Positions 1 through 64,000 of a DNA stretch of 64,000 bases are shown in pieces. The position numbers were made by a program, and so were the translations under genes. This stretch comes from a virus (lineage: Duplodnaviria; Caudoviricetes). The notes beneath the pieces were generated by a model. It did no database searches. It saw only the letters and a program-made list of their open reading frames with translations, and was not told where the DNA came from. Position 1 is the first letter of the stretch, and each line of letters begins with the position of its first letter. The stretch covers positions 4,864 through 68,863 of IMG/VR virus record IMGVR_UViG_2879448870_000003; one strand, given 5' to 3'.

Positions 1-6
1 ATCACG

Positions 7-897
7 ATGCCCGGAAAGAGAATAGCTGAAATTGTGAAAAAGATGAAAGGCGTCATTGATATTGAATCGGAACGCATGCAGACCAAGATAACAAGCAAAA
101 GTGGAGATTATGATCTTCCTAGCTTAGATTTCGAGGAATATCCGGAGTTTATCAACGAACAACCTGGACCTACTGTTGAAATTGAAGGAGAAACCCTCAT
201 CCGGTTGGTGGAGGAAACAGAGTATGCTGCTTCCACTGAAGAGGCCACCCCTATCCTAATGGGCCTGAGATTTAAATTTCACGAAGACACAATCACTGTA
301 ACCGGTACGAACCGGCATAAGCTTTCATCATCTGTTCGAACCATAGAAAACTTGCAGGACATGCAGGTTGTAGTTGGAGCAAAAACTATGAAAGAACTAA
401 CGAAAATAATCGAACCCAAAGAACGCATTTCAATCCGTCTTGTTGATTCCAAATTAATCGTGAACACTTCGAAATTTGTTTTTTATTCACGAGTGTTAGA
501 GGGAGCATATCCAGATGTGGATAGATTGATTCCTAACAATATTCTATCTGAGGTTAAGGTGGAGAGAGAACAGTTTTTAGATGCATTAGAGGCTGTTTGG
601 ATTATCGCGGAAGTGGACAAAACCAAGATGGTGAGAATGGCAGTAGGGAAAATGCTTGAACTTAAAGCAAATGTGTCAGGCGTTGGTAAAGCCAATCGAC
701 TTATCGACATTCTGGAAATTCAAGGAGAATCCTTCGCAACTGCATTCAACTGCAAATATGTCTTGGAAGCAGTGAAGTCTATTAATACAAATGAAATATC
801 AATTACTTTTACAGGAAAGTTCTCTCCCATCGTGTTTAGAGGAACAGATGATGAACGTAATTATCGTATTGTATTACCCTACCGGACGGAGGTATAG
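7..897 (+). CDS. dnaN: DNA polymerase III beta sliding clamp homologue (5' end probably upstream of window)
   Basis: Clamp motifs EEYPEF, SRVLEGAYPDVDRLIP, AFNCKYVLEAV and C-terminal IVLPYR; 296 aa is shorter than a full clamp. Confidence 0.9.
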   Translation: MPGKRIAEIVKKMKGVIDIESERMQTKITSKSGDYDLPSLDFEEYPEFINEQPGPTVEIEGETLIRLVEETEYAASTEEATPILMGLRFKFHEDTITVTGTNRHKLSSSVRTIENLQDMQVVVGAKTMKELTKIIEPKERISIRLVDSKLIVNTSKFVFYSRVLEGAYPDVDRLIPNNILSEVKVEREQFLDALEAVWIIAEVDKTKMVRMAVGKMLELKANVSGVGKANRLIDILEIQGESFATAFNCKYVLEAVKSINTNEISITFTGKFSPIVFRGTDDERNYRIVLPYRTEV

Positions 898-899
898 GA

Positions 900-1445
900 A
901 TGAATAACGGACTAAACTTGAAAGAAATTTCAAAACAGATAAAAGCATCCGGTAAGAGTGGAAGTTTGATCTGGTCACGGGAAGAGAAACAACATTTCAT
1001 TACGAACCGACACTTCTTGTTGAGAGTAGAAGAAGTACCATCCGAAGTCTTAATAGCGCTTTTCTCTATCTTTTTAAAAATACCTGAGAAGGGAGAAACA
1101 TTAACTTGCTTTGCCGGACAGATCCAGGATACCGAAAAACAAAAGCCTATTAGCTTCGAGAAGATTTATATCCCAGAAAAACAGAATGAACAGGGCGAAG
1201 TCTCCCCGTTTATCAAGGATCTCGGAAATAAACTTCAAGCTAGAGTCATTCAGTTCCCTGATCATTTCGCTTATGTAAATGAACAGTATATGAAAATGAC
1301 CAATGATACGGAACCAGTGTCAACTAACGGTCCTATGACGCCGATCTACTTTGCTGATCGAAACCTCATATTACTTCCCTATAGGGTTCATGAGACGAAA
1401 GATGTTGCAACGCTATCGGTTCTGATCGGAGATAAGCATGTGTGA
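900..1445 (+). CDS. Hypothetical phage protein
   Basis: 181 aa ORF coupled to dnaN; ends LLPYR like a clamp domain. Confidence 0.7.
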   Translation: MNNGLNLKEISKQIKASGKSGSLIWSREEKQHFITNRHFLLRVEEVPSEVLIALFSIFLKIPEKGETLTCFAGQIQDTEKQKPISFEKIYIPEKQNEQGEVSPFIKDLGNKLQARVIQFPDHFAYVNEQYMKMTNDTEPVSTNGPMTPIYFADRNLILLPYRVHETKDVATLSVLIGDKHV

Positions 1446-1674
1446 TAACCATGAGAAAGGAAGAGTAAACATGAAGGGTATGCCTAATCAAGAATCCATA
1501 ATGCTCATAAATCAAGATGTTGAAAGATATCTGGACGAGCACGATAAGAGTGAATTGTCCCGGATAGTATGGAAAATGGAGCAGTTGAAGGCTGCTGATA
1601 ATGATCCGAATCAACTGCAGCTGGTGCTTAACGAGAATGTATTGACCACACCGGAACCCGAGGTGATCAAGTGA
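1438..1674 (+). CDS. Hypothetical protein
   Basis: Overlaps both neighbouring ORFs (GTGA coupling with the MTase start). Confidence 0.6.
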   Translation: MCDNHEKGRVNMKGMPNQESIMLINQDVERYLDEHDKSELSRIVWKMEQLKAADNDPNQLQLVLNENVLTTPEPEVIK

Positions 1675-3593
1675 AGACAGAATATACAGCAGCGTACTTA
1701 TTCGGAGGTATCGGTGGGGGAGCGCTCGGGTTCAAGGGGGCCAGAGCTGAGTACATGAACAAAGTCGCTCACTTCCGCAGCCTATGCAGCATCGATTCCG
1801 ATCCCATAGTTTGCCGAAATTACGAACAGATTACAGGAGGCAGGGCTGTTCAAATGGATTTGTTCAATCGACAGCAATATCTTGATTTCCACGGAGTAGA
1901 TGAGCCTCCAGCAGTTTGGCATGAGGCGGAAGCTTGGGATATCTGGAAAGCTTTTGGCGAAGAAGTTCCGGATGTTATTTTCACTTCACCACCTTGTAAA
2001 GGGTTCAGTGGTTTGCTCCCGGAGAAGTCAGCCAGCAGCAAAAAGTATCAGGCGCTGAATCTCTTAACAATTCGAGGAATCGATCTCTCCTTGCGGGCCT
2101 GCCGGGATTACGGCGGCGAACTTCCTGCGCTGTTCTTACTTGAAAATGTTCCGCGCATTATGACGAGAGGGAAGCACATCCTCAAAAAGATCAAGGACAC
2201 TCTCATCAAATACGGATATGCGGTCAATGATGAAACTCACGACTGCGGAGAAATCGGCGGATTAGGGCAACATCGCAAGCGGTACTTGCTTATAGCCAGA
2301 AATGAGAAGCGCATGCCGGCCTTTGTGTATAAGCCAGAGGTTAAGCCTTTGAAAACTATCGGTGATGTAATAGGACACCTGCCGATGCCTGGGGATGAAG
2401 TAAACGGAGGACCAATGAATCGCCTCCCAATGCTTCAGCGGAAGACATGGGAACGGTTAGCCTTTATCCCGGCTGGTGGTGATTGGCGAGATCTTGAAGG
2501 CATTGAGTCTGAAAAGTACAGGCTCGAACACGAACCCCGTGCCGGAGCATGGGCAGTTGATGAATGGGATAAGCCAGGGAGAACAGTAACGGGCGGCGCG
2601 GGTGTTGGTAGGAGTAACGGCCTGTCGGCGGTAAACGACCCAAGAACGGGCTTCAAGAACGGCACGCACCCAACTATATACCGTGTGTCAAAATATGATG
2701 AGGTGAGCTCGACAGTAACCGGCGCAGCGCGTCCCAACAATGGAGCACTATCTGTAGGTGATCCAAGGCTCAACGATCGAGAGGGAAGGCATCCCGGAGT
2801 TTATCGGATTGTGCGATGCGATGAACCAGCCCCTTGCGTAACAGGAACAAGATTTGGTAGTGGAGCATTAGCTATCGCCGATCCTCGTACCCCTGGGGAT
2901 CACTACGATGGTGATTACAACAGAGTGGATGTGTATGGAGTGCAGGACTGGGATAAGACCTCTAAGACGGTCAGAGGCGCAGCCAGGATAATGAATTCCG
3001 CTTCATCTGTAGCAGACCCGAGGCTGAATACAAGGAGTCAACGCTATCCCGGAACATTCCGAGTGGAAGACTGGGATGAAGCAGCAAATACAGTCCTTGG
3101 GCAGACAGACGTTCAATGCGGCGCGGCATCGATTAATGATCCGAGACTGGGATGCAAGCCGAGATCAGGATCTTATGGTGTACAAAAGTGGGATGAAACG
3201 GGCACTACAGTAACAGGTTCTGGAGACGTGCATTCCGGTAATGCAGCTATTGCAGATCCGCGAATACCGGAATATAACGAGCGTTGTGTAATGATGATCA
3301 TTTCTGTGGATGGGACTTGGCACAGGCCGTTTACAACGTATGAGTTGGCGGTCGGTCTGCAAGGGTTTCCGAAATACTTGCTTGACGGTAGGCCGTTTCA
3401 GATTGACGGTTGCAGCGATGCTAAGGCAAGAGAGTATGTGGGCAATGCCGTTCCCCCGGATGCTGCAGAGGGGATGGCAAATGTAATCCTCATGGCAATG
3501 GTAATGTCAGAGCATGGCGTGAGTTTTGAGATGAGTTGGAATCTAGTGTGGGTACAACCTGAACTGAAACAAGAAATTGCACTTATTCACTGA
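1671..3593 (+). CDS. DNA (cytosine-5) methyltransferase with internally repeated variable region
   Basis: Motif I LFGGIGG, catalytic SPPCKGFS, motif VI LENV, motif VIII QHRKR, motif X GNAVPP; ~6 repeats ending A(I/V)xDPR. Confidence 0.92.
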   Translation: MKTEYTAAYLFGGIGGGALGFKGARAEYMNKVAHFRSLCSIDSDPIVCRNYEQITGGRAVQMDLFNRQQYLDFHGVDEPPAVWHEAEAWDIWKAFGEEVPDVIFTSPPCKGFSGLLPEKSASSKKYQALNLLTIRGIDLSLRACRDYGGELPALFLLENVPRIMTRGKHILKKIKDTLIKYGYAVNDETHDCGEIGGLGQHRKRYLLIARNEKRMPAFVYKPEVKPLKTIGDVIGHLPMPGDEVNGGPMNRLPMLQRKTWERLAFIPAGGDWRDLEGIESEKYRLEHEPRAGAWAVDEWDKPGRTVTGGAGVGRSNGLSAVNDPRTGFKNGTHPTIYRVSKYDEVSSTVTGAARPNNGALSVGDPRLNDREGRHPGVYRIVRCDEPAPCVTGTRFGSGALAIADPRTPGDHYDGDYNRVDVYGVQDWDKTSKTVRGAARIMNSASSVADPRLNTRSQRYPGTFRVEDWDEAANTVLGQTDVQCGAASINDPRLGCKPRSGSYGVQKWDETGTTVTGSGDVHSGNAAIADPRIPEYNERCVMMIISVDGTWHRPFTTYELAVGLQGFPKYLLDGRPFQIDGCSDAKAREYVGNAVPPDAAEGMANVILMAMVMSEHGVSFEMSWNLVWVQPELKQEIALIH

Positions 3594-3619
3594 TCAGTAA
3601 AAAAAGGAGCATAGAGGAT

Positions 3620-3835
3620 TTATTCCTCTTGCTCCTTATCAAACAAATCTTCAATTGATACTCCCAAAGCTTCTGATATAGAGAATAAATGACTTGCCTC
3701 GTGTCTTGAGTTCTTATCAAACCGGCTCAGTGATCCTTGAGGAACGCCGGATTTTTCAGACAGTTGCATTTGAGTCATATCACGTTCTTTTAGCAGCTCA
3801 TTTAGTTTAGGGCGTACTTTCTTCAAATATATCAC
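3620..3835 (-). CDS. Xre/Cro-C1 family HTH transcriptional regulator
   Basis: LNELLKERDMTQMQLSEKSGVPQGSLSRF...ALGVSIEDLF. Confidence 0.9.
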   Translation of the reverse strand: MIYLKKVRPKLNELLKERDMTQMQLSEKSGVPQGSLSRFDKNSRHEASHLFSISEALGVSIEDLFDKEQEE

Positions 3836-3852
3836 CTCTTATAGCGAGTATA

Positions 3853-3948
3853 CGATAACGAATATTTTTCCGCAAGATCCATTGACCTATTATTCGATAT
3901 CGTATATTATTGAGTTACAGACAAATATACGAAATGCGATAACGAATA
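3853..3948. promoter_or_regulatory. Divergent promoter region with three CGATAWCGAATA operator copies; sigmaA-like TTGACC-N17-TATTAT (3882-3910)
   Basis: CGATAACGAATA at 3853-3864 and 3937-3948; inverted TATTCGATATCG at 3891-3902 inside the promoter spacer. Confidence 0.65.
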
Positions 3949-3957
3949 AAATTCATG

Positions 3958-3971
3958 AGGAAAATTTTCCT
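3958..3971. repeat. Dispersed palindrome AGGAAAATTTTCCT, copy 1
   Basis: Perfect 14-bp palindrome just upstream of an RBS. Confidence 0.85.
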
Positions 3972-3993
3972 TAGGTGCAGGGGAGTGAATGCT

Positions 3994-4167
3994 TTGACTA
4001 AAAAGAAACTTGATTTATCGGAACTTGACGATCAGCCGCAGGAAATCAGAGAAGCAATTGCATTTTATGCTGCTCACACCGTCTTACCAATTCATTTCAC
4101 CGCAGCTGAGCGCGAACGGCATTATCAAACGCTGGAACAGGCTGGCTATTTGGAGGGAATTTATTGA
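3994..4167 (+). CDS. Small hypothetical protein
   Basis: GGGGAG RBS followed by TTG start. Confidence 0.6.
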   Translation: MTKKKLDLSELDDQPQEIREAIAFYAAHTVLPIHFTAAERERHYQTLEQAGYLEGIY

Positions 4168-4239
4168 AACCGTAGTAACAGCGCGGCGGAACAACATTGT
4201 TATAGCCCTAAAATAGAAATATAGGAGGTGTAAAAGAGC

Positions 4240-4917
4240 ATGGGAGAGCATCAGACATTTTGGAAACCGGTCAAGGAAGTTAAGGAGAAAAAGACCTATA
4301 GCAGTCTGGGGTCAAATAAATCCAAGGCTAAGAAGGAAGTTCCAGAATGGAAGAAGGATCTCCTTGCTCATCACAAATCAGGAAAGAGTTCGAAAGATCG
4401 GTGTGATTTTACAGATGAAGTAATTGCTGAGCTCATTGCAGAGCAAGGTGAAATATGCCCGTGCTGTAAGACTGCGGCATCCTCTACTACACACCACGTG
4501 TGGCCTAGAGGCCGGAAGGGTCGGGGAGTCAAGACAAACGGCCTCAGAGTCTGCTGGCCCTGTCATGACAAGATCCAAACGACCGATGAACTCCTTCAAT
4601 ATTGGATTTCAGTATACCGTGAGAAATATGGAGATCATTTTTACTTTGACGAAAAAGACTGGGAAGAATTCAACCACAAGCAAAATGCTCTACAGCAGAA
4701 AGAGCACGAGAAACAGGAACGACAGAATCAAATTAAACCAGTTGTTGATTTGCTCTCAGCAGCAGCCGGACGAAATCTCAAAGCAACTGAAATACGCTTA
4801 CTGCAGTCTTTCGAGGATAAGGACATGGCGATATTCGCCAGTATGATGGCAGATGCATTGGGAAGAGCAGCAGAGCCTGCACCGGTCTATAGCTACGGTG
4901 AACGGTTCGAGGACTAA
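4240..4917 (+). CDS. HNH endonuclease domain protein
   Basis: CPCC...HHVWPRG...NGLRVCWPCHD. Confidence 0.85.
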   Translation: MGEHQTFWKPVKEVKEKKTYSSLGSNKSKAKKEVPEWKKDLLAHHKSGKSSKDRCDFTDEVIAELIAEQGEICPCCKTAASSTTHHVWPRGRKGRGVKTNGLRVCWPCHDKIQTTDELLQYWISVYREKYGDHFYFDEKDWEEFNHKQNALQQKEHEKQERQNQIKPVVDLLSAAAGRNLKATEIRLLQSFEDKDMAIFASMMADALGRAAEPAPVYSYGERFED

Positions 4918-4929
4918 GGAGGTACAACA

Positions 4930-5523
4930 TTGAAGAAGCTTCCAACAAAACGAATAAGGGATAGCCATCCTCAGCTTGGTACAAAAGAGGAGTGCTACCA
5001 GAATCACTATAAGATGGTTCATGAGGTTGCGAAGAAATTCGGACACTTGAGATTCCAAGGCATTGATCCGGACGATTTAGTCAGCGAGGGAACCATTGGA
5101 TTATTGATGGCTTATGACAGATTCGACCCCGGCAAAACATCGGCTAAGAAGTTTTCAACGTTTGCCTATCCATATATTAAAGGCTTCATTCTTAGATACC
5201 TGGAAACCAGAGCACAATTAATTCACATCCCGTTTCATTCAGGCTTGCAACCCAAATCAATCACAAGGTTAGATCGAATGATCAAATTCAAGGATGGAAC
5301 TGAGCTTGGATTGGCGGAAACAATCGCAGATGAAGAAGATGATACGGAGCTTGCGGTTAATCAGTTCATTTGTGCTCTGACTCCGGTGGAGCAAGAGACT
5401 GTAAGAATGATGATGGACGGTTACTTACATCGTGAGATAGGAAAAGCGGTAGGAGTATCAGCGAATACTATAGGCCAATACAAAAATAGGATTGCACTGA
5501 AATACATTCAAATTGCTCAATAA
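4930..5523 (+). CDS. Sigma-70 family RNA polymerase sigma factor (phage-encoded)
   Basis: Region 2 DPDDLVSEGTIGLLMAYDRFDP..KFSTFAYPYIKG; region 4 HTH HREIGKAVGVSANTI. Confidence 0.88.
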   Translation: MKKLPTKRIRDSHPQLGTKEECYQNHYKMVHEVAKKFGHLRFQGIDPDDLVSEGTIGLLMAYDRFDPGKTSAKKFSTFAYPYIKGFILRYLETRAQLIHIPFHSGLQPKSITRLDRMIKFKDGTELGLAETIADEEDDTELAVNQFICALTPVEQETVRMMMDGYLHREIGKAVGVSANTIGQYKNRIALKYIQIAQ

Positions 5524-5579
5524 TGGGTCAGTTTAATTCGGATAACAACGTTAAATCACAATCAAAAGGAGCGAATTAT

Positions 5580-6326
5580 ATGTCGTTGGAAAACAGCATC
5601 AAAGACGTTATCACTAAGAAACTTGAGGACGGGACGATCGAGAAACTGATTGCAGAACAATTAGAAAACGGAATCAAGAACGCTCTTAAGGATCTGCTCG
5701 GTTCTTATGGCGATGTAACAAAGGTCATCGAAAAGCAAGTTAAATCCGTAATGATTCCTTATTTGGAAAATTACGATTATAGCGAATACATCACTAAGCT
5801 TGATTCTGTTTTAGTGGATGTGCTGAAAAGTTCGGCGCTTGAGAACAAAAAGATGCTGGAAAACTTCAAGGATTTAATGATTCCAGAAGAAATGGAAACT
5901 ATCAAAGTAACTGATTTGTTTGAACGTTGGAAGAAATACGTAGAGCACAACGTTGAAACCGATGATCTTGAGGTTTGTTACGAAGACGGACCGCCATCTT
6001 TCGAATATGTGGATGTACGTTTTGAAGTTGAATTTAACGAAGAACGGTCTTGGAGCAGTGTAAAACATGCAGTATTGGTTTTTGAATGTGAGCATGACAA
6101 GAAAATGAACTTCGAAATTCGAATTCACACATGGCCTGAATTCGACAAAGGAAAATGGACAATCGAACGCAATTCAATTCACGATATTAATTCACTAAGA
6201 TACTTGGATGAGTTTTCAATACTCCTAATGAAACTCAACCAAAATGGGACGAAGCTAATCCTTGATTCTGATTCTGAAGGCGATGAAATTAAACCTGATA
6301 AAGAACCAGAAGCAAGTTTCTCTTAA
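5580..6326 (+). CDS. Conserved phage hypothetical protein
   Basis: AAGGAG RBS; ~248 aa acidic ORF. Confidence 0.7.
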   Translation: MSLENSIKDVITKKLEDGTIEKLIAEQLENGIKNALKDLLGSYGDVTKVIEKQVKSVMIPYLENYDYSEYITKLDSVLVDVLKSSALENKKMLENFKDLMIPEEMETIKVTDLFERWKKYVEHNVETDDLEVCYEDGPPSFEYVDVRFEVEFNEERSWSSVKHAVLVFECEHDKKMNFEIRIHTWPEFDKGKWTIERNSIHDINSLRYLDEFSILLMKLNQNGTKLILDSDSEGDEIKPDKEPEASFS

Positions 6327-6386
6327 TTATTGATTCTGAGATAAGTCGGGGCGTAAATCGCCCCCTAATAAAGGAGCTGAAAAGTA

Positions 6387-7022
6387 ATGAGTAATGAAAA
6401 AAAGCAAGCGATATTGGATGTTTTGAACAGCCTGGAAGTTGTGGATCAACAGGGCGGAGATGATGCGTATATTTTGGTTGATGTAACGCCGGAAATGGTA
6501 GATAAGCTTGGCGTAGTGGGGGTTCCTCAAGAAACCCTTCATAAATACGGCGATGCCGAAACAGTTTGCATCTTGGCTCTGGCATTTGGTGAGGGCTACG
6601 CAAACGGGTTTCAAAAAGATAAATTGGTCTATTACGCTCCTGGAACAATCAATTATCTTGTTCAAGATGCTCATAGTAATGCAGTAGATAAGGGCTGGTG
6701 GGACGAGGACCGGAGCTTCGGGGAGATTATTGCTCTTATCCACTCAGAGGCATCAGAGGCGCTGGAAGATTATCGTAACGGAACTGCGCCAACAGAAATG
6801 TGGTTCGAAGCAAAGGATAAAGACACAGGTCATAAGGCAATTTCAACTGCGCAACATACACCTTACTGGAAACCATGCGGCATACCTTCCGAGCTGGCTG
6901 ATATCGTAATCCGCGTATTTGACGCTTGCGGTCGTTATGAAATTGATCTAGAGCAGGCGATCCGGGAGAAGATGGCCTACAATGCTACTCGGCCGCAGCG
7001 GCATGGAGGTAAGGTGCTATGA
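6387..7022 (+). CDS. MazG-like nucleotide pyrophosphohydrolase domain protein
   Basis: IALIHSEASEALE...SELADIVIRVFD...KMAYNATRP. Confidence 0.8.
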   Translation: MSNEKKQAILDVLNSLEVVDQQGGDDAYILVDVTPEMVDKLGVVGVPQETLHKYGDAETVCILALAFGEGYANGFQKDKLVYYAPGTINYLVQDAHSNAVDKGWWDEDRSFGEIIALIHSEASEALEDYRNGTAPTEMWFEAKDKDTGHKAISTAQHTPYWKPCGIPSELADIVIRVFDACGRYEIDLEQAIREKMAYNATRPQRHGGKVL

Positions 7023-7297
7023 CACCAGAACGGATACAAGAGTTAAAGGGGCGGTACGAGGGTTTATCGCCCACGGATATTACATTTATGACAGTAGAAG
7101 AACTCACGAGCTTGCTGGTTGTTCTAGAAGAGGCACTACAGACCATAGCCCGGCAACACGACCAAATAAAGATACAGGACGACATTATAACAGGCCATTC
7201 CCAGATTATAGCCCGATACCATGATGCACTATTTAAAATATCCCAAGACACTCAAGATGAACGTACAGCAGCGTTCGCTTGGTCAGTACTTGAATAA
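7019..7297 (+). CDS. Hypothetical protein
   Basis: ATGA-coupled ORF with GGAGG RBS. Confidence 0.65.
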   Translation: MTPERIQELKGRYEGLSPTDITFMTVEELTSLLVVLEEALQTIARQHDQIKIQDDIITGHSQIIARYHDALFKISQDTQDERTAAFAWSVLE

Positions 7298-7311
7298 GGG
7301 GAGACACAGCC

Positions 7312-7668
7312 ATGACACAGGAACTCCCATATGCAGGGCTCTCTGGCTTCCTTGCACCAGATGGCATCTTTCATTCATGCGGTTATCAAGAACACCGTCA
7401 TCTGGCGGTAGAACTGGTGAAACAATACGATGTTCAATTTTTCGATGGAGACAGCAATAAGGTTCCCAATTTCATTAAGTTTGGCTGCTTCCCATGGGTA
7501 GACAAGAAAGGAGATTCAGGTTGTCACGCGTTCGGACATGACGAACCTACACCGGAACAGGCTGCGTGGCTGCTGGCTAATGTTGATCGTATGACAGACA
7601 TCCAGCGGCGGCAAATACTTCGTGATTTGGTATTCTGGGAAATTGATATTTCGGGGGTCCAACCATGA
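7312..7668 (+). CDS. Hypothetical protein
   Basis: RBS; GFLAPDG..C..EH motif. Confidence 0.65.
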   Translation: MTQELPYAGLSGFLAPDGIFHSCGYQEHRHLAVELVKQYDVQFFDGDSNKVPNFIKFGCFPWVDKKGDSGCHAFGHDEPTPEQAAWLLANVDRMTDIQRRQILRDLVFWEIDISGVQP

Positions 7669-7744
7669 CACAGGTACAGACAACAATTAGCCCCCGAGAG
7701 AGGGCAGAGGCGGCATATATAACGCTACACCAATCTGTTAAGGG

Positions 7745-8074
7745 GTGAGAGGAATGTTCTATTTAAGAAAGCTACCGGAGGCGAAGACGCTACCGGAGAT
7801 TCGGAAGACTGACGGCACAGTGGTACCGGAGCGGCCCTACATGAGTGATGACCGGGCAGTATATAAGCATAGAGACTTCTCGCGCTTCTACCGGGGCGGA
7901 TTTACCGGGCTGGATGGCCGTTACCAAGGCATGAAGGTGTACACCTGTAAGACGCTTAAGCGCATCCTGGAATTGAGGGAATCAACACTCCGGGCTACGG
8001 GAGAACTGTTTGAGGTGTATGACGAGAATGGAAAGGTGGAGTTTCCTATCGCAGAAACTTCAGTGCCGCAGTAG
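7745..8074 (+). CDS. Hypothetical protein
   Basis: ORF in the co-oriented early cluster. Confidence 0.6.
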   Translation: MRGMFYLRKLPEAKTLPEIRKTDGTVVPERPYMSDDRAVYKHRDFSRFYRGGFTGLDGRYQGMKVYTCKTLKRILELRESTLRATGELFEVYDENGKVEFPIAETSVPQ

Positions 8075-8104
8075 ACGCAAACTGCACAGGAAGGAGTTAA
8101 AGGT

Positions 8105-8332
8105 ATGGAAGCAGGAGATCCGGGTGAAGCGAAGTTTCTCGCCAGTCTGAAAAAGATGATTCGGACAGCGAACAATGCTGCTGAGCGTAAGAACTATCAG
8201 CATGGGCAGATAGAGTTAGGCGCTATTGCACGGGTAATGGATGCCCAAAGTATAGAATCTGTACCTCCGGGAGTAGAACGGGTAATAGGGGCTTATTATG
8301 AACGGGTGACCGGGCGCAAGGCATACTACTGA
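8105..8332 (+). CDS. Hypothetical protein
   Basis: AAGGAG RBS. Confidence 0.6.
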   Translation: MEAGDPGEAKFLASLKKMIRTANNAAERKNYQHGQIELGAIARVMDAQSIESVPPGVERVIGAYYERVTGRKAYY

Positions 8333-8340
8333 AGCATATT

Positions 8341-8538
8341 GTGCAGCTAAAGGAAGTGGAGACGGTGAATGGTAGTTGCGAACGTTGCGGTTATAGCCTC
8401 GGTTTTGAATCTGACGTTTGCGGTGTCTGCTTAGATGAATTAGAGCTGGAACATCAGTATGAAGTCTATAGGCTTGTTTGCGCACTTAAAAGCATCCCCG
8501 CAGCAGACTATGACGCTTGGGTAGATGCTGATGAATAG
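8341..8538 (+). CDS. Small Cys-rich (CxxC...CxxC) protein
   Basis: CERC...CGVC. Confidence 0.5.
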   Translation: MQLKEVETVNGSCERCGYSLGFESDVCGVCLDELELEHQYEVYRLVCALKSIPAADYDAWVDADE

Positions 8539-8601
8539 TACGAAGATACAGGGACAGAGAGGGTATACAGCCCTCCTCTCCCACTAAGGGAGGAACAGGA
8601 T

Positions 8602-9102
8602 ATGACACAAACACCGAGGGACTGGCAAAAGGATATGGAGCTAGCCGAGCAGCTAAAATCGTGGGACGTAGATCCGGGAGGCGAAGAGGAAGCGGCAGCC
8701 TTTTACACGATGGATGAGGATGGGATTTACACTACTGTCCGCGCAGATAACATGCTTGGCGAAGATGCTGAACTGCTTCATGAGGCGTTGTATGCCCTTC
8801 CCTACTGGCTCCAAGAAGCCAAGACACTCCAGGAGATTGCTTCAGGCCGCGGCAGAGAAGCACTGAGACTTAGCAAATTGCTGGGCGCTCTCAACGATGA
8901 ACTGACAGCATCGGAAGAACGTGCAGACGCAACAGAGGCCCGGGAACAACGGCTGAAAGAGGCAGTACAGGCTATCTCAGATGAATACTGCCAGTGGAGA
9001 GACAAAGGTAGGGCGGCTAATGTGATGTTTAATCTAGCCAGTGGGACTCTCTCCACCCTATACCCAGATACCCCAGCACCCAAGGAGGACGATAACCAAT
9101 GA
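8602..9102 (+). CDS. Hypothetical coiled-coil protein
   Basis: GGGAGG RBS; 166 aa. Confidence 0.65.
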   Translation: MTQTPRDWQKDMELAEQLKSWDVDPGGEEEAAAFYTMDEDGIYTTVRADNMLGEDAELLHEALYALPYWLQEAKTLQEIASGRGREALRLSKLLGALNDELTASEERADATEAREQRLKEAVQAISDEYCQWRDKGRAANVMFNLASGTLSTLYPDTPAPKEDDNQ

Positions 9103-9382
9103 TGTTTCGGAAAAAGGACCGCCAATTACTAAACCTGATTGAAAGTCAAACCAGAAGTATTGCAGCGCTGACCATGGCACTGACGACATGCCTTGCGGAT
9201 GAAGGCCACATTGACGGAACTAAGGCAGCGGAGATATCGAAAGAGCTTATGAAAACTTATAACGTCCAGAAATAGGCCGTCAGGCCTCCGATTCGACCGC
9301 AATACTCAGCGACAGCGGAGGCCGCAGCAGGTCTGGTACTTAACTTATAAGGGGGCATAGACCCCAAAGGGAGAGGATACAC

Positions 9383-9802
9383 GTGAGAGAGATTAAGTTT
9401 AGGGCGTGGGATAAGGAACGTAAGGAAATGCGGCAGATTCAACTCATGGACTGGTCCGCATGGTGGGTTAGCACAGGCACAACATGGGAACGCGGAAATA
9501 CATTGGAATTTGGAGAACGTTATAGTTTCAAAAATGAAAAGACGGATCGGCATATTCTGATGCAATTCACTGGATTAACGGACGATAACGGCCGGGGAAG
9601 GGAAATGTACGAAGGGGACATATATCAATCTGAAGGGCGACTGTACGTTATAGAATGGTCAGAATACAGCCTTGGATGGGTAGTGCGCAGCTTAAAAACG
9701 AAGCAAGTCCTGCCGGGGTATCTTCAGGGGGAAGTAGCCGTGTATGACGACTATGTTTACAAGGGAACTATCTACGAGAATCCAGAACTACTAGAGGTAT
9801 AA
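9383..9802 (+). CDS. YopX family protein
   Basis: MREIKFRAWDK...MQFTGLTD.NG.EMYEGDI...GTIYENPELLE. Confidence 0.9.
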   Translation: MREIKFRAWDKERKEMRQIQLMDWSAWWVSTGTTWERGNTLEFGERYSFKNEKTDRHILMQFTGLTDDNGRGREMYEGDIYQSEGRLYVIEWSEYSLGWVVRSLKTKQVLPGYLQGEVAVYDDYVYKGTIYENPELLEV

Positions 9803-9815
9803 GGGGGAGAAGAGG

Positions 9816-10265
9816 ATGAGCATAGAAGCGCATCACTGCAATGTCGAAGGGTGCAAAGGATTTGTAGTATTTGAGAATGCCGACTTTGATTTTAACGATA
9901 TCCCGACTGATTTTAAAACGGGTCTGCATGCTTTTAGTGATCCGAAATGCAGCGAATGTGGGAAGGAATATCTTGTCGTTCCTCATTATGCAGTAGTTGA
10001 TGTTAAAAATGACGAAATCATAAAATCAGCCTGCATTACTGAGTATGAACGGCGAGAAAGAGAACGGAAGTATGATGCAGAAACGGACGCATCTTTGCGG
10101 ATCATGAATTATATCATCCGGTGCGGGTACACATACACGGTCAGTGAAGTAATTGCTTCGTATTCCAGGTATAAGGAGACGGGTTGTTACCTCAGTCATT
10201 CCATGAAGGATTGCGTTAGGAATTTGAAGGACGAACTGGAAGAAATGCTTGCAACAGTATCGTGA
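9816..10265 (+). CDS. Hypothetical Zn-ribbon protein
   Basis: CNVEGC...CSECG. Confidence 0.65.
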   Translation: MSIEAHHCNVEGCKGFVVFENADFDFNDIPTDFKTGLHAFSDPKCSECGKEYLVVPHYAVVDVKNDEIIKSACITEYERRERERKYDAETDASLRIMNYIIRCGYTYTVSEVIASYSRYKETGCYLSHSMKDCVRNLKDELEEMLATVS

Positions 10266-10285
10266 ATTGAGGGGGAGAAGAGGAT

Positions 10286-10621
10286 ATGAGCGAAATAACC
10301 GTTAACTACGTCACACAAAGATCGCATTGCGAATGCTGCGAACAGAGGCTGCCACAGGTTGAGACCAGCAAGGTCAAGCAGTTCATGATTAAAACGGAAG
10401 ATGTGACCGATTGGGCAAAACTTGAATATTGGGAGAGTTCATATGTTGGCGCTGATGAATTTTTTGATATGGTCAGAGAGTTTACAAATGAAACAATACA
10501 ATTCTTCGCTGCTGATATGTATGACCACGTTGTCATTGAAAAAACGGAACTGGAAAGAGTGAATGAGTTTATTGTGCGAGAAGTTTTGCATCAGGCCGTA
10601 GGCCATCTATCGACAGAATAA
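10286..10621 (+). CDS. Hypothetical protein
   Basis: Same GGGGGAGAAGAGGAT leader as the 9816 ORF. Confidence 0.65.
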   Translation: MSEITVNYVTQRSHCECCEQRLPQVETSKVKQFMIKTEDVTDWAKLEYWESSYVGADEFFDMVREFTNETIQFFAADMYDHVVIEKTELERVNEFIVREVLHQAVGHLSTE

Positions 10622-10703
10622 TCCCAGCAGCGCGGGGGCCGTACCATTTTGTTGAACTCAGCAATATGGTCTGGCTCCCCATAAAGAAAGGAACAACAAA
10701 CCT

Positions 10704-11057
10704 ATGACAAATGAAGAAGCAATCCACACAATCAATTGCAACTATCCACATGAGCGTTACACCATGCTGCGGGAAGCATTGGACATAGCAATGGTACTGC
10801 TGGCTGCTGAATCCAAACCAATTATTCCATGGATCAAGTATGACGAGTACGACAGGGGCATAGAAAGCCATGTAACGCATTTGGTTATCAGCGAAAACGG
10901 ACCGCAACTTGCCCAGCGCGCTAAATTATTAGACAGTCCTGGTTACGGATGGCACAGATTTGGCGGTAACCGAGTTTACAACGTTACACATTGGGCACCC
11001 ATCAACCTACCAGGAGAGGAAACAGATAATGCCAACACCAATCCTCCCTCCACTTAA
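10704..11057 (+). CDS. Hypothetical protein (DUF551-like C-terminus)
   Basis: PWIK...VTHWAPINLP motif. Confidence 0.6.
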   Translation: MTNEEAIHTINCNYPHERYTMLREALDIAMVLLAAESKPIIPWIKYDEYDRGIESHVTHLVISENGPQLAQRAKLLDSPGYGWHRFGGNRVYNVTHWAPINLPGEETDNANTNPPST

Positions 11058-11379
11058 ACCCATCCCTAACTATCCGGGATACAGCGTAAGCCGGGACGGA
11101 GTGGTGTACAGCAGTCGGAACAGTCGGGACGGGACGCCGAAGCTAATCAAAGTAAATTCCCGGGGGAAGGTGAACCTGAACGGGCTTGGCTGGCAGAAGG
11201 TCCGAGATCCTATGGAGGTAGCCAGAGAAGTATGGAAAATCAACGATGAACCGGCAGAAATCAAAGTGAAGAAACCAAAGTATAGGCGTATAAGGGTAGC
11301 AGCTCTGATCATGGAGGAAAAGGAAGGCATTTCAACCAAACTGATTATCGGTGGCAAAATATACGTACTGCAGCAATAA
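11029..11379 (+). CDS. NUMOD4-like domain protein
   Basis: KPIPNYPGYSVSRDGVVYS; no HNH residues follow. Confidence 0.6.
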   Translation: MPTPILPPLKPIPNYPGYSVSRDGVVYSSRNSRDGTPKLIKVNSRGKVNLNGLGWQKVRDPMEVAREVWKINDEPAEIKVKKPKYRRIRVAALIMEEKEGISTKLIIGGKIYVLQQ

Positions 11380-11577
11380 ACCAAGGAGGAAAGAGCCATG
11401 CAAAACAACAACTCTACAATGATTGACGATTACGACCTGATCGACAAAGATCCAGAGGAATGCAGACGCCGGGGCATAGAAGCATACGGCATAACTGAAT
11501 CCCAATTATCCGTAGTAACTCCGTATGAAATCCACTCTATACTGATTGTAAATATGTAAGACAAACGCAAGGAGGTT

Positions 11578-12240
11578 ATGCTAATGATAGAGTTAATACC
11601 TGCACCGAATAAAGACTTCACTCCTAAGAATGATCTGGCAGATATAACGAGAGCCTATCAGGTTCAGTTCTTCACCAACGCCGACCAAGAAGATATACGC
11701 AAAGCACTCTGGCTGTTAAGCAGTTACCGGACCATCAAGGGGCTGGTGGACAGTTATGAATTTGTCCTTAAGCAGCCGCAGGAAAACGGATTAAATGATT
11801 TTGACATGGCTGGTGTTGAGGGGGCCGTCAAACGCCTCAGCACCAGCGACCACGTTTCCAATTTACCAGCCAACGTACTCATAGCTAAAGAGACACGCCA
11901 TCTTAACTACATGCTATATAAACGAGTTACAGAAGCTGTGATGCACGCAGCAAATAACATCATTGATCCTCATGAGTTTAAAATTGTTGAATTACTATTT
12001 ACCGGCGAAAGGAAATTCAGATACAAAGACGCCGTAGAATATATGAGGCATGAAAGGAAAAAAGGGATTTACAGCATAGAAGCCACTACATTCGCAGAGA
12101 AGCGCCGGAAAGTCATTGCCTCCCTTGCTAACACGTTGCTGTTTAATGGGACGCTGGATTATGTGACGATAGATTACGGGCGTGGACGAAATAAGGAAGG
12201 CGAAATCGGATTAAGACAACTAAATAACTGGGATGTGTAA
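11578..12240 (+). CDS. ArpU/RinA-like late transcriptional activator
   Basis: Last major early gene before packaging module; C-terminal HTH-like TTFAEKRRKVIASLA. Confidence 0.6.
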   Translation: MLMIELIPAPNKDFTPKNDLADITRAYQVQFFTNADQEDIRKALWLLSSYRTIKGLVDSYEFVLKQPQENGLNDFDMAGVEGAVKRLSTSDHVSNLPANVLIAKETRHLNYMLYKRVTEAVMHAANNIIDPHEFKIVELLFTGERKFRYKDAVEYMRHERKKGIYSIEATTFAEKRRKVIASLANTLLFNGTLDYVTIDYGRGRNKEGEIGLRQLNNWDV

Positions 12241-12252
12241 GGAGGTAATGGT

Positions 12253-12534
12253 ATGGAATTAATCGATGTACCATCTTATATGAGAAAAGAAATAGAGGAA
12301 CTTATAAAGTCTTACACCATTACAGTCGAAGAAGCATGGAGATATTGTTTGATGGGTGGATTCGACCATGCGAAGAAACTGCTCGACTTTAGGGCGAAGA
12401 TGCGTTCTTCATTAATTGGTATGATGTATAGCGAAGAATCTCTTAATAGTGCAGTTCGAAGTTTTAATAATCAATTATGGGGACAAAAGTATAAAAAAGA
12501 AGGATTAGGACAACTCAACAACCGCGAAGGGTAG
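12253..12534 (+). CDS. Hypothetical protein
   Basis: AAGGAGG RBS. Confidence 0.55.
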   Translation: MELIDVPSYMRKEIEELIKSYTITVEEAWRYCLMGGFDHAKKLLDFRAKMRSSLIGMMYSEESLNSAVRSFNNQLWGQKYKKEGLGQLNNREG

Positions 12535-12575
12535 ATACCTAGAGCGGTTGTTTTTCTTTTCCGTATAAACTTGAA

Positions 12576-12842
12576 GTGCTAATATGTGTACATAACCTAG
12601 GATTGGAACCTATAACTAAAAAAACTCTTTTGGAAGGTATCGAAGAACACGAATCTGAATTTGGAGAACGACCAGAAGAAATAAGGATGCGCAGTGAAAC
12701 GTGGAAAGTAATATTCAATTATCAAGGCGACCAGTTTGAGAGCATAACTGAGCCTACTTTTTTTCAAGGTATTTCAATAATAATTGATGAAAAATTACCT
12801 AAAGGGACAAGTATTGAAATGGTGGGCACACTTTCGGAATAA
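12576..12842 (+). CDS. Hypothetical protein
   Basis: 88 aa ORF with uncertain start. Confidence 0.4.
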   Translation: MLICVHNLGLEPITKKTLLEGIEEHESEFGERPEEIRMRSETWKVIFNYQGDQFESITEPTFFQGISIIIDEKLPKGTSIEMVGTLSE

Positions 12843-12895
12843 CTGACACTAATTTCCGTAGCGCAGCAGCACAACACCCCAAATATAATAAAGAT

Positions 12896-13090
12896 ACCGA
12901 GGCGAGAGCTTCCGTACTACTCCATATCTGGTTGCGGCAATCTGTGACGGGCATATCACACCGCAGCTCATACCCGACACCTCCTGGGCAACCGTGATCT
13001 CAGCGGCTAAAGATATGGATCGAGAGCGTGGACCGGATACGTGAATAAACACCGGACGCATTCAAATGTGAAGCCCAAAATGGGGCATAG
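12896..13090 (+). ncRNA. Candidate structured non-coding RNA
   Basis: TATAAT at 12884-12889; GNRA hairpin 12899-12912; 9-bp stem TCCATATCT(12921-9)/AGATATGGA(13011-9) enclosing nested stems; further hairpins to 13086; terminator follows. Confidence 0.5.
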
Positions 13091-13113
13091 AGCATATCAA
13101 ATCGATAAAACAG

Positions 13114-13156
13114 ATAAATACAAACCTATTGTATAGTGCAATGGGTTTGTATTTAT
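13114..13156. terminator. Long hairpin, probable terminator
   Basis: ATAAATACAAACCTATTG / CAATGGGTTTGTATTTAT inverted repeat. Confidence 0.7.
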
Positions 13157-13224
13157 GTCGATTTATGGGTAAAAAGAAGGAATATACATTATCGGTGTGG
13201 AAGAATATCCCTAACTAAAGGGGG

Positions 13225-14124
13225 ATGTTTATGCCACGAAAATCAAAAAGCTTTAATGCTTATCAGATAGACATGCATTACTTGGATACCAGAGGAAGAC
13301 AAGATGTTGATGCGGTTAAATGGGATGCAACAGTTACCACACAACTTTTCGCTTCGATTTACGCATTAAATGATGCTGATAGAACCATTCGATTTAAAGA
13401 TTCATGGTTGATGTATCTCGATCATTTAGATGAGGATCAGCATTATATATTTGGTAGGTTCTCTTCAGCTGAGTACGGAACGGTTGGGGAGTTACTTCAT
13501 GCAGATAACTTGACCCGGCGCCCCAATCCTAAATTGGTGAGAGAAGGTGAAAACCAATCCACTTATTTCATTATTAAGAAAGCCGACGGCTTATTGTTGC
13601 TACAGAGTAATATTAGATTAAATCGTCCTAGGTTTGAAGAGTATATAGAAAGGTTAGGCGCAGGGGTTATTGCTGCAAATACATTAACATACATTCAAGT
13701 ATGCACCCTTCTTGAGAATAATTTTTTTGATGGAATACGTGAATTAAACACGATACACAAGGTGGAAATTGAAGTGTCTCGTTCTGAAGTAGTTGCTGAC
13801 GAAAACGAGGCTGTAAGAGCGCTACAGAATGATGTTGAGGAAATTCATGCTACTGATGTGAAATTGCAATTTGAAGCAAAATACCAACGAGAAGGTTTGC
13901 ATGGTGTGTTTCCTTTGGTTCAAAAATATAAAGACCAAAGAGGTGTTACAAAAATTGTTGTTCGAGGCAAGCTCGCTGGCGCAGAAAAAGTGATAAGATT
14001 GGATGAATCACAGGAAAAGTACAGACGGAAAGTTGAAGTGGACAATAACAATCAGCCATTATTGACATCAACTGAGGATACATTACGTGAAATTGCAACA
14101 AATAGAAGACGTTTAAGGGGATGA
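13225..14124 (+). CDS. Moron protein, DUF4747/DUF6731-like (putative defence component)
   Basis: AT-rich 299 aa soluble ORF paired with a membrane ORF; family resemblance is by eye only. Confidence 0.5.
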   Translation: MFMPRKSKSFNAYQIDMHYLDTRGRQDVDAVKWDATVTTQLFASIYALNDADRTIRFKDSWLMYLDHLDEDQHYIFGRFSSAEYGTVGELLHADNLTRRPNPKLVREGENQSTYFIIKKADGLLLLQSNIRLNRPRFEEYIERLGAGVIAANTLTYIQVCTLLENNFFDGIRELNTIHKVEIEVSRSEVVADENEAVRALQNDVEEIHATDVKLQFEAKYQREGLHGVFPLVQKYKDQRGVTKIVVRGKLAGAEKVIRLDESQEKYRRKVEVDNNNQPLLTSTEDTLREIATNRRRLRG

Positions 14125-14128
14125 TATT

Positions 14129-14716
14129 ATGATTAGTGGCATGAAAAAGTTCATAAAGGCTAACAGTTTTCCTTGGACTACGTTAGCAAAATACTGGCGT
14201 AATTCCAGCAAGTCTGAACTTATCATGGACATTTTTCTGCCAATGCTAATATCAGCTCTGTTGCTTCTATTAACTTCTAGATACATTAATGATTTCAAAG
14301 GACTAATAGGTATTTTTCAACAACTTAGTGGTCAGGTTATAGCTGCGATATCGATATTAGCTGGGTTTAATATTGCAAGTATAACGATAATAGCAACTGC
14401 AGGAGGCATTTCCGATGCTCTTAGAAATAGGAGAAGCACTCCCACTAGCTTGTCGGTATACGAGATTCTTATCATATTCTTTACGTGGGCAGTAATAGTC
14501 CAACTAATTGTTGTGTTATTAAGCGTAATGCTTTTCTACACAGGATCATTTGTACCTACTGAGATGAACGTTCTTATACCAGTATGGGGATGGTGTGCTG
14601 CCTGGTTTTGGATGTCAATCACTCTTCACTCAATTTTTATATCAATACGTAATATGAAGACGCTGTATCTTTACGTAACTTATACACCGCCACCACCAAC
14701 GCCGCCTATACCATGA
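14129..14716 (+). CDS. Four-helix membrane protein, partner of 13225 ORF
   Basis: Four hydrophobic segments, AISILAGFNIASITII motif, poly-Pro tail. Confidence 0.7.
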   Translation: MISGMKKFIKANSFPWTTLAKYWRNSSKSELIMDIFLPMLISALLLLLTSRYINDFKGLIGIFQQLSGQVIAAISILAGFNIASITIIATAGGISDALRNRRSTPTSLSVYEILIIFFTWAVIVQLIVVLLSVMLFYTGSFVPTEMNVLIPVWGWCAAWFWMSITLHSIFISIRNMKTLYLYVTYTPPPPTPPIP

Positions 14717-14732
14717 ATAAAATTTACGTATG

Positions 14733-14758
14733 AGCGCCCTTCGAGGCGCTTTTTCTTT
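14733..14758 (+). terminator. Rho-independent terminator
   Basis: AGCGCC-CTTCGA-GGCGCT followed by T tract. Confidence 0.8.
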
Positions 14759-14763
14759 TGCTC

Positions 14764-14777
14764 AGGAAAATTTACCT
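14764..14777. repeat. Dispersed palindrome copy 2 (AGGAAAATTTACCT)
   Basis: One mismatch; lies between terminator and recombinase RBS. Confidence 0.75.
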
Positions 14778-14801
14778 TAACTCTAAATTGGAGGTGATGA
14801 A

Positions 14802-15353
14802 ATGAAATTCGTACAACCAATACGAGATCCCCAAAAACTAGATGCTATGAAGAAATACTTATATTTCAAAAATATTCGTGACTTCATCATGTTCTTTGTA
14901 GGAATCAATACAGGATTTCGCATATCAGACATACTTCCACTTACAGTACGAGATGTAAAAGGTACTCACATAACGATAACCGAAAAAAAGACAAAGAAAG
15001 TAAAGAGTGTTCTTATTCGAAAATCACTTCGGAAAGCACTCGATGCCTACATCAAAGACAAAGCCGATTTTGAATATTTATTTCCAAGCAGAAAGCGTAA
15101 AAGAGGTAAGGCGTATCCGATCACACCAAACATGGCGTACAAAATCATTAGAGGCGCTGCTAAAGAACTTAATCTCGAAGAGATCGGAACACACTCCATG
15201 AGAAAGACATTCGGTTATAGATTGTACCTCGAAACGAAGGACATAGCGTTACTAATGGATCACTTCAATCATTCAGAGGAAAAGGTGACTCTGAGGTATG
15301 TAGGGCTACTACAGGACACCCTAGACGATGCTTTGGAGGACTTTGAGCTCTAA
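14802..15353 (+). CDS. Short tyrosine recombinase (catalytic domain only)
   Basis: TGFRISD (R), EKKT (K), HSMRKTFG (HxxR), FNHS (H), TLRYVG (Y). Confidence 0.93.
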   Translation: MKFVQPIRDPQKLDAMKKYLYFKNIRDFIMFFVGINTGFRISDILPLTVRDVKGTHITITEKKTKKVKSVLIRKSLRKALDAYIKDKADFEYLFPSRKRKRGKAYPITPNMAYKIIRGAAKELNLEEIGTHSMRKTFGYRLYLETKDIALLMDHFNHSEEKVTLRYVGLLQDTLDDALEDFEL

Positions 15354-15475
15354 CGAATGAACTACAATGGGGTCATGATGAATTCATTTGGGGGAATGAA
15401 GAACAAATCAAATCAGATCAAGGAAAATCCGTACTTTACGAATGACATACAATATATATTAAAGTGAATTCAATT
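15353..15475. repeat. Two direct copies ACGAATGA-N2-TACAAT-N10/11-TGAATTCA; putative recombinase sites
   Basis: Copies at 15353-15386 and 15438-15472, directly after the recombinase stop. Confidence 0.55.
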
Positions 15476-15615
15476 AACAAATATTAGTAGAATACAGCAA
15501 GCAGCCCAAGCCTGAGTTCAATCTGAGGCTTATTTTCATTAGTAACGTTTGACCAATTTAGACCTTTCAAAAGAGGGTCCAACTCAAATACGTAGTAAGG
15601 CCGAGGTGAAGTTAG

Positions 15616-16356
15616 TTGACAAGAGAGAAAAGCCCAGATCGTGAAAAGGCGCTGAAGATATGGCTGAAGAGTGGAAGGCAGAAGAAGTTGAGCGAAATTG
15701 CCGCAGAACTGGGGATCAATCCATCGATGGTCCGTAGGTGGAAAAGCGCCGATAAGTGGGATGAAATACCGGCATCAGGCAGACCACGAGGAGCTAAGAA
15801 GGGCAATCAGAACGCGAAGGGGAATAAGGGTGGAAAGGGTGGACCCAAAGGGAATCAGAAAGCGCTCAAGCACGGGTTCTTCAGCAAGTTCATGCCTCAG
15901 GACCCCGAATTCATGGAGATCCGTGAGATCGTAGAAACCATGAGCCCGGCAGATATGATCTGGGAGAACGTACTTAGTCTGTATCAACGCCTCATTTGGG
16001 GACGCCGTATCACCCATGTTAAGGATAAGGACGATGTTACGAAAGTACTTAAAAAGAAAAAGCCTGGCATGTTTGGAACCGAGCAAGAGTGGGAGTATCA
16101 ACAAGCCTGGGATAAGTACAATAGCGCCATCAAAGCTGAAGCTACTGTAATGAAGGAGCTCAGATCGGCAATTAAACAGTTTATTGAGATTGCTCCGGAG
16201 AAAGACGAACGCAGGTTGAAGTTGGACAAAATGAAGGCCGAGATTGAGAAGACACGTTTTGAAATAGAAAAACTAAAAAATGGCACAGGAGATTCTGAGG
16301 ATGATCTTATAGAAGATTGGGTTGATGCGGTAACAGAGGAGGCAAGCAAAAATTAA
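15616..16356 (+). CDS. terS: Terminase small subunit
   Basis: N-terminal HTH (LSEIAAELGI..VRRWKS.DKW), GPKGNQKALKHGFFSK motif. Confidence 0.9.
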   Translation: MTREKSPDREKALKIWLKSGRQKKLSEIAAELGINPSMVRRWKSADKWDEIPASGRPRGAKKGNQNAKGNKGGKGGPKGNQKALKHGFFSKFMPQDPEFMEIREIVETMSPADMIWENVLSLYQRLIWGRRITHVKDKDDVTKVLKKKKPGMFGTEQEWEYQQAWDKYNSAIKAEATVMKELRSAIKQFIEIAPEKDERRLKLDKMKAEIEKTRFEIEKLKNGTGDSEDDLIEDWVDAVTEEASKN

Positions 16357-16589
16357 GTTCAACAGGTGCGTTATTGGAGTATAAGGATCAGTATGATTCG
16401 ATTTATTCGGTAAGTTTGGGTGATAGATCATAATTTATTATTGAGAGAAGTTGAGGAGTGGATTGCACAATAAGACTTCTGAATATGTAAGGATAAATAG
16501 ATGTTGAGGGAAGATGAATTATATCTCAAACTAAATTTACAAAGAGAGTAAACTCCTGTAGATTTAATATGAAAAAGTAAAAAAATGGA

Positions 16590-17165
16590 GTGATTAAATA
16601 TATGAATGAATTGACTAGCAAATGGCCCGAGCTAACAATAACTATCTCAGGAGTTTTTCTAGGAGCTATTCTTGCGTTGTGGCTCGCTAAATGGCAGTTA
16701 TCACGCCAAGCACAAGAAAAACTAAAAGAAGAAAGAATAACTTTAGAACACAAATATGATAGGGTTCTAACAGAATTGAGGGATAACAGGAATTCAATCA
16801 AGATTTTAAGCGAGGCACTCGGTGAAAGTAGCATTGATACCACACGCGAAGAATGGGAATACATGATTTCCATTGCTAATTCTTTATCCCTATATTTGTA
16901 CCATGACCTAATTAACACATCTCTAAACAAACTCTTGCCTCCAAAAATAGACAAAGAACTATATAATTCTTATAAATATGTACAAGATCTTAATCACTAT
17001 GTATATAAACAAGCTAAACTTCATTTTGCGTTGAGAAGTATTTCAAATCCTAGAACTCAACTGAACATCCCCTATAATAATTTGTGCAAATTTACTAATA
17101 CAGTATTAGATCATCTAGACTACTCAGTAAACCAATTGGATTCAGCGAATTCCAATACTAATTGA
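16590..17165 (+). CDS. Moron: N-terminal TM anchor plus helical domain
   Basis: AT-rich; GVFLGAILALWLA segment. Confidence 0.7.
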   Translation: MIKYMNELTSKWPELTITISGVFLGAILALWLAKWQLSRQAQEKLKEERITLEHKYDRVLTELRDNRNSIKILSEALGESSIDTTREEWEYMISIANSLSLYLYHDLINTSLNKLLPPKIDKELYNSYKYVQDLNHYVYKQAKLHFALRSISNPRTQLNIPYNNLCKFTNTVLDHLDYSVNQLDSANSNTN

Positions 17166-17288
17166 TATCTGAATGACCGCTCATTGGCCGGGATATGTAC
17201 CTGCAATTGAATTCATTAGGGCTTTGACATGATATATTTATAATCTGAAAATTAGTCAAGCTAGTAATGGGGCAGTTCATAACTCCAG

Positions 17289-17324
17289 TAATAAAGCCGC
17301 TGAGAATATTCAGCGGCTTTATTA
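17289..17324. terminator. Bidirectional terminator
   Basis: TAATAAAGCCGCTGA-GAATAT-TCAGCGGCTTTATTA perfect 15-bp stem between convergent genes. Confidence 0.85.
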
Positions 17325-17326
17325 CG

Positions 17327-17449
17327 TTAACCTTTAGGGGGAAATGAGGCATTGCCGTGACTATCTTTAGTTTGGATCTTTCCATCTTTACCATGAATGA
17401 TGTGTGCGCGAGTTTGAATTCTTAACCAACAGCAAAAACGACTTAACAT
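17327..17449 (-). pseudogene. Truncated DUF2188-like gene remnant
   Basis: Translation ends IHGKDGKIQTKDSHGNASFPPKG*, the typical DUF2188 C-terminus; only 40 codons. Confidence 0.6.
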
Positions 17450-17487
17450 AAAAACACCCCTACATTTTATCGCAGGGGCAAAGTTAT

Positions 17488-17733
17488 TTATTTAACATCC
17501 ATCAATAACTGAGCAATCGCCGAAAGAAGATCTGGAGCATGCTCAATATCAAATTCTGGACCTGGACGAGGAGACTTGCCGTGTGGCCGAATGTTAAGGC
17601 GAATACAAGGCTTTCCTGTAAACCCGTCTTTAACATAAGTTACCCTTAGACTTTCAACCCCTGTTACTGTTTCAATTTCTATATACTCTTGTTTGGAAGA
17701 ATCGGTTTTTATTTCATGGCTCATTTTGAACAC
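17488..17733 (-). CDS. Small hypothetical beta-rich protein
   Basis: AGAGGAG RBS; co-oriented with 17757 ORF. Confidence 0.7.
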   Translation of the reverse strand: MFKMSHEIKTDSSKQEYIEIETVTGVESLRVTYVKDGFTGKPCIRLNIRPHGKSPRPGPEFDIEHAPDLLSAIAQLLMDVK

Positions 17734-17756
17734 TCCTCTTTAAGAATGAATTGTTA

Positions 17757-18002
17757 TTATTCAGAACTGTCTCGGACAAAAGTTACGCTCTTACCCAGAA
17801 CTACTGATTTAACCTTCCAGCCAGCATTAATCCAGGAATGAGCTTGTGTTCTGGTTGGATGAGAAGTATTTCCCCACCATGTTCGATCTTTAAATGCAGA
17901 TTCAGGCAATTTGCTGCCAAGGATTTTTTCAATCTCAGCAAGTGTCAATTCAATCTCCACTTGCTTTTTAAAGTACTCTTCAAGGGCTGAATATTTGCTC
18001 AT
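17757..18002 (-). CDS. Small conserved hypothetical protein
   Basis: SKY..L..Y...LTLAEIEKILGSKLPESA...WWGN...SWINAGWKV pattern; GGAGG RBS. Confidence 0.75.
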   Translation of the reverse strand: MSKYSALEEYFKKQVEIELTLAEIEKILGSKLPESAFKDRTWWGNTSHPTRTQAHSWINAGWKVKSVVLGKSVTFVRDSSE

Positions 18003-18190
18003 TCAAGAACCTCCATATTTGTTTCCTAAATTATACATCAATCTTCGTAGGTGATGAAATATAACATGGCCAGAAAACGCAGTCCCGAACACCTAACTTC
18101 ATATATAAAACTTGAGCGCCTGCGGAGGCGTTTTTTCTTTTGATCAGGATACATTTCTTTATCAATAAATAAATAATAGGAGGTCAAGGC

Positions 18191-19645
18191 GTGATGAAAA
18201 CGGAGAGTATAACAAAACGGATGTCTGCCTTTAAAAAGAGAATTCCTATTTATAGAAAGAGTCCAAAAACCTTTTTCAAAGAAATTCTTAACTTTAACCC
18301 AGATCAATGGCAAGAAGAAGTTTCAAGTGATATAGCAAATCACCGGTTCGTGACTGTTCGATCGGGCCAAGGAGTGGGAAAGACCGCTCTTGAGGCAGCC
18401 ATTGCCCTATGGTTCCTATGCTGCTTCCCGTATCCCCGAGTGGTTTGTACAGCACCTACAAGGCAACAGCTAAATGATGTCTTGTGGGCTGAGATCAGTA
18501 AGTGGCAATCCAAGAGCCCGATCCTAAAACGTATCCTCAAATGGACCAAAACTAAGGTATACATGAAGAACCATGAGGAGCGATGGTTTGCTACAGCAAG
18601 GACAGCGACCAAACCGGAGAACATGCAAGGGTTTCATGAGGATTACATGCTGTTCATTGTAGATGAAGCCTCAGGTGTAGATGATAGGATCATGGCTGCA
18701 ATTTTCGGTACTCTATCCGGTGAATATAATAAGCTATTCATGTGCGGGAACCCAACTAAAACGAGTGGGTTCTTTTTTGATTCTCATAATAGAGACCGAG
18801 CCATCTACAAAACGCATCAGGTATCATGCCTTGATAGTCCGCGTACCAGTAAAGAAAACATTGAAATGCTCAAGAGAAAGTATGGCGAGGGTAGTGATGT
18901 TTACCGTGTTCGAGTTCAAGGGCAATTCCCACGAGGCGAGGCCGGCACATTCATAACTCTTGAAGCTGCGGAGCATGCAGCCAAAGAGGTACAAATAAAG
19001 GTAACTGGAACAACTCTGGTTATCGGTGTAGACGTTGCCCGTTATGGCGATGATGAAACAGCAATGTACGCTGGTATAGGCAAAAAGACAGTCGGTCAAC
19101 ATAGCCATTTCAAAGAAAGCACAATGGTTACCGTGGGGAATGCTATTCGATTAGCCAAGGATATGCTACTGGAACATCCCGAGGTTGAACATGTCAAATT
19201 TAATGTCGATGACACCGGTGTCGGTGGTGGCGTAACAGATCGTCTGATCGAAGTCATTAACGAAGAAGGATACGGCTGGGAGGTGGTGCCGGTTAACAAT
19301 GGCTCATCATCGCTGGATGAGTATTGCGCTAACCTGGTTACGGAGATGTGGCAATCAATCAGGACGGACTTGGAAACCAATCTGACGAACTTCATCAATG
19401 GAGATCCAGGAGTCATGCAATTGCCGGATGATGATGTTCTAATTTCACAATTGGCCACAAGAAAATGGCGAATGACTTCAAAAGGGAAGATGATTCTTGA
19501 GAGTAAGGAAGATATGAAGAAGCGCGGACTTAAGTCACCTGACCGAGCTGACGCATATGTTCTAACATTCGGAGAATTCATGGTTGAAGAACCGGAACAC
19601 ATTATGGTTCCATCCATTGGAGGCGTAACTTTTAGAAGACAATAG
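18191..19645 (+). CDS. terL: Terminase large subunit
   Basis: Walker A SGQGVGKT, Walker B FIVDEASG, coupling GNPT, nuclease GVDVARYGDD and SPDRADA. Confidence 0.96.
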   Translation: MMKTESITKRMSAFKKRIPIYRKSPKTFFKEILNFNPDQWQEEVSSDIANHRFVTVRSGQGVGKTALEAAIALWFLCCFPYPRVVCTAPTRQQLNDVLWAEISKWQSKSPILKRILKWTKTKVYMKNHEERWFATARTATKPENMQGFHEDYMLFIVDEASGVDDRIMAAIFGTLSGEYNKLFMCGNPTKTSGFFFDSHNRDRAIYKTHQVSCLDSPRTSKENIEMLKRKYGEGSDVYRVRVQGQFPRGEAGTFITLEAAEHAAKEVQIKVTGTTLVIGVDVARYGDDETAMYAGIGKKTVGQHSHFKESTMVTVGNAIRLAKDMLLEHPEVEHVKFNVDDTGVGGGVTDRLIEVINEEGYGWEVVPVNNGSSSLDEYCANLVTEMWQSIRTDLETNLTNFINGDPGVMQLPDDDVLISQLATRKWRMTSKGKMILESKEDMKKRGLKSPDRADAYVLTFGEFMVEEPEHIMVPSIGGVTFRRQ

Positions 19646-19804
19646 CGGCATGGCCCATCAAATGAGATTACGCCGTCCACCAAGTAAATAACATGTAATG
19701 CTTCCAAGAATAAGCGGAGTATCAATTAGAAGATAATTTAAATTGTTTATCGAAGGGCGAATAAATAATTGCAACCTGAGTCAAAATATATTATAGGAGG
19801 TGCT

Positions 19805-20377
19805 ATGATGCACGATAAAGACTACCAACAATTAGTAAAACAGATTGGAGACAGAACGAACAACGATTCGGGTGAATTGTTAAATATCGAAGGGTGGGGC
19901 CCATGGGATTACAAGGATGTTTCTTTTGATGAAAAAGGACCAGAAATAATTATTCCAAGCGGTTCGTCGATGACAGGATTTATCTATTTCGAGCATCCTG
20001 GTGATGCTCTATCGAATATACGACTGATATACAATGGTGATTCTGGTGAACATCTTACTGATGATGCTTCACAAACATATGGAGGAGAAATAAAAACACG
20101 TCTTGAAACTCGTTACAATCCAGATAAAAAATTTGTTGCTTTGAATACTAGAATACTCTTTGGTTACGCTATGTCAGATTTACAGTTCATCTATGTACAT
20201 TCAGCAGATGGAGTATATGGAGCGCGTTATCCCTTGGGATTTATTCACCCAGAGTGGTCGGCTAATGATTCGTTTTTACATCTCGCATCGGCTGGTTGGG
20301 AAATCGATGGATTGCAAATGGCGGTTCATTATGGAGATGCGGTTTGTGCAATTCGAGTTCATACACGAAGAATATAA
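19805..20377 (+). CDS. Moron hypothetical protein
   Basis: AGGAGG RBS; sits between terL and portal. Confidence 0.65.
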   Translation: MMHDKDYQQLVKQIGDRTNNDSGELLNIEGWGPWDYKDVSFDEKGPEIIIPSGSSMTGFIYFEHPGDALSNIRLIYNGDSGEHLTDDASQTYGGEIKTRLETRYNPDKKFVALNTRILFGYAMSDLQFIYVHSADGVYGARYPLGFIHPEWSANDSFLHLASAGWEIDGLQMAVHYGDAVCAIRVHTRRI

Positions 20378-20586
20378 GACGACATAAAATGCAAGGATTG
20401 TCAGGTTGGAAATCCGTAGCAACAAAGAATAAAACAAATAATAGGCACAAAAAAACAGAAGGTGAATAGATAAAACTCGCCTTCTGTTTTTGTATCTGAA
20501 AATTCAAAGGAAATCTGATATCTCCTAGTATTGGAGGTGTTACAATAAAGAGGCAATAACAAATACTAGGAGAGTGATATGTTCAG

Positions 20587-21441
20587 ATGGAAGCAAATCC
20601 GAATATTCAGTATGAGTTACTAGCAAAAGAACTATACGAAATACTTCATAGGGCTGAGGGGATTAACACTATTGACATTCAACATAATGTCAAGGTTCGC
20701 GGCAGATCTGGTTGTGAACATCAAATTGATGTTTATTGGGAATTCGAAATGGTTGGGCAGAAACACAGAATTGCAATAGAATGCAAGAATTATACACACG
20801 ATATCCAGATAGGAAGAATTAGGGACTTCTTTGGTGTTGTTTATGACATAGGCAGTATTAATGGGATATTCGTTACAAAAAAAGGTTACCAGAGCGGCGC
20901 CAAAAATTTTGCTGATTACTATGGGATTTCATTACAAGAAATGAGAGAACCTAATGATGAAGATTGGGAAGGCAGAATTAGAAAAATCATTTTTGACATA
21001 ACTGCGTATTCAAGTAAGATAAAGAAAACGAATGTTGTACTTAACAAGGAGTGGTCCGAGAAAAATGGATCTGTGGAAGCAATAGATAATACTCAGTTAT
21101 ATGAACTAATGGATAAAATGGTTTTAATAAATGAAATGGGAGATAGAATAACAGATGTTTATGAATTGTCTAATCAGTTACCTAGCCCATTGAAAATAGA
21201 TAAAATTGAACTTTCCGATTTCACTGATTTAGTGCATACATTCAATTATTCAGATGCATTCATGATAATTAATGGACTCAAAGAAAAAGTAGATGAAATC
21301 ACATTTACTTATGACATAATATCAGATCAAATTATCTCAGAAGCAGAGTTCTTTGCTAAGGCCATACTAAAAGATGTAAAGTCAGGTGAAATTAAATTCT
21401 TCGACGAAGAAGGCGGTGTGAAATTACCAAAAAAGCCGTAG
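20587..21441 (+). CDS. Mrr-like PD-(D/E)xK restriction endonuclease domain protein
   Basis: YELL..., GRSGCEHQIDV, IAIECKNY, GIFVTKKGYQSGA. Confidence 0.85.
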   Translation: MEANPNIQYELLAKELYEILHRAEGINTIDIQHNVKVRGRSGCEHQIDVYWEFEMVGQKHRIAIECKNYTHDIQIGRIRDFFGVVYDIGSINGIFVTKKGYQSGAKNFADYYGISLQEMREPNDEDWEGRIRKIIFDITAYSSKIKKTNVVLNKEWSEKNGSVEAIDNTQLYELMDKMVLINEMGDRITDVYELSNQLPSPLKIDKIELSDFTDLVHTFNYSDAFMIINGLKEKVDEITFTYDIISDQIISEAEFFAKAILKDVKSGEIKFFDEEGGVKLPKKP

Positions 21442-21503
21442 TAACACCGAATAAATCCAATGATATTATTAATCCATAGAAGTATGAACGAATACAGAAG
21501 GTC

Positions 21504-21517
21504 AGGAAATTTTTCCT
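21504..21517. repeat. Dispersed palindrome copy 3 (AGGAAATTTTTCCT)
   Basis: One mismatch, flanked C...G; intergenic. Confidence 0.7.
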
Positions 21518-21551
21518 GCCTTCTATTTTTATGTCTGGAGGAATGTTACCC

Positions 21552-22010
21552 ATGAGATGCCCAGCATGTAGAACGGAAGAAGTGAAGCAGTTAAATATCG
21601 GCAAGTGTGACAAATGCATTGAGATCAGCAGGACCTGCACTGAATGTGGGTTACTGGTTGATCCATCAGCAGTATTCCTAAAGGTTGAAGATAGCCAAGA
21701 AGTCGCGCGGGGTCACAAAGACTGCATTGATCTAAAGGCAGTAGCACCAAAGAAAACCATGTTTTCTGCAGACTACCAATTTGATCCTGTACAAGATCTC
21801 ATAGCATGGGTTAATGGCATGTCTAACAAAAAGACCCAGCATCATAGCCCCAGATTAATCAAAATGCGACCAGAGATCTTTGAGAACCTTAAAGGGACTA
21901 TACCGATTGAAACGCGGTCATTGTTGTCTGATCATCAAATCATGGATTACTTCGGCATTCCACTTGAAATAGTTCCAGATCTGAAACCGCCCATTGATTA
22001 CATCTATTAA
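21552..22010 (+). CDS. Zn-finger hypothetical protein
   Basis: CPAC, CDKC, CTEC, HKDC. Confidence 0.65.
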   Translation: MRCPACRTEEVKQLNIGKCDKCIEISRTCTECGLLVDPSAVFLKVEDSQEVARGHKDCIDLKAVAPKKTMFSADYQFDPVQDLIAWVNGMSNKKTQHHSPRLIKMRPEIFENLKGTIPIETRSLLSDHQIMDYFGIPLEIVPDLKPPIDYIY

Positions 22011-22051
22011 TACAAAACAAAATGTTATTTCTGGAGTGAGGAGGTGAAAAC

Positions 22052-23512
22052 TTGAAATGGTATCATAAACTCATATATTCTGCTGCCAATGCAATCTTAC
22101 CGGCATCTGTAAAGCGTCAGATGATGGGTGTTGGCAGATCAACAGTGCCAACCAATAACAATGCCTGGGGCATATTCAATTGGCTACCGAAGAAGTACCA
22201 GCGTGCGCACACCATTGATTTCACCAAGCTGCAAAGCTACACGGCTGAAGAATTGCTTGAGCTTCTGATATCAACCCATCCGGATATTTCACATGCCTTA
22301 TATACTTACTTGCGAATGGGCGATACAGAACTGACGTTCACGGCCAAGAAGAAGACAGGCACAGACGACAAGTCTGGACAATGGGCACTGGATGCAATTA
22401 AGGAGATGCTTGAGACACCGTTGGCTTCACCTGGATATCAGCACGGACGTTCTTTGGATAAACTTGACACCGTTCAGCGCATGATGATAATGGTTCGCGG
22501 GGCATGCGCCGGTGAAGTAATTTTAAATGAGCGATGCAATGATGTAATCGACATTGTGCCAGTAGATCCGGCGTTGATCTGGTTTCGCAGGGAGCCGGTC
22601 ACGAATAGATTGGTGCCGTGGCAGTATGTCAAGAATCCCGGCAGCAGGCAGACAGGCGAAGAATGGTTCGGGCAATACAAGAAGATCGACACTCCAACCT
22701 TCATCTATGAAGAGTTCGACCCAATGGTTGATGATCCATACGGACGCACACCGTTCCTGCCGGTGCTACAAGTTGTGTTTTTCCACCTGCAGGTGCTTCA
22801 GGATCTCAAGGCGGTTGTTCACAACCAAGGCTATCCACGGTTAGACATATCCATGCTTGAGGAAATCATGCTGAAGAATATGCCGACAAGCATCAAAGGG
22901 AACGCCGCAGCACAGCAGACATGGCTCAAGGAACGAATGGACGAGATGCTAAACCATTTCAACTCACTCAATCCAGACGATGCCTTAGTCCATTGGGACA
23001 GCGTAAAGGTCGAATATTTGAAGGGCGGTAACAGTGGCCCGATGATCGACATCAAGAAGCTGATCGACATCATTGATACTCAGATGGCGACAGGTTTAAA
23101 GACGCTACTTACTTTGTTATCCCGGCACCAAGGTTCCACAGAGACATACAGCTCAGTGGATACCCAAATATATATCAAGTCCGTAGAGTCCGCCCGGAGC
23201 GTAACCAAACGTTTCTGGAAGCGGGCTTTTTCTATGGCTGTAAGAGTGCGTGGAGTACAGACACAAATAGAAGCTGACTATGCTCCGATTGACTTACGTT
23301 CTGAGATGGAACGTGAACGTGATCTAAGGTCAAAGCTAAACAATTACGTTCTAGCTGAGAAAAACTTTTACATCACTCCAGGAGAAGCGGCTACTGAAGC
23401 TCGTTGGATAATGGGACTTGACCCGAAAATCCCAGCCGAGCTGTTACCGAAACTTGAAAAGAAGCATGAAACCGATCCTACCCAACAGATTCCACCGAAT
23501 GGAGGTGAATAG
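22052..23512 (+). CDS. Portal protein
   Basis: 486 aa after terL; DDPYGRTPF motif; position in head module. Confidence 0.8.
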   Translation: MKWYHKLIYSAANAILPASVKRQMMGVGRSTVPTNNNAWGIFNWLPKKYQRAHTIDFTKLQSYTAEELLELLISTHPDISHALYTYLRMGDTELTFTAKKKTGTDDKSGQWALDAIKEMLETPLASPGYQHGRSLDKLDTVQRMMIMVRGACAGEVILNERCNDVIDIVPVDPALIWFRREPVTNRLVPWQYVKNPGSRQTGEEWFGQYKKIDTPTFIYEEFDPMVDDPYGRTPFLPVLQVVFFHLQVLQDLKAVVHNQGYPRLDISMLEEIMLKNMPTSIKGNAAAQQTWLKERMDEMLNHFNSLNPDDALVHWDSVKVEYLKGGNSGPMIDIKKLIDIIDTQMATGLKTLLTLLSRHQGSTETYSSVDTQIYIKSVESARSVTKRFWKRAFSMAVRVRGVQTQIEADYAPIDLRSEMERERDLRSKLNNYVLAEKNFYITPGEAATEARWIMGLDPKIPAELLPKLEKKHETDPTQQIPPNGGE

Positions 23513-23517
23513 CCAAT

Positions 23518-23730
23518 ATGCAACCAACAGTAGGACGTATGGTTCACTATTTCAGTTATGGTACGCCCGGCGGTGAATACAAGAGCGAACCGAGAGCGGC
23601 GGTAATTACTCAAGTTCACAATGCAACATGCGTGGACTTGTGCGTGCTCAACCCAACAGGATTGTTTTTCAATCAAAACGTTGTTCAGGGCCAAGACGGT
23701 GGTAAATGGGACTGGCCTGCAAGAGTTTGA
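23518..23730 (+). CDS. Small conserved phage protein
   Basis: PTVGRMVHY...RAAVITQV...WDWP; GGAGG RBS. Confidence 0.75.
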   Translation: MQPTVGRMVHYFSYGTPGGEYKSEPRAAVITQVHNATCVDLCVLNPTGLFFNQNVVQGQDGGKWDWPARV

Positions 23731-23805
23731 TTCTGATGCGACCTTGAGCGCGAGAGGTGATCCCAAATCTAATTTTCATTACGAGAGGGAGGTGAAAAGA
23801 AGTAA

Positions 23806-25107
23806 ATGGCAAAGCCTACAGCCGAGCAATTGGCGAAGATTAATCAGAAAGCTCTAGTACCTCTTACTGATGAACAAGTCAATGTCTTTCAGGCCAGGAT
23901 TATTGGAACCAAGCGAATAGAGAAGTACATGATGAAGGTAACTCCAAATTTCCTTCGGAAAATGGCCGATCAAGTTAAAGAAGGGGTCGCCTTACTGGTA
24001 GATCATCCTTGGCAAAAGTGGGATGCCTTATCATTTCCTTATGGACGGACCTTTGACAGCAAGATTGTTGAAGAAGGCGGCGAACTGGAACTATACGGCG
24101 ACCACTACATGGCAAAAGGCCTTGAAGCTAACGGTATCTCGACAGACCAACTGGCTATAGGCATTGATGCAGGTACAATCTTTGATACTTCAGCCGGGTT
24201 TGTTTCCACGAAACACACTTGCAGTATCTGCGGCGGGGATTATTTCAGAGGTTCGGAATGCTCTCATATGAGAGGCCAAGAGTACGAAGGTAAGGAATGC
24301 CTTGTCCTCGCTGATGATGGATACATCATGGAGAACTCCATCGTCTTTGATGGTGGATACGAAGGTGCTGGAATTACTCGCGGATCTCTCTCTGCAAAAC
24401 CTCATGAAGAAGCGGATGACCAGCAGCAAACTGAATACGAACCACTCCCCTTAGATGCGAAGTCGCTGGATGGCGATGGACGCGTCTTTTATTTTTTCAG
24501 CAATAAAGGCGGCATGAATGCTTTTGTATCCAAACAGCACCACACATTAGAACAGGCCAAGATACTGGCCGAAGGAGATGACACTGTGACAGAAGAACAA
24601 AAGGCAGCTTTAGCAGCGGCACAAACACAAGCAACTGCGCTGGCGGCTGCAAGTGGGGTGCTGGGACAAGTCCGGGTAGCGCTGGGTGTTGAGAATGATG
24701 CTGATATCACGGCGAAGCTTACAGCGCTGAGCGCTCAAGCAGCTGACGGAGCAGCATACAAGGTCAAGGTTACTGAACAAGCCTGCGGAGCCGGTGTCCG
24801 GGCATTGGGTGATGCCTTCAACGTTGAAGCAATGAAGACAGCGCTGTCCCATTTACCGGTAACTGAGATTGAGAAGATCAACGCGACCTATGAAGCCCAA
24901 GCACAGGCTGCATTGGGTGGCGGCGGACGACATACCACGGGCGAAGACCTTAATCTTCCTGAAGGAGCTCTGAGTGGTGCGGCTCCTGCAAATCCACAGA
25001 AACCTACAGATAAGACGCCGGAACAACTGAGAGAAGCGGCCAAGACTGAAGCTCGGGCATCGCTTTCTAAGACTGGCTACGGCGGAATTATGAAGGAGGC
25101 GAAATAA
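23806..25107 (+). CDS. Prohead protease/scaffold fusion
   Basis: LLVDH...GR...ENSIVFDG protease-like N-half; Ala-rich coiled C-half. Confidence 0.7.
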   Translation: MAKPTAEQLAKINQKALVPLTDEQVNVFQARIIGTKRIEKYMMKVTPNFLRKMADQVKEGVALLVDHPWQKWDALSFPYGRTFDSKIVEEGGELELYGDHYMAKGLEANGISTDQLAIGIDAGTIFDTSAGFVSTKHTCSICGGDYFRGSECSHMRGQEYEGKECLVLADDGYIMENSIVFDGGYEGAGITRGSLSAKPHEEADDQQQTEYEPLPLDAKSLDGDGRVFYFFSNKGGMNAFVSKQHHTLEQAKILAEGDDTVTEEQKAALAAAQTQATALAAASGVLGQVRVALGVENDADITAKLTALSAQAADGAAYKVKVTEQACGAGVRALGDAFNVEAMKTALSHLPVTEIEKINATYEAQAQAALGGGGRHTTGEDLNLPEGALSGAAPANPQKPTDKTPEQLREAAKTEARASLSKTGYGGIMKEAK

Positions 25108-25110
25108 AGT

Positions 25111-25491
25111 ATGAACGGAAATAATTACGGCGGATATCCCGGCCCAGGGCAAATGTTTACACAGGAGTTCACAGAGGTCCTGCTTTCTACGGATCTCCAA
25201 GCGAAACTGCCAGGCGGAATCCTTTTGAAGCAAGGTCAAGGCATTGTCAAAAAAGGGACTATCATAGGCAAGATTTCAACAGCCGGAGCAGACAAAGACA
25301 AAGCAGTGGCTTACAGTTCAGCAGCAACTAATGGCTCAGAAGTAGCGCTGTGCATCCTTGATAACGACCAGGACACTACGCTTACTGACATGCCGGCTTC
25401 GGCATGGATTGCCGGTATTTTTGATTCAGCAAAATTGACAGGTCTTGATACTGCCGCAAAAACAGCGCTCAAGCTCTGCTACTTCGGTTAA
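25111..25491 (+). CDS. Head decoration protein (lambda gpD-like)
   Basis: LKQGQG.VKKGTIIGKI...A.CIL; directly upstream of MCP. Confidence 0.8.
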   Translation: MNGNNYGGYPGPGQMFTQEFTEVLLSTDLQAKLPGGILLKQGQGIVKKGTIIGKISTAGADKDKAVAYSSAATNGSEVALCILDNDQDTTLTDMPASAWIAGIFDSAKLTGLDTAAKTALKLCYFG

Positions 25492-25505
25492 GGGAGGAAA
25501 AACAA

Positions 25506-26519
25506 TTGCCAAACGTACTTGATCCATACTACCAAACTGAGGTAGTTCAGAATATTCGCACTGATATCAATTCCTTTCGTGGAGCGCAACTGCTTACTGG
25601 CGGCGTAGATCTTAAAACGGAAACCAGCCTTACCATCGAGTATGACATCGTCAATGACGATACTGGCATGACACCACCTACTCAAATGAATGATCCATCG
25701 CCTATCCACTCTGCACCACCGGTTGGTCACATGAACTTCACCAACCAGGAATGGCGTGAAAAAGCAATTATTGATCGCGAGAAGATTGCTAAGCTTCGCA
25801 AGCCTGGTGGGCCATTGGATGAACTCTGGGGCGAAGAATACATGGTTGAGCAACTCGTCAACTTGAACGGTCGCCTTGAAACGCGATTCGAGTGGATGAG
25901 ATGGAAACCACTCTCGGGAACTCTTGTAATCCCAGCGACCAAAACTATGCCTTCAAGAACGATTGATTACAAAGTTCCTGCTGCAAACAAACCAACGGCC
26001 GCGACTCTTTGGAGCAACTTGGCTGCTGCTGATCCATTGTCTGATTTGGACCTTTGGAAGTTGCTATTCCGTGGAACCGGTGCAAGACCATATGGTTTCT
26101 TCGTAAATCAGAAGACAGACAACCTTTTGAAGCAGAATGCAAAAATCCGCGACTTGCTGAGAACACAGTATGGCCGTGATCTTATTGCTGCTGATTCATT
26201 GTCGTTCATCATTAAACAGCAGTTGGGCGGCTTGACGTATGAGGTTTATGACGGTGGATACATTGACGATGCCGGTAACTTCCAGCCATTCATTCCGGAC
26301 GGCGTTGCAATTATGGTAGGTCAAGGCATGACCGGAAACATGATGGACTTGGTAACAAGCCCTAATAACTACGAGGACATTTTCAACGGCCATGTTGGCA
26401 AGTTTGCATTGACGAAAGAAATCGGTGATGATCCAAAACAATGGACCATCGTTAATGGTGCTACCGTGCTGCCTCGTATGCGTCATACAAACTGGCATGT
26501 TTACGCGACTATCGCGTAA
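25506..26519 (+). CDS. Major capsid protein (lambda gpE-like)
   Basis: 337 aa; RLETRFEWMR..LSG, DPLSDL motifs; position. Confidence 0.88.
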   Translation: MPNVLDPYYQTEVVQNIRTDINSFRGAQLLTGGVDLKTETSLTIEYDIVNDDTGMTPPTQMNDPSPIHSAPPVGHMNFTNQEWREKAIIDREKIAKLRKPGGPLDELWGEEYMVEQLVNLNGRLETRFEWMRWKPLSGTLVIPATKTMPSRTIDYKVPAANKPTAATLWSNLAAADPLSDLDLWKLLFRGTGARPYGFFVNQKTDNLLKQNAKIRDLLRTQYGRDLIAADSLSFIIKQQLGGLTYEVYDGGYIDDAGNFQPFIPDGVAIMVGQGMTGNMMDLVTSPNNYEDIFNGHVGKFALTKEIGDDPKQWTIVNGATVLPRMRHTNWHVYATIA

Positions 26520-26533
26520 GGAAGGAGGTTAAC

Positions 26534-26944
26534 ATGACCATTGTAAGAATACTGAATGGATACGTGGGCGGTTGGGCTCCGGGGGATATCGTAAAAGATG
26601 CCCCCGAAGGTCTTATTGAAATTGCTCGGGATGGAGTTAAAAACCTAGCAACTGGTGAACTCATTGCCGAGATTATCGAAGGCGACTCAAATGGTTCAGG
26701 AGATACATCGGAGAGAGAACAGCAGCTGCAAATCGAGTTGAACGAATCCAAGAATCGTGAAGCTGAGTTGTTAGCTCAAATTGCCGAACTACAATCCAAG
26801 TCTGATAACGGAGAAGCTGACGATGAAGTGAAAGAATTGAAGGCAACGGCTAAGGAGTTGAAAATCCCTGGCAATACCAAAATGGACGCTGAAGAGTTGA
26901 AGAAGGCTATCAGCGCTGCCGGTGGTGACGGTGATGGCAAATAA
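26534..26944 (+). CDS. Head-associated protein with Rho-N/HeH-like C-terminus
   Basis: ELKATAKELKIPGNTKMDAEELKKAI. Confidence 0.7.
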   Translation: MTIVRILNGYVGGWAPGDIVKDAPEGLIEIARDGVKNLATGELIAEIIEGDSNGSGDTSEREQQLQIELNESKNREAELLAQIAELQSKSDNGEADDEVKELKATAKELKIPGNTKMDAEELKKAISAAGGDGDGK

Positions 26945-27371
26945 GATCCTCACTACGGAAACGTACCACGAGGAAATAAGAGGGCGTCTAGGAGTCGGTG
27001 AGGATGTAATATCCGATGCCGATATAGACGCCCTTTCTGTTTTAACTATTGCCGAAGCTAAGGTGATTGCAGCAGTGCCGGACTACGCCGAGTTGGTTGA
27101 TGATGATAGGAACTATGTGTATGCAGCGGCTGTAACTATGGTCGCTGCTATGCTGGCTCCATCCATGACGGCCAGAATCGCCAAGTCCAAGAAAGACTTC
27201 GATTTCTCTATTGAGAATCAAGTTGTGGACTGGCGTGCATATGGAATCCAACTGGTTGACGATGCTTATGCACTGATTGATCTGATATCTACAGTTACAC
27301 CGAGCGCTGATGCTCCGATATTCGGCGTTGCTGGTCCAACGCGATTCAAGGAAAGGTGGCGGAACTGCTAA
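26934..27371 (+). CDS. Head-tail connector/adaptor
   Basis: Position and size. Confidence 0.6.
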   Translation: MANKILTTETYHEEIRGRLGVGEDVISDADIDALSVLTIAEAKVIAAVPDYAELVDDDRNYVYAAAVTMVAAMLAPSMTARIAKSKKDFDFSIENQVVDWRAYGIQLVDDAYALIDLISTVTPSADAPIFGVAGPTRFKERWRNC

Positions 27372-27940
27372 TGTTCAAACAATTTGCTCACCGCCATTCA
27401 CCTTGTACTGTCAATGGATTGCCGGATGTCGTCATACTGTCCAGGGATACCCGAGCAACGACGATTGTCGGTAAGGAATACATGTATAATGGCGTGTTTG
27501 CGCCAACTTCCCCAGTGACTCCTGGAGACTTGATTGATAACGGGGACACGTTTCTTGTACAGACACTGCGTTTGACCACAGAGAGGGATAAATACTGTTC
27601 TTTAATCAAGACCAATGCAACAATCACCGTACAGCGCTATTCGCAAGAATACGACGATAATGACAATCCTATCGGCGATGAAGAATATAGACCCATTGCC
27701 GAGAATGTTATCGCCTTTGCTCAATACGTCACAGCGCGGCTTCGCCAGGATGATCCGGGCTTGCTGCCCTCCACATCATACACGTTGCAGTTACAAACAA
27801 CGGTTGATATAAAAGATCCGCAAGATGCCATCCACCCCGATCAAGTCATTCTGCACGGCAAGGCATATCAGGTAGATGCCGTTGATGTGGTCAAATACCC
27901 CAATCTCCTGCATGTGCAGTTATCGGACAGTGTCCGATGA
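27371..27940 (+). CDS. Head closure/stopper protein
   Basis: Position; beta-rich; GKAYQVDAVD. Confidence 0.55.
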   Translation: MFKQFAHRHSPCTVNGLPDVVILSRDTRATTIVGKEYMYNGVFAPTSPVTPGDLIDNGDTFLVQTLRLTTERDKYCSLIKTNATITVQRYSQEYDDNDNPIGDEEYRPIAENVIAFAQYVTARLRQDDPGLLPSTSYTLQLQTTVDIKDPQDAIHPDQVILHGKAYQVDAVDVVKYPNLLHVQLSDSVR

Positions 27941-28515
27941 TTACCGGATATGATGCCGTAAGGGCGTCTAAGGACCTCGAAAGCAAGTTGGCAGTTGAGA
28001 TTACCGGACTCACGAAACTGGTGTTACTGACCGCCAAGGGCGGTATACGGTATTATCCAGCAGTAAGAGACAAGATACAGATGGAAATGTTCGTGCTTGC
28101 AAACAAAATGATCGAAGGCGACATCACCGCCGACTATTGGCAGGCATGGCTTGAACAGTTCGGTAAAGGTTCCTTAATGGCCGATACTTCGCAAAACCCT
28201 GGGTTGGTTACCTACATGAATTCCGATGCATGGAACCGTCTGAGATCGCGCGGTAGGAAGGTGGTTGTCGGGCGTGGGCAAGGAAATTACAAAAGCATTG
28301 ATGGAACAATGCGATATTCAGGTGGTGGTTATGCTGGAGTGGACCTGGAGGAACTAGCTGAACGCGGTGATATTGATCCAAAGTTCAAGCCAACACCTCC
28401 AACCTATTTCCTGCGTATCGCTATCCAGTCCAACCGAACCCGAATCCTGCAAGGCATCGCAGAGGTAATTGAAAACTTCCCGTACCACCGGTACTTTCTG
28501 GAGGACAAGCAATGA
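27937..28515 (+). CDS. Tail completion (neck) protein
   Basis: WLEQFGKGS and PPTYFLRIA, resembling HK97 gp10-like motifs. Confidence 0.55.
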   Translation: MITGYDAVRASKDLESKLAVEITGLTKLVLLTAKGGIRYYPAVRDKIQMEMFVLANKMIEGDITADYWQAWLEQFGKGSLMADTSQNPGLVTYMNSDAWNRLRSRGRKVVVGRGQGNYKSIDGTMRYSGGGYAGVDLEELAERGDIDPKFKPTPPTYFLRIAIQSNRTRILQGIAEVIENFPYHRYFLEDKQ

Positions 28516-28946
28516 GTTTACAACTGATTGACGCTATACAGAACACACACAAGGCTGACGCGGCGTTCATGGCTTTGCTTAAGCTTTTACCTACTGCAAA
28601 CGGCGAGCAGATGGCGGCGCGATTTACAAAAGGCGTGGAGCCGGAAATTGTGGTCTCCAAGGATACAGTACCTCATATCTGTCAGTACATTATGCCGGGT
28701 CAATATGGTAGAAATCATCTTGTTTTTAAAGGGAAGTTTTGTTTGGACTTTTACGGAAAGACGGGATATGAAGCGAAACTGCTGTTCGAAAGATCATTCA
28801 AGCTTTTTCATGACGACCATATTATTCAACCGGGATTCAATTCCTTCCGTTGTAGTCTTGCTTATGATGGCGACTTTTCCACTGGCATAGCCGGCGTCAA
28901 AGGCTACAAAGGAATTTATGATGTCGATTATATCCGTACGAATTAA
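28512..28946 (+). CDS. Tail terminator protein
   Basis: Position upstream of major tail gene; 144 aa. Confidence 0.55.
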   Translation: MSLQLIDAIQNTHKADAAFMALLKLLPTANGEQMAARFTKGVEPEIVVSKDTVPHICQYIMPGQYGRNHLVFKGKFCLDFYGKTGYEAKLLFERSFKLFHDDHIIQPGFNSFRCSLAYDGDFSTGIAGVKGYKGIYDVDYIRTN

Positions 28947-29015
28947 GCAGGATAGCAGGATAAACGGCAGTATAAAGTATAAGTGAAGAAATACGAGGAA
29001 CGGGGTGAACCATTG

Positions 29016-29201
29016 ATGGATAAGCCTGATCTCAAAAAAGATCCGTCTGAAGTTGAGAAGCTGGTGAAAGAAAAAGTTTCCCTAGCTAGAAAACTCGGCA
29101 TATGGGAATCTTTTAATCCAGTTGAAGATTATCAAAACAAAGAAGAATTTGCTCAGATTACCGAAATTGACAAACGCCTATCCGTAATCATTAACGGCTA
29201 G
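29016..29201 (+). CDS. Small hypothetical protein
   Basis: GGGGTG RBS. Confidence 0.5.
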   Translation: MDKPDLKKDPSEVEKLVKEKVSLARKLGIWESFNPVEDYQNKEEFAQITEIDKRLSVIING

Positions 29202-29231
29202 GTTTTTTAATGTCCTAAGGAGGGATAAGGA

Positions 29232-30014
29232 ATGGGTATTTCACCGAAACAGTGGGTTATAGATGACATTTCGAATGCAGCCCTGTTTGATCTTGCTACT
29301 GGAGATCCAATGGCTTACTTTGAACGGCTCGGAAAGTTAACGCTGACAATTGCCGCACCGCAGCAGCGTGTGTACGGCGGTACAAGCAAGTATGCTTTTC
29401 ACTTGACTGAACAGGACGCGGAATCAAGTGTGCAAATTGAAAACGCCGTCCTGGACCTTAACCAACTTGTCGCAGCGACAGGAGCAGAAATTACAACCGG
29501 CAGTACAGTAGTGCCGCGTGTCGAAAAACTCACAGTTTTGACTGGAGCAACCTTCACTTTGTCTAAAGGAGCAACTCTGGTTGCTGGCAGCGACCGAATC
29601 ATCGTGGCAACAAAAGGTTTGACAAACTCAGGGGTGCAATTAACACGCGTTGCTTCTGCACCTACTGCACTTCAATATTCGATCACAGTAGCCGGTGTTG
29701 TAACTTTGGGCGATTCAACATTGGTAGGAAAAGACGTTCGTGCCTTTTACGACTCAACCTCTGCTACTGGTACGGCTACGTCCATCAAGACGGACACTAA
29801 AAATAAGGCATATAAATTCGTAGCTTACGGTAAAGCCTTGGATGATGAAACTAACGAATGGTTTGAATGCGTTATTGTCATCTATAAGTCTCAAATGCTG
29901 GGATCGTTCGTCATTGATCAGCAACGGAAATCGGCAACCACCAGTTCTATCGAACTTGCGGTGCTCGATCCAAGTCGGGCAGACAAAAAAGCGATTGATA
30001 TTCTAACGGCCTAA
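29232..30014 (+). CDS. Major tail protein
   Basis: 260 aa, Thr/Ala-rich beta protein before chaperone and TMP. Confidence 0.8.
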   Translation: MGISPKQWVIDDISNAALFDLATGDPMAYFERLGKLTLTIAAPQQRVYGGTSKYAFHLTEQDAESSVQIENAVLDLNQLVAATGAEITTGSTVVPRVEKLTVLTGATFTLSKGATLVAGSDRIIVATKGLTNSGVQLTRVASAPTALQYSITVAGVVTLGDSTLVGKDVRAFYDSTSATGTATSIKTDTKNKAYKFVAYGKALDDETNEWFECVIVIYKSQMLGSFVIDQQRKSATTSSIELAVLDPSRADKKAIDILTA

Positions 30015-30048
30015 TTAATTGGGGGCGAAAGTCCCCATATTCTAATAC

Positions 30049-30387
30049 ATGGAGGCAAGCAATATGGAAGATCAAGAGAAGATGGATTTAATTATGGGGA
30101 TTGGACCAAAAATCACTCTATCCCCAGAGGTCAGCAAGACTCTTAGAGTCGGTACACTCAAGCAAATCAAAGAGGTTGGGGCGTTGTACAAAAATGGGCT
30201 GACTCAACTGAAATATGCTGCTGTATTCCAAGAAGGAGATGAACAAAAGGCTACGTACGAGAAGTGGTCTGAAATATTGAATATTGTGTTCATCGAAGGG
30301 TTCAGTGGGGCGGACATTGAGGAGTTTATTCCTGATGTGCTGGAGGAAGCGGTTGATCGATTTCTCTTCAGTAAGCCAGGGGCCTGA
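30049..30387 (+). CDS. Tail assembly chaperone (gpG-like)
   Basis: Between major tail and TMP; ends ...VDRFLFSKPGA. Confidence 0.75.
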   Translation: MEASNMEDQEKMDLIMGIGPKITLSPEVSKTLRVGTLKQIKEVGALYKNGLTQLKYAAVFQEGDEQKATYEKWSEILNIVFIEGFSGADIEEFIPDVLEEAVDRFLFSKPGA

Positions 30388-30643
30388 GCGTAAAAGTCGG
30401 GGCAAGAGCATACCGGGGGAAGAAAGTAAGCCATTAACAATGGACGAGCTTTACGGCAGGTTATCTCGCCGTAAACTTGCAAAGCCCTGGTACGATCATA
30501 ACTGGTATGAAGTAATCGCTATATTTGATGACATGAACGAGGAAATGAAAGACCAAATTCGCCTTCATGGCGGTGAAATTGAAGAGCCAAAACCACTGAC
30601 AAGAAGCGGAATCGCTGAAATCCTCAGTTTTTTCAACCGGTAG
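30361..30643 (+). CDS. Tail assembly chaperone extension (gpT-like), probably reached by +1 frameshift at TTT-C
   Basis: Open +1 frame 30284-30643 overlaps the chaperone end; CGA TTT CTC at 30358-30366. Confidence 0.55.
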
Positions 30644-30655
30644 TTACACATTTAC

Positions 30656-30690
30656 AGAGACCTCCGTCACCAAGCGGCAGGTCTCTTTTT
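30656..30690 (+). terminator. Terminator-like hairpin before TMP
   Basis: AGAGACCT...AGGTCTCT followed by T tract. Confidence 0.7.
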
Positions 30691-30715
30691 CTATATATAT
30701 GGATCAAACAGAAGC

Positions 30716-30733
30716 TAAGGAAAATTTTCCTTA
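30716..30733. repeat. Dispersed palindrome copy 4 (TAAGGAAAATTTTCCTTA)
   Basis: Perfect 18-bp palindrome upstream of TMP. Confidence 0.9.
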
Positions 30734-30760
30734 TCAAAACCCAAGAGGGGTGAAGATACA

Positions 30761-33700
30761 TTGACAGACATGGGTAAGGATGTAGTCGGAGCAAGGCTTA
30801 AGCTGGATACATCTAAGATGTTTCCTGCATTTCAGGCGATTGATAGAGGAGCAAAAGGCAACGCCGAAACTTTCAAGGTACTCAATCAAGAAATAAACGT
30901 CACCACTAAGAATTATACCGCCTTGGCTGGTGCAGCAGATAAACTCGCGCTGACATCCGAAGATCGGCGAAAGAAGATCATGGCTGAGTCTGATGCTTTG
31001 GTTAAGCAGCGTAATGCTCAAACTGCATTGATCAAAGCAAAAAAGAGTCAACTAGATCAGACCAATCAATTGGTAGATGCTAAACTCGCTGCGCAAATGG
31101 CAATCGTAGTCAAGAGAGAGAACGCTATTGAGCAACAAGAGCGGGAACACCTCAAGCGCATGGAAGCCCTTCAAAACCGGGCAAATAAAACTGCGGGTAG
31201 CAGTTCAACGGGGATATCAAGCACAGCTGACAGCACTCGGGAGCGCGTGCTAAGAGAAGAACAATCAATTCGGCAGAAGCTTGCTCAGATGGAAGAGAAA
31301 GAAGCCCAACTTGCTCGTAAGAATGCTGCAGAACGTGAAGCTGCGGTGCGTTCCCAGGAACAAAAGGAAATCAAGATGCGGGAACGGGTCTTGCAAGAAG
31401 AACAGAAGATCCGCGCGGCCTTGAAGGCTCGGGAACAGCAAGAGGCAAATATCCGGGAACGGATCATCCAGGAGGAGCAGAAGGTTCGCAGAGCGCTTGT
31501 GACCCGGGAACAGCAAGAAATCAAAATGCGTGAGCGCATACTCGCTGAAGAGAAGAAGGTATTACAGTCCCTTATTTCAACCGAAAATCAAATGAATCAA
31601 ATGGGGAAAAATACGGGTTTTCTAACTCAAATTAAGGATGCCGCCATCCATGCTGCTGTTTTCCATACCGTTTTCCGTTCGATGATGACCGTTCAGGAAG
31701 CCATGAAAGAAGGTATCGTGGATATTGAATCCAACATGGCTGGTTATGTGCAGACCAATGAACACTATTTCTTGCAGTACAACCAAGGAACAGGCGAAAT
31801 GGTCATGAACACAAAACTTCTAAATGCTGAAACTGAAAAGTTCATCCACACCACACATGACCTCGGATCGGAAATCACCGATGTAACCGAATCAGCCCGC
31901 CTATGGGGCCGTATGTACAAAGATGCTGGAATAGTGCAGGAAATGGTACGCAAGTCCACGATGTTATCTACAGTCGATCTGGTGAGCCTTGAAGATGCTA
32001 CAAAGAGCATGGAATCTACACTTGCGCAATATGGGGTGCAGATCAAAGACGCAAACGATGCTTCTGTGCTAGGTGGACGTATCCTAGACTCCTGGTCTAA
32101 GGTAGCTCATGATACTATGGCTCCGGCACAGGACTTGGGAGCGGCATTTGAACGGACGGGTAAAATCGCTGCGGAGACCGGCGTTAGTTTTGATGTGATG
32201 AATGGTTTGATCTCTTCTGGTATTCGTAATACTGCGCTATCCGGGGAGAACCTGGGTAACATGTGGAAGACCGTTCTCGGTACGATCCGGACGGATAAAG
32301 CCGTTGCTGAAATTGAAAGCCTTGGAGTTGCCACAAAGGAAGTTGTTGACGGTACTGAACAATGGCGCAGAGCAGATGATATCTTACTCGACCTGTCTAC
32401 TAAAGTAATCGATAAAAATTATGATTTGACGAAGTCCTATGCGGATATTTCGCGCGGGGTCTATCAGTATGCCAAACTGGCAGCGTCCCTTAATGCTGGG
32501 GACATCCTCTTAGGAACAGCAGCATCCATCGGTTCTACTGGATCTACACTGGAGTACCTCAAAGTTCAGATGGATACGATATCGCGGAAGGCGGCGCAAA
32601 CTAAGGCTTCGCTTCTGGAAATATTCAACCAGGCAGGTGATGATGGATTACGTTCAGCAATTAAAAAATCACTGGATATCATCGATCAGTTATTGATCGG
32701 GCTTACTAAAATACCTAAAGGAGCATTTGCGGCCACTGCTACACTTGGCGGCTTGCTGGGCTTGTACAAACTGATTGCGCCGTTGCTGACTCAATGGAGA
32801 GCGGCACAGACAGCGCTAAATACTGCCATCGCTATGCATACCACATTACAAACGGCGGCTACAGCGGAAATGGTCGTTTATACTGCGGCTGCAAAAGCGG
32901 CAATGATTACTACAGCGGCATGGACTGCTGGATTAACGCTACTTGCTGGAGCTATCGCCGTATTTGTTTATCAAAGCGGCAAGGCCGAAAAGGCACAGAG
33001 AGAGCATACCCAGGCTATGAAGGATGAAGACGCAGCCAACCAGCAGATGATTAGTCAACTTCAGCGGCAGATAGAGTTATTGCCCAAACTCGTGAATGCT
33101 CATAAATCCTTGGAATCATCACTTCAGTCCGCTAATCTATCTGAACAGAAACAAACACAGATTAAGAAGCAGTTGGACGAGGTCTCCAAAGCACTAGTTA
33201 TCACATTGGGCGAAGAAGGGGCGAAGCAACTAGAGACTGCGGGATTTACCGATGAAGCCGTACAGATTCAAGTGAATGCCTTGAATGCTTTGATAGCAAA
33301 ACAGAATGAGGCAAGGAAGAATGTTCTTTCTGACCAGCAAAATCAAGTGAATAAGGATCTGGAGAAAAACGTTGCAGAGATCAATAAAGCTAAGGATAAA
33401 TTAACTAATCTAAAAACAAGCCTGCTCGCTCAAACAGGTGAATTTGTTAAAAATGTATTCACGCTAAATGATTTACAAGATTCATCGAAATCAGTAAAGA
33501 ATCTAGAAGATAGAATTGCCAGTCTAACCGTAAAAAACAACGAACTAAGAGCATCGTCTGCGGATTTAGGCGTGCAGATGTCCACTCTTGTATTGCAAGA
33601 GGATCAATTCGCAGGAAAAGCCGGAACGGCATCGGAATCAGCATCGGACCAGGCGGCGATACTGGCAGACCTTCGAGAGCAGATTGACGGAAATGGATCT

Positions 33701-36178
33701 GCCATCAGCGAAATGAATACACTCCTGAAAGAAATGACTGGAGAACAGTCCATGAATGCTTCTGCGGCAGCTGAACTGATTTTGAAATACCCCCAGTTAG
33801 CCACGGAGATATATAAAACGGCGGATGGATGGAAATTCGAGAAAGATGCTGTTGAAGTGCTGCGAAAAGCCAAGGTACAGAAGGCTATTGATGATCTTAA
33901 GTCTGAAAAGGCTTCTACCTTCAACACCAGACTAGCGACTGATGAACGTCTGAAGGCATACGGCATTGAAGCTGAAGCGATAAAGAGTCTAGCCGACCTG
34001 AAGGCAGCCATGAACGGTGTAACGTCTACAACCCTAACTACCGGAGATGATCTTAAGTACTTCAAGCCATCGTTTAAGGATAAAGGCGGGGTTTTAGACG
34101 AAAAAGCCAAGCAAGAAGCTGCGGCCAAGAGTGAGCTGGACAAGATATATGACTCCTATGCCAAGGAACAAATTGATTACCAAAACAAAATAAATGCCTT
34201 AAGCGGACTATATAAAGATCCGGACTTTGGAGTAAGTGCGGATAGCGACAAAAAGAGTAAAAGCGGAACAAGCGAAGCCGATAAAGCAGCCAAAGCAGCA
34301 AGTGATGCGCGTAAAGAGGCATATGCTGAAGACTTGGATAACTTCAAGTACACGGCAGAGAGGCAACAATGGACCATTGATCAACAAGCGGCGGGTTATG
34401 AGCGCCTAAAGAAACGGCACGCGGCATACTTGGCCGAAGATAAAGATGCAATGAAGCAATGGAGCCGGGATGTCATAGCGCTCAGCGATGCGCGGTACAC
34501 CGAAGATGTTGCGAACCTGGATAAGAAAACCGAGCGCATGCGTCAAGCCAACCTGCAGGAGATTGAGATCGTAAAGGCCACCTTTGATTTCTATACCAAG
34601 GAATCCAAGAAGGCCTACTTAACCGCTGATCAAAAGACAGAAGCCGATAAACAAGTTTATGACTTATCCAAGCAATACAACGAACTTCGGTTTACCAACT
34701 CCACAAACTGGATAGAAAAAGAAGCCAATAAGATGGAGATGGCCGGAAACAAGAAAGTCGATATCATCAACATGGAGTTACAGGCTTATGAACGTATGAC
34801 GAAAGACAAGAATCGATCTGCAGAAGATAATTTGAAACTGGAACAAAATATTTACGAACAGAAGAAATCTCTTATCGAACAACAATTTTCAGACAGTCAG
34901 AAGGTTATTAGTCACCGTAAGGCCATTGGGGAGCTTACTGCGGCTCAAGAATTACAGGAGTGGCAAAAGATACAGGCTATGTACCGCGTAGGCACTGAAC
35001 AGCGTATGGAAGCTGATGAACAGGTATACGCATTACGGCAGAAGTTGATTGAAGATGAAACAAAGTCGGTTGAAACTCTAGCATCTACTTATAAATCCAA
35101 AATTGAAGCCACGCGCGACGCAGCGGTGAAAGCAATAGAAGCGGAGCGCGATGCATATCTTGCGGGAAAGGACGCTGAGATTCAGGCGATCGATGATCTG
35201 CTAAGCAAGCAACAGGAACTTAATGAGGATCAAGATTATGAGAGTGCCTTAGCAGAGAAACAAGCGCGGTTAGCACTGCTGGCTTCGGCGGTTGGCCCGG
35301 ACGGGATTGCCGAACGAGTGCAGGTCCAGAAGGACATTGAAAAACTGCAATTGGATCATGAACGGGAGTTAGCGAAACGAAGCCTTGAAGAACAGAAGCA
35401 AGCCCTCCAGGACGAGAAGGACGCAAAGAAGACAGCCTATGATAAGGATATCGAAACGGCTAAATCTCACTATGAGGATCTGATATCGGCTTTCGAAAGC
35501 TTTTCATCTGACACAGCAAACCGTGCTGAGGTTCTGAAGAACATCCAAGTGCTGAAGGAGTCCGAGAAGAACGCGGAGATCCTGAGTCAGTTAGATCAGT
35601 TCATTTCAGACTATCAATCCAAGATGAGTGCAATTACCACGCTGTCGCCTACTGTGAGCGGATCTGTGACACTGGCGGCATCAACAGGTGTAAGTCAGAA
35701 GGACGCAGACTTAATTGAATACAACTCAAATAAGGATGCCTGGGACGCAGCCAAAGCAGCAAAGAATACAGCCGAAATGGAAAGATTGGCTGCACGTAAT
35801 GAGGAGTTACGGCAGAAATACGGCGTAATTAAAGACACTAGAAAACTTCAGACATTTCATGATGGTGGCGTAGTCCGAGGAGCGCGGCGCGGTGAAGAAA
35901 CAACAGTCAATGCAAGAGTCGGAGAGATGTACATCAATGACCGGCAGCAGGACAACCTTTTTAGAATGCTTAACTTTAAAATGCCTTCAATTGATTTCTC
36001 TATGCCAAGTTTTTCTATGCCAGCAGCGTCAGGAGGTTCAAATCCGCAGCGGGTAAGCAGCACCAGCGTAACATTCTCAGGAGATACTTATATTACAGAC
36101 GAAGCCGTAGCAAAGGTTTATTGGACTGAAAGGGATAACTTCGTGCGGAGGTCGCAATCCAGATCGGGGGCGAAATAA
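30761..36178 (+). CDS. Tail tape measure protein
   Basis: 1805 aa, helical; TP901-type core (DLGAAFERTG..AAETGVSF...SGENLGN.WKT); ~25-aa repeats near 31350-31560. Confidence 0.95.
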   Translation: MTDMGKDVVGARLKLDTSKMFPAFQAIDRGAKGNAETFKVLNQEINVTTKNYTALAGAADKLALTSEDRRKKIMAESDALVKQRNAQTALIKAKKSQLDQTNQLVDAKLAAQMAIVVKRENAIEQQEREHLKRMEALQNRANKTAGSSSTGISSTADSTRERVLREEQSIRQKLAQMEEKEAQLARKNAAEREAAVRSQEQKEIKMRERVLQEEQKIRAALKAREQQEANIRERIIQEEQKVRRALVTREQQEIKMRERILAEEKKVLQSLISTENQMNQMGKNTGFLTQIKDAAIHAAVFHTVFRSMMTVQEAMKEGIVDIESNMAGYVQTNEHYFLQYNQGTGEMVMNTKLLNAETEKFIHTTHDLGSEITDVTESARLWGRMYKDAGIVQEMVRKSTMLSTVDLVSLEDATKSMESTLAQYGVQIKDANDASVLGGRILDSWSKVAHDTMAPAQDLGAAFERTGKIAAETGVSFDVMNGLISSGIRNTALSGENLGNMWKTVLGTIRTDKAVAEIESLGVATKEVVDGTEQWRRADDILLDLSTKVIDKNYDLTKSYADISRGVYQYAKLAASLNAGDILLGTAASIGSTGSTLEYLKVQMDTISRKAAQTKASLLEIFNQAGDDGLRSAIKKSLDIIDQLLIGLTKIPKGAFAATATLGGLLGLYKLIAPLLTQWRAAQTALNTAIAMHTTLQTAATAEMVVYTAAAKAAMITTAAWTAGLTLLAGAIAVFVYQSGKAEKAQREHTQAMKDEDAANQQMISQLQRQIELLPKLVNAHKSLESSLQSANLSEQKQTQIKKQLDEVSKALVITLGEEGAKQLETAGFTDEAVQIQVNALNALIAKQNEARKNVLSDQQNQVNKDLEKNVAEINKAKDKLTNLKTSLLAQTGEFVKNVFTLNDLQDSSKSVKNLEDRIASLTVKNNELRASSADLGVQMSTLVLQEDQFAGKAGTASESASDQAAILADLREQIDGNGSAISEMNTLLKEMTGEQSMNASAAAELILKYPQLATEIYKTADGWKFEKDAVEVLRKAKVQKAIDDLKSEKASTFNTRLATDERLKAYGIEAEAIKSLADLKAAMNGVTSTTLTTGDDLKYFKPSFKDKGGVLDEKAKQEAAAKSELDKIYDSYAKEQIDYQNKINALSGLYKDPDFGVSADSDKKSKSGTSEADKAAKAASDARKEAYAEDLDNFKYTAERQQWTIDQQAAGYERLKKRHAAYLAEDKDAMKQWSRDVIALSDARYTEDVANLDKKTERMRQANLQEIEIVKATFDFYTKESKKAYLTADQKTEADKQVYDLSKQYNELRFTNSTNWIEKEANKMEMAGNKKVDIINMELQAYERMTKDKNRSAEDNLKLEQNIYEQKKSLIEQQFSDSQKVISHRKAIGELTAAQELQEWQKIQAMYRVGTEQRMEADEQVYALRQKLIEDETKSVETLASTYKSKIEATRDAAVKAIEAERDAYLAGKDAEIQAIDDLLSKQQELNEDQDYESALAEKQARLALLASAVGPDGIAERVQVQKDIEKLQLDHERELAKRSLEEQKQALQDEKDAKKTAYDKDIETAKSHYEDLISAFESFSSDTANRAEVLKNIQVLKESEKNAEILSQLDQFISDYQSKMSAITTLSPTVSGSVTLAASTGVSQKDADLIEYNSNKDAWDAAKAAKNTAEMERLAARNEELRQKYGVIKDTRKLQTFHDGGVVRGARRGEETTVNARVGEMYINDRQQDNLFRMLNFKMPSIDFSMPSFSMPAASGGSNPQRVSSTSVTFSGDTYITDEAVAKVYWTERDNFVRRSQSRSGAK

Positions 36179-36982
36179 TTGATTACAGCAACAGTAGATG
36201 GTGTAACGTTTGAAAGTATCGGACTGGGGCTGAAATCTCACAATATCCCTGTTCTGCCCCCGACAAAGGATAACACAGTAGAACTGGCTGATCGTGACGG
36301 TGCCTTAGATTTTGGCAGTACCTACGGACCCAGACCATTCAACCTTGAGTGCATTATAATGGCTGACGATCCGACATTGGATTATCAAAGGAGAGTCGCT
36401 CTTGTAGCGGCTCTTTTTAACATCCAAAAAGGCGATATTGTATTTACCTTTGAGGATCATCCGGGAAAGAGATTCATAGGTAGGTACGCAGGCACTATGG
36501 ATATCACAAAGCTGATATTTGATGGAGAGGTTACAATACCCGTCAAAATGAATAATCCATATCCTGAGTCGATCCAGGATACAACCGTCCGAGAATATGG
36601 GCAAGGGTTGGAATATGGACAGGGATACTTGTATAGCGATTATGCAAATTGGATATCTGCAAATGGACAGAGCATTGTTATTCGTAATGAAGGCAGTGCC
36701 AAAGCTTTCCCTATCATACGAATTAGCGGATCTTTCTCCGATTTGCATCTCTCAGATGGAACTTCGACACTCATACTATATGGCACGAGTAGCGCTTCGG
36801 ATGTGTGGGAGATTAACTGCGATATGGATGAATGCACCGTTCTCCTCAACGGACAGAACGCTTTTTCAAGAAGCAATGCTGTTTTCTTTAGACTCCAACC
36901 CGGGAATACAACATTCACAGTGTCAGGTGGATCATTGGCGGTTAACCTCGCATTTATATTCAGGTACAAATATCTCTATTGA
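36179..36982 (+). CDS. Distal tail protein (Dit)
   Basis: Follows TMP; DGALDFGSTYGPRPF; NEGSAKAFPIIRI; FFRLQPGN. Confidence 0.85.
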   Translation: MITATVDGVTFESIGLGLKSHNIPVLPPTKDNTVELADRDGALDFGSTYGPRPFNLECIIMADDPTLDYQRRVALVAALFNIQKGDIVFTFEDHPGKRFIGRYAGTMDITKLIFDGEVTIPVKMNNPYPESIQDTTVREYGQGLEYGQGYLYSDYANWISANGQSIVIRNEGSAKAFPIIRISGSFSDLHLSDGTSTLILYGTSSASDVWEINCDMDECTVLLNGQNAFSRSNAVFFRLQPGNTTFTVSGGSLAVNLAFIFRYKYLY

Positions 36983-36996
36983 GAGGAGGAATCGTT

Positions 36997-37824
36997 TTGG
37001 CATTTAATCGAAGAACAATCAACAAAGAACTCGACATAGCAAACCTTAATAAGCACAACGACAATTACGCGGATATCGAATCAACATTAGATGCGCATGA
37101 TATTGCCATTGCAACATCAGCCAGCCATATAGCAGACGGTAACATCCATACTACCGCAGCCGAGAAGACCAAGCTTGCGGGGATCACGGCCGGAGCTGGT
37201 GGAGCGAACTCAGCTACGGATTCTGTGATTGGGAGCCGGACGGCAACGGACAGTGTGACACCCAGCCTGACAGGGACAATAACAGCGCTGTTCTCCAGTT
37301 TGTTCACCTTGATCAAAGGGATTACGGGCAAGTCCAGCGCTCTTACGGCTCCGGCTACTACGCTTGAGGCGACCAAGGCTCATATGGATACAACCAGCAT
37401 CCACACTACGGCAGCGGAGAAGACCAAGCTTTCCGGTATTGCTACCGGGGCAGAGGTCAACCAAAACGCCTTTGCCCAGGTCAATAACATCCCGGCTGCT
37501 GCTGAGTCGGACACGTTGACCGTGGCAGGCGGGACCGGCATCACCATCACGAATAACCCAACAACCAAGACTTTGACGGTCACGGCCACGGGGACGGCCA
37601 CACCAGGAGCACATGCCTCTTCTCACTTATCCGGTGGAAGCGATCCTATACCTGTGGCGACTACAACGGCAGCGGGATTGATGGCAGCAGCAGACAAAAC
37701 CGATCTGGCAGCGGTCAAAACGAAAGTGACGGCATTAGAGGATTTTTTGGGATACATGCCGATTGATGGCGGGGCGTTCACTGGCAATCCTATGGGGCCT
37801 ACTATTGACGGCGGAACAATATAA
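36997..37824 (+). CDS. Tail fibre/baseplate-associated protein
   Basis: HTTAAEKTKL.GI repeats, HASSH..GGSDPI; ends IDGGTI. Confidence 0.75.
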   Translation: MAFNRRTINKELDIANLNKHNDNYADIESTLDAHDIAIATSASHIADGNIHTTAAEKTKLAGITAGAGGANSATDSVIGSRTATDSVTPSLTGTITALFSSLFTLIKGITGKSSALTAPATTLEATKAHMDTTSIHTTAAEKTKLSGIATGAEVNQNAFAQVNNIPAAAESDTLTVAGGTGITITNNPTTKTLTVTATGTATPGAHASSHLSGGSDPIPVATTTAAGLMAAADKTDLAAVKTKVTALEDFLGYMPIDGGAFTGNPMGPTIDGGTI

Positions 37825-37839
37825 AGGGGGAATTAGTCC

Positions 37840-38880
37840 ATGGCAGTAACGACAATTAAGATCAGACGGGGGCCAGCATCTAACCTAGCCGGGCTGAGTT
37901 TACAAGAGGGTGAACCGGGGTTTGTAGTAGACACGGGTAAATTCCTCATTGGGGATGGTCAGGGCAATAATGTTGTAATCAATCCGGATCAGGCCAATGC
38001 GACCACGGCAGATAAGCTCAAGACGGGGCGTACTATTGCAATCACGGGGGACGGCACAGGCACCAGCGCTGCTTTTGATGGATCAGCCAATGCTTCTATT
38101 GCATTAGTACTTGCGAATACCGGCACAGCCACAGGCACTTTTACAAAATTCACGGTAGACGCAAAAGGCCGGATTACTTCCGCTGTGCTTCTCACAGCAG
38201 CTGATATTCCGACTTTGACTTTGGCGAAAATCAGTGATGCTGGTACAGCAGCAAGTAAAAATACGGGTACGGCAATTGGTAATGTGCCCATTGTTGGAAG
38301 TGATGGTAAACTTGACGCCGCTATTATGCCTGCTCTAGCAATATCAGACACTTCCGTTGTTGCAAGTCAGGCGGCTATGTTGGCCTTAACGGCTGAGGTG
38401 GGCGACCTCGCCGTCCGGACAGATATTAATAAGACCTTTATCCTCCGGGTAGCAGGGGCTTCCACCCTCGCAAACTGGCAGGAGATCCTATCACCTACGG
38501 CAGCAGTATCCAGTGTAGCTGGTAAGACTGGAGCCGTGACGGTAACGGCGTCTGATGTAGGGCTGGGTAACGTGACTAATGAGAGTAAGGCAACCATGTT
38601 CACAAGTCCAGCCTTTACAGGTACACCTACGGGTCCTACTGCAGCAGCCGGTACCAATTCAACACAACTAGCCACAACAGCATTTGTGGAGGCGGTCCGT
38701 GCAATTTTAGCTGCAGCAGATGCGCTTAAGGCTCCGTTAGCATCGCCTGCTTTTACGGGCAATCCTACAGTGCCCACACAGGCCACCTCAGATAACAGTA
38801 CAAAGGCGGCAAGTACCGCCTATGTTCAGGCTCAGGGATACCTAAAGGCAACCGACACCATTGACGGCGGCACATTCTAA
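37840..38880 (+). CDS. Tail fibre protein with Mtd-N-like N-terminus
   Basis: IKIRRG...L.EGEPGF..DT.K..IGDG; SPAFTGTPT/LATTAFV fibre repeats; ends IDGGTF. Confidence 0.85.
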   Translation: MAVTTIKIRRGPASNLAGLSLQEGEPGFVVDTGKFLIGDGQGNNVVINPDQANATTADKLKTGRTIAITGDGTGTSAAFDGSANASIALVLANTGTATGTFTKFTVDAKGRITSAVLLTAADIPTLTLAKISDAGTAASKNTGTAIGNVPIVGSDGKLDAAIMPALAISDTSVVASQAAMLALTAEVGDLAVRTDINKTFILRVAGASTLANWQEILSPTAAVSSVAGKTGAVTVTASDVGLGNVTNESKATMFTSPAFTGTPTGPTAAAGTNSTQLATTAFVEAVRAILAAADALKAPLASPAFTGNPTVPTQATSDNSTKAASTAYVQAQGYLKATDTIDGGTF

Positions 38881-38895
38881 GGAGGGCAGTTCACT

Positions 38896-40083
38896 ATGGC
38901 GAATAAAATACAATTAAGACGCGGTACTAAAGCACATCTGGCAACTCTCGGAGCCTTATCAGCCGGAGAGCCTGGTTATACCACGGACACCAAAGAGCTC
39001 TATATAGGTAATGGGGCCGGAGCCAATACACCTGTGGTTACAGCGACCTCAACAGATATTACCTACTATGTCCGTACAGATGGTAATGACGCTAACACGG
39101 GGCTTGCCAATACTACGGGCGGGGCGTTAAAGACGATAGGTAAGGCGGCCAGCATGGTTCCGCAGGCGGTTAACCACACCGTTGCAATCAATGTGGCGGC
39201 TGGAACGTATGCGGAAGATGTTCTGATATCGGGAACTAATGGCGCTGGATATGTTGCGTTTAATGGCACTTCAGCAAATATACGATCATTCACCGCTGCC
39301 AGATGTAGCCGTGTTGTAGTTTCCGGTTTTACAGGAACGTCTACCTCTCAGTCACCTTTCTATGCATATGATGGAGGCAAGTGCGATTTTAATAACTGTA
39401 TCACTACGGTATCAGGATCTAGTGCGGCAGGCGTTGCAATCTTCAACCAAGATAGCACAATTGAGGGGTGTACAATATCTAATCGTGGTACTGCAATTCA
39501 AGCTGAGAAGGGGCAAGTAACCGTTGTAAATTGCACTGGAACCGGAAATTCCACGGCTATTCTTCCAAGTGGCGGTGCGCTGGTTAATACTGCGGGAACT
39601 TTAATGAGTGGTGCCCTTGATGGGGCAAATGGTGGAGTTATTAACCCTTGGGGAGATAATACAACAGAATCACGTTCTACCGTATGGGCTTGGAGAAGTG
39701 CTAATGCTGCTGTTAGTGCAAATACCTTTACAACTGTTATATTCGATGGCGAGGGCACTGACAAACTTAGTGAATATAATAATGCTATCGGAGGATTCAC
39801 ACCTTTGAAAAGCGGCTGGTATGCGATAAATACGCGAGTGCTGTGCTCATCTTTACCGGCGGGTTCTATTTTGTATCTTCGTTTCCTTAACGTCACTACT
39901 AGCAGTTCATACGATATGGATAGAGTAAACGGAGGAGGACAGGATGCAGCGGCACAAGGTTCTCTATTGGTCTTCATTCACGCAGGGGAAACTATCGTTA
40001 TACAGATAAATCCCGCAGGAACTACAACGACAGTATACGGCGGTTATCAGTTTACGAGGTTAGAAATAATCAGAGTAGCATAA
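38896..40083 (+). CDS. Receptor-binding protein: Mtd-N-like + beta-helix + C1q-like C-terminus
   Basis: IQLRRG..GEPGYTTDTKELYIG; TYYVRTDGNDANTG; FTPLKSGWYAI. Confidence 0.8.
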   Translation: MANKIQLRRGTKAHLATLGALSAGEPGYTTDTKELYIGNGAGANTPVVTATSTDITYYVRTDGNDANTGLANTTGGALKTIGKAASMVPQAVNHTVAINVAAGTYAEDVLISGTNGAGYVAFNGTSANIRSFTAARCSRVVVSGFTGTSTSQSPFYAYDGGKCDFNNCITTVSGSSAAGVAIFNQDSTIEGCTISNRGTAIQAEKGQVTVVNCTGTGNSTAILPSGGALVNTAGTLMSGALDGANGGVINPWGDNTTESRSTVWAWRSANAAVSANTFTTVIFDGEGTDKLSEYNNAIGGFTPLKSGWYAINTRVLCSSLPAGSILYLRFLNVTTSSSYDMDRVNGGGQDAAAQGSLLVFIHAGETIVIQINPAGTTTTVYGGYQFTRLEIIRVA

Positions 40084-40095
40084 GGAGAGATCAAG

Positions 40096-40581
40096 ATGAA
40101 TATTGCGTACGCAGTTATGCATATATACCCTGGCTCAGATCCAATCAAAGACTTTGAAGTCTGGGACAATGGCCCGGAGCCGGTACTGCATCCGGGAGCC
40201 GAAGAGAAAGGCCGGGTCCGGTATGAGATCAAGCCCCCGGAGGAAGGCGAGGAGCCGCAGGAGGGCGTACACTACCGTTACGGCATCGACTATAACCTGC
40301 TTACATTGGGCGAGGATTACGACCTTGTAGAGCGGGGGCCGCATATCGCAGTGTGGAATCTGGACGAGCCGCAGCCCACGGAAACGGAGCTGCAAGCAGC
40401 CTGGGAAGCCTACCAGGAGGCAGAAGCCAACATGCCGCCGCAGCTGACGGAGATCGAGCAGCTGCAGATGGATAATGCCGGTATATTGTTGGAACTGGCT
40501 CAGACACAGACGAGGCAAGAACAGCAGGAACAGGATCAAGCTGCCTTACTCCTCAGTCTTGTGATGGGAGGTGTATTGTAA
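40096..40581 (+). CDS. XkdW family protein
   Basis: MNIAYAVMHIYP...DFEVWDNG...IAVWNLDEPQPT..EL. Confidence 0.8.
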   Translation: MNIAYAVMHIYPGSDPIKDFEVWDNGPEPVLHPGAEEKGRVRYEIKPPEEGEEPQEGVHYRYGIDYNLLTLGEDYDLVERGPHIAVWNLDEPQPTETELQAAWEAYQEAEANMPPQLTEIEQLQMDNAGILLELAQTQTRQEQQEQDQAALLLSLVMGGVL

Positions 40582-40712
40582 TGGACTGGTACGCATTAGT
40601 TAAGCGCTACTACGCTGCAGGGCTTTACTCAGCAGTGCAGGTGCAGGTATTTGTATCCGCCAAAAAGATTACAGCTGATCAAGCTACAGAGATTACAGCC
40701 AGCGCCGAATAG
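40581..40712 (+). CDS. XkdX family protein
   Basis: MDWYALVKRYYAAGLYS..QV.VFV..KKITADQATEIT (43 aa, not in ORF track). Confidence 0.85.
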   Translation: MDWYALVKRYYAAGLYSAVQVQVFVSAKKITADQATEITASAE

Positions 40713-40761
40713 TAGGCGTTTTTATTTTGCCCTCGGAGCTGCTTCGGGGGCTATTTTTTGT

Positions 40762-40779
40762 TAAGGAAAATTTTCCTTA
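40762..40779. repeat. Dispersed palindrome copy 5 (TAAGGAAAATTTTCCTTA)
   Basis: Perfect 18-mer after terminator ~40728-40759. Confidence 0.9.
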
Positions 40780-40800
40780 GCCATCGAGGGAGGTTAGGAG

Positions 40801-43017
40801 TTGGAGTTTTTAGAATCTTACGATAAAAATTTGGTAGCAATCGGGGCTTTGGTCAAATCCTATGATGTTACCAGAAAACGCCGCATTAACTCAGATTATG
40901 AATTGTCTTTTTTGGTACCCATGAATTCAAGGGACTATCTTGAAAAGATATTAATCAAAGGCCACGTTAAAGATGAGCGCGGCCAGTTCTATGTAATTAA
41001 CAGCCGATCCCGGGTCCGGGAAGATCGGAAGTTGACGGCATCTATCATGTGTACCCACGTAATGTTCAAGCTTACCGATTTCAAGTTTCCATACTCTTCG
41101 TACATTGCCGAAGCATATGGCGTGCATATTTCACAACTTACAAATCTCATCTCTTCTGCAAGCGGTGGACGGTTTACGTTTTCGATTGATGATACGTTTG
41201 ATCTTTCTGATGTTAAGGATTTCGGACAGGGGAACTGCCTTCAGGCGCTAAATAAGGTCATTGAATTGTACGGATGTGAGATCGAAGCGGATAACTTTGT
41301 CATTCACCTCAAAAAGCAAATCGGTAAAGATGAAGGCATGCAATATCGTATACAGAAAAACATTGTCTCAGATCAATTTAAAGATGATGCTTCATCGCTT
41401 GTGACACGCCTGTTTTGCCAAATGAAGGACGGTAGAACGTGGATAGGTCAACCTGCATCGATCCTCACCAACGAAGAGAGAACACTGCTGGGGGCTGTAC
41501 CAGGGGCAATTGTTAATGGTATTCTGCAAGTCAATTATCTTATCTCTCCATATGCCGCGAGCTGGGGGAGTAATTCAGTTCCATATTTCGATGGGGAAAT
41601 AATTGAGCAGGATATTGAGTCGGTATCTGATCTCTTAGAAGCTGGGAGAAAGACACTGAGAGAAAAGGAGATCCCAAGTTTTGAAGTCACAGCAGACAGT
41701 GCTGACCTTTACAAGATCAGAAGCAATGCGGTGAAACCGGATCTCGGTGATACCGCCTATTGCTATGATCCAGATATCGGGCTAGTCAACCTTAAAGCCC
41801 GGATCATGGAATTGACGGAATACCCATATGCCAAGGAAAAGCATGCTCAGGCGGTATTGTCTAATGTTGAAGTCAAAGACATGGATGATATTATTGCTGA
41901 TTTGGATAAGAGTAAAAAGCTTGTAGATAACCTTTATTCCAATGGCAGAATTCGAACAGAACTGTTTGAGGCTGTGGCAAAGCAAGTCATTACAGATATT
42001 AATAATTCAAAAACCGAACTTCTCTATCCATCGGACGGCGGTATACTGGCCCAAGACAAGAATAATCCACTTCGCCAAGTGCGTTACACTTCGAGGGGAT
42101 TAGGGATATCCACTGACGGTTGGAATACTATCAGGGCGGCGATTACAGCAGATGGTGTATTGGCAGAAACGGTAGTTGGACAGTTTGGTTCCTTTGTCTC
42201 GATGCTGATCGGGAGCGGGAATGCCGTTACTCAAATCAATACCAATGGGATAGCTGCTGGACATGCTAATTTCAATGAAGCACCGTTTCGGGTGGATATG
42301 GCTGGTAACGTGGTTGCAAATAAGTTGACAGCAAATTATGCTTCGATCGCAAACTCAAGCTTTTCTGGTGGTGCTATTGTAGGCTCCTCGATTAATGTTG
42401 GAAGCGGAAAATTTGTAGTTAATTCAGCCGGAAGTGTATATGCAGCAGACGGAACATTTCAAGGGACAATTAATGCGAGAGGGGGGACCTTCGAAGGGAA
42501 CATTTATGCTAGCGGTGAAATCATTGGGGGCATTATCACAGGTGCTAGATTCCGAACGGGTTCTTCTGGTATTTATCCAAGAGTAGAGATCGATCCTACT
42601 AGTGTTGCATTTGGGGTTTACTCCGATGCTACAAGCGGGATTTTGATACCAGCCTATGATGGTGGAGTCAGTAAAATCCGGTTCTTGGCAAATGGTGCTG
42701 AGTCAACAATATACAATTCTCCGGGTGTAGGCCTTGCATTGAGTGCAAATGGCAATTTAACTTTATTGGGAGCTAACATTGATTTGCAACCAAGCGGGAA
42801 AGTGAGGATTTACTCGTGGGCTGGAATTCAAAGCACGTTGTCAGGCTCCACACTTCAAGGGGAGCTAGACTCCATAAATAGCGCAATCGTTGCTCTTTGG
42901 AATGCCCTTAATACTAAATCGGATATTGGACATAAGCATACTGTTGATATCGGGACACATAACCACGGCAATGTAGCTAATCAAAATTGGGGAGGCTCCT
43001 TTACAACTTCAAGTTAA
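40801..43017 (+). CDS. Tail tip/hub protein (Tal, prophage endopeptidase tail family)
   Basis: RRINSDYELSF, YGCEIEADNF, KNI...LVTRL, DLGDT...RIMEL..YPY, GLGISTDGW.T.RAAITADG. Confidence 0.85.
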   Translation: MEFLESYDKNLVAIGALVKSYDVTRKRRINSDYELSFLVPMNSRDYLEKILIKGHVKDERGQFYVINSRSRVREDRKLTASIMCTHVMFKLTDFKFPYSSYIAEAYGVHISQLTNLISSASGGRFTFSIDDTFDLSDVKDFGQGNCLQALNKVIELYGCEIEADNFVIHLKKQIGKDEGMQYRIQKNIVSDQFKDDASSLVTRLFCQMKDGRTWIGQPASILTNEERTLLGAVPGAIVNGILQVNYLISPYAASWGSNSVPYFDGEIIEQDIESVSDLLEAGRKTLREKEIPSFEVTADSADLYKIRSNAVKPDLGDTAYCYDPDIGLVNLKARIMELTEYPYAKEKHAQAVLSNVEVKDMDDIIADLDKSKKLVDNLYSNGRIRTELFEAVAKQVITDINNSKTELLYPSDGGILAQDKNNPLRQVRYTSRGLGISTDGWNTIRAAITADGVLAETVVGQFGSFVSMLIGSGNAVTQINTNGIAAGHANFNEAPFRVDMAGNVVANKLTANYASIANSSFSGGAIVGSSINVGSGKFVVNSAGSVYAADGTFQGTINARGGTFEGNIYASGEIIGGIITGARFRTGSSGIYPRVEIDPTSVAFGVYSDATSGILIPAYDGGVSKIRFLANGAESTIYNSPGVGLALSANGNLTLLGANIDLQPSGKVRIYSWAGIQSTLSGSTLQGELDSINSAIVALWNALNTKSDIGHKHTVDIGTHNHGNVANQNWGGSFTTSS

Positions 43018-43065
43018 CTGTCGATAATACGGATATAGAAATCTTTGCCAAGGAGAGTGTATTCG

Positions 43066-43617
43066 ATGAAGAGATTTATATCCGGATTTGTTGCAGGCGC
43101 GATTTTGTTTGGTGGAGTTTCCGCCTTCGCTGCTTCAGGGTTAATCGGCCAGAAGGTACAGGGATTGTTCGTGATTGAAAAGGCAGGTGTCAAGGTTGCT
43201 GATGCTATTATTATAAACGGTTTGGCCTACGCCCCCGTGCGGGCTGTTGCGGCTGCTACAGGTGCAGGCCTAACTGTAGAAGGGAAAAAGATAATCATGG
43301 AAGATAAAATCACGGAAGAGACTCCTGTACAAACAGTGACAACGGGTTTGGATAATATTTCAGATTTGCAGACTGAGCGCAAAAAAGTAGGGGAACAGGT
43401 AGAGAAGAAAATAGCGATTATTTCTGACTTTAAAAAGACTCAAGTTGATATCTGGGATGTCTTAATATCAGAAAACCCAAATTCAACAACAATCCCACAG
43501 TGGGAAAACACAAAAAAGGAAAGAGAGGCTATGCTTGACCAGCTTAAAGCCGAACTGGAAACACTCCAACAACTACTTACTGATATAGATGCTCGAATCG
43601 CAGCTCTGCAAAAATAA
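43066..43617 (+). CDS. Secreted protein: signal peptide, copper-amine-oxidase-N-like segment, coiled coil
   Basis: MKRFISGFVAGAILFGGVSAFA; IINGLAYAPVRAVA. Confidence 0.75.
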   Translation: MKRFISGFVAGAILFGGVSAFAASGLIGQKVQGLFVIEKAGVKVADAIIINGLAYAPVRAVAAATGAGLTVEGKKIIMEDKITEETPVQTVTTGLDNISDLQTERKKVGEQVEKKIAIISDFKKTQVDIWDVLISENPNSTTIPQWENTKKEREAMLDQLKAELETLQQLLTDIDARIAALQK

Positions 43618-43639
43618 CATACCCTTTGGAGAATATTAT

Positions 43640-44035
43640 ATGAACAAAATATTAATTATCATCTTTTCAAGTACTCTCCTATTCGGAGGAGTCCATAGTG
43701 TTTCTTTAGATAGCCTAACTTTATCAACGTCTGAATCAGATTCAGATAAGGCTGGATTGAGTGATCGCTTAGTAATGCTAAGGATTGAGCGTGATGAATT
43801 GGAGTCTCAGATTTTAACAACAGAATCCTTCATAGACAGCTACAAGAAAAATCAGGTGGATAAATGGGGAAATGAAATAGAGAAAAATCCAGACTCTCCG
43901 ATGATTCCGAAATGGGAAGAAGCATTTAATGACACTAGTGAATATTTGGAACAGCTTAAAGCTGATCTTGTCACGCTTCAACGACAACTCACTAAGGTAG
44001 ATGCACAAATAACAGCACTAAGCAATAAACCGTAG
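43640..44035 (+). CDS. Secreted coiled-coil protein, partial paralogue of upstream gene
   Basis: Shared LFGGV, KKxQVDxW, NPxS..IPxWE, LxQLKA.L.TLQ. Confidence 0.7.
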   Translation: MNKILIIIFSSTLLFGGVHSVSLDSLTLSTSESDSDKAGLSDRLVMLRIERDELESQILTTESFIDSYKKNQVDKWGNEIEKNPDSPMIPKWEEAFNDTSEYLEQLKADLVTLQRQLTKVDAQITALSNKP

Positions 44036-44131
44036 TAATACAGCATCTACAATCAGTTACTCTATAGATATAAGAAAGCCTCTCCAATTCACTGGAGGGG
44101 CTTTTACTCTTGTCTGAAAGGAGGAATACAA

Positions 44132-44341
44132 TTGGTAGTTGTAAAGAAAGTGGAATTGTCGATCGATCTCACCAGACCGGCAGAAGAACTTATCGATTCA
44201 ATCATATCGGTTCTGAGCTTTTTCCCAGGGAGACAACAAGAGATCCTGCAGAAGGTTGATCATACAGTTGGCGACATGCTGGCAGCGATGCAGCCCAAGG
44301 AAGATCCAGGACCAGTAGAAAAGATAGAAGAATCACCATAG
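44132..44341 (+). CDS. Small hypothetical protein
   Basis: AAGGAGG RBS; follows terminator 44075-44105. Confidence 0.65.
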   Translation: MVVVKKVELSIDLTRPAEELIDSIISVLSFFPGRQQEILQKVDHTVGDMLAAMQPKEDPGPVEKIEESP

Positions 44342-44359
44342 AGAGAAGGGAGCGGGGGA

Positions 44360-44662
44360 ATGGAAGCAGATGGAGTAAACAACTTGAAAGAAATACTGCC
44401 ACTGGTGGAGAAATACGGCCTATCAGTGGTGCTACTGTTCTTGTTTCTGATCTTCGCCTATGCGCAGTGGAGGGCCGTGGCTACCGGCAAGCTAGTGCCG
44501 CGTGAAATGCTGGACCGGGCCTTGCAGGATAATGACCATCTGCAGGAAATCCTGGACAGCGAGCGTAAGGCATTTATGCAGCCGACACTGGAAGTGCTGC
44601 AGCGGCTTAAGATTGATCACAATGCCGTAAATCCTGAAAATACCGAGGACAGGGGTGGATAA
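44360..44662 (+). CDS. Single-TM holin-like protein
   Basis: TM helix followed by coiled segment, in lysis module. Confidence 0.55.
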   Translation: MEADGVNNLKEILPLVEKYGLSVVLLFLFLIFAYAQWRAVATGKLVPREMLDRALQDNDHLQEILDSERKAFMQPTLEVLQRLKIDHNAVNPENTEDRGG

Positions 44663-44664
44663 CC

Positions 44665-44865
44665 GTGTTGATGAAGTGGATTCACCGTTTATTCCCCCGG
44701 CGACACGGCGAGTTAGATAAAGAGATCAGCCAAGCATCACGCCGGGTAGCCCTATCAATTGATAGGTACAAAAATATGTCACAAGAGATACAAGCTGAGA
44801 TCGAGCGCAACCGATTTGCAAAGTACCTTGTGTACGATAAGGGGGATCACCATGGGGTTCATTGA
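44665..44865 (+). CDS. Small hypothetical protein (lysis module)
   Basis: Coupled ORF. Confidence 0.55.
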   Translation: MLMKWIHRLFPRRHGELDKEISQASRRVALSIDRYKNMSQEIQAEIERNRFAKYLVYDKGDHHGVH

Positions 44866-45244
44866 TGTTTTACTGTTGGTGCTGTATGTCGTTGCTATTG
44901 TGACGGCGGTCTATATCCTGTACAAGCATAGGTCTTATTTTCACGAAAGATTCCGTAAAGGCGTTGTCAGTGTCTTCATGCTGGCGATGCTTTTTTTCTT
45001 GGCTACTTATACGTTCAAGATGCTGATCGTGCTGCTGATCCGAGCTTCAATAGTCTTCGGCTTTGCAACTCCCGAACTTTCTGAATGGCTGCTGGAGGGC
45101 TGGGCGATTGCTCAGATCGGTACAACCGGTGGGTTGATTGCATTGGCTTGGCTGACACACTCAGGACGATATGACCAATACGCAAAGCTCTACTGGTTTG
45201 ACAAAAGAATTGAAGAGGAGGCAAAGCGCGATGCTGACGCTTGA
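44852..45244 (+). CDS. Three-TM membrane protein (lysis module)
   Basis: Three hydrophobic helices; GGGGG RBS. Confidence 0.65.
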   Translation: MGFIDVLLLVLYVVAIVTAVYILYKHRSYFHERFRKGVVSVFMLAMLFFLATYTFKMLIVLLIRASIVFGFATPELSEWLLEGWAIAQIGTTGGLIALAWLTHSGRYDQYAKLYWFDKRIEEEAKRDADA

Positions 45245-46031
45245 TCAAGTAAAGCTTAAATCCATGTCCAAGGTTGAGAAGCTGCATCCGGTCCTTGTGG
45301 CGGCTACGGTGGCGCTGATTGAGCGCTGCTATGCCCGGGGAGTCAATATAGCCATTACCCAGGGGCTGCGGACCATCGCAGAGCAGGATGCACTCTACGC
45401 GCAGGGCCGCACGAAGCCAGGGCAGATCGTAACCAACGCCAAAGGCGGGACCAGTTACCACAACTACGGGGTTGCTATTGATTTCGCGCTGCTGCTTAAT
45501 GATGGCCGCATTGTTTCCTGGGATACCGAACTTGATGTTGATAAAGACGGTATTTCCGACTGGATGGAAGTAGTAGACGAGGCTAACAAGCTGGGCTTTG
45601 AGTGGGGCGGGGATTGGACCAGTTTTAAGGATCTCCCACACCTGCAGAAGACCTTCGGTTTGAGCACGACTCAATTACGAGCTGGCAAGAAACCAACGGA
45701 AGCACAGGTAGCGGCGGCTTATGCCGTCATAGATAAATTGCAAGGGGAGGTAAAAGAGGATATGAGTAAAATTGCGGAGTTGGAGCAAGTCATAGAGGCA
45801 CAGGAAGGACGCATATCCGCACTGGAGAAGCGTCTGAATGTCTCCGGCAAGGAAACGTATGCCAAAGACTACGAAAAGGCCATACAGGTCGCCAAGGATG
45901 CCGGAATTATCACCTCTTCAGCAGACAAGTCGAAGATTGAACTGAATGTAATCACAATGCTGGTGAATGTAGGGCTGGCGAATAAGGCACTTATTTCATT
46001 TTTCAAAAACTTTAAATCCGAGGTGAAGTAA
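45231..46031 (+). CDS. Endolysin, M15 family L-Ala-D-Glu peptidase
   Basis: QGLRT.AEQDALYAQGRT..G.IVTNAKGG.SYHNYGVAID; WGGDWTSFKDLPHLQ. Confidence 0.95.
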   Translation: MLTLDQVKLKSMSKVEKLHPVLVAATVALIERCYARGVNIAITQGLRTIAEQDALYAQGRTKPGQIVTNAKGGTSYHNYGVAIDFALLLNDGRIVSWDTELDVDKDGISDWMEVVDEANKLGFEWGGDWTSFKDLPHLQKTFGLSTTQLRAGKKPTEAQVAAAYAVIDKLQGEVKEDMSKIAELEQVIEAQEGRISALEKRLNVSGKETYAKDYEKAIQVAKDAGIITSSADKSKIELNVITMLVNVGLANKALISFFKNFKSEVK

Positions 46032-46033
46032 TC

Positions 46034-46249
46034 ATGAAAAGCAAATGGCGTAACTATGGCATGTGGGTATCCTTAACGGCAGCCGTGCTGCTTGGTGTGC
46101 AGACAGTGGGGGCAATCTTCGGCGTAGAGTTTACTCCAGACAAATACGATCAAGTTACCGTGGCGGTCAATGCGGTCTTGGGCGTGCTGGTGGTCTTGGG
46201 GATTGTGAGCAACCCGGAGGCAGGCAAGGGGTATACAGATAAAGATTAA
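46034..46249 (+). CDS. Holin (two TM)
   Basis: KWRNYGMWVSL...LVVLGIVSNP..GKGY.D. Confidence 0.85.
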   Translation: MKSKWRNYGMWVSLTAAVLLGVQTVGAIFGVEFTPDKYDQVTVAVNAVLGVLVVLGIVSNPEAGKGYTDKD

Positions 46250-46357
46250 ATTCGGTCCTACAGACGAGGTCACTGGTTGATGGATACCCATTAAGCAAAC
46301 CATTTCCACAATTCATATTGACTAGGTACCGTGGTGCCGATAAAGCAGTAATCGCTA

Positions 46358-46386
46358 TTTACAAACATATGTTCCTATGTTATTAT
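46358..46386 (+). promoter_or_regulatory. sigmaA-like promoter TTTACA-N17-TATTAT overlapped by LexA-box-like CAAACATATGTTCC
   Basis: Close to Firmicutes consensus CGAAC-N4-GTTCG; box at 46362-46375. Confidence 0.6.
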
Positions 46387-46487
46387 TACCTCATGATCTA
46401 AACCAGTACTGTGAACTTACCTTTAACAGAAGCCGAAACAGATACCGATTCCTATTCATTGATTTCTAATGGAAGGAGAGGGTTATA

Positions 46488-46598
46488 ATGGCAGCAGGTG
46501 TTGTTATAAATGGCAAGGGATATCGAATTGAAGAATACGTAATTTTTCTTTTTCTGGTATCTGCCATTTATGCTCTGATTTATATCGCAACAAGATAA
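46488..46598 (+). CDS. 36-aa single-TM peptide
   Basis: GGAAGGAG RBS; MAAGVVINGKGYRIEEYVIFLFLVSAIYALIYIATR; terminator ~46603-46634. Confidence 0.55.
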   Translation: MAAGVVINGKGYRIEEYVIFLFLVSAIYALIYIATR

Positions 46599-46801
46599 CG
46601 AAAAAAGCCCACTGAACCCGATGGTGGGCTTTTTGTATATGCTGGTGAAATCTTATACGGATTAGAATAACCCGAATAAACAGTAAACGCCACTCAGATA
46701 GTTATCACGTTCAAAATATATCCAAAAAAGGATTTCTATTTTTCAATTCTGTGTTATTATTTTGGGAGGAATTACCCAAAATAATAATACAGGTGGTTTA
46801 T

Positions 46802-47968
46802 ATGACGGACAAAGGCGAATTGGCTGTTGAGGGGAAAGTTGATGAGTTTTATAAAAAGTTGTTGACATCAACTATTATGGAAGGATACCCAAAATATCTA
46901 CAAGAAGGTCTCCTTAAGAGTATGGAAAAGCAAGATCTACTGCTCTTGAAAAAAAGAAAGAGTGGGGTTAAGGACAACATATTGGATCTTTCAGAAGTTG
47001 AAAATACTAATGATCAAATATTACAAGCAATTAATAACGAAGAAGAAACTGTAAAAGTATTTGAAAAAAATGAATTTTTTAAGTCATATAAGTATTCATC
47101 TATTTTCTTTGTAAATAAATTAGATGAACATTTAATTAAAGGATTAGTGTTGCGTGACGAAATAAATGATTTTTTTGCAGATACATATACACATGATGAA
47201 TCGACAGTGATAATCCAAGGGGTTAAAAACCCGACGATGTATTCGTTAGATAATACTATATTGTTTAAATTCAGTAAATTGCTGTCGGGATTTACTCCTG
47301 GAGATGGCGATAAAAAAGAAATAAAGTACCCTATAGTTGCAATTTACTCTAAGACAATGGGGACACTTGAAGTGCGGTTGGATAGTGTTCGTACAATGTA
47401 TCAGGCTTCTGATATTTTTTACGAGTCGCAGATTTATTCTGTTTTGACTTGGTTTGAAAGTTATCTTAATTGCAAATTTGATACGGTTAACTTTCTTCCG
47501 ATAATTGAATACATAAAAAGAAACAAACAAACTGAGGTCGCCGTAGAAGCACAGTCGATGGCATTTCAAAATGGCGGGAAAGCAATACTTGAAAATGGGA
47601 TAAATGATAATTATGTCCTTCCGTTACTTGGCGAACTCCAAGAGTTGATTAAGGCCAATCAAGTTGTTTTCGACAGTAACCCAGAAGTGAAAAAACTGCT
47701 CGATAAGTTTATCACTGAAGCTGAAACGCTTTCTGATTTGCCTTGGGTTACTCTTGTGTGGAAAAAAGACAAAACAAAAGTTAAGTTTAAATTTGGTCAT
47801 CATGATAATGATTTCACCATATTACAATATTATGGTCGTCAATCTGATATGGAGAAGATGGAATATGTCACCCAATACGTTATTGAAAATAAAGCAGAAC
47901 TTGATCAACTCGAACAGACTAACGCCACAGAAGGTGGACACTCTCCTCTCGATAATCAAGTCGTATAA
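46802..47968 (+). CDS. Uncharacterised protein, first gene of putative three-gene defence operon
   Basis: AT-rich ~388 aa ORF; AGGTGG RBS. Confidence 0.75.
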   Translation: MTDKGELAVEGKVDEFYKKLLTSTIMEGYPKYLQEGLLKSMEKQDLLLLKKRKSGVKDNILDLSEVENTNDQILQAINNEEETVKVFEKNEFFKSYKYSSIFFVNKLDEHLIKGLVLRDEINDFFADTYTHDESTVIIQGVKNPTMYSLDNTILFKFSKLLSGFTPGDGDKKEIKYPIVAIYSKTMGTLEVRLDSVRTMYQASDIFYESQIYSVLTWFESYLNCKFDTVNFLPIIEYIKRNKQTEVAVEAQSMAFQNGGKAILENGINDNYVLPLLGELQELIKANQVVFDSNPEVKKLLDKFITEAETLSDLPWVTLVWKKDKTKVKFKFGHHDNDFTILQYYGRQSDMEKMEYVTQYVIENKAELDQLEQTNATEGGHSPLDNQVV

Positions 47969-48236
47969 AAAGGGGGATTTTATTTATCCAGGCGCTCTAA
48001 TCCGACACTTAAACATATCAATGAATGAAGTTTATGGTGTACTTGAATTAATAAAGGATCTCGGAATTATAAAGAATCATTATGAATTGTATTGCAGATC
48101 TTGTAGAAGGTTCACTGGGATTGGTTTTGAAACAATTAATCAAATTCCTGAATTTGTAGAATGCGAAGAATGTTTCAAAGAGTTAGATCCTATTGAAGAT
48201 AGCATTGTTATTTACAGGGTGATAGCAAATGATTAG
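47865..48236 (+). CDS. Winged-helix plus Zn-ribbon protein
   Basis: FIYPGALIRHLNIS.NEVY.VLE HTH; CRSC...CEEC; overlaps upstream gene by ~100 nt. Confidence 0.75.
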   Translation: MSPNTLLKIKQNLINSNRLTPQKVDTLLSIIKSYKKGDFIYPGALIRHLNISMNEVYGVLELIKDLGIIKNHYELYCRSCRRFTGIGFETINQIPEFVECEECFKELDPIEDSIVIYRVIAND

Positions 48237-48933
48237 CGATGGACTAACGATGAAGCAATTATTGCTGAGTGAGTATTATTCTGAAGAAAAAAGGTTCAGG
48301 GAAATTACGTTATTGGATGAAAAAGATCAACATGAATATAGGCAACTACTCCAAATATTGACTGAGTTACACGAAGGATCGAGAAAGGCAGCTAATACAC
48401 TAGAGAAAGGCAAGGCGCTTGAAAACCTAGTTAAATTTTTATTAATTAAATCAAGTGTTTTTGAAGTGTATGAAAATATTCGTAACACTACTAATGAAAT
48501 TGATGAACTCCTTGTACTAAACCGTCTTGGGAAAAAATTCAAAGAATTCATGACACTACCTGGGGAGCTTTACCTATCTGAGTGCAAAAATTACAATAAA
48601 AAAATAGATGTAACTTGGGTTGGTAAATTTTTCACTTTACTTGCTTCGAATTCATCAAAGATAGGTATTCTGTTTTCCTATCACGGTCTGACAGGGAAAG
48701 ATTGGAATGATGCTGTTGGTTTAACAAGGAAACTTTTCTTGCTCAAAGAAGAACTAAAAGATCGCACTTACATAATTGACATAAATAAAGATGATTTTAA
48801 GAAGATTGAGCAAGGACAAAGCTTATTAGAGTTAATTGATTCAAAAATGAAAGCTCTTCAATTACAAACAAACTTTGAGATTTTTTTAAACCAGAAACAC
48901 CCTGCCATAATAGATAAAGAGAAAGAAAAATAA
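48229..48933 (+). CDS. Mrr-like PD-(D/E)xK nuclease
   Basis: KGKALENLV, TNEIDEL, SECKNY, GILFSYHGLTG. Confidence 0.85.
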   Translation: MISDGLTMKQLLLSEYYSEEKRFREITLLDEKDQHEYRQLLQILTELHEGSRKAANTLEKGKALENLVKFLLIKSSVFEVYENIRNTTNEIDELLVLNRLGKKFKEFMTLPGELYLSECKNYNKKIDVTWVGKFFTLLASNSSKIGILFSYHGLTGKDWNDAVGLTRKLFLLKEELKDRTYIIDINKDDFKKIEQGQSLLELIDSKMKALQLQTNFEIFLNQKHPAIIDKEKEK

Positions 48934-49016
48934 TCTAAGTAACGATTTATTGACTTGAAAAATATTATCACAAATGCTATCGCACCCCGTCAATATTGGC
49001 GGGGTATTCTTTAGGT

Positions 49017-49034
49017 TAAGGAAAATTTTCCTTA
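49017..49034. repeat. Dispersed palindrome copy 6 (TAAGGAAAATTTTCCTTA)
   Basis: Perfect 18-mer after CCCCGTCA..TGGCGGGG terminator; followed by TACATAATGT. Confidence 0.9.
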
Positions 49035-49107
49035 TCGTCACATACATAATGTGGAAAGTGAATTATATTTAGAATTGTATGTACCGAATCTTAATTTGGA
49101 GGAAGTT

Positions 49108-49899
49108 ATGAAAGATAAACTGTTCAATTTCTATAATGAGCGATGCACAGCAAAAGTATTAGTTTATCCATACATGAAGTATCTACATGGATTCCTAATA
49201 TGGCTTTTTTATCTTTGTATAGCATCTTTAGTATTAATAATATTTTTCTTACCCATTGCATTAATTAATATTAAGTGGATCATAGGACCAATTATTATAT
49301 TCTTAGTTATGGTGTTGCCTACATATATTCTATTTAGGGTTCATGAAAAAAAAGCTGCTAGAATAATTAAAAAGCAATTTGGGTTAATGGACTCACCTAA
49401 AAATCGACATATAATTTTGAAGGAAATTAAAGTGCATATGATTTCAGAATATTTAATTGAGAATGATTTGTACTCAAAATGGAAAATAGAAAAATTGATT
49501 GAAGATTATAGAAAAGATAATGAGGCAGGGAAGTTACCTCCTTTAATTGCTCCCGGTCTTCTTCTAGCAATCACAATACCCAATGTTTCACAGTTTCTAA
49601 ATCATGTATATGGCTTCTATAATACGAAAGAGAATATTCCAGATTTAGTGAAAGATGTGGATAAACAAGGCCTCGCTTTAAATGGTTCATTATTCCTTGG
49701 AATATTTTTTCTATCAGTAGGATTTGTTGGAGCAATTACGGTTCTGAATAATATAAAAAATGAAATTAAAGAAGTGGTAATCTATACAAAGAAACCGATT
49801 AGAGATAATTTGATTGTTGTTCTAGAAGATGTATTGTATCAAATGAAGGAGAAGACAATTGAAGAGAAATTCATACAAAGTCCTCCTCACAGACAATGA
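49108..49899 (+). CDS. Multi-TM moron protein
   Basis: GGAGG RBS; three to four hydrophobic helices; very AT-rich. Confidence 0.75.
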   Translation: MKDKLFNFYNERCTAKVLVYPYMKYLHGFLIWLFYLCIASLVLIIFFLPIALINIKWIIGPIIIFLVMVLPTYILFRVHEKKAARIIKKQFGLMDSPKNRHIILKEIKVHMISEYLIENDLYSKWKIEKLIEDYRKDNEAGKLPPLIAPGLLLAITIPNVSQFLNHVYGFYNTKENIPDLVKDVDKQGLALNGSLFLGIFFLSVGFVGAITVLNNIKNEIKEVVIYTKKPIRDNLIVVLEDVLYQMKEKTIEEKFIQSPPHRQ

Positions 49900-50070
49900 T
49901 TTCTTCGTTGCTGCCCTGGCCCATTCTAAGGTATCAGTATGGTACCGATAAGATCCTGACTCTATAGGACAACTTATAGATTATGGGGGAATAATGGTGG
50001 AGGGCAAGCCGAAATCGATTAAGATAGTCGGTGCCCGATTTGTCCGTAAACGATTTGAATGTACAACATA
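49898..50070 (+). pseudogene. Degraded copy of the 56112-56330 gene
   Basis: GATTTCTTCGT..TGGTACCGA..GATTATGGGGGAATA..AATCGATTAAGATAG..CGATTTGAAT matches ~56148-56310, with a premature stop. Confidence 0.8.
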
Positions 50071-50158
50071 GGCAAAAGTGAATTAACAGTTGATTTTAAA
50101 GTATATCTCATGTAAAATTATGGTTACCAAAGCCCCTCAAAAATTAGGGGATGATCGC

Positions 50159-50251
50159 ATGAAAAATGTTGACTGGAAACCAATGCTTTTCACATGGCTT
50201 ATAATTTTTACAGTCCTAACATTTCTCGTTGTAATGAGGATCATCAACTGA
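50159..50251 (+). CDS. 30-aa hydrophobic peptide
   Basis: MKNVDWKPMLFTWLIIFTVLTFLVVMRIIN; promoter TTGATT-N17-TAAAAT at 50090-50118; RBS in CCCCT..AGGGG hairpin. Confidence 0.55.
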   Translation: MKNVDWKPMLFTWLIIFTVLTFLVVMRIIN

Positions 50252-50430
50252 TGGGTATGTAGCAAGCAAAAAGGAAGCCTAAAATCAAATATGCAGGGGC
50301 TCTGGCTGGCTTCCCGCTAAATGCGGAGTTGGTCAAGAGCCCTAAAGAATAAATATATGTAGAATGCATGAAAAAAGCTTTGTCACGAGATACTTCGGAC
50401 AAAGCTTTTTTCAATGGTGGAGAAGTGCCT

Positions 50431-50664
50431 CTATTTATTTGGCTCACCTTCAACCCGCAGCCTAATTACTCGTGAAATACTCTCCACATCAACAAATGGG
50501 ACCCAGACCGGCCCTTCAATGGTATTGATCTTTACTCGCTCTGGATCTGCTGATACCTCCGCAATGCCCTTAATCTTATCCCCATTAAATAGCCATACAA
50601 CAATCATTTCTCGTCTTACAGCTGCCACCTTCAAACTTTGCTTAAGCTTTTTATCCATGACCAC
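50431..50664 (-). CDS. Small Sm/SH3-like beta-barrel hypothetical protein
   Basis: GAGGTG RBS; second degraded copy at ~52020-52245. Confidence 0.65.
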   Translation of the reverse strand: MVMDKKLKQSLKVAAVRREMIVVWLFNGDKIKGIAEVSADPERVKINTIEGPVWVPFVDVESISRVIRLRVEGEPNK

Positions 50665-50709
50665 ACCTCGGGTCTTTTTTGATTATTATACGCCTCAGAA
50701 TATAGCATC

Positions 50710-50723
50710 AGGAAAATTATCCT
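50710..50723. repeat. Dispersed palindrome copy 7 (AGGAAAATTATCCT)
   Basis: One mismatch. Confidence 0.75.
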
Positions 50724-50750
50724 TACCAGAGATCATGATCTCTATATCAT

Positions 50751-50865
50751 TCCACATTTTTCCTCAATAACCCTTAAGTGTATTGTAAATTCCTGTCGAT
50801 AAACAGACTGTTTGTTCGCCTTTATTTAGTGTAGGCTTGATGCATACATATTAAAGGAGATGGAT
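50751..50865 (+). repeat. ~115-bp leader duplicated at 53915-54029
   Basis: Near-identical promoter/RBS block incl. palindrome AAACAGACTGTTT. Confidence 0.9.
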
Positions 50866-51930
50866 GATTTGAAGAGATGGAGAGCATTGGCGTTGAGAGT
50901 AACAATAGTTTTATGTTTAACAATATCCATATTTGGCATTCAGTCAACACAGAGTTTTGCCTCGCCAACCGGATTTGGAGATCCTACTACCGTTAAAGGA
51001 ATGACTGGTTTTCAAATGCCTGAAGGAACAATTGCAACAGCGACTAGTGTTTACCAAGGAAGAGAGGCAACTCTTACTATCGATAACGATGACAGTACAT
51101 ATTGGACTGGGAGTGGTTACGATGCACATGTTGAGCTTCGGTTTCCAAAAGCACTACTTCTTGACTATGTTCAGGTAATGAGTGCTCCCCTTAACCCTTC
51201 CAATTCAACCTATACTATCTATGGAATAGTCAACGGTGCAATTGTGTCAGAGCCAATTGGATCTTACACAACATATAACGATAATGGTGTGATAGCACCT
51301 CCAATAAAAATTACACATGGAAGTTATGATGGAATTGCAGTCAGAGCAGTTATGGATAAGTCATGGGTTGGTATTCATGAGATAACAATCTGGAATAATC
51401 AGAATATAACTCTTGCGGCTAGTGGAGGAAATACTACAGCGACTTTAACATGGAATGCTATCGAGAATGCAGAAAGCTACACTATAAAATATGGGACCGA
51501 ATCCAGTGTTTATACTGAAACAGTAACAGCTACGAAAGATGAGTACAGTAACTATGTTATTCCTGGTCTAACGAATGGCACAACATATTTCTTTGTCGTT
51601 AGAGCAACGGTTAATGGTGTGGCATCTGATTACTCAAATGAAGCTTCCGCAACTCCAAATGCAACTACACCAACTCCAGAACAACCAACAGGCGACCGGG
51701 CTATCCTGGTGGTAACTATGACCACTGGTCTTGAAAAAGAATTTGACCTGACTATGTCTGAAGTAAATGCTTTCATTGCTTGGTACGAAAATAAGCAGTC
51801 CGGTTCAGGCACAGCCTCATACGCCATTGATAAGCATGATAACAATAAAGGGCCGTTCACCAATCGGAAGGATTATATGATCTTCGATAAAATCTTAACT
51901 TTCAGCGTAGATGAATATTCTGCGGAATAG
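50860..51930 (+). CDS. Secreted protein A: signal peptide, discoidin/F5-8-like domain, fibronectin III, Pro/Thr linker, conserved C-terminal domain
   Basis: IDNDDSTYW..; LTWNAIENAESYTIKYG..GLTNGTTYFFVV; C-term GDRAILVVTM.TGLEKEFDL...KILTFSVDEY. Confidence 0.85.
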   Translation: MDDLKRWRALALRVTIVLCLTISIFGIQSTQSFASPTGFGDPTTVKGMTGFQMPEGTIATATSVYQGREATLTIDNDDSTYWTGSGYDAHVELRFPKALLLDYVQVMSAPLNPSNSTYTIYGIVNGAIVSEPIGSYTTYNDNGVIAPPIKITHGSYDGIAVRAVMDKSWVGIHEITIWNNQNITLAASGGNTTATLTWNAIENAESYTIKYGTESSVYTETVTATKDEYSNYVIPGLTNGTTYFFVVRATVNGVASDYSNEASATPNATTPTPEQPTGDRAILVVTMTTGLEKEFDLTMSEVNAFIAWYENKQSGSGTASYAIDKHDNNKGPFTNRKDYMIFDKILTFSVDEYSAE

Positions 51931-51981
51931 TATGTTTGCTTAGATTGCCCTGCCTGCATGGTGGGGTATTTTTTTGCGTTC

Positions 51982-51995
51982 AGGAAAAGTTTCCT
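51982..51995. repeat. Dispersed palindrome copy 8 (AGGAAAAGTTTCCT)
   Basis: One mismatch; after terminator. Confidence 0.75.
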
Positions 51996-52019
51996 CGGGT
52001 GGGGACGGTTCATTCATTC

Positions 52020-52245
52020 GTTTCGCCTTGAACCCGCAGCCTAATTACTCGTGATATATCCTCCACATTGACATAAAGGACCCAGACCGGACCCTCGATC
52101 GTATTGATCTTTACTCGCTCAGGATCTGCTGATACCTCCGCAATCCCCTTTATCTTGTCCAAGTAACCATACAACAATCAATTCCCGTCTTACTGCAGCA
52201 ACCTTCAAACTCTGCTTAAGCTTTTTATCCCTGACCACACCTCAG
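52020..52245 (-). pseudogene. Degraded copy of the 50431-50664 gene
   Basis: Near-identical DNA (AACCCGCAGCCTAATTACTCGTGA..GGATCTGCTGATACCTCCGCAAT..GCTTAAGCTTTTTATCC) with a small deletion and ATG changed to AGG. Confidence 0.8.
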
Positions 52246-52280
52246 GTCCTTTCTGATTATTCAATCAGTCTGATAATAGA

Positions 52281-52294
52281 AGGAAAAGTTTCCT
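52281..52294. repeat. Dispersed palindrome copy 9 (AGGAAAAGTTTCCT)
   Basis: Followed by TACATAATGT as in copies 6 and 10. Confidence 0.75.
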
Positions 52295-52390
52295 TACTCG
52301 CATTTACATAATGTTCCATGTGGATTATAATTACTTTCATTGAAAATTTAAACGAACAAAATATATCATTTCATAAGATGGGGGTAAGAA

Positions 52391-53545
52391 ATGAATCCAA
52401 AAATATTAAACGAAGATGAAATACTTGTTTCTGGAAAGAAATTTAGACTAAATAATATAAAATTTTTAGACTACGTAGGTTCAGGAAAAAACGGCTCTGT
52501 ATTTAAATGTCTCAATACACTATCAAATCAACAGTCCGCAATTAAAATATGGCTCCCACGGAGACCGCATAAATACCCAGATGTGGAAAGGTTTGCTGCA
52601 GAAATTGTAAAGTTATCGATTTTAGATCATTCGAATGTAGTTAGAATTAAAACTGCGGACAAAATAAATAAGATTTGTTACGCTGAGATGGAGTTTGTTA
52701 ACGGCATTACTCTAAGAGACTGGTTGAAAGAGAATAGTGGTTTCGAAGAGAGAATAAAAGTAGCTCGGGATCTAATAAATACTATGGATTATGTACATAG
52801 TTTGCCGGGTTCAATATATCATGGTGATTTACATAGTGAAAATATTATGATTGCAGTAAATAACAAAATTAAGATTCTTGACTTTGGTACAAGTATATTT
52901 AGTCCTGATACATCTGATTTAAGAGCTTCGTGGCAACTGGCGAGAACATTAGATGAAATATTAAATATAAAAGATTCAGCTTATTTTCAATTATTAGACA
53001 AACCGATTCAAGACTTTTTAACCCACTCAAAATTTAATAGCATTCAAACAAAATATACTGATAACTACAAAGCGGATATAGTGAATGCTTCTTTCGAAAT
53101 AATAATTACCTTAATGATAGCTGAAGTCAGATACTTGAATACATCAATCAATTTTAGACAGTTACTTATAGATATAGGACATTTTTTATTGAAGTCGCCT
53201 TTCCTTGATTTCACAAGAACACAACTATTTCTTTTAAATTTCATCAATCAGACAGATTTAAAGAGTCTATACGACGGAATTTTACATGCTTTATATGATC
53301 TGGAAAGTATTGATATCTTGATGAATATTCCCATTATTGATGATATGACTCGAGAAGATATTATAGCGGTAGTAGAATCACTGCCAATACTACAAATTGA
53401 TCCAGACAGCTTAGATGCAAAGCGCCCTGATATTATTTATGAATCAACTAAACAGTATCTAATGGGGAATATAGAAGTTTTAAAAATTTGGAGAAAAATC
53501 TATGTAGAATATACTAAATATCTCAATATTCCTATTTTAGAATAA
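52391..53545 (+). CDS. Hanks-type Ser/Thr protein kinase (non-RD) with unknown C-terminal domain
   Basis: GSGKNGSV, AIKI, HSNVV, MEFVNG, HGDLHSENI, DFG. Confidence 0.92.
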   Translation: MNPKILNEDEILVSGKKFRLNNIKFLDYVGSGKNGSVFKCLNTLSNQQSAIKIWLPRRPHKYPDVERFAAEIVKLSILDHSNVVRIKTADKINKICYAEMEFVNGITLRDWLKENSGFEERIKVARDLINTMDYVHSLPGSIYHGDLHSENIMIAVNNKIKILDFGTSIFSPDTSDLRASWQLARTLDEILNIKDSAYFQLLDKPIQDFLTHSKFNSIQTKYTDNYKADIVNASFEIIITLMIAEVRYLNTSINFRQLLIDIGHFLLKSPFLDFTRTQLFLLNFINQTDLKSLYDGILHALYDLESIDILMNIPIIDDMTREDIIAVVESLPILQIDPDSLDAKRPDIIYESTKQYLMGNIEVLKIWRKIYVEYTKYLNIPILE

Positions 53546-53631
53546 ATCCTATATTCATTTTTTTGGATTCTTAAGTCAACCTACCATTGCCATTACTGGC
53601 GGGGTATTTCAATATAAGGGGATGAGCTTCA

Positions 53632-53808
53632 ATGTCTAATAATCATTCGGTTGAAGATTATAGAGAACTTGGAGGTTATCCTGGACTAAACCACAGTATG
53701 CCTTCATGCTGTAAAGCAATGTATGATTACAAAAAGCCAATTGATACTGTTATGGAGGCACCACCTAAAGGTAAAGGAGCAACATTGAAAATTCGTTACT
53801 ATACATAG
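53632..53808 (+). CDS. Short conserved-domain protein, probably N-terminally truncated
   Basis: RELGGYPGLNHSMPSCCKAM...PPKGKGATLKIRY; 58 aa, not in ORF track. Confidence 0.5.
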   Translation: MSNNHSVEDYRELGGYPGLNHSMPSCCKAMYDYKKPIDTVMEAPPKGKGATLKIRYYT

Positions 53809-54023
53809 GGGGCTGCGATGAATAGTACATAGGAGAGATTTGAATTTAGAGCATACATAAAATAACCCGTTAACCTTAATTGGTTGGCGGGCTTTTTCTG
53901 TATAGTGGCTTAAATCCACATTTTTCCTCAATAACCCTTAAGTGTATTGTAAATTAATGTAGAGAAACAGACTGTTTGTTCGCCTTTATTTAGTGTAGGC
54001 TTTATGTATACATATTAAAGGAG

Positions 54024-54965
54024 ATGGATTTTTTGAAATTTGGTAAAATTAGAGTTAGAAAGTTTTCTATGATTTTGGTGCTTTCACTGGTCGTTATTTC
54101 CGTTCTAATATCGATTTCAGGCAACAAATTGTCTGCTGAAGCGGGGGACTCTAATTCAATTGAGGGTATGCATGGAGTCAAGGTTCCTTCAGGAAGTATT
54201 GCAGCAACGTTTAAATCTGCCAACTTAGGAAGAATAGGTAGTTTAGCTATCGACGGAGATTTACATACCTTTTGGAACAGTACATCAACCAATGACACTA
54301 TTGATATTACTTTTCCCAAAGATATCAGTCTTAATTTTATTCAATTAGCGGCGCAATCTTCTCCCACTGCAAATGTGAAATACACGATATATGGTTTTAA
54401 ATCTAAAAATTGGAGTAATCCCATTAAAATCAGCGACGAGATAAGTAAAGACGTAAAGAATTATCAAGACCAAGAGTATACAATACTTGATCCTTTCAAT
54501 GTAACAGCAGGAAGCTATTCTGCAATAAGAATTGTAGCTTCTTCTTCAAGCACATGGATCGCAATTAACGATATTACTCTTGGGATAATTCCTGAAACGA
54601 CTCCAACAGTGACTCTTGAACCAACCACTGAGCCAACACCAACTGTAGAGCCTACTTTTACACCAGAACCGACCATTGAGCCAACACCAACGGTAACACC
54701 GTCACCGACTCCAGAACAGCCGACAGGCGACCGTGCAATACTGGTGGTAACGATGAACACCGGACTTGAAAAAGAATTTGACTTGACTATGGCTGAAGTG
54801 AATGCTTTCATTGCTTGGTACGAAAATAAGCAGTCCGGTTCAGGCACAGCCTCATACGCCATTGATAAGCATGATAACAATAAAGGGCCATTCACCAATC
54901 GAAAGGATTATATGATCTTCGATAAGATTCTTACATTCAGTGTAGATGAATATTCTGCAGAATAA
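54024..54965 (+). CDS. Secreted protein B: signal peptide, discoidin-like domain, PT linker, same C-terminal domain
   Basis: AIDGDLHTFW; (EPT)n linker; C-terminal ~85 aa nearly identical to protein A. Confidence 0.85.
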   Translation: MDFLKFGKIRVRKFSMILVLSLVVISVLISISGNKLSAEAGDSNSIEGMHGVKVPSGSIAATFKSANLGRIGSLAIDGDLHTFWNSTSTNDTIDITFPKDISLNFIQLAAQSSPTANVKYTIYGFKSKNWSNPIKISDEISKDVKNYQDQEYTILDPFNVTAGSYSAIRIVASSSSTWIAINDITLGIIPETTPTVTLEPTTEPTPTVEPTFTPEPTIEPTPTVTPSPTPEQPTGDRAILVVTMNTGLEKEFDLTMAEVNAFIAWYENKQSGSGTASYAIDKHDNNKGPFTNRKDYMIFDKILTFSVDEYSAE

Positions 54966-55017
54966 CTTCTTCTTATTTTTAACCCTGCCAGTAATGGCGG
55001 GGTATTTATTTGTGTTC

Positions 55018-55031
55018 AGGAAAATTTTCCT
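55018..55031. repeat. Dispersed palindrome copy 10 (AGGAAAATTTTCCT)
   Basis: Perfect 14-mer after CCCTGCCA..TGGCGGGG terminator; followed by TACATAATGT. Confidence 0.9.
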
Positions 55032-55117
55032 TACCCGCATATACATAATGTTCCAAATCAAGTAAAGTGAAGTGAAAGCATAATACATATATTGTTTAAA
55101 GATCCGGAGGTTATACA

Positions 55118-56095
55118 ATGGAGTTTTTATTTGTTGCACGAATAATAAACCTTACAGTAAGTACACCAATCACTAAATTAGATATTTTCGATGAGCTCAA
55201 ATTTTCTAATAACAAAGACATTTTAGATAAAATAATTCGTTATAAAGATGTAACACAAGATATCATCGGGTTGTTGGAATATAATTCTCTATATGAAGGC
55301 ACTTTCGCCTATGCCACAGGGGACAGCGAGAAGGTTAAGCATAACTTTAATAAATATGAAACGAAAATGGATAAGCTTCTTTTTTTAGACCATTACATGA
55401 AATTGATTCAGCATTTTACTAATTCACTTTGGCTTGTTAAGGATAATTGTGTAAATACAGAACTCGGATATTTATGCTTGTATGACGCAGGGGTAGAGAT
55501 TACTAGTAATTCAAGAGTGACTTATTTCTCTAAAACAGATGGAAATAGAGAAAATACACATTTCACTCGACAAGAAATTAATAAGGCCCTTAGTGCTTCA
55601 AATGAGTTGTACGATGTCGAAGCCAATAGAACAATGACAGCTGCAGAAACACAAATAAAGGTTAGCTCAAATTCATATCGAGTCGAACGTTTTTTTTATT
55701 TTTTACAGTCAGCAAGATCTGAAGTACATTTGCCAAGTAGAATTGCGCTTTACTGTACAATGATAGAGAGCATTTTCTCGACTAGTAGAAATGAGATGAC
55801 ACATAAGATTTCTGAAAGAATTGCTGTACTCTTAGGTACAGACGGTGAAGACCGAATGAGAATCTATAATGTCGTTAAAGATGCATACAGTATTAGATCA
55901 AGTGCTGTACACGGTGATCTAGTAAGTAGTAGGTTAAAAAACTATCAAAAGCAGAAAGAAATATGCATGAGACTGGATGAATTGCTTAGAAATCTTGCGT
56001 GGCTAATTATTCAAGATAAAACATTTCAAGATGTTCTAACCTTGAAAAATGATGAATTAGAAGAATACTTTATTAAGATGATTCTCAAATTCTGA
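55118..56095 (+). CDS. HEPN domain protein, ApeA-like
   Basis: IESIF..EMTHKISERIA.LLG...Y.IRSSAVHG (Rx4H). Confidence 0.85.
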   Translation: MEFLFVARIINLTVSTPITKLDIFDELKFSNNKDILDKIIRYKDVTQDIIGLLEYNSLYEGTFAYATGDSEKVKHNFNKYETKMDKLLFLDHYMKLIQHFTNSLWLVKDNCVNTELGYLCLYDAGVEITSNSRVTYFSKTDGNRENTHFTRQEINKALSASNELYDVEANRTMTAAETQIKVSSNSYRVERFFYFLQSARSEVHLPSRIALYCTMIESIFSTSRNEMTHKISERIAVLLGTDGEDRMRIYNVVKDAYSIRSSAVHGDLVSSRLKNYQKQKEICMRLDELLRNLAWLIIQDKTFQDVLTLKNDELEEYFIKMILKF

Positions 56096-56111
56096 AAATT
56101 GGAGGGATAAT

Positions 56112-56330
56112 TTGAGCACTACATATATAGTCCTGGAAAGCGATAAGGATTTCTTCGTGGCCGCACTGGCGCAATCTAAAGTATCTGTCTGGTACCGAGA
56201 AGACCCGGACCCGATTGGTCACCTTATGGATTATGGGGGAATAGTGGAGGGATACACACCGGAATCGATTAAGATAGCCGGCGCTCGGTTTGTCCGGGAA
56301 CGATTTGAATTTCGCGCATACATAAAATAA
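56112..56330 (+). CDS. Small conserved hypothetical protein (intact copy)
   Basis: GGAGGG RBS; remnants at ~49898-50070 and ~53832-53865. Confidence 0.75.
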   Translation: MSTTYIVLESDKDFFVAALAQSKVSVWYREDPDPIGHLMDYGGIVEGYTPESIKIAGARFVRERFEFRAYIK

Positions 56331-56366
56331 CCCGCCGGGCTTTTGCCTGACGGGTTTTGTTTTGGT

Positions 56367-57557
56367 TTACTCTGTTGTGTATTCATTTACTTCAAAGGTT
56401 AGAATCTTATCGTGTATCACGTATTCTGTTCGTTTGCTGAATGGGCCTTTGTTGTTATCATGCTTATCGATGCCATATCGGACAGATCCGTTCGCTGAAT
56501 CGTACCAGTTCAAGAAAGCAGTTATCTCTTCTGATGTTAGGTCGAATTCTTTTTCTAGACCGGTGTTCATGGTTAGAACCAGAATAGCACGACCTCTTGA
56601 CGGCTGTTCAGGAGATGGAGATGGAGTTGGAGACGGCGATGGAGACGGCGATGGAGTCACTATAGGCGTTGAAGTAGGAGTTGCCGAAGGAATGGTAGGC
56701 TCTCCATAAACATTTATAGTCATATAGTTATGTCCATCTCCTAAGCCGGTAACCTTCATTGATCTAACCCCAGGTATTGATAAACCAGTTTTGTTCTCCG
56801 CTGTTCCTGTTCCTGTAGGAGTATATGATTGGATTAAGTTTTTCTGATCGATATCTGAATAAAAATCATATCTTATTCTCTCAACGTAAAGTTGTCCTTT
56901 AGTATAGATTCTGGTAATAGTTGTTTCATTATCTAAATGAAGTATGAAATACGCATTATTAGAAAGGGTGTTGCCTGTACCATCAGATCCATCCGCAATT
57001 CTTGACTGCCAAGATTTAGCACTAATCGATCCGTCAGAATTATATATGGGAATATTAATAGGAGTTAGTAATGTTTCCCCAGTATCCGTATCAGGGAATA
57101 AGTTGAATTCATATATTTTAACAGTCTGCCAAGAAGTTGTGTTAGATACAACCACTTTAGAGACGTTTTTCACATATACATTTTGTTTCGTCCCTGTATT
57201 TAGGGAGGCTTCGGTACTACCTATGTATGTATCGGTAGAGTCATAATAATCAATTTTAATATTTGCATAATCGGCTAATAATCTATATGAATTAACGGTA
57301 ATTGGTGAAGAAAACTGATACCACAATGAATCTTTATTTGGAGCATAAGGTGATGATGTATCAAGTGTAACAAAAGTTGATTCATCGTTATCAGTGGCAA
57401 GTGATGTTGTATTTGATACAGAAGAACCATCAATTCCTTGATTCATCGTTTTTTCATTTAAGAAGCCATTAGTACTAGAAGAAGCATTGGTAACAGAGAT
57501 TACACTTACTGCTGTGAAAATAAGAAAAAATACTAGCAATAATTTAATTTTTTTCAT
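56367..57557 (-). CDS. Secreted protein C: signal peptide, two beta-sandwich domains, PS linker, diverged copy of same C-terminal domain
   Basis: ATDNDESTF; RAILVLTMNTGLEKEFDL...IDKHDNNKGPF...KILTFEVNEY. Confidence 0.85.
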   Translation of the reverse strand: MKKIKLLLVFFLIFTAVSVISVTNASSSTNGFLNEKTMNQGIDGSSVSNTTSLATDNDESTFVTLDTSSPYAPNKDSLWYQFSSPITVNSYRLLADYANIKIDYYDSTDTYIGSTEASLNTGTKQNVYVKNVSKVVVSNTTSWQTVKIYEFNLFPDTDTGETLLTPINIPIYNSDGSISAKSWQSRIADGSDGTGNTLSNNAYFILHLDNETTITRIYTKGQLYVERIRYDFYSDIDQKNLIQSYTPTGTGTAENKTGLSIPGVRSMKVTGLGDGHNYMTINVYGEPTIPSATPTSTPIVTPSPSPSPSPTPSPSPEQPSRGRAILVLTMNTGLEKEFDLTSEEITAFLNWYDSANGSVRYGIDKHDNNKGPFSKRTEYVIHDKILTFEVNEYTTE

Positions 57558-57727
57558 TAATTACACTCCTTATTATGTATTGTCGCTATTGAGTTTACAA
57601 AACTTAACAAGGATTGTCTAAACATATATGTCTATATCTGCAATAAAGTGAGCGAACAGTAGTATTTATTTTTTGATCCCATTAGAAAAAGAAACAACCC
57701 CGCCAGATTTGTTGCCGGGGTTGTTTC

Positions 57728-58399
57728 TTATCCGATATCTTCTAGTAATTCCTTAGTGTTATTCCGTACGTTGCCTACAGTTGAAGGGACCTTATAAGCC
57801 CTCATCATTGAAGCATCATATGGCTTCAGAAGCTTTAATAAGGATTCGACATCGTCATTGTCTTTCCCCAGCCAATCAGCTTCATCTTCAGGACGCAAGA
57901 TCACCGGCATGCGGTCATGTATGTCCTCCATGAGACTGTTTGGGGTAGTGGTGATGATGGTGCAGGTGCTCAATTTCTTTCCTTCCGTATCTTCCCAAGT
58001 GTCATACAATCCGGCGAAGGAGAAGAGGCTGCCATCACTCATGAGGATTCGATATGGCTGCTTGCTGGTCCCGTCCTTTTTCCATTCATAAAAACCGTCA
58101 GCTGGTATAATGCAACGCTTGGATTTAAGCAGCCGTTTAAAGGCGGGCTTCTCAGCGACTGTCTCCGCGCGGGCATTGATCATCTTACTGCCGATCTTAT
58201 CGTCTTTGGCCCAGAACGGCACCAGCCCCCAGCGCAGTTCCCCAAGGCGTTTTCCTTCGTCACTGGCGATCACTGCCGGGATATTATGCATTGGTGCGAC
58301 ATTATAGTTTGGCTTTAAAGTAGCTATTTTGGTGTCATCGATTAGGTAATGAGTAATTAACTCCTCAAGCGTGACTGTAATTGTAAAGCGTCCACACAT
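57728..58399 (-). CDS. SOS response-associated peptidase (SRAP, YoqW/YedK family)
   Basis: MCGRF start, YNVAP, INARAET, GFYEW, IHDRMPVIL. Confidence 0.95.
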   Translation of the reverse strand: MCGRFTITVTLEELITHYLIDDTKIATLKPNYNVAPMHNIPAVIASDEGKRLGELRWGLVPFWAKDDKIGSKMINARAETVAEKPAFKRLLKSKRCIIPADGFYEWKKDGTSKQPYRILMSDGSLFSFAGLYDTWEDTEGKKLSTCTIITTTPNSLMEDIHDRMPVILRPEDEADWLGKDNDDVESLLKLLKPYDASMMRAYKVPSTVGNVRNNTKELLEDIG

Positions 58400-58425
58400 G
58401 TTATCCACCTCCAAATCTATAATAC

Positions 58426-59289
58426 TCAAATTATGAACTGTTCAAACACCGGCGTCCGGAGCATCCCAGATTTGGTCCAGTTTCTCATTCTTACCCGGGC
58501 TCGCAGGCGAGGATCCAGGTGTACAAACTCCTTATCCTCTCCGGTAACGAGTTGGCCGGCCACTCCCCTGAATGCTTGCTTGTGGAGCGGGGATGCCCCA
58601 AACTCAATTATCCCAGCCGGACGCAGTTTACCGGACGTACCGGAAGGTACTGCAGCAAGCCAGCCAAATTCCTGCTTACGATAACCTGTGATATACACCT
58701 CTGCATACGTCCAGTTAATTACCTTCTGCCAAGCATGGGAGCGGCGTCCAGTCTCATAGATGCTATTCTTGCGCTTGGCGACTACACCTTCCATGCCTCG
58801 GGCTTCTATTTGCTCAAACAGAGCCTCCCCTGCACCGTCTATGTGCGGCACTACGCCAAAGCTTACAGAGGGGAGGGATAATCCTGCCAGAATCTCTTTG
58901 CGGCGCAGGAGCGGCAGCCCACGCAGGTCTTGGCCTTTGTACTGCAGGATATCAAAGATGGCGTAATAGGCTGGAAGAGTAGCAGTGAGCTTGAGAATCT
59001 TGTCCGCCCGCCGGGACTGGAAACGGCTCATGACAGCCTCGAAATCTGATACCCCGGTTGTCGGATCTACGCAGGCGACCTCGCCGTCCAGGATTACATC
59101 ATCTTCAAACGGCAGCTGCAGTTCAGGGTACTGCCGGGTGCAGTCGTTATCGTGGCGGGTGTACAACCGGACCTTTCCGGCTTGCTGGGAGTATATCAGC
59201 CGGTGGCCGTCTATCTTTGGTTCATATATATAATCGCTGTGCGAAAATGGCCCGGGAGCCGTTTGCAGTAGCATAGGACTTATAAACAT
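58426..59289 (-). CDS. ATP-dependent DNA ligase (SPbeta LigB/YoqV-like)
   Basis: EPKIDGHR, LDGEV, FDIL, EGVVAK, WQKV. Confidence 0.93.
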   Translation of the reverse strand: MFISPMLLQTAPGPFSHSDYIYEPKIDGHRLIYSQQAGKVRLYTRHDNDCTRQYPELQLPFEDDVILDGEVACVDPTTGVSDFEAVMSRFQSRRADKILKLTATLPAYYAIFDILQYKGQDLRGLPLLRRKEILAGLSLPSVSFGVVPHIDGAGEALFEQIEARGMEGVVAKRKNSIYETGRRSHAWQKVINWTYAEVYITGYRKQEFGWLAAVPSGTSGKLRPAGIIEFGASPLHKQAFRGVAGQLVTGEDKEFVHLDPRLRARVRMRNWTKSGMLRTPVFEQFII

Positions 59290-59443
59290 AGTTTCACCTC
59301 TACCTAATTATAAATCCCAGTGGAAGGTGAGGGGGCAGGTAAGTCTTGGGCAAAAAAAAACGTCAACCATGATTAGTTGACGGGATGAATATTTACCTCT
59401 GCTATTTATATAATGTTATTTTGCAAATTCTTACACATGGGCT

Positions 59444-59950
59444 TTAATATGCATAGATCCTACATGTCCATGTAGCAATCCCACCAGAGAAAATTAATTC
59501 AATGTTTTTAAGAGGTATAGGTTCACGGGATTCTAGAAATCCATGACTTTGACAACCATAAGTTCTATTGCCAATGTCTCCAAAAGTGGATGTACCATTG
59601 CCCACAATTCTTTTTGATTTTGAATTAACCGCGAGGGTGTAATCGAGTGTAAATGATGCGTCAAAACGACCTAAATATCCGCCGTTTCGTCCAACATATA
59701 TACCTCTATCTTTAACTTCATCTTGTTTATGCCCCCATTCGCCCTCTCGTTCGTCACCGCCAACATCTACATAACTATAATAACCTTTATCAATTTTGTT
59801 GATCCTTAAGATTAGGTAGCGAGTTATTTCACCTGACTTTAACTCTCCAAATGCTGAGATTCTAAGTTTACGGTCGATTGTTTCGTTTTGAGGCAGATCA
59901 ATTGAAATGTTACTGTCCCCTTGAATAGATTTTTCACCAATTAAATGCAT
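59444..59950 (-). CDS. Hypothetical moron protein
   Basis: AGGTG RBS; own terminator at ~59353-59383. Confidence 0.7.
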   Translation of the reverse strand: MHLIGEKSIQGDSNISIDLPQNETIDRKLRISAFGELKSGEITRYLILRINKIDKGYYSYVDVGGDEREGEWGHKQDEVKDRGIYVGRNGGYLGRFDASFTLDYTLAVNSKSKRIVGNGTSTFGDIGNRTYGCQSHGFLESREPIPLKNIELIFSGGIATWTCRIYAY

Positions 59951-60038
59951 TTAAATCACACCTATCTGCTATTTATTTATTTATTTATATTACTCTTTCC
60001 TTAAGCACTTCCTTTATACGTTGTTTCAGTTATTTCCA

Positions 60039-60083
60039 TTGCTTAAAAATTGCAGGTACGGTTATAATACAAACAAATGTTCT
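60039..60083 (+). promoter_or_regulatory. sigmaA promoter TTGCTT-N18-TATAAT with LexA-box-like CAAACAAATGTTCT
   Basis: Box at 60070-60083 immediately downstream of the -10. Confidence 0.65.
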
Positions 60084-60105
60084 TATTTTACGGAGGCGAT
60101 CATCC

Positions 60106-60303
60106 ATGAAGATGAGCATCGGCCAAACCATTGAAATTATATACCTGGACAAAGCGGGCAAGATTACGCAGCGGAAGATTGAAGTGAACGGCATCCGCAA
60201 CGGCCGTATCCGGGCTACGTGTCTCACTACCAGTGCGCCGCGCGTATTCCTTGCGGCCAGTATCTTATCGTGGCAGCCTGTGCAGGAGCGGCGACATGCT
60301 TGA
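60106..60303 (+). CDS. Small WYL-like/SH3-fold protein
   Basis: IEIIYLDKAGKITQRKIEV...C....APRVF..SI. Confidence 0.7.
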   Translation: MKMSIGQTIEIIYLDKAGKITQRKIEVNGIRNGRIRATCLTTSAPRVFLAASILSWQPVQERRHA

Positions 60304-60595
60304 TGATACCCCGCGCAAGCTGCTGCGGATCATCGCCCAATATCGATATCATTTCCGGCGCATGCCTACAATCCGGGAGCTTGGAAACCTAAGCGGGCGC
60401 AGACCTGCAGATATAATCAAGGGTTTTAAAGTGCTGGCTGCAGAGAACTATATATCATGGGACCCAACCAAACCAATCGAGACAGCCGAAATTATTGAGG
60501 GGTGGGAACGGCATGTACCATACGACACAACGCCGCAAGGAGGCACGCAGAGCCCAGGGCGCAGTACTAACATAGATTACTGGTTGTATCATTGA
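60296..60595 (+). CDS. LexA DNA-binding-domain-like winged helix without peptidase
   Basis: KLLRII....FRRMPTIREL..LSG...L...YI. Confidence 0.7.
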   Translation: MLDDTPRKLLRIIAQYRYHFRRMPTIRELGNLSGRRPADIIKGFKVLAAENYISWDPTKPIETAEIIEGWERHVPYDTTPQGGTQSPGRSTNIDYWLYH

Positions 60596-60609
60596 GGGGG
60601 CTTTACATA

Positions 60610-61089
60610 ATGAGTAAATTGGACGGGAATGAGCGATGGAAAACTAAGATGGTTTCGACTGAACATGTGGATCAATACGAGCAGGAGATTAAAGCGGAGG
60701 GGGCCGGTAACAAGATGCTTACCGTAGAGGAGCGGACAATGGTGCGTGACCTCATATTACTGCCATATATCGAGACTATGGTCGATAAAAGCCTCCGGGA
60801 GATTGAGCTCTCTGGCAGCATACTGAAGAGGGCCTATTTAATGGCTGGACAGAGCATACAGCGCCGGATCACACAGGATACGTATCAGCTGAAAAAGGAA
60901 CTGAAGCAGCGGAACATAAAAGTCGTGCCGGATGAACAGGAAGAATTCTTGGTTTATCATAAAATCTTTTGCCGGGGACGACAGGAGAGGTTCGGTCTTA
61001 CCCGTGACGTTATGCGTACAGAGATAAGCCTGCGGTTGACCCAGTATACTGCCGAGCTGGGAATGACATTAAAAGATCATTTTAAATAA
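60610..61089 (+). CDS. Conserved hypothetical protein
   Basis: GAGGGGG RBS; third gene of the SOS-box operon. Confidence 0.75.
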   Translation: MSKLDGNERWKTKMVSTEHVDQYEQEIKAEGAGNKMLTVEERTMVRDLILLPYIETMVDKSLREIELSGSILKRAYLMAGQSIQRRITQDTYQLKKELKQRNIKVVPDEQEEFLVYHKIFCRGRQERFGLTRDVMRTEISLRLTQYTAELGMTLKDHFK

Positions 61090-61106
61090 CAAAGCCCCGT
61101 CAGTGA

Positions 61107-61277
61107 TTATACTGGCGGGGTTCCACGTTTTTCTGCAGTTATTCTATTAACAATTACGCTGACCGTGCATTTCTCGCGGTCGGCTTCTTCGCGTAACCAT
61201 TCCAACAATTCAGGTTCAAAGTAGATGGCCTCACGAATTTTCTTTTCACCTTCGGCTTTCGGTGGTCTTCCAGCCAT
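61107..61277 (-). CDS. Ribbon-helix-helix (CopG/Arc-like) regulator
   Basis: MAGRPPKAEGEKKIREAIYFEPELLEWLREEADREKCTVSVIVNRI; AAGGAG RBS; not in ORF track. Confidence 0.75.
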   Translation of the reverse strand: MAGRPPKAEGEKKIREAIYFEPELLEWLREEADREKCTVSVIVNRITAEKRGTPPV

Positions 61278-61416
61278 GAAATCACACTCCTTGTCCTAAT
61301 GAATTTTACAGCATTTAAAAATATTTAGCAATATTATAAATCACCTATTTACAAGCATTTAAAAGCATGTTAAATTAGATTTATCAACAAGGCAACCTTA
61401 AAGGAGCGTGAAGAGA

Positions 61417-61587
61417 TTGGATGAAGAGAACGAATACGAATTTGAAGTTCATTTCATGAATGCACCGTATCTGGAAATAACTCGCCGTGGTAAAACGCAG
61501 CTGGAAGCATTATTTAACGCAGAACGTGACTACGAAAACGAACCCGGTTACTCTGCAGTGATCTCAATAGATCCACATAAAATCTAA
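61417..61587 (+). CDS. Small acidic hypothetical protein
   Basis: AAGGAG RBS, TTG start; MDEENEYEFEVHF... Confidence 0.5.
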   Translation: MDEENEYEFEVHFMNAPYLEITRRGKTQLEALFNAERDYENEPGYSAVISIDPHKI

Positions 61588-61617
61588 GCCGGCGGGCATA
61601 CGCGGGAGGGATAAGGG

Positions 61618-61815
61618 ATGGACAAAAGAATGAAGATTCGCGGCCAATATCGGAGTTTATTGATGGAAGATGATGTACACCAGTATGAAACACCAAATGG
61701 TGTGACTTTCGTAAAGGTGGATGCCTACGTTTGGTACAACTACGATAATGCTAAGGAAACACTCACCACCAACCAACTTGCAGCAAGATGCGCTGATGAG
61801 GAAATAAGCAAATAA
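61618..61815 (+). CDS. Small hypothetical protein
   Basis: GGGAGG RBS. Confidence 0.6.
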   Translation: MDKRMKIRGQYRSLLMEDDVHQYETPNGVTFVKVDAYVWYNYDNAKETLTTNQLAARCADEEISK

Positions 61816-61844
61816 CATGGGCTACGGCCCCTCTAAAGGAGGAA

Positions 61845-62231
61845 GTGAAGCTTATGAGCCGTCAAGAAGAGGTCCAGCGATATGCGGAAATGATAATTGA
61901 AGAAGGGGATGGATACCGTTACCCAACTGCGGTCGGGATAATTAGAGCAACCATCACCGGTGATCAGTCGCCATTTGCAAAACTTCGGCGAATTGAAAAT
62001 GTCTTATCTGCTCTGGACCTTGTATATAAGCAGAGTGTGGACAGCAGGGATTGGGCAACAGTGCTGGAGCATAAGGGACGTAAAATCCAGGTACTTAAAA
62101 GAGTTGGCTCGGGAGATCCATTTGGATACCGAATTGAGCCACCCTTGCCGTATGCCGCAAACCCGGAATGCTTGACGTATTACTATGACACCATAGGTGA
62201 GGCAATAGAGAGTATCGATGAATCCGCCTGA
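61845..62231 (+). CDS. Hypothetical protein
   Basis: AAGGAGG RBS; stop codon lies in the ribozyme core. Confidence 0.65.
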   Translation: MKLMSRQEEVQRYAEMIIEEGDGYRYPTAVGIIRATITGDQSPFAKLRRIENVLSALDLVYKQSVDSRDWATVLEHKGRKIQVLKRVGSGDPFGYRIEPPLPYAANPECLTYYYDTIGEAIESIDESA

Positions 62232-62297
62232 TGAGCGCTGAGAGCGCCTCGGACCGGTTGCGGGACTGGTCGAAACCTTGAGCAATATGGTCGCGGA
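62223..62297 (+). ncRNA. Hammerhead-ribozyme-like motif (type I topology, branched stem II)
   Basis: Stem I TCCGC/GCGGA; CUGAUGA 62228-34; GAAA 62272-75; stem III CC/GG; GUC at 62290-92. Confidence 0.7.
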
Positions 62298-62348
62298 ATC
62301 CGTCATACGAGGGCTGCGCGCGTCCTCAATGCATAGGAGTGATAGATA

Positions 62349-62594
62349 ATGTTATATGCTCATGAACGAATGGCAGAGTTATGGACTATTCAAAAAAATC
62401 GGCCACTGAAGAATTCGGAAAAATTGGAGATGGATATTTGCCATCAAGCAAATGCTCTGTACTGCTGGGATTGGGCAAGACTTAAGCATTTTTCTGTAAT
62501 TGCTTCTGAGACTAATGACGTGGGATTACATCACGAAATATGTGCTCAGATTGAGGAATTACAACTTACCGGGAAGGTCACTAAGAAACATTGA
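62349..62594 (+). CDS. Small helical hypothetical protein
   Basis: AGGAGTG RBS; HERMAELW...CHQANA...HHEICAQIE. Confidence 0.7.
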   Translation: MLYAHERMAELWTIQKNRPLKNSEKLEMDICHQANALYCWDWARLKHFSVIASETNDVGLHHEICAQIEELQLTGKVTKKH

Positions 62595-62706
62595 AAGAAC
62601 GCCGCCTGATAGGCCTATATCGTAGTAAATAAGTTGTATACGCTATACCAGGACCAGATATATAATTAACCTATTGAATGAAAATTATGTCAGGCGGTGT
62701 TGTGTC

Positions 62707-63336
62707 GTGTCGTGGGAACCTGTAAGTTTTGTTTTTTTCTCAACCTTAGAGTTTGTAGCTATTTATTGTATCATTTGCGCTTTATTTAGATTCAAACCAA
62801 CGGAAATTATTTTTCCTGCATTATTCATCATACTGCTAATGGATTTGCAAAGCTTCATTTTCAGAGAGGATCTACAATTAACCGAAATTGTGCCATTGAT
62901 TAATATTTTATTGTACATCTTATTATTTACAATCGTGATGCGTATACCGCTGATCTGGTCGGCTGTTATTTCTGTCATGGGGTATTTTGCTTACGTGCTC
63001 CTGCAAGTCGCATTAGTCCAATTATCATTTGGATATTTATCTGTAAATGAATTAGCATTACATCCCGAAAAAGGGTACTTACTGCAGGCTATGAGTAGTG
63101 TGATTGGTATTGGTGGAGCTTATCTATTTTATATGTTTGGCGGAGGATTTACATTTGATTTTGAAAAGTTGAGGTTAAAACGCGAAGCAATTTATGTGTA
63201 CACACTTATTGGTAGTGCGCTTTTACTAACAGTATGGCTTCTATATAAAGGCAACACGTTGACTGATGTTATATCAGTGTCGATTGCATTTATCTTCTTT
63301 ACTTACTATGCAATAAAGAAGGAGAAGGAAAGATGA
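62707..63336 (+). CDS. Polytopic membrane protein resembling an AgrC-type sensor domain, with no kinase
   Basis: About seven hydrophobic helices; ATGA overlap with agrB; no H-box or ATPase motifs. Confidence 0.65.
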   Translation: MSWEPVSFVFFSTLEFVAIYCIICALFRFKPTEIIFPALFIILLMDLQSFIFREDLQLTEIVPLINILLYILLFTIVMRIPLIWSAVISVMGYFAYVLLQVALVQLSFGYLSVNELALHPEKGYLLQAMSSVIGIGGAYLFYMFGGGFTFDFEKLRLKREAIYVYTLIGSALLLTVWLLYKGNTLTDVISVSIAFIFFTYYAIKKEKER

Positions 63337-63860
63337 TAGATTTTCTCTCCTTGAGGATCGCTCAAGGAATAAAGAAGGGCGCTCCTGACAGTACAGTATC
63401 TATTGCCGTTATGAAGTATGCTTTATCAATCATTATAAACGCGTCAATGATAATCTCTCTATCGTTACTGTTCTCAATTTTTACAGGGAAGACAGTTGAA
63501 GTAGCAATAGCACTTGTGGCGTTCCCTTTACTACGACAGGTTTCTGGTGGGTATCACATGCAATCAGGATTGAAATGCATCGTGTTTTCGACAATATTAA
63601 TAACTGCAATATCCCTTGCCAATTTCGGATACTGGACTATCGTGACATTAGGGATCGTAAGTTTTATACTCGTGGCATTATTTGCTCCATCGAAAATTGA
63701 GAGACAATCGCGGATACCCAGAAAATTCTATCCATTCTTAAAAGTTGTCTCTCTGATAATCGTATCAACTAATTTTTTATTGGTTTCATCAGTTCTCAGC
63801 GCGACATTCTTTGCACAGGGCATCTCGCTGATTCACATGAAGGGAGGTGACAACAAATGA
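63333..63860 (+). CDS. agrB: AgrB family autoinducer-processing protein
   Basis: LRQVSGGYH...C motif, FAPS; multi-TM. Confidence 0.92.
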   Translation: MIDFLSLRIAQGIKKGAPDSTVSIAVMKYALSIIINASMIISLSLLFSIFTGKTVEVAIALVAFPLLRQVSGGYHMQSGLKCIVFSTILITAISLANFGYWTIVTLGIVSFILVALFAPSKIERQSRIPRKFYPFLKVVSLIIVSTNFLLVSSVLSATFFAQGISLIHMKGGDNK

Positions 63861-64000
63861 AAAAAATTATGGTAAATGCAAAACGATTATTATTGATGAA
63901 CGCAGCGGCTCTACTTGGAGTCGTAGCTTTATCTACAGTAAGTACTGCGAGCGCGTGGTACGTGTATAACGGGGACGTGCCTGATGAGTTGTTAAATTAG
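63857..64000 (+). CDS. agrD: AgrD-like cyclic lactone autoinducer propeptide
   Basis: MKKIMVNAKRLLLMNAAALLGVVALSTVSTASAWYVYNGDVPDELLN*; amphipathic leader, S-A-W-Y-V core, VPDEL acidic tail; GGGAGG RBS; not in ORF track. Confidence 0.88.
   Translation: MKKIMVNAKRLLLMNAAALLGVVALSTVSTASAWYVYNGDVPDELLN

Follow-up and report, generated by a model that had tools for sequence, protein, structure and literature searches.

The hammerhead is the best-studied of the small ribozymes, and its junction of three helices is treated as a defining trait. The locus described here raises the question of whether a natural hammerhead can be built on four. It lies in a window of 64,000 nucleotides, the whole stretch of DNA analysed in this work, taken from a viral record that is a provirus, the host of which is probably Paenibacillus. 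Between a small open reading frame (ORF) and a gene of the DUF7667 family, an earlier note on this DNA had described a hammerhead with two hairpins in the place of stem II. Its letters were found as quoted at 62223-62297 of the + strand, and they spell a full type I core (CUGAUGA, GAAA and UC) with a 5-bp stem I and a 3-bp stem III. The place of stem II, at 62235-62271, is filled by two hairpins (hp1 and hp2) and a linker, and not by the single helix of a type I hammerhead (Table 1). Comparison with relatives leads us to regard the element as a probable self-cleaving ribozyme, namely a type I hammerhead from a lineage carried by phages, with a 17-nt insertion (62235-62251) at the junction of A9 and stem II. 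Because an extra hairpin and a 4-nt linker are inserted there, the core would be ringed by four helices and not three.

The element in its provirus

The core nucleotides C3 U4 G5 A6 N7 G8 A9, G12 A13 A14, the pair A15.1-U16.1 and H17 are all present and in this order. Stem I lies outside the core, its first pair abutting it, and counts five Watson-Crick pairs in the window copy; stem III is closed by a loop and starts with A15.1-U16.1. It is only 3 bp long in this copy because part of a longer hairpin, kept by the relatives, has been lost. The cut is predicted between C62292 and G62293, the position expected from the hammerhead consensus, and the comparative evidence given below speaks for this position, already proposed in the earlier note. 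Stem I and both hairpins belong to the minimum-energy fold of the window copy, the energy of which is ordinary (z = -0.86).

Table 1. Features of the element and of its neighbourhood (positions in the window)
Feature	Position	Strand	Remarks
Upstream ORF	61845-62231	+	128 aa from GTG, 125 aa from ATG at MSRQ
Stem I, 5' strand, UCCGC	62223-62227	+	pairs with 62293-62297
Core strand C3-U4-G5-A6-U7-G8-A9, CUGAUGA	62228-62234	+	invariant in 10/10 family sequences
Extra hairpin hp1, GCGCU-GAG-AGCGC	62235-62247	+	absent from canonical relatives
Linker between hp1 and hp2, CUCG	62248-62251	+	CUUG or UUUG in relatives
Hairpin hp2, 8 bp, loop GCGG at 62260-62263	62252-62271	+	read as counterpart of canonical stem II
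Core strand G12-A13-A14-A15.1, GAAA	62272-62275	+	invariant in 10/10
Stem III, A-C-C (62275-62277) with G-G-U (62289-62291), 11-nt loop	62275-62291	+	
Predicted scissile bond, C17 (62292)/G62293	62292-62293	+	hammerhead consensus
Stem I, 3' strand, GCGGA	62293-62297	+	pairs with 62223-62227
CCGU	62300-62303	+	can pair with hp2 loop GCGG, or with 62293-62296 as a hairpin
6-bp hairpin, conserved, in the 5' leader of the downstream gene	62309-62327	+	G-C to A-U at one pair in L010, by eye
DUF7667 gene, 81 aa	62349-62594	+	PF24704, E 1.4e-28; first gene after the cleavage site
Membrane protein gene, 220 aa	62674-63336	+	downstream cassette
AgrB-family gene	63333-63860	+	PF04647, E 6.9e-20; downstream cassette

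The ORF upstream of the element has no match to a Pfam family; it has two close relatives, one of them from Paenibacillus graminis (P0002), and its N half and its C half are each found elsewhere as a protein of its own, about 60 aa long. On the other side, the DUF7667 gene has a ribosome-binding site (AGGAG, 62335-62339) and a start codon located 56 nt after the cleavage site, and the agr-like cassette suspected in the earlier note could be identified as this gene, a membrane protein and an AgrB-family protein, with a short ORF behind them that is cut off by the end of the window. Ahead of the locus, the + strand shows a strong terminator-like site (61093-61122) and a promoter-like site (61348-61376), and no promoter-like or terminator-like site was found on this strand from 61376 to 62674; a single transcript therefore probably carries the three small ORFs, the element and the genes after it. 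The element thus sits among co-directional prophage genes, probably inside a long transcript. Prophage hammerheads, which lie in such settings, often have others close by (Perreault et al. 2011, PMC3088659); in the window itself a single site was detected. The G-U pairs of the relatives indicate that the RNA is made from the + strand, as are the flanking genes; an RNA of the complementary strand was rejected, as the + strand G-U pairs (e.g. six at one hp2 pair) would there be A-C, and a reading as terminator was rejected for want of a U run after any hairpin.

Judged alone, the window copy is weak evidence and leaves the question open; its relatives decide it. A descriptor of our own (core, one stem II closing pair, at least two further stem III pairs and a stem I of at least four pairs) had 62223-62297 as its sole match when both strands of the 64,000-nt window were scanned. 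The same loose descriptor matched 0.8% of 2000 dinucleotide shuffles of the window with at least five pairs in stem I and 2.9% of 2000 with at least four; following these rates, the motif is unexpected for one window, yet frequent by chance over many windows. Rfam reported nothing in the whole window at gathering thresholds, nothing in 62100-62420 at E <=10 and, for RF00163, nothing in the whole 68,863-base provirus record; across the records G000, G001 and G003, RF00163 was without a match. The search with Rfam hammerhead models suggested in the earlier note therefore came back empty for the window copy even at E <=10, as it did for four of its relatives (L027, L031, L035 and L044); weak snoRNA, lncRNA and miRNA rows (E 0.05-10) were considered as noise. 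This negative result weighs little, since canonical members of the same lineage (see below) are missed as well: the Rfam type I model reported none of the type I sites in 12 loci with canonical lineage members, and Rfam gave nothing at E <=10 for the canonical site L048:4250-4440. Rfam Hammerhead_II was called beside the type I site in L066 and L076.

The four-helix family and the phage lineage around it

DNA pattern searches fetched nine further copies of the four-helix element, on viral contigs (L004, L005, L007, L010 and L013) and on metagenome contigs (L027, L031, L035 and L044), and another was seen in a sequencing run, X9. The X9 copy was found by shared words only, among four public runs compared with the stretch. 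On its contig of 5221 bases, 187 other letters stand in place of the upstream gene (61844-62223), and homology with the window resumes at 62224, one base inside the element. Its core, stem I and hp1 are the same as in the window; in hp2 one pair is G-C in place of G-U and another is lost, and four small insertions and two substitutions in the loop of stem III result in a longer hairpin.

Since the patterns that had fetched the nine copies contained core letters, a control scan of viral sequences was run with a pattern made of linker, hp2 and stem III letters only. The five viral members came back, each with its core intact, together with eight unrelated stretches; four of the ten family sequences came from patterns containing the core. 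A family model, R1, scored the ten members at 82-105 bits, the window copy being the lowest (82.3 bits), and the other pattern-matched stretches at 20 bits at most. The latter are G+C-rich coding sequences devoid of the hairpins, and were set aside as chance matches by eye and R1 score (5/8 and 3/8 in two viral pattern scans, and 32/37 in the metagenome scan with <=20 bits). In the core-free scan 8/13 stretches were likewise set aside, as were 4/8 in a scan for a long stem II (L104, L106, L107 and L109, with 0-1 pairs in stem I); the other four of the latter scan were the family member L004 and L103, L105 and L108, which display another kind of expanded stem II, of 43 nt, in which a 6-bp stem encloses tandem 12-nt repeats. 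Scans of viral contigs anchored on two flanking proteins and blastn against a phage collection gave nothing, and one scan of genome contigs gave only a distant match, in a Chthonomonas MAG (L001).

CUGAUGA, GAAA and UC are invariant across the ten-sequence alignment. Among the six sequences ascertained without the core, 0/13 core columns vary versus 31/69 of the other ungapped columns, and 12/21 of the unpaired non-core columns vary; the family is shallow, with a mean column identity of 83%. The two-hairpin hammerhead structure pairs in 86.6% of the cells of the alignment; sliding the 3' partners by 1-3 columns lowers this to 26.9-38.4%. Both-sided changes occur at four pairs, and the covariation score of 0.131 (shuffle mean 0.088) was reached by 0/500 shuffles. 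The clearest signal comes from hp2, paired in 96.3% of its cells, with both-sided changes at two pairs (G-U/U-G/C-G/U-A and C-G/U-A). The hp1 stem, GCGC/GCGC, is kept with loops that vary (UGAGA, AUAA, ACCAA, UGUG and CAAUAAU) and shows two one-sided changes from C-G to U-G and two broken cells; in this family alignment, the hp1 stem and the linker vary no more than the core does. Stem III counts 8-11 pairs in the relatives and comes in two versions, unrelated in sequence and each able to fold: most members have CCUACCGG...CCGGGAUGG, and L035 has a perfect 9-bp helix, of which the three pairs of the window copy are a shortened type. Five sequences have UCCGC/GCGGA as stem I, and L035 has ACCGC/GCGGU, the fifth pair changing from U-A to A-U. 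Stem I is weakened in the L007 group by three A inserted in the 5' strand and, in L007, L013 and L044, by an extra G-to-A change; these three have only two contiguous pairs, and L031 has three.

With no structure supplied, RNAalifold recovers hp1, hp2 and stem III. It proposes an alternative outer helix, CUG.UG with CGCGG, that we did not adopt, since its pairs either stay constant or vary on one strand only and stem I shows covariation in the wider lineage. Besides this helix, the linker UU can compete for pairing with A13-A14. The fold constrained to the hammerhead lies 1.2-1.5 kcal/mol above the minimum in 6/10 members; for the L007 group the gap is 2.5-4.1 kcal/mol. The two checks that the earlier note had put forward in homologues thus both turned out in its favour, covariation being present and the 13 core bases being kept throughout the homologous loci.

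The family model also matches three sites in a metagenome locus, L048, which holds four compact type I hammerhead motifs, each directly after a small ORF; the L048 sites carry the stem III frame of the family, ACC-UA-hairpin-GAU-GGU. A pattern of core and stem III frame found 39 viral stretches, and the lineage was counted as 52 sites matching this core and frame, with stem I left unconstrained. At these 52 sites the first four positions of stem I pair in 193/208 cells, with 4-6 pair types per position, versus 55-80 cells when the partners are slid. Such strong covariation in a helix outside the search pattern argues that the lineage consists of genuine hammerheads. The identification of the element as a hammerhead, made in the earlier note from a single copy, is therefore strengthened by its nesting in this canonical phage lineage, in addition to the invariant core and covarying hairpins of its own family.

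The two hairpins are restricted to the family within this lineage. Canonical members have one stem II hairpin of 12-21 nt, and at 40 of the 42 sites outside the family the stem II segment is one hairpin of less than 30 nt; L048:5905 has a segment of 31 nt with 14 unpaired bases ahead of the hairpin, and L074 is a chance match. Two hairpins in 36-37 nt were found in 10/10 family members versus 0/42 other sites, which supports the earlier description of a doubled stem II. A short stem III also occurs in the canonical members L075 and L086. Seven canonical members have one extra U between A9 and G10.1, the first base of stem II, and the four closest to the family in stem III and 3' flank (L084, L095, L071 and L083) all have it. 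On account of these members, hp2 is read here as the counterpart of stem II, and hp1 with the linker as an insertion between A9 and G10.1. The partner of C62271 is either G62252, favoured by the energy model and the relatives and leaving 17 nt inserted after A9, or G62235, as first drawn in the earlier note, which keeps strand continuity on both sides and leaves a 1-bp stem II with a branch. Both G being invariant, the comparison of sequences cannot separate these pairings, and the latter drawing appears equally possible.

The association with the cassette is shared by several loci. The element precedes the DUF7667, membrane protein and AgrB genes in 6/10 family loci, homologues of the cassette following it in L004, L005, L010, L027 and L035 (with no membrane-protein match in L035, and a contig ending before the AgrB position in L004). 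In L013 the cassette follows a second hammerhead-like site, whose stem II is single, whose stem I contains an A-C mismatch and whose 3' flank matches that of the four-helix family. In the L007 group the gene downstream is a different one. What lies upstream varies more, with a different segment in X9 and a 72-aa ORF in L004.

Downstream of stem I, two alternative pairings of the same CCGU are predicted. In the window it can pair with the loop of hp2 through three Watson-Crick pairs and one G-U, and the C found at 62303 in X9 makes this pairing fully Watson-Crick. Such stem II loop pseudoknots are a common way of holding stems I and II together (Perreault et al. 2011, PMC3088659). A stem II loop with at least four Watson-Crick complements within 14 nt after stem I was found at 19/48 lineage sites, whereas 500 loop shuffles averaged 8.4 and never exceeded 15. 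Partner sequences vary from one lineage site to the next; within the family, the loop and its partner are nearly invariant and show no covariation. The sequence of the stem I 5' strand recurs in this downstream segment, so that the 3' product of cleavage can also open with a hairpin. A hairpin of at least four pairs is possible at 25/48 lineage sites (mean 3.5 and maximum 9 in 1000 shuffles), and it covaries, as GCGG...CCGC or GUGG...CCAC. We infer that, once the RNA is cut, this hairpin would take up the 3' strand of stem I and protect the new 5' end.

Proposed mechanism and competing readings

In the mechanism that we propose, the element would be transcribed within a polycistronic prophage message starting near 61380, and the hp2 loop would pair with the downstream CCGU as a pseudoknot before cleavage. 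The RNA would then fold and cut itself between C62292 and G62293, separating the message of the upstream small ORFs from that of the DUF7667, membrane protein and AgrB-type cassette. The upstream message would keep its stop codon and end in a 2',3'-cyclic phosphate, and the new 5'-hydroxyl end of the downstream RNA would fold into a short terminal hairpin (62293-62303). The best-supported role of the element would accordingly be to cut a long phage transcript into separately handled messages, as proposed for prophage hammerheads generally (PMC3088659). Here the cut would free the message of an agr-type cassette with a structured 5'-OH leader. The release of a downstream mRNA suggested in the earlier note is thus plausible, given the start codon of the DUF7667 gene 56 nt after the site and the lack of promoter-like or terminator-like sites from 61376 to 62674 on the + strand; the coupling of cleavage to translation termination, which had been put forward with it, was not supported as a special feature, as discussed below.

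The region of A9 and G10.1 is regarded as a sensitive part of the core in established structural work, and we found no tested precedent for a 17-nt insertion at this site. The main alternative is that of a hammerhead-derived element that is catalytically dead, the hairpin next to A9 having abolished self-cleavage and the structure being retained for some other role, e.g. to bind a protein, to direct RNase processing of the cassette message or to shape its leader. We hold this possible but doubtful. The sensitive position of the insertion, the failure of the Rfam models to score the element, the weak stem I of 4/10 members and the truncated stem III of the window copy would all fit with it; moreover, the linker and the hp1 stem being as invariant as the core, invariance is not specific to the catalytic bases. 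However, a dead ribozyme would have no evident need for CUGAUGA, GAAA and UC at the three strands of the junction, and these 13 bases are invariant while 31/69 other columns vary, an invariance amid drifting loops and helices that argues against loss of function as far as sequences can tell. The pseudoknot partner of the stem II loop is also kept, single-U insertions are common at the same site in otherwise canonical members, and the Rfam result says little when canonical members are missed too. The chance match of a loose descriptor to a functionless, G+C-rich intergenic stretch is barely credible. The 0.8% of shuffled windows that match would provide many such cases over a large scan, the fold energy is ordinary and Rfam is silent, but ten homologous copies on different phage contigs, with an invariant core and covarying helices, and the kinship with a lineage whose stem I covaries already contradict it.

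Two other readings concern an active ribozyme and its control. Cleavage could be gated by termination, the ribosome unfolding stem I and the core as it reaches the overlapping stop codon. As stated in the earlier note, the TGA of ORF 61845-62231 does lie within the CUGA of the core, as U4-G5-A6, and the 5' strand of stem I is made of the last two sense codons. Of the 33 lineage sites that have an upstream ORF, nine use the core UGA as stop, the window and L035 among them, and 31 have the stop inside the core or at most 10 nt before C3. Conversely, the upstream ORF stops 5-10 nt before the core, with TAA or TGA, in six members (L004, L005, L007, L010, L027 and L031), and the segment upstream of the X9 element is altogether different. 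The overlap needs no selection either, since an ORF entering CUGAUGA in that frame must stop there; it is one outcome of a general tight packing and not a feature of the family, in view of the 31/33 sites and of the six members that stop earlier. The overlap is incidental, and gating by termination seems quite improbable. It is also unlikely, albeit conceivable, that the extra hairpin is a regulatory domain that binds a phage or host protein or a small molecule and switches the ribozyme, making it a natural allosteric hammerhead. The invariant hp1 stem and linker would then be the recognition surface, and such a hammerhead would control when the prophage releases the message of its own agr-type quorum-sensing cassette. 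On the whole, we consider the element a genuine hammerhead, belonging to a known phage lineage of which it is a new structural form, and its inferred activity as rather probable.

Relation to known ribozymes and significance

The element shares several traits with the type I hammerheads of phages and prophages (Perreault et al. 2011, PMC3088659; RF00163): the same core bases in the same order, an open stem I, cleavage after H17, predicted likewise here, and an intergenic location between co-directional phage genes. The pseudoknot of those hammerheads, which joins the stem II loop to the extension of stem I, could form here as well. Weak stems III, such as that of the window copy, are common among hammerheads (PMC3088659). 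If C62271 pairs with G62235, the element would also resemble a case from Figure 4 of the 2011 paper, in which a single G10.1-C11.1 pair abuts the core and the pseudoknot could stabilise the fold; that case is without branches, whereas here the single pair would close a three-way junction with two hairpins. The kinship with canonical members such as L084 and L095 relies on the shared ACC-UA-hairpin-GAU-GGU frame and on similar 3' flanks. What sets the element apart from type I hammerheads is its two-hairpin segment of 36-37 nt against one stem II hairpin of 12-21 nt, and what sets it apart from RF00163, together with the canonical members of its lineage, is that this model does not score it.

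Single-base insertions between A9 and G10.1 are encountered in some viroid-like hammerheads. They occupy the same site as the insertion described here, with one bulged base against 17 nt that form a helix of their own. Hairpin and twister-sister ribozymes also have four helices round a junction; this resemblance is one of outline only, their conserved bases and cleavage sites being unrelated, and Rfam has no match to either in the window. Engineered aptazymes (e.g. PMC12747935) likewise carry an extra folded domain on the stem II side of an intact core, but they are synthetic and extend stem II end-on via a bridge, whereas the element is natural and branches at the base of stem II; they also bear a grafted aptamer, and no ligand is known for the element. 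A natural hammerhead with a branched or doubled stem II was not found in the literature searched, PMC3088659 and PMC10085705 included, the supplementary alignments of which could hold one.

This comparison exposes a sizeable lineage of phage type I hammerheads lying below Rfam thresholds. A fourth helix next to A9 and G10.1, natural and conserved, would show that this place in the core can accommodate a whole domain, and the four-helix form would offer a natural scaffold of the kind so far built by hand in aptazymes. As a ribozyme linked to a phage-borne agr-like cassette, the element represents a testable case of the idea that hammerheads separate the fates of neighbouring messages.

Frame of the phage type I lineage and clustered motifs

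A stem III frame, ACC-UA-hairpin-GAU-GGU, is common to the phage type I hammerhead lineage, both in the viral stretches L066-L102 and in the metagenome locus L048. At gathering thresholds, Rfam reported none of the lineage type I sites in the 12 loci tested; its Hammerhead_II calls in L066 and L076 adjoin type I sites (see the table). The single metagenome contig L048 carries four hammerhead motifs in a span of 2.1 kb, each with a small ORF directly 5' of it, and the third has 14 unpaired bases separating core position A9 from its stem II hairpin. In three stretches retrieved by a pattern scan for longer stem II (L103, L105 and L108), the stem II segment reaches 43 nt and consists of a 6-bp stem enclosing 2.5 tandem copies of a 12-nt repeat.

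Coordinates of the features described (window coordinates unless a locus is named)
Feature	Location	Strand	Remark
Product-end hairpin, window copy	62293-62303		
6-bp hairpin in DUF7667 leader	62309-62327		
agr-like cassette	62349-64000		Near provirus end; DUF7667, 220-aa membrane protein, AgrB, short ORF
ATP-dependent DNA ligase gene	58426-59289	-	In the provirus; PF01068, E 1.3e-29
Second hammerhead-like site	L013:8126-8201	+	Same provirus as a four-helix copy
Hammerhead motif 1	L048:4317-4370		
Hammerhead motif 2	L048:5318-5361		
Hammerhead motif 3	L048:5905-5967		
Hammerhead motif 4	L048:6357-6404		
Hammerhead, longer stem II	L103:5922-6003		
Hammerhead, longer stem II	L105:5842-5923	-	
Hammerhead, longer stem II	L108:2582-2663	-	
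Hammerhead_II (Rfam)	L066 2656-2723	-	
Hammerhead_II (Rfam)	L076 2519-2587	-	

Predicted cleavage product and neighbouring codons

Among the lineage sites (L004-L102), the predicted 3' cleavage product could begin with a 5'-terminal hairpin, in which the 3' strand of stem I pairs with a copy of its 5' strand lying further downstream. Such a hairpin with at least 4 pairs was found at 25 of 48 sites, compared with 3.5 on average after shuffling, and its strands covary, being either GCGG..CCGC or GUGG..CCAC. The position of the sites relative to coding sequences is also recurrent: the stop codon of the upstream ORF falls within the core or no more than 10 nt before core position C3 in 31 of the 33 sites having such an ORF, the core UGA itself serving as this stop in nine of the 33, and the next start codon mostly lies 17-70 nt past the predicted cut.

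Downstream cassette and mosaic upstream edge

The short ORF of the agr-like cassette begins at 63857 and extends beyond the window, and several related phage contigs carry the same cassette. Read by eye, the hairpin in the DUF7667 leader is kept in five four-helix family copies (L004, L005, L010, L027 and L035), L010 having A-U in place of one G-C pair. The second site in the viral contig L013 has the DUF7667, membrane protein and AgrB cassette directly downstream. Its stem I is CCAC/GCGG, with one A-C mismatch, its 3' flank resembles that of the four-helix family, and from these sequences it looks like a recombination joint lies within stem I.

On the upstream side of the predicted four-helix ribozyme (62223-62297), the 128-aa protein encoded at 61845-62231 matched no Pfam family. 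Positions 1-56 and 64-124 of its profile match different small proteins, and two domains that elsewhere form separate proteins of ~60 aa appear to be fused in it. A contig from the public sequencing run X9, carrying a close relative of the element, has, when compared over window 61844-62224, 187 other letters in place of this entire gene, and its homology to the window restarts one base inside the element, which marks the 5' edge of the element as a mosaic boundary.
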